Positions 1 to 31,485 of a DNA stretch of 31,485 nt are shown here, piece by piece. The stretch is from a virus. Taxonomy: Duplodnaviria > Caudoviricetes. Positions within the stretch are counted from its first letter, which is position 1, and each line of letters begins with the position of its first letter. Made by a program: the position numbers and the translations under genes. The notes under the pieces are model-generated. The model was not told the DNA's origin. It saw only the letters and a program-made list of their open reading frames with translations, and searched no databases. Location: the IMG/VR virus record IMGVR_UViG_3300031857_017809, positions 1 to 31,485 of that record; one strand, written 5' to 3'.

Positions 1-171
1 CAGAACACCATCTATCACCTCAAACGCCACGCCATCACCACCATGCTCGATGAACTGGACCCGGCCACCGCCGCCCTATTCAGTGGCCACCGCTGCCAGG
101 ATCAGGTCCTGCGCTACTCCCGCACCAACCGCCTCAAAGCCAGCGAAGCCCTCAAACATTTAGGCCATTAG
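1..171 (+). CDS. int: Tyrosine recombinase/phage integrase, C-terminal end (5' truncated by window)
   Basis: Frame 1 reads QNTIYHLKRHAITTMLDELDPATAALFSGHRCQDQVLRYSRTNRLKASEALKHLGH-stop (TAG 169-171), with a box-II-like His/Arg region, GH and catalytic Tyr at the usual spacing; adjacent to a tRNA-derived att site. Confidence 0.85.
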   Translation, partial: QNTIYHLKRHAITTMLDELDPATAALFSGHRCQDQVLRYSRTNRLKASEALKHLGH

Positions 172-174
172 CCA

Positions 175-207
175 ATGGGTAGCAGGATTGCTACCCTTGC
201 TACCCAT
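175..207. repeat. Inverted and direct repeats of TGCTACCC; candidate integrase arm-type sites and/or hairpin after int
   Basis: GGGTAGCA at 177-184; TTGCTACCC tandem at 188-196 and 197-205; ATGGGTAGCA (175-184) and TGCTACCCAT (198-207) form a perfect 10-bp inverted repeat. Confidence 0.65.
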
Positions 208-237
208 ACCCGCACCATCAAATCATCGTTTTTTCAA

Positions 238-279
238 TGCCGGATGAGGGAATTGAACCCCCGACCTTTGCTTTACGAA
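238..279 (-). other. att core (attP-like): 3' half of tRNA-Thr(CGT), not a complete tRNA
   Basis: Minus strand reads TTCGTAA (anticodon loop, CGT) AGCAA AGGTC GGGGG TTCAATT CCCTC (T arm) ATCCGGC A (acceptor 3' strand and discriminator); no D arm or 5' acceptor strand upstream. Confidence 0.88.
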
Positions 280-319
280 TGATCTGAAATCCCTGGACTT
301 ACATGGTTTATGGTTGCTC

Positions 320-327
320 TGCTACCC
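320..327. repeat. Fourth TGCTACCC copy, on the other side of the att core (candidate arm site)
   Basis: Exact octamer match to the copies at 177-205. Confidence 0.55.
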
Positions 328-331
328 AGGT

Positions 332-3300
332 CTATTTCTGTTCCTTCACCGGTCTTCCCCATGCCTGGGGACGTTCCTCCATCGACTTCCTGAACCTGGC
401 TGCCAGCTCCTGCACCTTCTTCAGCCGATCCTCGCGTTCGTCTCCATTGGCCTCTCCGACCTTCTTAGCCGCGAACCGCAGGGCCTGGATGCGCTTATCC
501 TGCCCCAGTCCCAGGCCCGCCGCCCGGTCCATGACCCAGTCCACATCCCTACTCGACCAGGCGTTGGGCTGCTTCATGACGCCAGTGATGGTCCCGGCCC
601 ACCATTTCGCATCCTTGCCGGTGGCGGTGGCCAGGCGTCCCCAGTTGCCCAGGTAGCCCTCCAACAGGTGATCCAGGATCCGGGCGTCCTGCCCGGTCAG
701 GTCTTGTAGTTCCTTGCTCATGGCGGAAGCCCGTTGGGTATCGCGGCGTTCCACGTCCAGGCCCTGCTCCCAGGCCGGAATGATGTTCCGATCGCGGAAG
801 GTATCCCAGTTGGTCGCCGCCTCGACCAGCGGGGCGAATCCGCCCATCAGCGATCCCACGTCATTGATTGGCAGCAAGGCCCCGGCCATTGACTTACCAT
901 ACCCGTCCAGGGCATGCTTGGCCGCCTGTTCGTCGCCCTCTACATTGGCCATGACGTAATCCGCGATGCGTTCCGCTCCCGACCAGAACACCCCATGTCC
1001 GTATTCCTTGGGTATGGCGATGTACCCGCCCGTTCCATCCGGGATCATGTAATGGAAGTCCCGGATCGCCGGTTGGATCTGCCGCCATTTGCGTTCCTCA
1101 TCGTCGCCGCCCGCAACCTTGCGCAGCAGGTTCAACAGAATGCCCAGCCCGGCCATCACCCCCATGGTGATGACGTAGCGGTTGACGAATGCCCTCCACA
1201 ATTTTTCCGGCACGGTTCTTCCGGTTTTTATGTATTCGACTACCTGTTTCCATTTACGCATCGTCACAGCAAGGCCCTGAATGGCCGGATTGAAGAACAG
1301 AATCACGCCGGTCATCTGCCGTCCGTACCGGCCTTTCTCGGCAAAGTCGATCAACCCCCGGCTCTTGTCCCCGGCATACAGCAAGGCGTCGTACTCGCTC
1401 ATGCCCTGTTTCAGAGCCTTGGCGTAGGCTGACCGGAACTCAGCGTTGCGATTGAGTCCTTCCATGGCCGCCCCGCCTTTTTCCAGCCATCTCCACCAGT
1501 TTCTAGGACTCATCACCCGCACGGCCCGTCCGCTCCAGCCCTGGCGTTGCAGGTCATCCAGGTGCTTCCACAGTTCGCCGGCCAGGACCGCTCTTCCCTC
1601 GACGTACCCGCTGAATGATGCTCCGGCCAAGGCCCGCAGCTCGTCCACCCTCCGGTCGCCATCCAGGGTTTTCAGTTTCCCGTAACTCTTAAACACGTCC
1701 GCTAGGCCGGAACCGGTCGCGGTTTCGCTGACCACCAGGCGCGATTCGGTGTCGCGAAAGGCGTTGCGCAGCCAGAACGCCGGGAAATTGACGATCCCGC
1801 CCCGCATCAGCCGGGTGATTCCACCCCACACCTTCGCCAAGATCCAATCCGACCCCAGCATCCGGGCGGCCTCCAGGCTAGCCTCAATGTCCGGATGGAA
1901 CACCCACCACTGCGTCTCCCCATTATCCCGCACCGCATACGGCTTCCGGCCGTTGACGGTCTGTTGCCCCTGTTTTCTGGCCTCCTTTACCACTTCGTCC
2001 GGGACCACATGCCCCAGGTCATGGAGCACGATCCGCTTGCCCTCGTTGCTGCTCAGCGGTTTGACCAGGGCCAGCATGGACTCATTGCGATCGGCCCTGG
2101 CGATGGCGTTCAGGGTGCCCTCGATCAGGTTGGCCAGCGGGTTGCCGATCATCCGGGTTGATCCGGTGAACTTCTTTCCGGGCAGGATGGTTTGCGTATC
2201 TCGATCGAACTGGCGATGGGTGTCGATGTAGAACGAAAACACCTCGCCGGTGTCCGGATCCACGATGGTATCTCCGTCCACCATCCGTTGCAGTTGATCC
2301 CCGCTGAACACCCCCTTGCCGGCCATGTAGGTCAGCACCTGTCGCGACCAGGCGCGATACCGGCGCAGGAACTCCTTGAGATTCTTGCGTTCGGCCTTGG
2401 CCTGCGGATCGGCCTGAGCCGCCTGTTCCCGTTCCTCCAGGGCGGTCCGGGCCTGATCGTAGTCATTGACCAGCCCACCGCCGATGCCGGTCAGGGTGGC
2501 CACCTTTTCCCGCGCCTCGCGGATCAGGGTGGTTCCGTACTGGTTGGTCAACGGGGCGAGGGTCCGCATCAGTTCCAGGTGTTCCGCGCTGGGGAACCGG
2601 TCGCGCTTCTTGCGAGCCTCTGCACGATCCTGGATCTCCACCAGCGGAGCCTTGGCGAACGTCATCAGCTCATGCTTCAGGGCCGCTGCCGTTCCGCTGT
2701 CCTTCACCACCTCCGCAAAGGTCTGGATCAGGGCCTCGATGTCCGCCTGGCTCGCCAGCCCATCCACCGCGTCGGCCACGTCGGCCATGAAATCCGCCGC
2801 CCTGGCCCCGGCCGCCTGCATGATCTTCGATCCCCGGCCATAGGTACGCTCCTCGATGCCCATGGCCAAGGCCTGGTCGATCAGGCGCAGCGTCTCCTGC
2901 GGATCTTCCGCCGTCACCGGGTCCAGCAGCCAATCCCAGTTCATCCGCTGCCCGGTCTGGTGGTCCACCACCGGCCGCAAGGCGGCATCGGTCAGCCCCT
3001 CGTTGAAGATCATCCGCAGCACCTTGCCATCCGTGCCGGCCAGCAACCGGTTCAGGATGCGGAAATTGTCGCTGGGTGCCAGATCCTTCTCATCCTTGCC
3101 CTGACGTTCCCAGGCCTCCAGGAATCGGTTGTAGGCCGGGGCGAACACGTTCTGCCAGTTGAACCGCGTCCGGGTCCAGAATCCCATCCGCGTCTCCGGG
3201 ATCCGCGGCCGGCTTCCTCCGGCATCGTCCCCGACCACGCCCGACCACATGCCCCTCACAAATCCCATCGACCGCTCAAAGGCATTGGTCCCCTTGCTGG

Positions 3301-4225
3301 CCTCGGCCAAGGCCGCCGGCAGGTTCACCAGCCCGGCCAGATTCTGCGCCAGGCTGCCGCGCTCGATCACCTGGGCGATGCCTTCGACGTTGGCCACGGT
3401 CCGCTCGCTATCCGGCAGGCCCAAAAAGGCCCTGGCCGCGTTCCCGTAGTCCTCCATCGCCTGGCGCACCGCACCCGGAATCCCCTGCCGCATGACCTCT
3501 GCCAGGGCCGGTCCTCGGCTCTCGGCTTCTGCCGGGTTCACAATCCACCCGCGCAGGAACTCTGCCCAACCCTCGTTGTCCAGATACTTCTGCCGTTCAT
3601 CCTTGGTCAGTCCGTGGGGCGGCTCCGATCCGAACCGAGCGAACTCGGCCAGTTGCAAGGCCATCCCGGCCGTCCCCTCGGTCGGCAGTTCGAATGTCCA
3701 CGCAACCTGGTGCGAAATCTCATGGGCGGCGTTCTCTAGATCCCCATGACGCCGCAAGGCGGTCAATCCGGTATTGGGATCAAACACCCCGCCTGTTCCG
3801 GCCGGGGCCTCGCCCTCATACAGTCCAGGATCCCCGGCCCCGGCATCGACCATCGCCTGCCGCAGATTGCGGATCACCGTCTTCAGTTTGTCCACCGTGG
3901 CCGGGGCATCCGGACTGCCCTTGGGGATGGGGGCCACCTTGATCCGATTCCCTGCCGCCTGTTTCGCCGGGGCCGCCTGCACGGGTTGAGGACCCGGTAC
4001 GCCTTCCGTACCCGGTACGCTCGCAACGGGGACCTCCACCGGATCCACGGCATACCCCAGCCGCCTCAGTTCCTCCCGCACCGCCTCGATGTCTTCCACA
4101 GCCGCGGCAATCAGACCCTCAATCACCGCCTGCGGATCCGGCGTCAGGGCCATGTGCTCGCGGATCTTCTCTTTCAGCAGATCGGGCACCTGGGCCAGAT
4201 CCAAGCAGCGTGCCAAGGTCGGCAT
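332..4225 (-). CDS. Large polyvalent protein, 1297 aa: zincin-like metallopeptidase (HExxH) plus C-terminal LPD38-like domain; probable internal virion/ejected protein
   Basis: AAHEISHQV...NEGWAEF motif; C-terminal RNAEF...IDF...G...ILFFNPAIQG...YIAIPKEYG...PLVEAATNWDTF...IIP...LDHLLEGYLG pattern recalls LPD38; SD GAGGAGG upstream. Confidence 0.8.
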   Translation of the reverse strand: MPTLARCLDLAQVPDLLKEKIREHMALTPDPQAVIEGLIAAAVEDIEAVREELRRLGYAVDPVEVPVASVPGTEGVPGPQPVQAAPAKQAAGNRIKVAPIPKGSPDAPATVDKLKTVIRNLRQAMVDAGAGDPGLYEGEAPAGTGGVFDPNTGLTALRRHGDLENAAHEISHQVAWTFELPTEGTAGMALQLAEFARFGSEPPHGLTKDERQKYLDNEGWAEFLRGWIVNPAEAESRGPALAEVMRQGIPGAVRQAMEDYGNAARAFLGLPDSERTVANVEGIAQVIERGSLAQNLAGLVNLPAALAEASKGTNAFERSMGFVRGMWSGVVGDDAGGSRPRIPETRMGFWTRTRFNWQNVFAPAYNRFLEAWERQGKDEKDLAPSDNFRILNRLLAGTDGKVLRMIFNEGLTDAALRPVVDHQTGQRMNWDWLLDPVTAEDPQETLRLIDQALAMGIEERTYGRGSKIMQAAGARAADFMADVADAVDGLASQADIEALIQTFAEVVKDSGTAAALKHELMTFAKAPLVEIQDRAEARKKRDRFPSAEHLELMRTLAPLTNQYGTTLIREAREKVATLTGIGGGLVNDYDQARTALEEREQAAQADPQAKAERKNLKEFLRRYRAWSRQVLTYMAGKGVFSGDQLQRMVDGDTIVDPDTGEVFSFYIDTHRQFDRDTQTILPGKKFTGSTRMIGNPLANLIEGTLNAIARADRNESMLALVKPLSSNEGKRIVLHDLGHVVPDEVVKEARKQGQQTVNGRKPYAVRDNGETQWWVFHPDIEASLEAARMLGSDWILAKVWGGITRLMRGGIVNFPAFWLRNAFRDTESRLVVSETATGSGLADVFKSYGKLKTLDGDRRVDELRALAGASFSGYVEGRAVLAGELWKHLDDLQRQGWSGRAVRVMSPRNWWRWLEKGGAAMEGLNRNAEFRSAYAKALKQGMSEYDALLYAGDKSRGLIDFAEKGRYGRQMTGVILFFNPAIQGLAVTMRKWKQVVEYIKTGRTVPEKLWRAFVNRYVITMGVMAGLGILLNLLRKVAGGDDEERKWRQIQPAIRDFHYMIPDGTGGYIAIPKEYGHGVFWSGAERIADYVMANVEGDEQAAKHALDGYGKSMAGALLPINDVGSLMGGFAPLVEAATNWDTFRDRNIIPAWEQGLDVERRDTQRASAMSKELQDLTGQDARILDHLLEGYLGNWGRLATATGKDAKWWAGTITGVMKQPNAWSSRDVDWVMDRAAGLGLGQDKRIQALRFAAKKVGEANGDEREDRLKKVQELAARFRKSMEERPQAWGRPVKEQK

Positions 4226-4227
4226 GT

Positions 4228-4458
4228 CTATCCCTCCTCGATGGCCATGACGATCGCCAGGGCCATCAGCATCAGGTCATCGTCGCTCAGATCCTGGCGT
4301 TTGATGGGGATCCACACCTTGCGCGGTGTTGGCATCCTGCGGAGCGGACCGCCCACCTGGATCGTCCAGGGCCGTTCGCTGATCAGATACCCCTCGGTCG
4401 CCCGGGGCAGCGTTCCGGATTCCAGGAATCCTCCCAGGGCCACGGAGCGCACGAACAT
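4228..4458 (-). CDS. Hypothetical phage protein, 76 aa
   Basis: Fills the gap exactly, 1-2 nt from both neighbours; ends DDDLMLMALAIVMAIEEG. Confidence 0.7.
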   Translation of the reverse strand: MFVRSVALGGFLESGTLPRATEGYLISERPWTIQVGGPLRRMPTPRKVWIPIKRQDLSDDDLMLMALAIVMAIEEG

Positions 4459-4459
4459 A

Positions 4460-5266
4460 TCAGGACCTCGTCACGGTGGTGGTTGTCACCCCATCACCTG
4501 ACAGCGCCAGCACCAGATCCCCGGCCACCCGGCTGGTCGGCGTCACCGTCATCGGATGTCCCACCTCCAGGCCCTGGATCCGATACAGATCATACACCTG
4601 ATCAGCCAGAGCCAGCCCCACCGGATCGGTCCAGGGATTTGCGGCAGAACCTGCGGCGTTGACCTTCTCGCCCATCGTTCCTGGCTCATTATTGCTGGCC
4701 GCCATGGCGCTCCACACCGCACGGGCGATCCCGGCCGGCGTAAGACCTGATTCCTCGGTCGTAGCGGTCATCCAGCCCAGCGCCCACGGCTGCACCGTGC
4801 CCGTCACCGTCACCGTGGCCTCGGCCACCATACCGCCCAAAGCGCCGATGTTGCAGCTCCCGCTCAGGGTCAATGTCCCGACCGCGGTCGAACTGACCAC
4901 GGCAGCGATCAACGCCAACCCTCCAACCTCGATCGTCCCCAAGGCCACCCCGCCCGCGATCAGACCACCCACCGCGATGGCTCCCACCTCCATGGTGCCT
5001 ACGGCCACCATGTTTCGGCCCAGCGCCCCATCTGCACCACCGCTGATCGTGATCCTGCCCAGCCGATACGAAGCCATCGCCCCACCGGTCACAGCCGGCA
5101 TGATGGCGTTCTCGCAGCCGTACCCGCTGGGAACGGCGGCCAGCGGACCGAAACACATACGATCCGTCTGGATCACCGCGGACGGCGACACCTGCGATGG
5201 AATGGTCCCATTGATCAGGATGTTATTGCAGGTCCGGTTCTGATTACAGCGGTTGCCCCACAGCAT
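4460..5266 (-). CDS. Putative virion structural/fibre-like protein, 268 aa (start reassigned to MLWGNR)
   Basis: ATG 2 nt after the upstream stop; G/A/V/T-rich ~10-residue quasi-repeats (VAVGTMEVGA, VALGTIEVGG, TAVGTLTLSG). Confidence 0.7.
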   Translation of the reverse strand: MLWGNRCNQNRTCNNILINGTIPSQVSPSAVIQTDRMCFGPLAAVPSGYGCENAIMPAVTGGAMASYRLGRITISGGADGALGRNMVAVGTMEVGAIAVGGLIAGGVALGTIEVGGLALIAAVVSSTAVGTLTLSGSCNIGALGGMVAEATVTVTGTVQPWALGWMTATTEESGLTPAGIARAVWSAMAASNNEPGTMGEKVNAAGSAANPWTDPVGLALADQVYDLYRIQGLEVGHPMTVTPTSRVAGDLVLALSGDGVTTTTVTRS

Positions 5267-5268
5267 GA

Positions 5269-6171
5269 TCAGCCCCAGCCCAGGTCCAGATGCCCCTGGA
5301 AGATGCTCGATGCCGCCGCCGCTGCTCCCGGCAGATAGAGCCAGGACAGGCAAGCCCCGTCCGGAATGATCGTCTTGGCCGGAACGTTGAACAGGAATGA
5401 CCGTTCACCCGGCGCACCCACCGCTACCAACGGCACCGACAAGATCGGATTACACAACACCATGCACCCGGTCAGTGTCGTAGCCCCGCCATAAGCGGTC
5501 GAAAGCTGCATGCTGTTGACCCGCTTGATTCCGGTGTCTCCAGCATTCAACGGCAGAAACAGCCCAGGAAGATTGGCTTGCGGCCCGGCATGCACGATAT
5601 GCGCCACGGTCGGCTTGTTGGTGGCACCAGTCAGAAAGTCGATGGTCATGCCACTATAAGCGGCATCGTTATCATCTTGATCTCGATAGTTGAACACCGA
5701 CATGCGCGGGGTTCCGGTGGGGTTGCCGCTCTGCGTGGTGACCAGCAAGAAAGCCCGCAGACCCTTGCCATCCGTGTGCCGTGTCAGCGACAGGGTATTG
5801 GTGAAGGTCTGCAACGATGTGCTTTTCAGATCAATCCCTGGATAATACAGGGCGATGTCCATCAGCATGGCGATGCCGGGGGCGCTATTCGATCCGATGG
5901 CCTGCATGGCGGCATTGAGCACCTGCTTGGTGTCGGTACTCACATTACCGCCATGGGGGATCCCCCATCCCAGCGTATCGTCCGGCACCGTCGCGGTCAG
6001 AGCCGTTCCAGAGTAGGCGTTGGTGTTCGGCGGGTTACCGGTGCCCTGCGCCAAATCGTAGGCGTTCCCCGCGACCATTGCCACGGAACTCGTCATCTTG
6101 AAAAAATCAGCCCGGAATCCCTTTCCGGCCGCCAGTTCACTGGTCATGTCGTCGATGGATGTGAAAGCCAT
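5269..6171 (-). CDS. Putative virion structural protein, 300 aa, paralog of 6174-7025
   Basis: Beta-rich composition; shares D..YYP.ID, RH..G.G.R, PL.AGD.G, C.P, GA.L and terminal WG with its neighbour. Confidence 0.75.
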   Translation of the reverse strand: MAFTSIDDMTSELAAGKGFRADFFKMTSSVAMVAGNAYDLAQGTGNPPNTNAYSGTALTATVPDDTLGWGIPHGGNVSTDTKQVLNAAMQAIGSNSAPGIAMLMDIALYYPGIDLKSTSLQTFTNTLSLTRHTDGKGLRAFLLVTTQSGNPTGTPRMSVFNYRDQDDNDAAYSGMTIDFLTGATNKPTVAHIVHAGPQANLPGLFLPLNAGDTGIKRVNSMQLSTAYGGATTLTGCMVLCNPILSVPLVAVGAPGERSFLFNVPAKTIIPDGACLSWLYLPGAAAAASSIFQGHLDLGWG

Positions 6172-6173
6172 GG

Positions 6174-7025
6174 TTACCCCCAGATGGTGGTGATGGTTGC
6201 GGTCAGTGTTTGCGGAGTGCCGGCTACCGTTCCGATGGCCAGCATTCCCAGATATGCCCCCTCTGCGATGGGCGGCAGATGCAGTCGGTCCAGCAGATAG
6301 TCCGCCTCGCAGGGCGACACCGTGGCCTCGGCCATCCCCACGGTTTCCAGCGGTTTGCAGATCACCAGAGCCACAATGCCACCGGCCGCTGCCAGCACCT
6401 CGATCGCCTCGATCGAGCGCACGCCAAGATCACCGGCAGCCAACGGCATATACGGACCGCACGGATAGTTGACAGCCACGCCGGCCAGGGCGCTTGATGC
6501 CAGGCTGCCGGCGCTTGACGAAAAATTGAGCGTCACGTACACCTGCCGGCCAGGCACGCCGGCCTCATTGGTATATGTGATCAGGCAGTCCGCATAAAAA
6601 GATCCAGCTCCCTGCACCACCGCCATGATGCGGCATCCCCTGCCGCCATGCCTGGGGATGGAGATGGGGTTGACCAGATTTTGCAGCCCGCCGTCCCCGT
6701 CAATGAAGGGGTAGTACATCACCACATCATGCAGCAGGAACTGTCCGATGCCGATGGTCGTTGCTGGCGGAAGCACCAGGAATTGGTGCAGATACCGCGT
6801 TTGCCCGTCTGCCACCGCCGGCCCCACGTCGATACCATCCATGCCGTTGAGCACCGCCGCGGTCAATGGAGTGCTTGCATAGTAATTGCCCGCCGGAATC
6901 CCGCTCGCATAGCTCAGATCGGTCCAGCACGAAGCCGGCATATACGGTCCATTGCGACGCAAGATCCCAGTCCAGCACCGTCCGGCCTGGTAGGCTGCCG
7001 CCACATCCGCCACCGTCTCGATCAT
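6174..7025 (-). CDS. Putative virion structural protein, 283 aa, paralog of 5269-6171
   Basis: Same shared motifs; tightly spaced in the operon. Confidence 0.75.
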   Translation of the reverse strand: MIETVADVAAAYQAGRCWTGILRRNGPYMPASCWTDLSYASGIPAGNYYASTPLTAAVLNGMDGIDVGPAVADGQTRYLHQFLVLPPATTIGIGQFLLHDVVMYYPFIDGDGGLQNLVNPISIPRHGGRGCRIMAVVQGAGSFYADCLITYTNEAGVPGRQVYVTLNFSSSAGSLASSALAGVAVNYPCGPYMPLAAGDLGVRSIEAIEVLAAAGGIVALVICKPLETVGMAEATVSPCEADYLLDRLHLPPIAEGAYLGMLAIGTVAGTPQTLTATITTIWG

Positions 7026-7026
7026 G

Positions 7027-7440
7027 TCAGTCGGCCGCGATGGTCAGATCGCCAGCGGCGATCTGCGGTTGGATGTTCTGATTGATCGCCAACTCGGCCG
7101 CCAGCGCCGCGATGATGGCTTGATTCACTGCACCGCTGGCGGTGTCCACCACCACCACGGCCCGCCCCGTCTGCGTGGCCCCGGCATCGGTGCGCTTGCC
7201 GAACTGGATCAGGGCGGCATTCGTGAAATTGCTTCCGTTGTCCGTCCAGGCGCTGGCCTTGGTCAGCGCCACCCGGGCATACCCGGTATAGGTCAGTTCA
7301 GACGCCAGCGGATCAGCCTCGTCAGGGCTAGCCAGCGACACCAGGGCCAGGTACTGCGTTGCCGCTGACCGATAGCTGGGGTCCGTGCCCTGAAGGTGCA
7401 TCTTCAGAGTCGCGTTTTCGGTGGCATTGGACATGCTCAT
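7027..7440 (-). CDS. Small phage tail/fibre-associated protein, 137 aa
   Basis: MS.SN..EN..L...YLAL....P.E.....E..YTGYARVA...W.....TNAA.I.F pattern recalled from a widespread phage structural family; SD GAGAGGA. Confidence 0.72.
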   Translation of the reverse strand: MSMSNATENATLKMHLQGTDPSYRSAATQYLALVSLASPDEADPLASELTYTGYARVALTKASAWTDNGSNFTNAALIQFGKRTDAGATQTGRAVVVVDTASGAVNQAIIAALAAELAINQNIQPQIAAGDLTIAAD

Positions 7441-7452
7441 GTTTTGTTCCTC

Positions 7453-7659
7453 TCATGGAACATTGGGTTGGTTACGGATCGCTTCCGCAATCTCTGGTGC
7501 TTCATGCTCATCCGCGATAGCGGCGTCGGTTTCGCGCTGCTCAATCACGGTTTCGGTAAGCACCTTGAAAAACTCATTTTTTCGCGGGCAATGGCTGCCT
7601 GCGCATTGTTCAAGATCGGCCATGATCTTGATAATCCTTTTGGAATCTACCCCGCTCAT
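7453..7659 (-). CDS. Hypothetical protein, 68 aa, lower GC
   Basis: ATGA overlap with the upstream stop; fills the gap before 7440. Confidence 0.6.
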   Translation of the reverse strand: MSGVDSKRIIKIMADLEQCAGSHCPRKNEFFKVLTETVIEQRETDAAIADEHEAPEIAEAIRNQPNVP

Positions 7660-7967
7660 GGTTGAACCCCCACCCGCACCGTCATCCCGGTGGTGCTCCC
7701 GCGCTCGTCCTTGTTGATTTCGACGGTATAGGTCCTTGTCGACCCGCTCAGGGCCTTGGCCACCTCGCTGGCCACGATTTTGGCAATGTTCTGCGCATCT
7801 GCCCGAGGCTGGTTGGCCTCGCGCACATCTCGCAGCATTTCCCGGAATGCTTCCACAACATCCCTCGGATTGCTGTCTGGTTCATGCCGCGGCTCTGGCC
7901 TCGGTTCCTGGGGCACCACCGGCGTGGCCGGCATCTTCCGCAACGGCATATTCAACCGCCCAAGCAT
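7656..7967 (-). CDS. Hypothetical phage protein, 103 aa (alternative start 7949)
   Basis: GGAGG upstream of the ATG; overlaps the end of the giant gene; ends with a beta-hairpin-like YTVEINKDERGSTTGMTV. Confidence 0.7.
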   Translation of the reverse strand: MLGRLNMPLRKMPATPVVPQEPRPEPRHEPDSNPRDVVEAFREMLRDVREANQPRADAQNIAKIVASEVAKALSGSTRTYTVEINKDERGSTTGMTVRVGVQP

Positions 7968-10900
7968 CGCAGCACCCTCCTGAGCGCAGCCAGGTCTTCG
8001 CCCAGCTCCCCGGCCAGCGCCTTGGCCACCCGGTATCCCTCGCCCTCGATCTCCAACCGCAGGTCATCCGGCACCTTGGCCAAAGCCTCCCCGCTGATCC
8101 TCTCGGCTTCGCGCAGGGCGCTGGCCAGATCCTGGGCTTGGGCCGCATCCGCGACTTTGGATCCGATCGACACCACCCCAGTCAGCGGATCGACCCGCAT
8201 CCCGTCGCCTTCCACCAGGACCACCCGCTTGAACCTTCGGCCCTCGCGGATGCCTTCCATGCGGCCGGGCAAGTCCTTTTTTACGATTTGTCTCGTCGGT
8301 GCATCCGGGTCTGCGGCTTGCCGTCTGCTCTGTCTCTCCGCGGCTGCCAATGCTGCCACTTCCTTGGGCTTCCGTCCCGTGGCGTCTTCGCCCGGGATCC
8401 GATGCGGAGCCTCCTGCACTGGCTGGTCCTCGTTTTCCTCCGGTTCCCCCAGCCGCGCCAGCGGCCGATCCGCCAGGATCCGTTCCCACACCGCCGGTTG
8501 CCCGAAGGGCAGGAAATAGCGGTAATTCCACTCCTTATAGACCGCATCCACCCCGGCATTTTCCAGCGATCCGCGCCACGTATCCAGCTCCCGGCTGGAT
8601 GACTTGCCAGTGATCTCGGCCCGCATCTCCCCGCCAAAGCGCACCCGCTTGATCTTCCAGCCGTTTCTCAGGACGGCCGTCTGCCCGTTCTCCACGGCCT
8701 GCATCACCTCCGCTGGTGCCAGGATCTTGGCATTCGCATCGGCCACCCCCAGGTCCTGCATCACCTGATCGATCTGATACGGCTGGATGACGCGCCCCAG
8801 GATGGACCGACCATCCTGCAAGGTCGCTCGCATGGCCCGCACGTCCGTACTCGGCAGACGATCCCACACCGGCAACAAGGCACCGGAAAACAGGTGCATG
8901 GCTTCGACCCTGAACTCCGGAGCCTTGGCCAACTCGTCAGACCATAGGCTTCTCGCCGTCTCCTCGTCGATCTGTCGGTATTTTCCGAACTCAGACCGAG
9001 GAAGAAGGTCAGAAAATCCATTGATGCCGATCTTGGAATAGGTCGTTTCGATTCGTCCCTGTTTATCGGTCTTTGTTCTGTCGCTGCTTGACAGGATCCA
9101 TACCCGATTGCTGCGTTCATGACGAACAAAAGAGACTTCCCCGGATCTGGACCAATTCCTGCCATTTGCCAGAGCCTGATCGAAGTCGATGGTCTTGTTC
9201 CGTTTCGATACCTGCAAGTCATGCCGGATGGTCGTGGCCCCGCTCTTGGCATCGGTATGGACCACCTGCTGCCCGGTTTCCTCGATCTTGTCGGCCTTCA
9301 GGGTTTCCAACCCCACGTCCAGGGTGCCATTGGCCTTCTGAATCTCGATGGTCTTGTCCAACCGCTCCTGGAAGGCGTCGAACACCTGGTTCTGCATGTC
9401 GGTGCTCAGACTCAGCATGCGGTTCAGGAATTGCCGCATTTCCGGGGTTTCCACCTTCCCGGATGCGCCATCCCGGATCGCCAATCCCGTCTCGGCCTCA
9501 AACTCCGCGACACTGACCCCAGGGATCTTCCCGTAGGCCAGATCCTTGGTGAACCAATCCAGGGCCGTCTCGGCGGCATCGCTCTCCAGGTTGTCGGCCG
9601 CGCTGAACAGCCCCCCGGATCCGGCCTGCCGCTGGCCCTTGGTCAAGGCTCCCAGTTGATCCAGGCGTCTGGCGATGGTGGAAATAAACCGCTTCTGCGC
9701 CCGCAAATCGGTCGAAGTCAGGATGAAGGTAGGCGGCTGGGCCTGATTGGTCCGATGGCTGCGCCCCAGGCCTTGCAGGGCGCTGTCCGCCCGCCATCCC
9801 GGTTGCAGCACGTAATGCCGCCGGGGCCGCTGGTTCTTGGCCTTGCGATCGGCGTGGAAGCTGAACCCGGTGCCACCGGCCGCGCTGAAGATCAGGATCT
9901 TGCGTTTGTCATCCTGGAACTCGGCCGCCTCCTTCATGGCCTTGGCCTGGGATCGTTTCTCCTGCACCGTCTTCCAGGATCCGTCCGCCTGCTTCTTGCC
10001 GACCACCCGCACCGTGCGGCCCGACACCTCGGCCACCTGATCCGGCCCGAAGGCCGCCAGGATCTGCTCCATCGGCCCGTCCGGGGTGCGGATGTCTGCC
10101 AGGTTCTTCAGCAGTTGATTGCGCATGGCCACGGCCTGGGGGTTCTCCACCAGGTTGCCCTTGCTGTCCTTGACCGGCTCCGACGTGGTATTGCCATTTT
10201 TGTCCGTGACCTCCTGGTATTGCACGGTCGGAAAGCCGTTCTTCACCGCCTGCATCAGCATCTCACGCGGCGTCAGGTCCAGACTGGACAGGTCATCCTC
10301 GTCGTCATCTTCTTCTGCCTGTTTTGCCTCCCTGGCCTGCAAGGCCCGCTTGGTGGCCGCTTCGTTGGTGTTCACCAGTTGCACCACCGGGGCATCGCCG
10401 CGTTCCAGATCGGCCTGCATGCTCTGGATCACCGCCGGCATCTGCATGCCGGTCAGCACCTGGTTGAAGAATCGCTGGTGAGCGTTCCAGAACGCCCCGA
10501 TGGCGTTCTTTCTGGCGTCTCGGTTCTTTCCCTGCCGCGTCGATTCCAGGGCGGCCCAGATGTTGCGCAGCACCACCTGCCAGGCCTTGGCCAGCTCATT
10601 GTAGATGGCCGTCTGATCCTCGGTCAGGTTATGGGTCAGGCGCTCATAGCCCACCCCGCGAAAGCTGATCGACCGGGCCAGATACCGGCCGGTGGCCTTC
10701 AGATCCCGGGCCACGAGTTCCATGCCCGCCAGACCAGACGCCGCAATGTCATTGATGAACGCCTTGGCATCGGCAAAGGCCGTCCCATCGCCCCACAAGC
10801 CCAGGCGCGTGGCATAGGCCAGGTTGCTCACCTCGGTGGCTCCGGTGGCGCTCACATACAGCACCCGAGCCTTGGGCAAGGACTGCTGCAACAGCAAACC

Positions 10901-13900
10901 GGCCAGCGCCATCTGCGACGGTTTCTTGACCCCACGCCGACCCTTGATGGCCACCGCATTTCCCATGTTGTGGGCCTCATCGAAGGCGATCACCCCGTCA
11001 AAGTCCTTGCCCAGCCACTCCACCAGTTGCTGGATGCGACCGCCCGGTTTGACCTCTTTCCCATGGTCAGCATTGGCCAGGGCATCCTGCGCCCCGGATT
11101 TGGTGGCCAGGGTTTTGTAGCTGATAAAGGCGATGCCATTGCGTGGCGGGATTTTCCCCGTGGCCTTCACGTTCTTGATGGCAAACAGATCCTCGGCCTT
11201 CCCGCCGAGTCCGGTCCAATCGCGTTGGGCATCCGCGATCAGTCCCGGCTTCATGCTCACCCACACCGCCCGCTTCCGGCCATGGTTGGCCTGATCCAGG
11301 ATCACCCCGGCGATGGTGCGGCCCTTGCCCACCCCGGTCCCGTCCCCGATGAAATATCCTTGCCGCTGACCATTGGGCAGCAGGTTTTCCATGGCCGCCC
11401 CGGCCCGGACCAACTGCTCCAACTGGGCATCCGACAACCTTCCCTCGGTGATGACCTTCTGGTCCAGCCGCGGTTCATAGGTCACCCGCGGAGCCTTCAC
11501 CGACGCCATGGCCTGCGATTCCACCAGCTCGGCAGGATGCGGCTTGGTTCCTAGGATGGCCAGAGACGGTTTGTAGGTGGCGTAGGTTTCGCCCTGATCC
11601 TCAACCGGCCCGCTGTCGGCCTGCTCTACTCGGACGGATCCGTGACCAGGCTGCTCAACGTGTCCAGCAGGTAGGTCCCCGCGCTTTCCAGATCCATCTG
11701 CGACAGTTCCTGCGGATCCACGTCCTCCAGGGCCGCCATCGCTCCCTTGGGATTCTGGTTCAGATCGCTGACCAGGCAGTCGATTCCGTCGCGGTCCAGG
11801 GCGTCGATCCCCCGATACCGGCGGTACAGTTCCGGAAACTGCTCCAGGGCTTCCGCCACCAGGCTCGCCACTCCCAGGCTTCCCGGCTGCACCGTCTTCT
11901 TGTCCTTCTCCAGAATCGCCTGGGCCGCCCGATTGAGCGGGTGGCGGTTCAGGGTTTCGCGCAGCTTGAACAGGCGCTTGACGTCCATCGCGGACTCCTT
12001 TGAGCAGTGTACCCAGTTCAGCCAGCGATGCCACCGTTCCCGTCACCGCCGCCTGCGTTCCCAGGGGCGTTTCCCCCTCGGCCGGCTTGTCGATGACCAG
12101 CAGCCGGGTCCCGAAGGTGGTGCCATACTTGTGGTACACCGTCCCCGGCACCTCGATGTTGGCCCGAACATGCGCTTGCCGTCCCAGCGTGGCCCACCAC
12201 TCACGGTAAGCCTTGGCGTTGAAGGCCATGCCTTCGCCCACGATGGCCACCAGCCGGCCGCCCGGCGGCAGCAGTTGGAAGGCTTGCTCGATGTGCCTGG
12301 CCCCGGTCAGGAGGTCCCGCTTGTCGGTTCGCCCGGCGGTGGCGCTGAACGGCGGGTTCATCACCACCACGCCCGGCTGCGGCTTGCCCTGGGCCGAATA
12401 GATCGCCGCCAGATGGTCGGCGTTCTCCGTGGTCATCTCAATGCCCAGCGTCTCGGCCAGCTTGGCCCGCCGCTCGGACAGTTCATTGCCCAGCACCCGA
12501 TCCCCGGCCATACGCCCGAACACCGCCAGCGACCCGGTTCCCACGGATGGTTCCAGGTACACCTCACCCGGCCGCAGGTTGGCCACCCAGTTGGCCATGA
12601 AGGCGTAGCTGGGCGGCGTGCTGAATTGCTGGTGCGAGATCTGCTCCCCGGTCCTGGCCGTCTGCGTCGGCAGGTCACGTTCCAGATCGGCCATGAACTT
12701 CAGCCCCTCGGCTGGGCTGTCGGCCGTTGGGCTGGCCAGATGGGGGTGCCGGGCAATGACCTTGTTCACCGCCAGTTGCAGCGCCTCGTAGGCGTCCTGC
12801 ACCTTGTAGGCCCCCTGGCCCTGCGTCCCGCCAAAGGCCTGGTCGCAGATCCGGAACAGCTTTTGCCAGTTCAGGGCTTGGCCGGCCTCATCCAGGGCAT
12901 CCGCCAGGGCCTCGGCCGCGGCTATGGTGCGGGTGACTTGATCCTGGGGGTTTCGCACGACCGGCGCAGGCATGTCCACAGGCTGCGTTGGGGGAGCTTC
13001 CTCTGCTCCTGGACTCGACTTTGGAGCACCAGGTGCAGCGTCATGCGGGAGATCCTGCGCTGTACGATCCGGCATTGCCGGTGCTGCCGCAGGACGTTCC
13101 GACTCAGGGCGTGTAGATTCAGGGCGAACTGACGCAGGTGGTTGTTCGGCATGTTTTTTCTTTTTTGATTTAATTTGCACCACGTCTTTAGATCCTACAT
13201 TATTAACCCTAACTAGAAAATTACCATTCCATTGCCTTTCATAATTTGGCCAACCGCTTGTTTCTTTAGTGTTATTATGGATTGTTTCAATTTGATCTGG
13301 TGTCAGGCCAAAATTGACAAGACTATGCCATTCAGACTTGAGTTTTGTGCCGTCACTAAAATAAAAAACCGGGTCTGACCTACCTAAACCAGCTTGTTCC
13401 GTAGTTATTTTTACCAACGTTGTTTTGCGCCATGCTTCACCATTTATCGCTCCTGCGGCAGCAGCAAGCGACTCAAATGTTTTTCGATTTATTTCACGTA
13501 TAGAACCAACCTCATACAAAGGCTCTCCATCGCTTCCTTTTTCCTTGAGCAGCTTTCCGGTATAGAAATGCAGTTTCCCACTGTGAAACCAACCTCCAGT
13601 ATCATGGGTATCGTTATCTAGTGACACCGAACGCAACATTGATATTCCGGCTTCCGGTCTATTTTCTGCGCTGTTCCAACTCGGACGTTCTGGATCTGCA
13701 ATATTCCAGCGATAACCAACGGCATATCCTGGTGGCAATGTCCATTCATTATTGCTCGTTGACACGTCACTTTCGTCTTTTATCGTTTCGTTCTCGTCGC
13801 CTTCACCGGCGCGGATAGAAACGCCAGCAACACTGGCCTGATCGGCTTGTCCGATCTTTTGACCTTGGTCCATGCGACCAAGGTCATTTTTATTACCGGG

Positions 13901-15985
13901 TTTTGCTTCCGTACCCGGTGTGGCGTCCTGGGCCTTCTTCACGAACCCCCGCACCCGCGCCCCCAGGGCATGGATGCTAGGATCCGCTCGGTGATCCTTG
14001 ATGACCTGCTCCCAGGCTTTGACCCGTCCGGGATCGCTGGGCAGCTTCAGCATGCCGAACTTCCCGTATTCCTCCCCGATGGCCCGCTCGATGGTGGCAT
14101 TGGCGGTGGATGGCGTGTTCTTCAGGGCGTTCTGCACGTCCGGCCGCTCGGCCACGGCCCGCGACAGGTCGATGGACGCCTCGGTCACGGATCCGGGTTC
14201 CACAGCGGGCGTTGTGGGCTTCAGAACGGGCTTGCTGGCCAACTGCTCATCCAGCGTGGCCTGTCCCTCGGCCGGCGTGGCCGGTTTCGGCGTCACCTCG
14301 CCTTGGCGTCCCAGGGTCTTCAGGATGGCCTTGGCCTTGCTCACCACCTTGGGCGGCTTGTCGTTCTTCTTCTTCTTGGGCCGCTGGGCCTCCCGCCGCA
14401 GCACCTCCACCGCGCTGTCCCCCAGCAGTTCCTGATCCTCCGGCTTCATCGTCTGAATGTCCGGGATCTTCGGGGCCATGCTGACCTTGGCGAACGCGGA
14501 TCCGCCGTTGCGCCAATCAGTTACGCCGCTTGGTGTTTCGGATGTGCTTCGAATATCATTCGGAGCCGTCGCCGGCAGGGCATTGGATTCCTCATCCAAC
14601 CGCTGGGCATGCTCCGGATGCTCCTGCTCCAGATCGGCCATGGCGCTGGAAATGAAGGCTTCTCCAGCCTGACCCTGATACTTCTCGCCGGCCTTCAACA
14701 GGGCCAGCATCTGCGCCTTGTACTCCTCATAGCTGATCGGCTTTTTGCGCAGCGTCCGTTCCAAGGCTGCCGGCGGCGGGTTCGCCACCTCCTCAACAGG
14801 GACCGGCTGCCGGGCCACCGGTCCGGTGTCCACGTCCGCAGACACGCCCTGCGGACTTCCCCCGGCCCTCTGAGCTTCTTCGTCCGCCAACTGCTCGGCC
14901 AACCGCGCCTTGATCGCTGCCAGCTTGTCGACGTCCGCCTGCCGCAACGTGGCATCGGTGTCCCGCAACTCTGGCCGCACCTGGCGCGGCATGTCCGGAA
15001 CCTCGCTGACCAGATCCGTCATGCTCTGCCGCTGCAATTCCGGCAGCATCTCACGATACAGCGCATCATCCTCGCGTTGTGCCGTGCGCAGGTGGAGCTG
15101 TTTAGCAAGCTCGTCACTAGATAGTTCAGCCCCTGCGAACCCCGCACCCATCAGACCGCCAACCGCCCCCGCCACGGTCAGCCGCCTGGCCAATGTGGCT
15201 GTATCCAGGGCATTAGGATCCTCGCCGCTCATGGCCTCCCACACCGCATGTCCCAACTCGGTGACGACCTCCTCGGATCCCTCCCATCCGGCATCCTTGG
15301 CCAGTGTCATCAGTCGGTCTCGGATCATCCGGACGCCATGCTCCTTGCCGGCTCCCAGGATCACCCGCTCTGCACCAGTCTTGCCGAACATGCTGGGGAT
15401 GGCCGTCTCGATGGTCCAGTTGGCCAAGCCTGACCCGATCCCGTTCTGCCGGGCGGCCACGGCCCCTTCCCGCAGGGCCAGGGGCTGCACCGCTGCCCCG
15501 ACCTCCAGGGCCGCTCGCAGCTTCGGTAGCGATGCCAGGGCCTTCACCCCGCGCACCGGGGCTGCCAGCGGACCGCCGGCCAGCATCAGCGGAAGGTCTG
15601 CCGCCACCCCGCCCGCCCCCTGGCGAATGGACGTGAGCAAACCAGGATTGGCGATCTGCACCGATTCCGCGGTACTCTCGGCATCCTCCTGCTCCGATGG
15701 ACTCCCCAGGCCCAGGGCCTGCTGGGTTGAGCTAATCGACCGCATCGCCCCCGACACCTCTGGAGCCAGCCATCCCAAGCGACCCAAGCGGGAGCGCAGC
15801 CGGGCATCATCCTCGCTCGCCTGCTCCTCGCGCAGGATCCCGGACTCGCTCATCCGATCCAGGTTGCGCAGGGCATCCGCCTCAACGCTGCCTGCGCCCT
15901 CGATGAACCGGTCCACCGGATCCATGTCCTGGGACACCGGATCCAGACCAGCCGCACGGATGAAGGCATCGAGCTTGCCGGGCAT
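7952..15985 (-). CDS. Giant polyvalent DarB-like protein, 2677 aa: ejection-protein-like N-terminus, N6-adenine methyltransferase-like domain, Strawberry-notch-family SF2 helicase
   Basis: MTase motif I LEPSVGTGSL and motif IV VMNPPF; helicase GDGTGVGKGRT (Walker A), FDEAHN (Walker B), YVSATGA, QGLGRSHRTNQ; follows the ejection-like genes; SD GGAG. Confidence 0.9.
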   Translation of the reverse strand: MPGKLDAFIRAAGLDPVSQDMDPVDRFIEGAGSVEADALRNLDRMSESGILREEQASEDDARLRSRLGRLGWLAPEVSGAMRSISSTQQALGLGSPSEQEDAESTAESVQIANPGLLTSIRQGAGGVAADLPLMLAGGPLAAPVRGVKALASLPKLRAALEVGAAVQPLALREGAVAARQNGIGSGLANWTIETAIPSMFGKTGAERVILGAGKEHGVRMIRDRLMTLAKDAGWEGSEEVVTELGHAVWEAMSGEDPNALDTATLARRLTVAGAVGGLMGAGFAGAELSSDELAKQLHLRTAQREDDALYREMLPELQRQSMTDLVSEVPDMPRQVRPELRDTDATLRQADVDKLAAIKARLAEQLADEEAQRAGGSPQGVSADVDTGPVARQPVPVEEVANPPPAALERTLRKKPISYEEYKAQMLALLKAGEKYQGQAGEAFISSAMADLEQEHPEHAQRLDEESNALPATAPNDIRSTSETPSGVTDWRNGGSAFAKVSMAPKIPDIQTMKPEDQELLGDSAVEVLRREAQRPKKKKNDKPPKVVSKAKAILKTLGRQGEVTPKPATPAEGQATLDEQLASKPVLKPTTPAVEPGSVTEASIDLSRAVAERPDVQNALKNTPSTANATIERAIGEEYGKFGMLKLPSDPGRVKAWEQVIKDHRADPSIHALGARVRGFVKKAQDATPGTEAKPGNKNDLGRMDQGQKIGQADQASVAGVSIRAGEGDENETIKDESDVSTSNNEWTLPPGYAVGYRWNIADPERPSWNSAENRPEAGISMLRSVSLDNDTHDTGGWFHSGKLHFYTGKLLKEKGSDGEPLYEVGSIREINRKTFESLAAAAGAINGEAWRKTTLVKITTEQAGLGRSDPVFYFSDGTKLKSEWHSLVNFGLTPDQIETIHNNTKETSGWPNYERQWNGNFLVRVNNVGSKDVVQIKSKKKKHAEQPPASVRPESTRPESERPAAAPAMPDRTAQDLPHDAAPGAPKSSPGAEEAPPTQPVDMPAPVVRNPQDQVTRTIAAAEALADALDEAGQALNWQKLFRICDQAFGGTQGQGAYKVQDAYEALQLAVNKVIARHPHLASPTADSPAEGLKFMADLERDLPTQTARTGEQISHQQFSTPPSYAFMANWVANLRPGEVYLEPSVGTGSLAVFGRMAGDRVLGNELSERRAKLAETLGIEMTTENADHLAAIYSAQGKPQPGVVVMNPPFSATAGRTDKRDLLTGARHIEQAFQLLPPGGRLVAIVGEGMAFNAKAYREWWATLGRQAHVRANIEVPGTVYHKYGTTFGTRLLVIDKPAEGETPLGTQAAVTGTVASLAELGTLLKGVRDGRQAPVQAARNPEPPPAQSGGPGDSGEGQEDGAAGKPGSGEPGGGSPGAVSGTVPPVSGDRRPGPRRNRLPGQRSEPESQGSDGGPGGRGSAGTVADGSGKRGDLPAGHVEQPGHGSVRVEQADSGPVEDQGETYATYKPSLAILGTKPHPAELVESQAMASVKAPRVTYEPRLDQKVITEGRLSDAQLEQLVRAGAAMENLLPNGQRQGYFIGDGTGVGKGRTIAGVILDQANHGRKRAVWVSMKPGLIADAQRDWTGLGGKAEDLFAIKNVKATGKIPPRNGIAFISYKTLATKSGAQDALANADHGKEVKPGGRIQQLVEWLGKDFDGVIAFDEAHNMGNAVAIKGRRGVKKPSQMALAGLLLQQSLPKARVLYVSATGATEVSNLAYATRLGLWGDGTAFADAKAFINDIAASGLAGMELVARDLKATGRYLARSISFRGVGYERLTHNLTEDQTAIYNELAKAWQVVLRNIWAALESTRQGKNRDARKNAIGAFWNAHQRFFNQVLTGMQMPAVIQSMQADLERGDAPVVQLVNTNEAATKRALQAREAKQAEEDDDEDDLSSLDLTPREMLMQAVKNGFPTVQYQEVTDKNGNTTSEPVKDSKGNLVENPQAVAMRNQLLKNLADIRTPDGPMEQILAAFGPDQVAEVSGRTVRVVGKKQADGSWKTVQEKRSQAKAMKEAAEFQDDKRKILIFSAAGGTGFSFHADRKAKNQRPRRHYVLQPGWRADSALQGLGRSHRTNQAQPPTFILTSTDLRAQKRFISTIARRLDQLGALTKGQRQAGSGGLFSAADNLESDAAETALDWFTKDLAYGKIPGVSVAEFEAETGLAIRDGASGKVETPEMRQFLNRMLSLSTDMQNQVFDAFQERLDKTIEIQKANGTLDVGLETLKADKIEETGQQVVHTDAKSGATTIRHDLQVSKRNKTIDFDQALANGRNWSRSGEVSFVRHERSNRVWILSSSDRTKTDKQGRIETTYSKIGINGFSDLLPRSEFGKYRQIDEETARSLWSDELAKAPEFRVEAMHLFSGALLPVWDRLPSTDVRAMRATLQDGRSILGRVIQPYQIDQVMQDLGVADANAKILAPAEVMQAVENGQTAVLRNGWKIKRVRFGGEMRAEITGKSSSRELDTWRGSLENAGVDAVYKEWNYRYFLPFGQPAVWERILADRPLARLGEPEENEDQPVQEAPHRIPGEDATGRKPKEVAALAAAERQSRRQAADPDAPTRQIVKKDLPGRMEGIREGRRFKRVVLVEGDGMRVDPLTGVVSIGSKVADAAQAQDLASALREAERISGEALAKVPDDLRLEIEGEGYRVAKALAGELGEDLAALRRVLRCLGG
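11626..11988 (-). CDS. Nested alternative-frame gene, 120 aa, helical with acidic C-terminal half, function unknown
   Basis: AAAGGAGTCCGCG directly before the ATG; codons in this frame mostly end in G/C (CTG, GCC, GAC, CAG); the host frame here is G/P/R low-complexity sequence. Confidence 0.8.
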   Translation of the reverse strand: MDVKRLFKLRETLNRHPLNRAAQAILEKDKKTVQPGSLGVASLVAEALEQFPELYRRYRGIDALDRDGIDCLVSDLNQNPKGAMAALEDVDPQELSQMDLESAGTYLLDTLSSLVTDPSE

Positions 15986-15987
15986 GG

Positions 15988-17223
15988 TTACTCCGCGGTC
16001 AAACTGTCGGTGAACTCGCGCATGATGGCCGGTACATCGGTGGCCGGATTCAGCTTCGTTGCTGCCAGCCGCAGATAGAGCGCCCGCTTGACCATGCTCC
16101 GCTTGGCCGGCGTCAGATCCGGCCTGGCCGTGGAGATCGCCTCATCCACCGCACTCTCATCGAAGGCAGATATTCCCCGCTGCGCCAGATCAGCGGACAT
16201 CGACTCCAGACGATTCCCCAGGCTCCTGGGTGCTGCTCCGTCATCGGCTCCCCAATACTGGTTGGCATAATCAATGTCCTTCTGCCGCTGGCTGGTGCCC
16301 TCGGTCAGTTGCTGCCGAAGGGCCTCCTTCCCCGTCGTGGTCCCGCGTCCAGCCGGCTTTTCCAGGCGCTGCAATTCCGCATCCACCTGTTCCCGCATCG
16401 GACCCCTCCGCAGGGTGTCGATCTGATCCTGCGTCACGCCAGACTTTCCTCCGATGGCCTCCATCAGCATCCCCGGCACCGCCTTCAACCGCATCAGTTC
16501 GATGGGTTCCGGATTGCGGACACCCTTCTCCTGTTCCTCGATCAGCCGCAGTTCCTCTTGCAGGTCGGCCTCGCTGATCGCCTGCTTCTGTCCGTAGTCT
16601 CCGGTCCCCTTCTTGGCCATGGCCCGCGATTCCGCCAAGCGCAGCTTTTCCGCCAGCCCCATCGGCTTGGCCGTGGGATTCCCCTTGGCGGTCAGGGCGT
16701 CGATCTTCGCCCGGCGCATGGCCATGGCTTCCCTGCCCAGTTCCGCCTCAATGGGATCCTGGACCGTGACCGTCCCACCGGCGGCCGGTTCCTGGATGGT
16801 CCCCGGTTCCAGAAAGCCCTCAGCCACCGCCTTGCGGCGATGGATCTTCCGTTCCTGATTCTGTTGCTCCTCGCGCTCCAAGGCGTTCTGCAAGGTCTTC
16901 TTGACCATCGCCAACTGGTCGCGGTTCAAGGGTGACCGTGGGACGGTGTCCTGCTCGGGGTTGTTCCATTGTCCCACCCAGGGGCCTACCCCGGCCGGGA
17001 CCACCGATGGCTCTGCCGGCCCTTCCAGATTCGGATCCGCCACCCCCAGTTCAGCTCGCATCAACGCTTCGCGGAAGGCTTCCTTCTTAGCGTTGCGTTC
17101 CCGCAGATCCTGGCGCTCCCGCATGTCGGCCCAGGCCTTCAGACCTCCGGCGATAGTATCAGCGATGGACTGGTTCATCCCGCCCGGCTGGCTCATGGCC
17201 CGAAAGGTCAGTCGATCGCTCAT
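15988..17223 (-). CDS. Putative internal virion/ejection protein, 411 aa
   Basis: Charged helical composition; position between small ejection-like genes and the giant gene; ATGA overlap. Confidence 0.65.
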   Translation of the reverse strand: MSDRLTFRAMSQPGGMNQSIADTIAGGLKAWADMRERQDLRERNAKKEAFREALMRAELGVADPNLEGPAEPSVVPAGVGPWVGQWNNPEQDTVPRSPLNRDQLAMVKKTLQNALEREEQQNQERKIHRRKAVAEGFLEPGTIQEPAAGGTVTVQDPIEAELGREAMAMRRAKIDALTAKGNPTAKPMGLAEKLRLAESRAMAKKGTGDYGQKQAISEADLQEELRLIEEQEKGVRNPEPIELMRLKAVPGMLMEAIGGKSGVTQDQIDTLRRGPMREQVDAELQRLEKPAGRGTTTGKEALRQQLTEGTSQRQKDIDYANQYWGADDGAAPRSLGNRLESMSADLAQRGISAFDESAVDEAISTARPDLTPAKRSMVKRALYLRLAATKLNPATDVPAIMREFTDSLTAE

Positions 17224-17831
17224 GACCTGGCCCCCGCGTACAGCGTCCCCTGGCTGCCAGCGTTCAGCAGTCCACCCAGCGTCTGCCAGGCATAGGCAGA
17301 ATCCGGAGCATCCAGCCGTGCCAGTTCCGCATCCACCTGGGCAATGGCCTGCCGCAGTTGCATGGACCTGCGCGATCTGCCTGCCGTCCTGGTCCGTTCC
17401 CCGATGCCGGCCTTCCAGGCAGCGTCCCCCACACCCTGCCGCCCTCTGCCGACCCGTGCCTGGGCCGCATCCGCGGCCAGTTCGGTATCGGCCAGATCGC
17501 CGGCCTGACCGGCCTCGCGCAGATAGGCGGCCAGATAGTCCTGGCTGCCCCCGGGTGCGCCGGTCGGCCGCTCCACCGTGGGCGTGGCCACCGCATTGCC
17601 AGCCGTCTCCTGGGAGTCATTCAGCCCGGTGATGGCCGCCGACAACGTGGCGGCCCTGTCCCTGGATCCTTCCCAGGCGTTGGTGCCCAGTTGATCCAAC
17701 AGGGCCGTCCGCTGCTCCTGCCAGCGGCGTATGGCTCGCTGCCGGGCGCGGGCCGCCTGCCGCCCTCCGATGTAGTTGGCCGCGGCCCCGGCCACGCCCA
17801 ACCCTACGCCGATCGCCAATGGTGCCACCAT
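17220..17831 (-). CDS. Putative DNA ejection protein (T7 gp14/P22 gp7-like position), 203 aa
   Basis: G/A-rich hydrophobic N-terminus MVAPLAIGVGLGVAGAAANYIGG followed by A/Q/R helical sequence; SD AAAGGAG. Confidence 0.7.
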   Translation of the reverse strand: MVAPLAIGVGLGVAGAAANYIGGRQAARARQRAIRRWQEQRTALLDQLGTNAWEGSRDRAATLSAAITGLNDSQETAGNAVATPTVERPTGAPGGSQDYLAAYLREAGQAGDLADTELAADAAQARVGRGRQGVGDAAWKAGIGERTRTAGRSRRSMQLRQAIAQVDAELARLDAPDSAYAWQTLGGLLNAGSQGTLYAGARS

Positions 17832-17843
17832 GTCATGCTCCTT

Positions 17844-18584
17844 TCACAGGTTCCACCACGATGCGGTATCGGGACGGCCGTTCTGATAGCCGCCGTCCCT
17901 CCAGGCATCGTAGCGTCGTTGATTTTCCCGATCCGCTGCCGTGAAGCCCTCGGTCAGGGCTGGCGTGCCGGTGTTGTTCAGGAATCCCGCCACAGCACTT
18001 GCCAGCAGGGTATCATAATCCTGATTGGCCTGACTGCTCATCCCGGCCCCCTGGATCGCCGTGTTCTGGGCCTCCATGGCTGGTCCATAGTCCTCGTCCT
18101 CAGCCAGGATCTGTTCCAGCAGTTGCTGCTCCTGATTGCCTAGACCGGTCAACCCGGCTGCCCTGATCTCCTCGGCCTGGGCCTGGGCCTGGGCTTTCGC
18201 CTTGGCCAAGCGCAGGTCGATGGCCGCGGTTCTCTCGGCATCCATCGAACTGCCAACCACCCCACCCCGGGCCAGGTCGGCCCGGGCCGCCCCCATCACG
18301 TCCCGATGGCCTGCCTCGGACTGCTTCACCGCGCTGGTCCGGAAGGTGTCGGCCTGGTCGTCAATCTGTTTCCTGAAACGCGGATCTCCCGTGGTCTTCT
18401 CCAACAGGTCGATCTGTCGCAGGCGATCCTGATCGCTGGTCAACCAGCGCCCTTCCCAGTCCGGTGCGCTGGCAGCATTGGCCGCGGTGAACCCCGTTCC
18501 CCGCCCGGTGATGGCATCAGTCAGATACCGCACATGACTGCGGATCGGGCTTCTGGCGCGTTCATAATCGGCTTGGGTCAACAT
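17844..18584 (-). CDS. Putative internal virion/ejection protein, 246 aa
   Basis: A/Q/R/D-rich helical sequence with LARGGVVGSS motif; SD AGGAGG. Confidence 0.65.
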   Translation of the reverse strand: MLTQADYERARSPIRSHVRYLTDAITGRGTGFTAANAASAPDWEGRWLTSDQDRLRQIDLLEKTTGDPRFRKQIDDQADTFRTSAVKQSEAGHRDVMGAARADLARGGVVGSSMDAERTAAIDLRLAKAKAQAQAQAEEIRAAGLTGLGNQEQQLLEQILAEDEDYGPAMEAQNTAIQGAGMSSQANQDYDTLLASAVAGFLNNTGTPALTEGFTAADRENQRRYDAWRDGGYQNGRPDTASWWNL

Positions 18585-18592
18585 GCTGCCTC

Positions 18593-19843
18593 CTATGCCG
18601 ACACCGCGGCGTCATAGAACACGGACCCGGACAGGGGCCGCAGCGACCCCACCGGATTGCCCTGCCCGGCATCGGCCAGATTCCCAGCCCCCATCACCAC
18701 CCGGCTGTCCGCATCGAAGCGGTCTGATAAAAACGTCAGGGTGTACTTCCGCAGCGTCAGCGGCCCTATCGCCACGTCACTCGCCACCATCTTCGCTTGC
18801 AGATTATAATGCCCGGCGTTCTGGCTCACCAGCGTCCAGGAATCCAGGTTGGGGATGTTCTCCAGGAAGGTCGTGTTGGGCGCATCGCAGTCATGGTAGC
18901 GGCAGCGGATCCGCACCCGCAGGGTATCGGCATCCACCGCCGCCACGCCCAACAGCGACATGCCGAAGGACTCCTCGTCTCCGTTCATGGCGAACTGCCA
19001 GGCCGACAAATCCGTCGACCAACCACCTACCCAGGCCACGTCATTGGCAGTCAGGTCGTCCACATTCGGCGTCAGGGCCGACCACAACGGCAGGCGTGGC
19101 GACCCAGTGAAGAACGCGCAGGACCAGGTGCTCCACCCCACCCCGGTCACGTCCACCGCCGCGCTCGATGCCACCAGACCGTCCGCAATGGTCAGTCTCC
19201 GCATCGTCCCGGCCACTGCCGCAGCTACCGCTGCCGTCACATTCGACAACGTGGCCAGGTGGGCCGGATCCGTCGCCTCGATGCCGCTGACCTTGGCGGT
19301 GAACGCCTGCGTGCCATCCCGCAGGGCCACCATGTCCCGCCGCACCGCTTCCGCGGCCCCGGTGATGGCATTGGCCGCCCGCAGCAGCAGACCTCCGATC
19401 ATCTGTCCACCGGTCAGCAGCAGGTAGTTGGCCCCCAGGATGCCAGCGATCATGGTCGAAACCTCGCCGCGGTTCACCCCGTCGTCTTCCTCCTCGCTGG
19501 CCTCCACGTGCTTCAGCCGGTTGCCGCCGCAGTCCAGATCCCCCAGCATGGCCGCCAGCCCGGTCCTGGGAAGGTATCCCGAGCCAGCCCCCGGCGATAC
19601 CAGGATGATGACCTGCTTTCCGGCCGCTACCGCGCTGGGCAGGGAAACCCGACTGGCGTTGATCCAGGTGATGGTTCCGCTGATCCGGTTGCCATCCACC
19701 CAGGCCATCGGCGTGTCGTGGTCCACGTCCCAGGTACCCACCAGATCGAACTGTTGTTCGCTCCCGGTGGTCACGCGCAGCGTCCGCGACGGCCAGATCA
19801 CCGTGGCCAGAAAGTCCATGAGCACCGCCTGATCGTAGATCAT
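18593..19843 (-). CDS. Tail fibre/tail spike-like protein, 416 aa
   Basis: N-terminal adaptor-like beta domain, then YLP..G...M.GDLD.GGNRL and YLLLTGGQMIG trimeric-fibre repeats; follows the nozzle gene with an ATGA overlap. Confidence 0.72.
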   Translation of the reverse strand: MIYDQAVLMDFLATVIWPSRTLRVTTGSEQQFDLVGTWDVDHDTPMAWVDGNRISGTITWINASRVSLPSAVAAGKQVIILVSPGAGSGYLPRTGLAAMLGDLDCGGNRLKHVEASEEEDDGVNRGEVSTMIAGILGANYLLLTGGQMIGGLLLRAANAITGAAEAVRRDMVALRDGTQAFTAKVSGIEATDPAHLATLSNVTAAVAAAVAGTMRRLTIADGLVASSAAVDVTGVGWSTWSCAFFTGSPRLPLWSALTPNVDDLTANDVAWVGGWSTDLSAWQFAMNGDEESFGMSLLGVAAVDADTLRVRIRCRYHDCDAPNTTFLENIPNLDSWTLVSQNAGHYNLQAKMVASDVAIGPLTLRKYTLTFLSDRFDADSRVVMGAGNLADAGQGNPVGSLRPLSGSVFYDAAVSA

Positions 19844-21273
19844 CGCGTCACCTCCAGGGCCAGATCATCCAGACGCCAGTCGGCCCCAGCCTCGGCGTCG
19901 AACACCCGGATGGCGATCGACTTGCCCACCTTGGTCACGGGGAAGGACACCGGTTCCGGAGCGCGACCCGGCACGATCGTCGGTCTACCCAGCAGCGTCT
20001 CATCCACCGCCAGGGCCGGCCGGTCATCGGCCACCACCTGCACCGCCACGGATTCCGTGCTGGTCACAGACACCCGCAGCGCGACCTGATCGTATTCCGA
20101 TCGGTCCGGCACGCTCTCATACAGCACCGGGATGGCTGCCGTGGTGGACGGTCCGGTATCATCCACGTCGATCGACGGATTCAGGCTGAACAACATGTTG
20201 CCCGACCTGATCCAGGTCAGTCCCTGGGCTTCGGCAAAGGCATGCACCGGCACCGGCAGCCGCCAGGTACTCCACCCGCGCACCGATTCCCCCGGCACCA
20301 TCGACAGGCACAGCACGTCCTGGCCGAAGGCCAGCAGATAGCACCCCAGTCGGCTGCAATAGTGTCCGATGGGTTCGAGCGACAGGTTGGCCGCCAGATT
20401 CAGGGCATAATCGTCCACCTTGCCACCCATGGCATCGGCCCGAGCGTCCAGGGTCTGCGTCACCTGCGACACCAGGCGGATGCCCGAGTCCGACAGGAAC
20501 ACCAGATCCCCGTTAATCTCCACCGGCGAGCGTTCGGCCCGCGTGCCCGGCCCGGCCACGGCCTGTTCCAGCCCGATCCGGTTCTGGTTCTCATCCATCC
20601 GGTACAAGAGCACGGCCCCGCGATAGAACACCGCCACCCGCCCGGCGAAGGTTCCCAGGCACATGGGCCGACCTCGCCCGGCGGAATAGTTGGCCACGTC
20701 CAACGACAGCGGCCCGTCATCGGTCGATGCCGAAGTCCAGTCCTCCAGGGTGGCCGGATCCGTACCTTCCAAACGCGAACCGCGCAGCGAACGCAGATTG
20801 CCATCCAGGGTCCAGGCCCGGCCGGCGGCCTTGATCAGACTGAACTGCGGGGTGAACCCCGGCGACAACAGCGTGCTCGTCCCCGGCTCCGTCCCCGTGG
20901 GTGGGCAGTGGTGCAAAGCAGTCGAGTCATCGGCCAACTGCACCAGCGCCATGGTCCGTCCGCTGAAATCAGCGATGGCCCCCAGCACGGCAGCGATCGA
21001 CTGGCCCGGGTCGGTGATGTAGTCGATGGTCACGGTGGGGGCCAGATTGCTGTCATCGGTGCCGCTCGGGGCAAGGATCCGCAGATCATCCCCCACCGCA
21101 TGCAACCCCACCGACCCGGCCGGCAAAGCCAGCCGATAATCCAATGCCGGCCGGCGCACCGGGCGTCCATTGGTCGTCACCACTATATTTTTCAGATGGG
21201 TGCAGAATCCCGGCGCATTGGCCATCCCCGGCCGCAGATCCAGCCCCTTGCAGGGGATCAGTGGCTTCTTCAT
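19840..21273 (-). CDS. Tail nozzle/DNA stabilisation protein (P22 gp10/T7 gp12-like), 477 aa (start reassigned to MKKPL)
   Basis: N-terminal KN......G...RRP motif, beta-propeller-like segments (DLVFLSDSGIRLV, GWSTW); ATGA overlap and GGAG SD. Confidence 0.75.
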   Translation of the reverse strand: MKKPLIPCKGLDLRPGMANAPGFCTHLKNIVVTTNGRPVRRPALDYRLALPAGSVGLHAVGDDLRILAPSGTDDSNLAPTVTIDYITDPGQSIAAVLGAIADFSGRTMALVQLADDSTALHHCPPTGTEPGTSTLLSPGFTPQFSLIKAAGRAWTLDGNLRSLRGSRLEGTDPATLEDWTSASTDDGPLSLDVANYSAGRGRPMCLGTFAGRVAVFYRGAVLLYRMDENQNRIGLEQAVAGPGTRAERSPVEINGDLVFLSDSGIRLVSQVTQTLDARADAMGGKVDDYALNLAANLSLEPIGHYCSRLGCYLLAFGQDVLCLSMVPGESVRGWSTWRLPVPVHAFAEAQGLTWIRSGNMLFSLNPSIDVDDTGPSTTAAIPVLYESVPDRSEYDQVALRVSVTSTESVAVQVVADDRPALAVDETLLGRPTIVPGRAPEPVSFPVTKVGKSIAIRVFDAEAGADWRLDDLALEVTR

Positions 21274-22055
21274 AGGATGCTCCAGGTGGCTGTATCCACG
21301 TCCCATCTCAGCGTGCGCAGCCATAGATATTGCTGCGCGGATGGGGATTCGTAATCGGTATGCAGGTTTTCATCCGGTCCATATCCAGGGAAACCATCCC
21401 AGTAATGATACACATAATCATAATGCGGCTGGCAGGTGCAGGCATGCTCTACGTCAAGCCCTCCATGGCTGGCGTCGTCTGACCATATTCCGACTTGAAT
21501 GTCAACATGTTGCCCAGGGGTAGATCCGTCAACAAGGCCACTCAGCGTGATGTTTCGATCTCCGCAACGAGGATAATATGGATAGTTAGAAGGGACATAC
21601 CATCCCGCCCCAGCGCCCTTGCAGTTCAATTCCGGTCCTGCGGCTGGCGCAAGGACCTGGATGGCTCCATAATTTGGCAGAGCAGTAACTGGATAGTACG
21701 CTGCACAACTGTCCTGGGTCAACCCGGTTCCTACCGTCAACGAGACTGGCATTATCCTGGTGTGGTTGATCACGTTTGTGGTTTTTTGCCCATAGCCGTC
21801 GATGATTTCGGCCGTCAACGTGTGCGCCCCGATTCTTCCAATCGCCACATATTCCGGCGGAGTTGGCAGCAAGTTGATGACCTGCGTGCCTCCAGGACCT
21901 GTAATGGTCAGCGTTGCGGTAACTATGGTAGTGGATGCGTCGCACCCATAGCCCACGCTATAACTAGCCTCTGGCGCTGACGTGTCACCACTGACATAAT
22001 GCCAGATGAAATATGGCGCGATGACATCGAAGATTGTCCCCGTCGCCTCGATCAC
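21270..22055 (-). CDS. Tyr/Cys/Gly-rich putative virion surface protein, 261 aa, lower GC; possibly the frameshifted continuation of the upstream gene
   Basis: GTGA overlap with the upstream stop and GGAGG SD; more AT-rich than neighbours. Confidence 0.7.
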   Translation of the reverse strand: MIEATGTIFDVIAPYFIWHYVSGDTSAPEASYSVGYGCDASTTIVTATLTITGPGGTQVINLLPTPPEYVAIGRIGAHTLTAEIIDGYGQKTTNVINHTRIMPVSLTVGTGLTQDSCAAYYPVTALPNYGAIQVLAPAAGPELNCKGAGAGWYVPSNYPYYPRCGDRNITLSGLVDGSTPGQHVDIQVGIWSDDASHGGLDVEHACTCQPHYDYVYHYWDGFPGYGPDENLHTDYESPSAQQYLWLRTLRWDVDTATWSIL

Positions 22056-22723
22056 AGCACCCTCCCGGTCACGGTGGCCCTGACCTTGAAGCTGCGATTC
22101 CCTTGGGTGCCACTGCGGTTGATGATCGCCACGCTCACCGTGGCCCCCGCCGCCGGCACGCTGATGGTCGTACTCACGCCGGTATAGTCAGTCCCGGCCT
22201 TCGCCGTCCCATCCACCGTCACCACCGTCGCCTCCACACTGCTACCGCCATCCGTCCTCTGGATGGTGAACACCGCTGGCGTCACCACCTCAGGCAGCCT
22301 CGGCGAACTCGGGTTGAACGCCCACACCACCCGCACCACCAGGGCCAGGGCATGCAGCCCCGACCCCAGCATCTCGATCCAGTTGTCCCCCGGCGACAAG
22401 GCCACCGTCAGGTCCGTCTGCACCCCGGCCGGCACCGCCACCAGTTGTCCCGATGGATACCGCACCGTCATGCCCTCGCTGGCCGTCACCCGCAGGGCAT
22501 AGGTCGTCGCCTCGGTGGCCAGCCGCACCACCGCCCCATCCCCGCCCCCGGCGGTCTTCTGGATGGTCGTTGATCCCAGCACCACCACCGCGACCTGATC
22601 CGCGCCCCGCACATACTCCCGACCCCCGACCAGACCCGGAGCCACCCGCTGCCCCAGCGTCAACCGCTGGGCATACCGGGCCTCCTGGCCCCGTGGGCAC
22701 CGGATCCGGGCCGGACGCATCAT
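22052..22723 (-). CDS. Virion protein with C-terminal Calx-beta-like (Ig-like) domain, 223 aa (start reassigned to MMRPAR)
   Basis: FTIQRTDGG...TVDGTAKAGTDYTGVSTTISV......VSVAIIN....GNRSFKV matches the Calx-beta pattern; ATGA overlap with the adaptor stop. Confidence 0.75.
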   Translation of the reverse strand: MMRPARIRCPRGQEARYAQRLTLGQRVAPGLVGGREYVRGADQVAVVVLGSTTIQKTAGGGDGAVVRLATEATTYALRVTASEGMTVRYPSGQLVAVPAGVQTDLTVALSPGDNWIEMLGSGLHALALVVRVVWAFNPSSPRLPEVVTPAVFTIQRTDGGSSVEATVVTVDGTAKAGTDYTGVSTTISVPAAGATVSVAIINRSGTQGNRSFKVRATVTGRVL

Positions 22724-23592
22724 TCCCACCCATCCCGCCGCCAGGCGCTCAGGCTGAACGTTCTGCCCGGTTGCTGGCTGGCTTTGAAGGATTCCAGGTA
22801 GGCCGTGTGTTCGGCCAGCAGTTTCTGCGCCTTGTCCTTGTCGTTGCACATGGCCCAGGCGGCCCGGCCGATCACCGCCACCGGATCCAGGGCCAGGGTA
22901 TCGGTTTCCTCCTCCAGGTCGCTCACCGCTGACCGGTACTCGATGCGGATGGTCCCCGCGCCCGGATCGGGCCACAGCTCCATAACCTGCACCGGTCCCA
23001 GCTCCGCCGTCAGAACCGCAGACGATCCACCGCCTGGCGTCAGGGTCGGCACCCCGCTCCATCCCGCCCCGCAGTCCTCGATGGTCACGCTCTCGATGGC
23101 CCCGCCGTCCGTCACCAGGGTCAGCACCGGATCATGGCCGTAGGTGGCCCGGGTTCCCCCCGACACCACCACGGCATCATCATCGGCATATCCGCTGCCC
23201 CCGTTGTCCACCGTCACCCCGATCAATCCGGTGGTGGCGGTCATCTGATACTTCTGCGGCCACCCGGTCGGCGTGGGCTGCTCGCGCCGGTCAATGCCAG
23301 CCGTCAGCACCGTGCGGGTCGTCCCGTCCGACCATTCCACATGGTCAGGCTGCCCCAGCAGGCAATCCGCCGGCAGATCCACGAACCGCTGACCACCGGC
23401 CACCGCCTTCTCCACCACCCGCGCCTGGCGCAGGTAGGTATGGGTCACGGCCAGGTCGTCCTGGGCAGCGTTCAGCCGGCCCAGGATCTCGGCATCCAGA
23501 AGCGGGTTGGCCACGTCGTCATCGACCAGGCCCAGGCGTTGTTTCACCTTGGCGATGGCCCTGGCTACGGTCATACGGGTCGCTGCCGGCAT
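22720..23592 (-). CDS. Head-tail adaptor (tail tubular A/gp4-like), 290 aa, with an inserted beta module
   Basis: I..VKQRLG...ILGRLNAAQDDL helices, DLPADC, GWPQKY...LWPDP...IEY pattern; SD GGAGG; position after the capsid gene. Confidence 0.75.
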   Translation of the reverse strand: MPAATRMTVARAIAKVKQRLGLVDDDVANPLLDAEILGRLNAAQDDLAVTHTYLRQARVVEKAVAGGQRFVDLPADCLLGQPDHVEWSDGTTRTVLTAGIDRREQPTPTGWPQKYQMTATTGLIGVTVDNGGSGYADDDAVVVSGGTRATYGHDPVLTLVTDGGAIESVTIEDCGAGWSGVPTLTPGGGSSAVLTAELGPVQVMELWPDPGAGTIRIEYRSAVSDLEEETDTLALDPVAVIGRAAWAMCNDKDKAQKLLAEHTAYLESFKASQQPGRTFSLSAWRRDGWE

Positions 23593-23612
23593 GGCCCCTC
23601 CGATCGGTCAGG

Positions 23613-23978
23613 TCATTCGCTGAGTTTGCCCTTGGCCTTGGCGGCCTTCTCCTGGGCGATCAGATCGCGCTGGATGCGCGCCTGGTCGGCCCGCTCGTAC
23701 TCCGCGGTGGCCTCAGCCTCGCGCTGCATGGCCGCCGCCAGGGCCTCCGGTCCCGGATAGACCGTCCGCACCACCTCGGCCTTGTAATCGCCGCACAGGC
23801 GTCCGAACTCCTCCAGGGGGGTCTGCGGACGTTCCATCACCGAGGTATGCTTCTCGGTGGTGATGTGTGCGGATGCGGGCCATCCCGCCCGGATGATGGG
23901 CATCTCATAGGCGGGGATTGGGTAGAACACCCGGGTTCCCCCGGAATGGACTTCCATCTTGTGGACTTGGAAGCGCAT
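23613..23978 (-). CDS. Hypothetical phage protein, 121 aa
   Basis: SD AAAGGAAG; protein-like composition; between capsid and adaptor genes. Confidence 0.75.
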   Translation of the reverse strand: MRFQVHKMEVHSGGTRVFYPIPAYEMPIIRAGWPASAHITTEKHTSVMERPQTPLEEFGRLCGDYKAEVVRTVYPGPEALAAAMQREAEATAEYERADQARIQRDLIAQEKAAKAKGKLSE

Positions 23979-23994
23979 GGTGCTTCCTTTCTGG

Positions 23995-24092
23995 TCAAGG
24001 CCCCCGACCGGGGCGCGTCCATGCCACGCTGCCCCCGGCCGGGTGCTGGTGATGACGGGGTTGGGTCAAGGCATGGCCCCGTCAAGGTCAGG
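23995..24092 (-). promoter_or_regulatory. Two GC-rich hairpins downstream of the capsid gene (mRNA stabiliser, attenuator or terminator-like)
   Basis: Minus strand TGACGGGG...CCCCGTCA and CCCGGCCGGGGC-AGCGT...ACGC-GCCCCGGTCGGG; no U-tract follows. Confidence 0.5.
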
Positions 24093-25595
24093 TCAGGAGT
24101 CAGCGGCGACAAAGACGCCGTTGGCTCGCGGACAGTTGCAGGTCAGGCAGTCGGTGTGATCGAACTGCGATTCCAGCAGACGCTGGCGCGGCTGATCGCA
24201 CGGTACGCTCAGGAACTCGTCCAGCCCCTCCTGGACCAGGTAGTCCCAGCTCGGTTCGTACAGGCAGTACATGCGATCGGTGAACGGGGCCGCGATGCCG
24301 GTGGTCGGATAACCACTGCCGGCATTGGCGATGGTCACGGTGGCCAGACGACCGATCCGCACGTCATCTCCGTCCACCTGGGTCAGGCCTGCCCCGCTCG
24401 ATGCACTATACACGGTGCAAGTGATCGAACCGTTGGTTCCGCTTCCCGCATTGCCGATGGCAATGGACGGGGCCGCGGTCAGACCTTCACCAGGATCGGT
24501 CACGGACACGCCGGCAATGGTCCCATCAGCCGCCACATAGGCGATGGCCTGGGGCAACCGGGTCGGGCTGCCGCCACCGCTGAACGTCAGGGTGAGCTGC
24601 GACATGCCCACACCGACTTCGCTGGACGCGACGGTATCCATCTCGTCCAGGGTGTTGTCCCATTCCAGGCTCATGTCCTTGGCACCCAGGCCCAGTCGCT
24701 CATCGGTCAGGAAGGCCTGCACCTTGCCCACATCGTTGGTGGCCTCGGTCTGGAAGGCGGTCTTCAGCTCGATCTGTGCGCCCAGCTTGTCCAAAAAGCC
24801 CTGGCCGGCGAAGCAGCGGAAATTGCCCCTGGGCAGTCCGCTCATCCGGGCCGCCACGCGCACCTGGCGGAAGAACTTCTTGAGCTGGGTCAACAGCGTT
24901 CCGCTCGATCCGGTGGTGCCACGCGGACCCATCCACGGACAGCCGGCAATGTTGCCACTGGCACCGGCAAACAGCACATGCTGGACCCCGCGCACGGTGC
25001 CACGGTTCAGGCCGTCACTGCCGGCCACCGCGCCACCGTAATAGCCGTAGTTCCTGATCGGCAGGATACCGTTCAGGCCGTACAGGCCCTTGGAGCTGGA
25101 TCCCTGCCGGTGCATGCGCAGATCCAACAGGTCCATGTTGCGGGCCAGCCAGCTCTGGGTGTCTTCGGTCAAGCGGTTGTACAGCACCCGCTCGCTCGAC
25201 GGATCACGGCGCACGGCGCGGGCATCCAGGCTCTTGCCGTTGTCATTGGGCAGGATGGTGACGCCACTGACCTTGCGCAGGTCATCGAATCCCCATTTGA
25301 TGGCGTTGAAGAAATTGGAACTGGAGAACGTGGTCCACAGGGTGTTCTGGACCTCGACGGGGTTGTTCAGGCTGTCCGAACCGGACCATTCCTGCCCGGC
25401 GATGTTGTAGGCCGGCTCCTTGATGCCGATCAGCACCCCGTCGCCGGTGAATTGGGTGGTCTTCTTGCGTGATTGCATGAAGTCGTACATGAGCCGGGGC
25501 ATCTGGCCAGTCTTGGTCAAACGCTTTTCCAGCACCTTCTTGCGGGCAAGGCCGGCCAGACGGGCGGCCTGATTGGAGCCGATGATGGCTGCCAT
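24093..25595 (-). CDS. Major capsid protein (HK97-fold expected), 500 aa, with an inserted beta module
   Basis: Follows the scaffold gene; G...KGLYGLNGIL....YYGG....LNR motif, EWDNTLD, C-terminal LTCNCPRANGVF; SD AAGGA. Confidence 0.8.
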   Translation of the reverse strand: MAAIIGSNQAARLAGLARKKVLEKRLTKTGQMPRLMYDFMQSRKKTTQFTGDGVLIGIKEPAYNIAGQEWSGSDSLNNPVEVQNTLWTTFSSSNFFNAIKWGFDDLRKVSGVTILPNDNGKSLDARAVRRDPSSERVLYNRLTEDTQSWLARNMDLLDLRMHRQGSSSKGLYGLNGILPIRNYGYYGGAVAGSDGLNRGTVRGVQHVLFAGASGNIAGCPWMGPRGTTGSSGTLLTQLKKFFRQVRVAARMSGLPRGNFRCFAGQGFLDKLGAQIELKTAFQTEATNDVGKVQAFLTDERLGLGAKDMSLEWDNTLDEMDTVASSEVGVGMSQLTLTFSGGGSPTRLPQAIAYVAADGTIAGVSVTDPGEGLTAAPSIAIGNAGSGTNGSITCTVYSASSGAGLTQVDGDDVRIGRLATVTIANAGSGYPTTGIAAPFTDRMYCLYEPSWDYLVQEGLDEFLSVPCDQPRQRLLESQFDHTDCLTCNCPRANGVFVAADS

Positions 25596-25613
25596 GGTTG
25601 ATTCCTTGGGGTC

Positions 25614-26738
25614 TTACTCGATCTCTCCCCGCTGGAGTGCCTCAAACTCTTGGTCTGCGGTCATGGGTTGAGCGGGTGGAGCGAGTCGTGCGGGCCGCAC
25701 AGTGCGCGGTGCGGCGGGTCGCGTCTGGCTGCGTCGTGCCAGCTCCGATCCCAAGGCCTTCCGGTAGGCGTTCGCATGCACCTTCGGCGTGATGACCACG
25801 CCCATGTCTTCCAGCTCGTCCATTTTCTGCTGGACGGCCGTCTCGACCTTTTCAGCGATGTCCGCGGCCACCTTCTGGCCGTGGGTCGCCTTCAGGGTCT
25901 TCCCCATTCCTGCGATTTCCGCTTTCAGCGCCAGGATCTCAGGATCCACCGTGCGGGCATCCCGCTTCGGCGGTATATCGGCCTTGCGTGGTGGTGGCGT
26001 GTCCGCCTTCCTGCGCTCGGCCTTGGCCGCTTTCAGGGCGGCCAGTTCCTGATCGGCATCGAAGGTTTCGGTCGCTGCCCGTTTCAGGGCCGCCGCAACC
26101 TCCTGCTCCGTGAATCCATCGGCGGCGGGTTGCTCACCGATGAACGCTGCCAGCTCGGATCGGGCGCTCGTGTCTCCGGTCTTGGCCTTGTGCAGGCGGA
26201 CCAGGAACGTCGCCAGCTCCTCGGGCGGCACCCCGACCTGATCGAAGCGTTCCAGCAGTTTGTCGGTGAAAGCCGACTCCCGCTGCAATTCCTTCGTCAG
26301 TTTCTCGACCTCGGCCTTCGACTGCTTTCGGGCCTCCAAGGCCCTTGTCAGCTTCTTGACCGGGACGTGACCCCGTTTCAGTTCCTCGGGCGTCGGATCG
26401 CTCTCGTCCTTCTCCGGCGGCTGGGGCGTGGGTGCCTTCTGCTCGCCCTCCGGATCAAGAGCCTGCGACGGTTCCGCTGGCTGCTCGGTGGTGGGTGCCT
26501 CCCCATCGCTGCCTTCCTTCAAGAAGGCTTCCAGCTCGGCATCTGCCTCGCCAGGTTGGGGGGTGGTGCTGCTCTCGCTCTCCCGTTTGGCCGGCTGCTC
26601 CCCGCCGTTCGCGGTCGCTTCAGCATCCGAACTACCGCCGATCGCGGCCTGCTCGGTCCCCTCCGGTTCGCTGGCATCGACTTGGGGAGTCGTGTCGCCT
26701 TCGGCTGGGCTGGTCTGTTCTGCATTGCTATCAGGCAT
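25614..26738 (-). CDS. Capsid scaffolding protein, 374 aa
   Basis: Acidic E/P/A-rich disordered N-terminus, HVPVKKL followed by coiled coil, short C-terminal helix; between portal and capsid; SD GGAGGA. Confidence 0.8.
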   Translation of the reverse strand: MPDSNAEQTSPAEGDTTPQVDASEPEGTEQAAIGGSSDAEATANGGEQPAKRESESSTTPQPGEADAELEAFLKEGSDGEAPTTEQPAEPSQALDPEGEQKAPTPQPPEKDESDPTPEELKRGHVPVKKLTRALEARKQSKAEVEKLTKELQRESAFTDKLLERFDQVGVPPEELATFLVRLHKAKTGDTSARSELAAFIGEQPAADGFTEQEVAAALKRAATETFDADQELAALKAAKAERRKADTPPPRKADIPPKRDARTVDPEILALKAEIAGMGKTLKATHGQKVAADIAEKVETAVQQKMDELEDMGVVITPKVHANAYRKALGSELARRSQTRPAAPRTVRPARLAPPAQPMTADQEFEALQRGEIE

Positions 26739-26748
26739 GGTTCCTCCG

Positions 26749-28929
26749 TCAAGGCATGGTTGACGGTATTCCCGGATTGGCCGGTGCCGGCAACGCGCCA
26801 GCGATGGCCGGATTGCCGGCAGGTGCTGGCAGACCGGGGATGGTGGGTTGTGGTTGGGCCAGGGCTGACCTGAACTTGACCAACTGCCGAGCCCCCTGCG
26901 GCACGTCCACCGTGCGCAGGATCGCAGAAATCAGCGGGGCCATGTTCACCTCAGCCCCGATACGGTCGCCACGCTCCTTCAGATCGAAGGCCTTGGTCAG
27001 GGCATCCATGGCATCATTGATGGAGCTGGCCGCCTGCGCCCGGGCGGCGCGTTTGCTGCCGGCCGCGTTCACGGTGATGGACAGCGTGCGCAACAGGTCA
27101 TCACGGGTTGGGGCCGGTGGCCAGAACGCCGCCTGCCCGATCAGCCAGCGCACGGTCTTCTCTGGCAACAACACATTGGCCATGGACAGGGCTGCCTCAA
27201 AGATCCGCTTCCAAGCCGTGGCCATGGCCAGGGCATGCCGGCCATCGTTGGCCTGGCTGTTGTCGTTGGCGATCTGCGCCTCGGTGGCGAACCGGGCGGT
27301 GTTCACCACGCCCAGCTCCGACAGGCTCATGCCCATCACCAGTTCCAGCAGTCGGAACAGTTGTTCCAGGTCGTATTTCGCCGGGTTCCAGTCATCCGAT
27401 GCGATTTCCCGCATCGCCTCCTTGATGCCTGCCGGGTCCTTGACCTCGATGGCATCATGGGGCCGGGCACCCATCAGCTTTTCCAGCTCGCCCGGATCCA
27501 TGGATCCCTTCTTGTACAGATACCGCTTCATCGAAGCCCACAGCGACTCCTGCCCATCGGTCAGCTTCTGGTTGATGGCATCGTTGATCTTGCGGATGAA
27601 TGACACGTCCGACCGCGGCACCATGGCCCCATCGAAATCGTTGGCCGACACCCCCACATATGGGTGTCCCCAGGCCGGCATCACGTCGGGGACCTCATCC
27701 ACCAGCAGCCGATCCAACCCCTCGATGAAGATGACATGCCGATGGGTCAGGCGGTCATACCGGTCCCACACAATGATCTTGCCGCGTTGGATCCGGTCCT
27801 CATAGGTGCTGGCATCCGGATCCGCGGCTTCCGCCTGGTCGCGGATGCTGCGTCCGGTCGTGTCGCGCTCGTTGTCGCTGGCCTTGGCCATGATCTGGTC
27901 GCGTTCAGCCGGCGTCAGCCCGAACTGGGCAGTGGCCAGGTCGATGTGCATGGGCACCTGTTCCTGGACCCAGGCAGCCCGGTCGATCTGGCTGAACGGC
28001 ACCGACCAATCCCAGCGCAGGTTTTCCGGCCGCAGCAGATCCAGGATCGGGCCTTCCCATACGTCCGGCTCCGGCAGCAGTTCCCGCTGGGGAACCTCTC
28101 CCTTCGGCATGGCGGCCAGGCCGTCCCATTGGTCCATCCTCAGCCGTGGATCGCTCGATATGCCCATGGACACCCGCTGCGCCCGTTTCCGGGCGTAGTC
28201 GGTCAGTTGCATCAGCTCGGTGTATTGGTCGTCCTGATCGCTGAAGATGCCGGCCGCATACTCAGCCGACCGCAGGGCCAACAGGGCCAGTTGATCCTCG
28301 CTGGTCCGGCGCATCGACCCGGTGGCGGTGCGCTTCCAGTCCTGTCCCCATTGGATCTTGAAGATCGACAGGCCCACGGTGAACATCCCCAGCGCGGCCG
28401 GGATCGACAGTTCCGTCAGCCCCATCTCCTTGCCCAGCTTCGCCCCCAGGCACTCGGACGACTCCGCGATCCGTTCCTTGGCCTCGACTTCCAACAGGAA
28501 ATCAGCCTCGGCCTTATCGGCAGCCTGGATCAGTTCCCTCGCATCGGTGTACCCCGCCATCACCTGTCGTGTGGATGCGTTCCGGATGGCATCCTTGCGC
28601 ACCACATCCACCGACCCCGGCGAGCGTTCCGACTGCACCGACAGATCCGTTTCGGTCGGGATGATCTTGGCCAGCTTGGTCTGGATCATCCGCCCGGCCA
28701 GGTTCACCCCCAAGGTGTTGGGGGCATCCTCATAGAACAGGGTGGTATGCAGATACTTCCGGTCGCTCTCCCAGCGGTTCCAGGCGGTCTGCATCCACGC
28801 CGGCACCCGCGCCTCGGCCAGCCATCTCTTGATCGACTGCCGCACATGCTCCGGACCTTCGCGGACCTCGTTCTTCGGGGATGCCGTGGCCACCATGTCC
28901 GTCGCAGGATCAGGGGGTTCCATGCTCAT
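26749..28929 (-). CDS. Portal protein (P22-like), 726 aa (start reassigned to MSMEPP)
   Basis: Size and position; VNL....IQTK, PENLRWD, HPYV, I..INDAINQK, G......ATEAQI motifs; P/A-rich tail; ATGA overlap with the upstream stop. Confidence 0.85.
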   Translation of the reverse strand: MSMEPPDPATDMVATASPKNEVREGPEHVRQSIKRWLAEARVPAWMQTAWNRWESDRKYLHTTLFYEDAPNTLGVNLAGRMIQTKLAKIIPTETDLSVQSERSPGSVDVVRKDAIRNASTRQVMAGYTDARELIQAADKAEADFLLEVEAKERIAESSECLGAKLGKEMGLTELSIPAALGMFTVGLSIFKIQWGQDWKRTATGSMRRTSEDQLALLALRSAEYAAGIFSDQDDQYTELMQLTDYARKRAQRVSMGISSDPRLRMDQWDGLAAMPKGEVPQRELLPEPDVWEGPILDLLRPENLRWDWSVPFSQIDRAAWVQEQVPMHIDLATAQFGLTPAERDQIMAKASDNERDTTGRSIRDQAEAADPDASTYEDRIQRGKIIVWDRYDRLTHRHVIFIEGLDRLLVDEVPDVMPAWGHPYVGVSANDFDGAMVPRSDVSFIRKINDAINQKLTDGQESLWASMKRYLYKKGSMDPGELEKLMGARPHDAIEVKDPAGIKEAMREIASDDWNPAKYDLEQLFRLLELVMGMSLSELGVVNTARFATEAQIANDNSQANDGRHALAMATAWKRIFEAALSMANVLLPEKTVRWLIGQAAFWPPAPTRDDLLRTLSITVNAAGSKRAARAQAASSINDAMDALTKAFDLKERGDRIGAEVNMAPLISAILRTVDVPQGARQLVKFRSALAQPQPTIPGLPAPAGNPAIAGALPAPANPGIPSTMP

Positions 28930-29369
28930 CCCTTCTTCGTCCGACGCTTCACGAACCTGGCGAACGCTGGCTGATCTGCCGTCTTGCGGGCGATGGCCCG
29001 TTTGACCGGTTCCGCCGTCTCCGGCGGCAATGCCTCCACCGCATCGACCACCGACCCCATGGCGTCCTTGGCCCGGCGCAGGGCCAGGGCCGCCGCACCG
29101 GCAGCCGGGATGCCCAGCACCGACGCGATCCCCAGCCCGATCTCCAGCCAGGACCATCCGCTCATGCCGGTGGGCGTCAGCCAGGGCTTGGACGGAATCG
29201 GACCCAGGCCTGGGTTGTGCCGCAACCCTCCCTGGCCATCGCTGACCGATTCCCCCATGGGAGCGGTCGGCACCGGCTTGTCGGTGCCATTGACCACCAC
29301 CACCTCGCGGGGCGGGCAGGTCGATCCCAAAAACAGGATGCAGATCGCCAAAAGCACCAGGCGTCCCAT
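28926..29369 (-). CDS. Membrane protein with lipoprotein-like signal and second hydrophobic helix, 147 aa; possible spanin/lysis accessory
   Basis: MGRLVLLAICILFLGSTC signal-like start; WSWLEIGLGIASVLGIPAAGAAALAL transmembrane segment; basic C-terminus. Confidence 0.6.
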   Translation of the reverse strand: MGRLVLLAICILFLGSTCPPREVVVVNGTDKPVPTAPMGESVSDGQGGLRHNPGLGPIPSKPWLTPTGMSGWSWLEIGLGIASVLGIPAAGAAALALRRAKDAMGSVVDAVEALPPETAEPVKRAIARKTADQPAFARFVKRRTKKG

Positions 29370-29371
29370 GC

Positions 29372-29719
29372 TCAGGCCCTCGCCCGTTTCATCAGCGCCT
29401 CGGTATCAATCTGGGCCGCCGGATGGGCCGGATGCTCGTGGTCATCATCCGACCTCAGCGGGCAGCAGCGGATCGCCTTCACCAGGGCATGCAGGGTCGT
29501 GGCAAACTCCCGATTGGTCGACGTGGCATCACACAGCGCCTTCGTCATCCGCTCGCTGTTTTCACGGATCGCCTGGGCAAAGTCCTTGGAATCCGTCACC
29601 CGTTCGGCCTGGATCTTGGCCTGCGCCTTGGCGATGTCGCAGACCTTTTTCCACAGGGCCACGATCGCCAGAGTCATAGCTCCGGCGATCGGACCCCCGA
29701 TGGTCAGCAGTTCATTCAT
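29372..29719 (-). CDS. Putative holin-like single-TM protein, 115 aa (start reassigned to MNELL)
   Basis: N-terminal TM LLTIGGPIAGAMTLAIVALWKK followed by a coiled coil, the layout of BhlA/UviB-type holins; function is inferred. Confidence 0.55.
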   Translation of the reverse strand: MNELLTIGGPIAGAMTLAIVALWKKVCDIAKAQAKIQAERVTDSKDFAQAIRENSERMTKALCDATSTNREFATTLHALVKAIRCCPLRSDDDHEHPAHPAAQIDTEALMKRARA

Positions 29720-29750
29720 GTCGCGTTTTCGTCCCAGATCCGACCAGGGT

Positions 29751-30383
29751 TTATGCGTCGGCCAGGTCGGTAGGCACGGCATAGACGATCCGCACCCGCA
29801 CACTGCCCACGGTCAGGGCCGTATCACCGGCCCCACCACCTGTGGCGCAGGCGCACACGTCGATGGCCTCCTGGCTGGCCAGTACGGCATGGGTGGGGAT
29901 GGTGCTGATCTTTGCGTTCTTGGTCAGTGCCGAAGTTTTGCCGTATTTGTCGGGGTCGCTGGCGTTCGGACCCAGGCCAACCTTGACCGTGGTGCTGCCA
30001 CCGGTCAAAGCGGACTGGACATTGGCCTGCACCGCCAAAATCACAGCCCCGGCCGGTATGGGCGTGGTCATTGCCTTGTAGAGAGCGGCGTTTCCTGCGA
30101 ACGAAATCGTCTCATCAATGACTTTGATCTGTAATCCTTCGGTGGCCACGGCACCGAAGCATTGCGCCACGGCTGGAGCTGCTGCTCCAACCGCAGACAC
30201 CGTTGCCGTTCCCAGGACCGGAAACGTGGTGGCCACCCCAGCGGCGGTGATTCGCATCCGCTCGACGTCATTGGTCTTCATGACCAGGGGGTATTCGTTC
30301 TCCGTACCGATGTTGACCACATCGATATCATCGGGTTGGCAGGGCCGTACTGGGGCGACGCCCATGGCAGGGTCAGCGGACAT
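29751..30383 (-). CDS. Putative head decoration/spike-like beta-sandwich protein, 210 aa (start reassigned to MSADP)
   Basis: SD AAAGGAG; KTNDVERMRIT fibre-type motif; IPAGAVILAV...VKVG....DPDKY...GSVRVRIVY jelly-roll-like pattern. Confidence 0.65.
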   Translation of the reverse strand: MSADPAMGVAPVRPCQPDDIDVVNIGTENEYPLVMKTNDVERMRITAAGVATTFPVLGTATVSAVGAAAPAVAQCFGAVATEGLQIKVIDETISFAGNAALYKAMTTPIPAGAVILAVQANVQSALTGGSTTVKVGLGPNASDPDKYGKTSALTKNAKISTIPTHAVLASQEAIDVCACATGGGAGDTALTVGSVRVRIVYAVPTDLADA

Positions 30384-30384
30384 G

Positions 30385-30582
30385 TCAGTCTCCTTTCGGG
30401 AGTTGGGTTGGTTTTTCGTTCTCGGCGGTGGATTTCTCAAGAAGGGCTTGATCCAGAACGGCCAGCAGTTGATTCATTTCCTTACAAGAAGCTGATTTCA
30501 CACATCCATTTCCCAGGCGTTGCGCCAGCTCATCAAACCACTGTGCAACCTGAGATGTCAGTTTATGGGGTTGGGTTGTCAC
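30385..30582 (-). CDS. Hypothetical protein, 65 aa
   Basis: GTG start with AAGGA upstream; fills the gap 1-2 nt from both neighbours; lower GC. Confidence 0.6.
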   Translation of the reverse strand: MTTQPHKLTSQVAQWFDELAQRLGNGCVKSASCKEMNQLLAVLDQALLEKSTAENEKPTQLPKGD

Positions 30583-30584
30583 GT

Positions 30585-30869
30585 TTATTGTTCCTTGTTC
30601 TTGATCTGACGCTTGGCGAGTTTGCGGAGTACGGCGAGGGCATCGGCGACCTTGATTTCGTCGATGACTTCATTCTTGATTTCGGCGTTGAGCGGCACGA
30701 CCAGATGCTTGCGGGTGGCGTCGCCGCAGGGTTGGCCGGTGGCGGTGACCGGGACGAGATTGTAGTAGAGGTCCAGACGGTCCAGGCCGTCTTTGAGCCG
30801 GTACTCGACGCGGTCGAGGTCCAGGCGGGATTCGGCAGGTGTTGCTGATTGGATTGGGTCGTCGATCAT
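30585..30869 (-). CDS. Hypothetical phage protein, 94 aa
   Basis: GAGG SD; GC3-biased codons; directly follows the fibre gene. Confidence 0.7.
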   Translation of the reverse strand: MIDDPIQSATPAESRLDLDRVEYRLKDGLDRLDLYYNLVPVTATGQPCGDATRKHLVVPLNAEIKNEVIDEIKVADALAVLRKLAKRQIKNKEQ

Positions 30870-30877
30870 GGTGTGCC

Positions 30878-31483
30878 TCAGGTGGCAATAAAGCCGTGGG
30901 TACGCTGCATCGCCAGGACCGTGTTCAGCTTCGACTTTAGCGCGTTGACCAATGCGATTGCTGTAGCCAGATCAGAGGCGTCAGCGGTTGATTCATCAGC
31001 AATGGCGGCTTGCTGCTTTTTGAGTACCTGGGTTCCGTCGATTTTGATGACGCCGCTGCATTTCAGGTCGCCACCGGCGAAGATGGACTTTTCCGCGGCG
31101 ATGCCGCCTTCGGTGACGATGGAGCCGGTGTCTTTGTCGGTGGCGTCGGTGGTATCTCCGTTGAAGATCTTTTTCGCAAACGCCCCACCACCAGCCGTAT
31201 TGATCGAGGCGCTGGTGTCAGTTGGACCGGTGGCGTCGGTGGTATTGTCGCACTTGATGATACCAGTGTTGTGAATCGCGCCAGTGATTCGTAGTTCCTC
31301 AGTACCGCCGGGGTCTGCTCCTATCCGTATGCCTCCAACAACAATAGACGCCATTTCCCAATCCGCGCTTCCCGCATTTGGCTGCAAAAATTTTATATTT
31401 CGGTTTACTAATATTTCCGTTCCATTACCGCTGAATGACCCGCCTGCTACGCTTGCCGGGTTTACACCCAAGGCAATGTCGCG
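30878..31483 (-). CDS. Fibre protein C-terminal part (5' truncated by window)
   Basis: Frame is open to the window edge; two TTDAT....S....GG....K.IF repeats; terminal ALKSKLNTVLAMQRTHGFIA trimerisation-like helix seen in head/tail fibres. Confidence 0.72.
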   Translation of the reverse strand, partial: RDIALGVNPASVAGGSFSGNGTEILVNRNIKFLQPNAGSADWEMASIVVGGIRIGADPGGTEELRITGAIHNTGIIKCDNTTDATGPTDTSASINTAGGGAFAKKIFNGDTTDATDKDTGSIVTEGGIAAEKSIFAGGDLKCSGVIKIDGTQVLKKQQAAIADESTADASDLATAIALVNALKSKLNTVLAMQRTHGFIAT

Positions 31484-31485
31484 GT

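Follow-up and report, generated by a model that had tools for sequence, protein, structure and literature searches.

A small gene was found nested wholly within, and on the same strand as, the gene for a giant polyvalent protein in a 31,485-nucleotide sequence from a virus of the Caudoviricetes (IMG/VR record IMGVR_UViG_3300031857_017809; this whole stretch is referred to as the window). Related sequences from phages and plasmids, about 200 in number, carry the gene at the same position. Wholly embedded, frame-shifted, conserved and supplied with its own initiation signal, it is, by comparative sequence analysis, an embedded same-strand overlapping gene, and comparison of its homologues indicates that it is very probably real and translated. 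It is carried by phages, prophages and conjugative plasmids of several phyla, hidden in the presumed low-complexity linker of widespread giants of the anti-restriction type. To our knowledge, fully nested same-strand gene pairs with demonstrable selection on both frames are rare in prokaryotes. We give a probability of roughly 45% to the reading that the nested protein is a direct regulator of the Strawberry-notch (SNO) helicase, its small, acidic, helical product binding the helicase of the same polypeptide and holding the enzyme inactive or transfer-ready in the producer.

The nested open reading frame and its initiation signal

A sequence-only reading of the window had reported a 120-codon same-strand ORF in the +1 frame, wholly inside the gene for a 2677-aa protein. 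The ORF was located at 11626-11988 (-) within the ORF at 7952-15985 (-), spanning host residues 1333-1454 (Table 1). It starts where the methyltransferase (MTase) ends, with MTase matches covering residues ~1105-1331, and stops about 22 codons before the helicase region, which begins at residue 1476; the placement between the two domains described earlier is therefore correct. A strong Shine-Dalgarno (SD) sequence had been placed 7 nt before the ATG. The AAAGGAG motif is present, spelled by host codons for L-K-G, but the spacing is 6 nt.

Table 1. Features of the window discussed in the text.
Feature	Coordinates	Strand	Remarks
Nested gene	11626-11988	(-)	120 aa, ATG start, +1 frame of giant gene; pI 4.7
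Shine-Dalgarno AAAGGAG	11995..12001	(-)	6 nt 5' of nested ATG; host codons L-K-G spell the SD
Giant polyvalent protein, 2677 aa	7952..15985	(-)	N-terminal region, MTase, linker, SNO helicase, C-terminal region
Adenine methyltransferase domain	11990..12673	(-)	~aa 1105-1332; PHROG and PADLOC matches; EPSVGTG at 1145, NPPF at 1210
Host-frame linker	11561..11989	(-)	aa 1333-1475; G/R/A/S/E/P-rich off-frame reading of nested gene, stop-free
Strawberry-notch ATPase N-terminal lobe	10595..11542	(-)	Pfam AAA_34, E 7e-111, aa 1482-1797; Walker A GVGKG at 1551, DEAH at 1669
Strawberry-notch helicase C-terminal lobe	9302..10075	(-)	Pfam Helicase_C_4, E 7e-82, aa 1971-2228
Second large polyvalent protein (LPD38)	332..4225	(-)	Context
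SU10-type head-tail adaptor	22720..23592	(-)	E 3e-13; marks podovirus-like virion module

The codons of the nested ORF end mostly in G or C like those of the real genes, as had been observed. GC content at codon positions 1, 2 and 3 was 0.69, 0.37 and 0.85, similar to the 13 reference genes of the window (GC3 of 0.73-0.84), and codon log-odds across the interval were +0.41 in the nested frame as compared to -0.57 in the host frame and -0.68 in the third. Nowhere else along the 8-kb giant gene is the codon score of the +1 frame positive. The first 30 residues of the product carry a net charge of +4 and the remainder -11, which agrees with the basic N-terminus and acidic C-terminus reported before.

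An open frame alone is weak evidence in this instance, because synonymous resampling of this window left the +1 frame open by chance with p = 0.33; it is the family evidence that decides. An assembly frameshift is excluded as the cause, since a 902-nt contig from a separate sequencing run (X2) covers 11154-12055 with zero differences and zero gaps. A further run considered as evidence of expression (X7) is probably DNA and was rejected. The expectation that gene callers would miss the ORF held for the complete plasmid records checked, which annotate the giant alone, but not for short contigs with a cut giant frame, on which the ORF is called.

The giant host protein

The MTase of the giant, with its NPPF motif, immediately precedes an SF2 ATPase that carries Walker A and B motifs, and the protein corresponds to the polyvalent MTase + SNO type of Iyer et al. 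2017 (PMC5512222). That paper describes a methylase-helicase dyad in which an adenine MTase is followed by a SNO SWI2/SNF2 ATPase in giant proteins of phages and conjugative elements, and names a Methylomonas example. Its main text contains no nested gene: 'overlap' has no matches there and 'nested' two, both concerning a hairpin fold. LPD36 (before the MTase) and the SnoC winged helix (after the helicase) were not among the Pfam matches at E 0.01 in a general scan. The neighbours of the giant gene are Gp80, the SU10 adaptor, a weak T7 gp14 match and LPD38, and judging from this setting the giant is likely a virion-ejected protein. A PDB profile search with the SNO core produced no hit at E 0.001 among solved structures, and cultured phages gave no match to the AAA_34 lobe of this helicase family, nor to the one nested member tried.

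Conservation and selection in homologous linkers

From one fixed anchor, the +1 frame ran without a stop for 80 codons or more in 204 of 204 intact MTase+SNO linkers, with ATG at the anchor in 194 and GTG in 4. In linkers dereplicated at 80%, it was open in all 114, as compared to 31.1 expected by chance; the +2 frame was open in 1 of 114, and the +1 frame inside the helicase, used as a control, in 4-16 of 114. The +1 frame ends 11-43 codons before the helicase in 110 of the 114. Of 208 linkers, four were closed: one contains a gap, two are frameshifted, and one has a stop that does not fall within the nested ORF.

Host synonymous codons over the initiation signal are skewed in the direction that preserves it. 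The host Asn/Asp/His codon at the nested start ends in T in 106 of 107 cases (44.2 expected), and in 28 of 28 at GC above 0.6 (7.5 expected). Among the 114 homologues, the codons that form the SD were likewise overused: Leu NTG in 74/103 (41.9 expected), Glu GAG in 66/81 (36.5) and Gly GGR in 55/75 (27.6). The host family motif across the SD and ATG, at the MTase C-terminus, is L-E-G-I-R-N/D-D.

The nested frame had a dN/dS of 0.43, as compared to 1.47 for the host frame and 0.115 for the helicase, and the nested value was below the host value in 68 of 69 disjoint pairs. A frame-blind check of 33 close pairs counted 289 changes silent solely in the nested frame as compared to 77 silent solely in the host frame. 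Every check proposed with the sequence-only reading that was run (codon bias, conservation of the SD and ATG, and dN/dS) came out in favor of the nested gene. Its central proposal, that the small gene is the one under selection for protein sequence and that its off-frame reading serves the giant as a linker, is borne out by these ratios with one qualification: if the nested protein alone mattered, the host frame would be open in 3.1 of 108 loci. By this comparison both frames are kept open beyond chance, and the host frame is actively maintained stop-free.

Identities of nested and helicase sequences were only weakly correlated (Spearman 0.29), and the nearest neighbor was shared in 57 of 99 cases; this counts against a partnership of the two, although saturation can account for it. 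Read-through fusion of an operon of MTase, small gene and helicase is the probable origin of the linker. This origin is unproven, because no such split operon was found when the 4 closed linkers of the 208 were examined.

The nested protein family

Single-sequence searches with the nested protein returned only itself, and the family was therefore reached via the helicase; a single HMM recovers 192 of the 204 nested members. The family motif is N-x-x-P-L-N-x-x-A ... L-Y-x-L-Q-L. The proteins are acidic, with a median pI of 4.7 and a median net charge of -7 (5-95% range -18 to +1). Cys (0.4%) and His (1.1%) are scarce and neither is conserved. The family has no invariant residue and diverges fast, which fits a binding role rather than catalysis. 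The product had been judged globular and helical, and the predicted fold agrees: all-alpha and compact, with eight helices (pLDDT 85.7, pTM 0.79).

Pfam, PHROGs and PADLOC gave no family common to more than one nested member, and the best hit in a PDB profile search with the nested family had E 0.036. Foldseek against PDB and BFVD returned no match at E 0.001, no fold match exceeded Z 4.0 (best VIA Z 4.0, rmsd 3.9 over 100 aligned residues), and the ESM Atlas gave no usable match. For the second nested family, described below, the best fold match was Z 3.5, with none in BFVD. At least two small protein families are thus without a fold match, although blank fold searches do not establish that the folds are new. 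No longer fused form of the nested protein was present among 7998 scored candidates, which is weak evidence.

Distribution among giant proteins

The presence of the nested gene goes with giant SNO helicases, not with methyltransferases. L025, a complete phage of 65 kb that gave no MTase match, retains both the nested gene and the helicase (HMM E 1.5e-7), this being the one genome on which the case of a helicase without MTase rests. Among MTase-only giants of the H66/F116 type, none of 28 distinct loci has a nested ORF that is acidic and gene-like. In distant SNO giants, an unrelated acidic gene fills the same slot, in 30 of 30 distinct loci of a Bacteroides phage family and in a Leptolyngbya plasmid and L395. 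The three nested families could not be linked to one another (hhalign 0.8% and 0.06%; HMM E 0.04 and 0.9), so that the SNO-giant slot appears to be filled by at least three non-homologous small proteins. This distribution suggests that the helicase, not the MTase, is the likely partner. One apparent case of a helicase without the nested gene (L146) was not counted as a loss; its apparent 3' part is present, joined to unrelated sequence.

The Methylomonas loci carry the nested gene, and the Methylomonas plasmid copy adjoins traI, a coupling protein, traF and traD. Short plasmid-type MTase-SNO proteins were found without it in 24 of 24 cases (0/6 and 0/18 carrying it, the latter from Pseudomonadota genomes sampled without bias), so some enzymes of this type can dispense with the nested gene. 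The genetic locking of the small protein to its enzyme, as suggested earlier, is thus not absolute, in view of these short proteins and of the free-standing copies described below.

Comparison with known overlapping genes and anti-restriction systems

In lambda, Rz1 is embedded in the +1 frame of Rz on the same strand, an arrangement conserved in many phages, and the two products form a complex (PMC6139136). The embedded Rz1 product is described there as a Pro-rich, weakly structured lipoprotein, whereas here the embedded product is the one predicted to fold and the host reading is a disordered linker. The present pair also lacks the marks of a two-component spanin, its host being a DNA enzyme and no Cys being conserved in the nested family. 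The closest architecture is that of the HBV polymerase spacer over gene S and of the apple stem grooving virus movement protein over the linker between RdRp and coat (PMC8227390), in which a constrained gene is read off-frame as a fast-evolving linker between two domains; for HBV, the same review proposes an origin by fusion through read-through. Unlike those linker overlaps of eukaryotic viruses, the present one involves unrelated proteins, is prokaryotic, occurs in phages and conjugative plasmids of several phyla, and has at least three non-homologous proteins in its slot. Further cases might be sought where polyvalent proteins have G/R/A/S/P-rich linkers, by inspecting the +1 frame there. 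A literature search found no paper describing the nested gene; most subscription papers and all supplements were outside its scope.

P1 DarB is a virion-carried MTase-helicase that protects injected DNA (PMC9024508, PMC12810830, PMC10695390), and its neighbor Ulx, of 146 aa, is listed as aiding DarB incorporation (PMC9024508; PMC10695390). The likeness lies in an MTase-helicase giant accompanied by a small partner of similar size. Unlike the nested gene, ulx is described as a separate downstream gene, and P1 darB has no gene-like nested frame; the internal gene annotated in P1, iddB, lies in ddrB on the opposite strand. A blastp comparison of the giant's MTase with P1 DarB yielded nothing at E 0.01, and hhalign of the nested profile with Ulx gave a probability of 0.1%.

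Possible roles of the nested protein

In the reading of the nested protein as a regulator of the helicase, ribosomes would initiate internally on the mRNA of the giant gene, so that both proteins would come from one message and be inherited together. The giant would be packed into the capsid or sent through the conjugation channel and, by analogy with P1 DarB, would protect the incoming DNA. The small protein would act as a non-enzymatic binding partner, an inhibitor or chaperone, left behind or displaced upon delivery. It is accordingly a candidate regulator for quieting, loading and switching on DarB-like giants after delivery, and one that a single host-silent change could remove in culturable systems (the Methylomonas plasmid and, for the second family, Bacteroides phage BS-TP4).

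An independent anti-defense or host-directed effector, such as a mild DNA mimic or an inhibitor of host restriction, nested merely to co-travel and be co-expressed, is a possible alternative, though an unlikely one. Two intact free-standing copies (L398 and L400), in whose draft genomes no AAA_34 helicase was found, speak for it; a strictly cis-acting partner does not predict such copies, which counts against the partner reading. In L400, which adjoins McrBC-like, WYL and HIRAN genes, the former host frame is broken by 10 stops, but the small frame remains intact and shares 42-44% identity with nested copies. Its protein has no relatives in plasmids or viral contigs. L398 sits in a small integrase/replication element. 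Searches of 107, 14 and 125 relatives returned no further free-standing copies. The acidity of the family and its fast divergence, which suits an arms race, also favor an effector. DNA-mimic anti-restriction proteins such as Ocr and ArdA combine very high negative charge with a mimic fold. Compared to these, the charge of the nested family is modest, reaching 0 in L398. An effector also gives no reason for three unrelated proteins in the slot of SNO giants and none in MTase-only giants.

The free-standing copies enter a broader and improbable version of the regulator reading, in which the nested inhibitor is a safety catch that silences SNO giants until injection, the slot having been refilled by at least three unrelated proteins. 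Bacteria or satellite-like elements would then have excised and kept the inhibitor, once beside McrBC-like genes, to disarm the incoming enzyme in trans.

It is rather doubtful that the nested protein is instead a loading factor that, in the manner of Ulx, directs the giant to procapsids or to the coupling protein of conjugation without inhibiting it. Its presence in giant polyvalent versions, with phage virion modules or on the Methylomonas plasmid, and its absence from the 24 short versions would fit, and P1 loads DarB via Ulx and DdrB (PMC9024508). However, one family would have to serve both phage capsids and conjugation systems with no obvious common loading surface, there is no likeness to Ulx, and the free-standing copies have no cargo gene nearby.

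Use of the +1 frame in a trans-frame fusion (MTase-small or small-helicase) by programmed frameshifting, or in coupling helicase restart, is very unlikely. The frame does start exactly at the MTase end and usually stop shortly before the helicase, but the SD and ATG are fixed at silent sites at initiation spacing, GTG is the sole other start codon at the anchor, and the free-standing copies keep the same start. The fixed start codon argues against frameshifting because a frameshift needs none. Restart of the helicase after the nested stop was rejected, as an in-frame ATG or GTG with an SD-like motif was present in just 4 of 108 loci.

Insertion of a selfish element of the ShiLan kind, in which an HNH homing nuclease is encoded out of frame within a mycobacteriophage methylase gene whose host frame is stop-free and disordered (PMC11855218), would share this architecture but is scarcely credible here and is already largely refuted by distribution. 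ShiLan is described as patchy and without a detectable RBS, whereas the nested gene is clade-fixed and universal, is preceded by an SD under selection and occupies the space between two domains instead of interrupting one; no nuclease family match, HNH included, was found in 108 members, and neither Cys nor His is conserved. Finally, an untranslated by-product of a hydrophilic linker poor in the Leu/Ile/Val/Met codons that create +1 stops (10% in the linker, 21% in the helicase; an open frame has a median chance of 0.19 per locus and one of 0.33 in this window) is almost certainly not the explanation, given the open frame in 114 of 114 linkers, the ATG and SD fixed at silent sites, the purifying selection and the one HMM that unites the family.

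A second gene in the linker of the giant gene

The phage-like record (31,485 bases) carries its genes on the minus strand. Its giant gene encodes an adenine methyltransferase (MTase) and a Strawberry-notch (SNO) helicase, and the linker between them contains a 120-codon ORF in the +1 frame. The giant is plausibly ejected from the virion, since its neighbourhood encodes a Gp80 fibre-like protein, an SU10 adaptor, an LPD38 giant and T7 gp14 (a weak match). The Shine-Dalgarno sequence (SD) AAAGGAG, placed by the sequence-only reading 7 nt ahead of the nested ATG, is present with a spacing of 6 nt. Codon bias, scored with a model trained on 13 window genes, favors the nested frame as proposed (+0.41 per codon compared to -0.57 for the host frame), and nowhere else in the 8-kb giant gene is the +1 frame positive. 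A contig from a different run covers 11154-12055 with zero differences from the window.

Coordinates of the giant gene, the nested genes and related features (window positions unless a locus is named)
Feature	Location	Strand	Basis or remark
Giant ORF, 2677 aa	7952-15985	-	ORF call
Adenine methyltransferase	host residues about 1105-1331; NPPF at 1210	-	PHROG matches, motif
SNO helicase	AAA_34 residues 1482-1797; Helicase_C_4 residues 1971-2228	-	Pfam
Nested ORF, 120 codons	11626-11988	-	+1 frame over host residues 1333-1454
Low-GC segment	13100-13950 (host aa about 690-960)		GC 0.32-0.52 vs about 0.65
Antisense ORF, 811 aa	9119-11554	+	opposite giant gene
Antisense ORF, 461 aa	11747-13132	+	opposite giant gene
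Nested gene, phage L025	3600-3962		precedes SNO helicase
Free-standing copy, L398	L402 4768-5154 (G1129:C12)		satellite-like element
Free-standing copy, L400	L403 9276-9710 (G1181:C106)		defence-like island
Annotated split, F116 giant (L277)	NC_006552.1 54227-54250		inside MTase match
Second-family nested gene	L283-L325 about 3713-4150; L279 5710 onward		103-144 aa, acidic, often W-D motif at end
Nested +1 acidic ORF, 160 aa	L278 5704-6186		Leptolyngbya plasmid; SD AAGGAG; shared host motif
Nested +1 acidic ORF	L395 about 760-1170		Bacteroidota genome; shared host motif

Conservation of the open frame and its start signal

When the synonymous codons of the linker were resampled, an open +1 frame in the window alone had p = 0.33; the frame is frequently open by chance because few Leu, Ile, Val and Met residues occur in the linker. 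Homologues were therefore gathered via the helicase to test the nested frame. The 267 loci comprised 26 viral loci, the best 80 each from 154 viral, 309 genome and 412 metagenome confirmed contigs, and one annotated plasmid. After 45 duplicates and 14 loci without an MTase match (mostly contig ends) were set aside, 208 had both domains. The host frame was open in 204 of these, including the window's own record; of the four closed linkers, two had frameshifts, one an assembly gap and one a stop located past the nested ORF. Retention of the SD-ATG in homologous linkers, as had been proposed, was borne out: the +1 frame was open for at least 80 codons in 204/204 from a common anchor, the end of the MTase where the host reads L-E-G-I-R-N/D-D; 194 loci have ATG and 4 have GTG as the start codon there.

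Dereplication at 80% helicase identity left 114 loci. The +1 frame was open in all of them (87-174 codons; 31.1 expected), as compared to 1 for the +2 frame and 4-16 for the +1 frame inside the helicase. T is the third base of the host Asn/Asp/His codon supplying the A-T of the ATG in 106 of 107 cases, where codon usage at the individual loci predicts 44.2, and in all 28 GC-rich loci (7.5 expected). SD-forming codons are likewise enriched (Leu NTG 74/103 vs 41.9 expected; Glu GAG 66/81 vs 36.5; Gly GGR 55/75 vs 27.6), and while relatedness of the loci overstates the formal significance of all these silent-site enrichments, GC contents of 0.36-0.73 and several phyla are spanned. These patterns indicate that the start signal is selected at host-silent sites. 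That the nested frame is a by-product of linker composition, as the window's p value would allow, is scarcely credible given the excess of open frames and the enrichment of ATG and SD at silent sites.

Selection on both frames

The nested frame had been expected to show the lower dN/dS, and it does: 0.43 compared to 1.47 when the same bases are read in the host frame (helicase, 0.115; 69 disjoint pairs), with the nested value lower in 68 pairs. This alignment followed the nested protein, and the check was redone frame-blind on 33 close pairs. There, 295 of 485 isolated substitutions fell at nested third positions, and 289 were silent for the nested protein only versus 77 for the host only. Stops are kept out of the host frame as well. 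With the nested protein recoded at random, the host frame would be expected to stay open in 3.1 of 108 loci, with 6.5 stops expected per locus.

The nested protein family

The nested products form a single family, since an HMM trained on 114 members recovers 192 of the 204. The family has the motif N-x-x-P-L-N-x-x-A ... L-Y-x-L-Q-L, zero invariant residues, a median net charge of -7, a pI of 4.7 and a neutral to basic N-terminus. An AlphaFold2 model from 21 sequences predicts eight helices (pLDDT 85.7, pTM 0.79). Searches of Pfam, PHROG, PADLOC, PDB, BFVD and Atlas returned zero matches. The suggestion that gene callers would miss the ORF holds in part: 13 proteins were predicted on contigs of 514-7923 nt, and the checked plasmid records, from an incomplete gene table, list the giant alone.

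Distribution among giants and short plasmid proteins

In L025, a complete 65-kb phage, the nested gene precedes an SNO helicase without an MTase match, a single case. An additional helical domain lies ahead of the L025 nested gene; a seemingly similar one follows the nested gene in another locus, L021. Among 28 distinct MTase-only loci of the H66/F116 type, no acidic gene-like nested ORF was found; six had ORFs of at least 70 codons, all net basic, one being a separate downstream gene. A Vibrio phage giant without the helicase likewise had none of this acidic gene-like kind. In F116 the annotation divides the giant into two genes, unlike the single 3787-aa gene of H66; either a real frameshift or an error in sequencing may explain the split.

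Short plasmid-type MTase-SNO proteins carried the nested gene in none of six annotated plasmids. AAA_34 was present in 22 of 401 Pseudomonadota genomes. Among the 20 full-length matches, the nested gene was missing from 18 (frames of 1173-1563 aa), as it was from five partial matches, while both giants (4815 aa, and 3526 aa, the search centre) carried it. In a quick 71-row helicase tree with weak inner supports, the six short plasmid proteins formed a single branch (support 99) within the nested-gene-bearing diversity, which suggests that this clade lost the gene. Conjugative plasmids can also carry it; the Methylomonas copy adjoins traI, a coupling protein, traF and traD.

Free-standing copies

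The family profile had six matches in 401 Bacillota genomes: three nested (one the search centre), one decayed relic (L401) and two intact free-standing copies (L398 and L400) with neither MTase nor helicase nearby. AAA_34 was not found in the three draft genomes that hold the relic and these two copies. L398 lies in a small integrated element that also encodes an integrase, a replication initiator and a DnaC-like loader. It derives from a giant gene by excision, since a remnant of the MTase C-terminus precedes it. L400 is flanked by McrB/McrC-like, WYL and split HD-nuclease genes on one side, and by an ADP-ribosylglycohydrolase and a HIRAN gene on the other. Its former host frame has 10 stops, and the small frame is intact, with 42-44% identity to nested copies. 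A further copy on a planctomycete contig (2 of 251 genomes matched, one the search centre) is truncated by the contig start and has no downstream helicase frame. The free-standing copies offer independent support for the small protein as a unit under selection, one that can be retained without the enzyme in cis.

Proposed role

Ribosomes would initiate within the giant's mRNA and produce a 13-kDa protein. Lacking invariant residues, it is read as non-enzymatic, and it most likely binds the SNO helicase, the likeliest partner because the gene tracks helicase-bearing giants and does not occur in MTase-only giants or short versions. Delivery as proteins is presumed for the helicase-bearing giants. 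If a DNA translocase-methylase is produced in large amounts to be packed or transferred, keeping it inactive or unfolded in the producer would be beneficial. Nesting would make the partner hard to lose when modular genes recombine. We give a probability of roughly 0.45 to a binding partner that holds the helicase inactive or unfolded in the producer.

An independent anti-defence effector, which the enzyme-free copies and the island setting of L400 would suit, is unlikely when set beside the association with helicase-bearing giants. A pure loading factor would fit delivery of the giants as proteins and is more doubtful still, set against copies kept without the enzyme. A frameshift product would draw on the same +1 frame and is very improbable; that frame has its own conserved SD and start. 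A selfish insert, for which the ShiLan architecture might speak, has next to no weight beside the presence of the nested gene in all 204 intact linkers and the lack of a nuclease match among 108 members. Helicase restart after the nested stop finds no support in the main family, where 4 of 108 loci have an in-frame start with an SD-like motif at that point. A three-gene operon fused by read-through is a plausible origin, but none of the loci examined showed the split form.

Unrelated genes in the same slot and known overlaps

Distant SNO giants carry different small acidic genes at the corresponding slot. In Bacteroides phage BS-TP4 and relatives, a second family is nested in 30 of 30 distinct loci, and pN was lower than pS each time in 29 comparisons, all against one reference. 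Its model (pLDDT 90) predicts an alpha/beta pattern unlike the main family. No fold match was found for this second family. No link to the main family could be established for the Bacteroides phage, Leptolyngbya and L395 genes. No nested gene was seen in P1 darB, which ulx adjoins.

The host giant belongs among the polyvalent proteins with an MTase-SNO dyad (PMC5512222); the main text of that paper contains no reference to an overlap. PMC9144972, in the passages covered, describes a DarB-like giant and makes no mention of a nested gene. By analogy the host may work similarly to P1 DarB; in the tests run it was not a DarB or Ulx orthologue. There are precedents for the architecture. In phage lambda, Rz1 occupies the +1 frame of Rz (PMC6139136); gene S overlaps the polymerase spacer of HBV, and ASGV likewise has a linker overlap (PMC8227390). 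Phage methylases can conceal the ShiLan HNH (PMC11855218), whose defining features the nested gene lacks. Searches of the open-access literature yielded no description of the nested gene. It is real and widespread, and apparently undescribed so far. The overlap is of a type already on record; the protein families are new, and the regulatory role is putative.

Other features of the giant gene

Both frames stay open across a 9-base insertion at window position 11960, within the nested ORF, in a related contig from sequencing run X7. The low-GC segment has poor codon fit in all frames, yet is stop-free, and probably represents a module that the polyvalent protein gained recently. The two antisense ORFs are probably shadows of GC-rich codon use.
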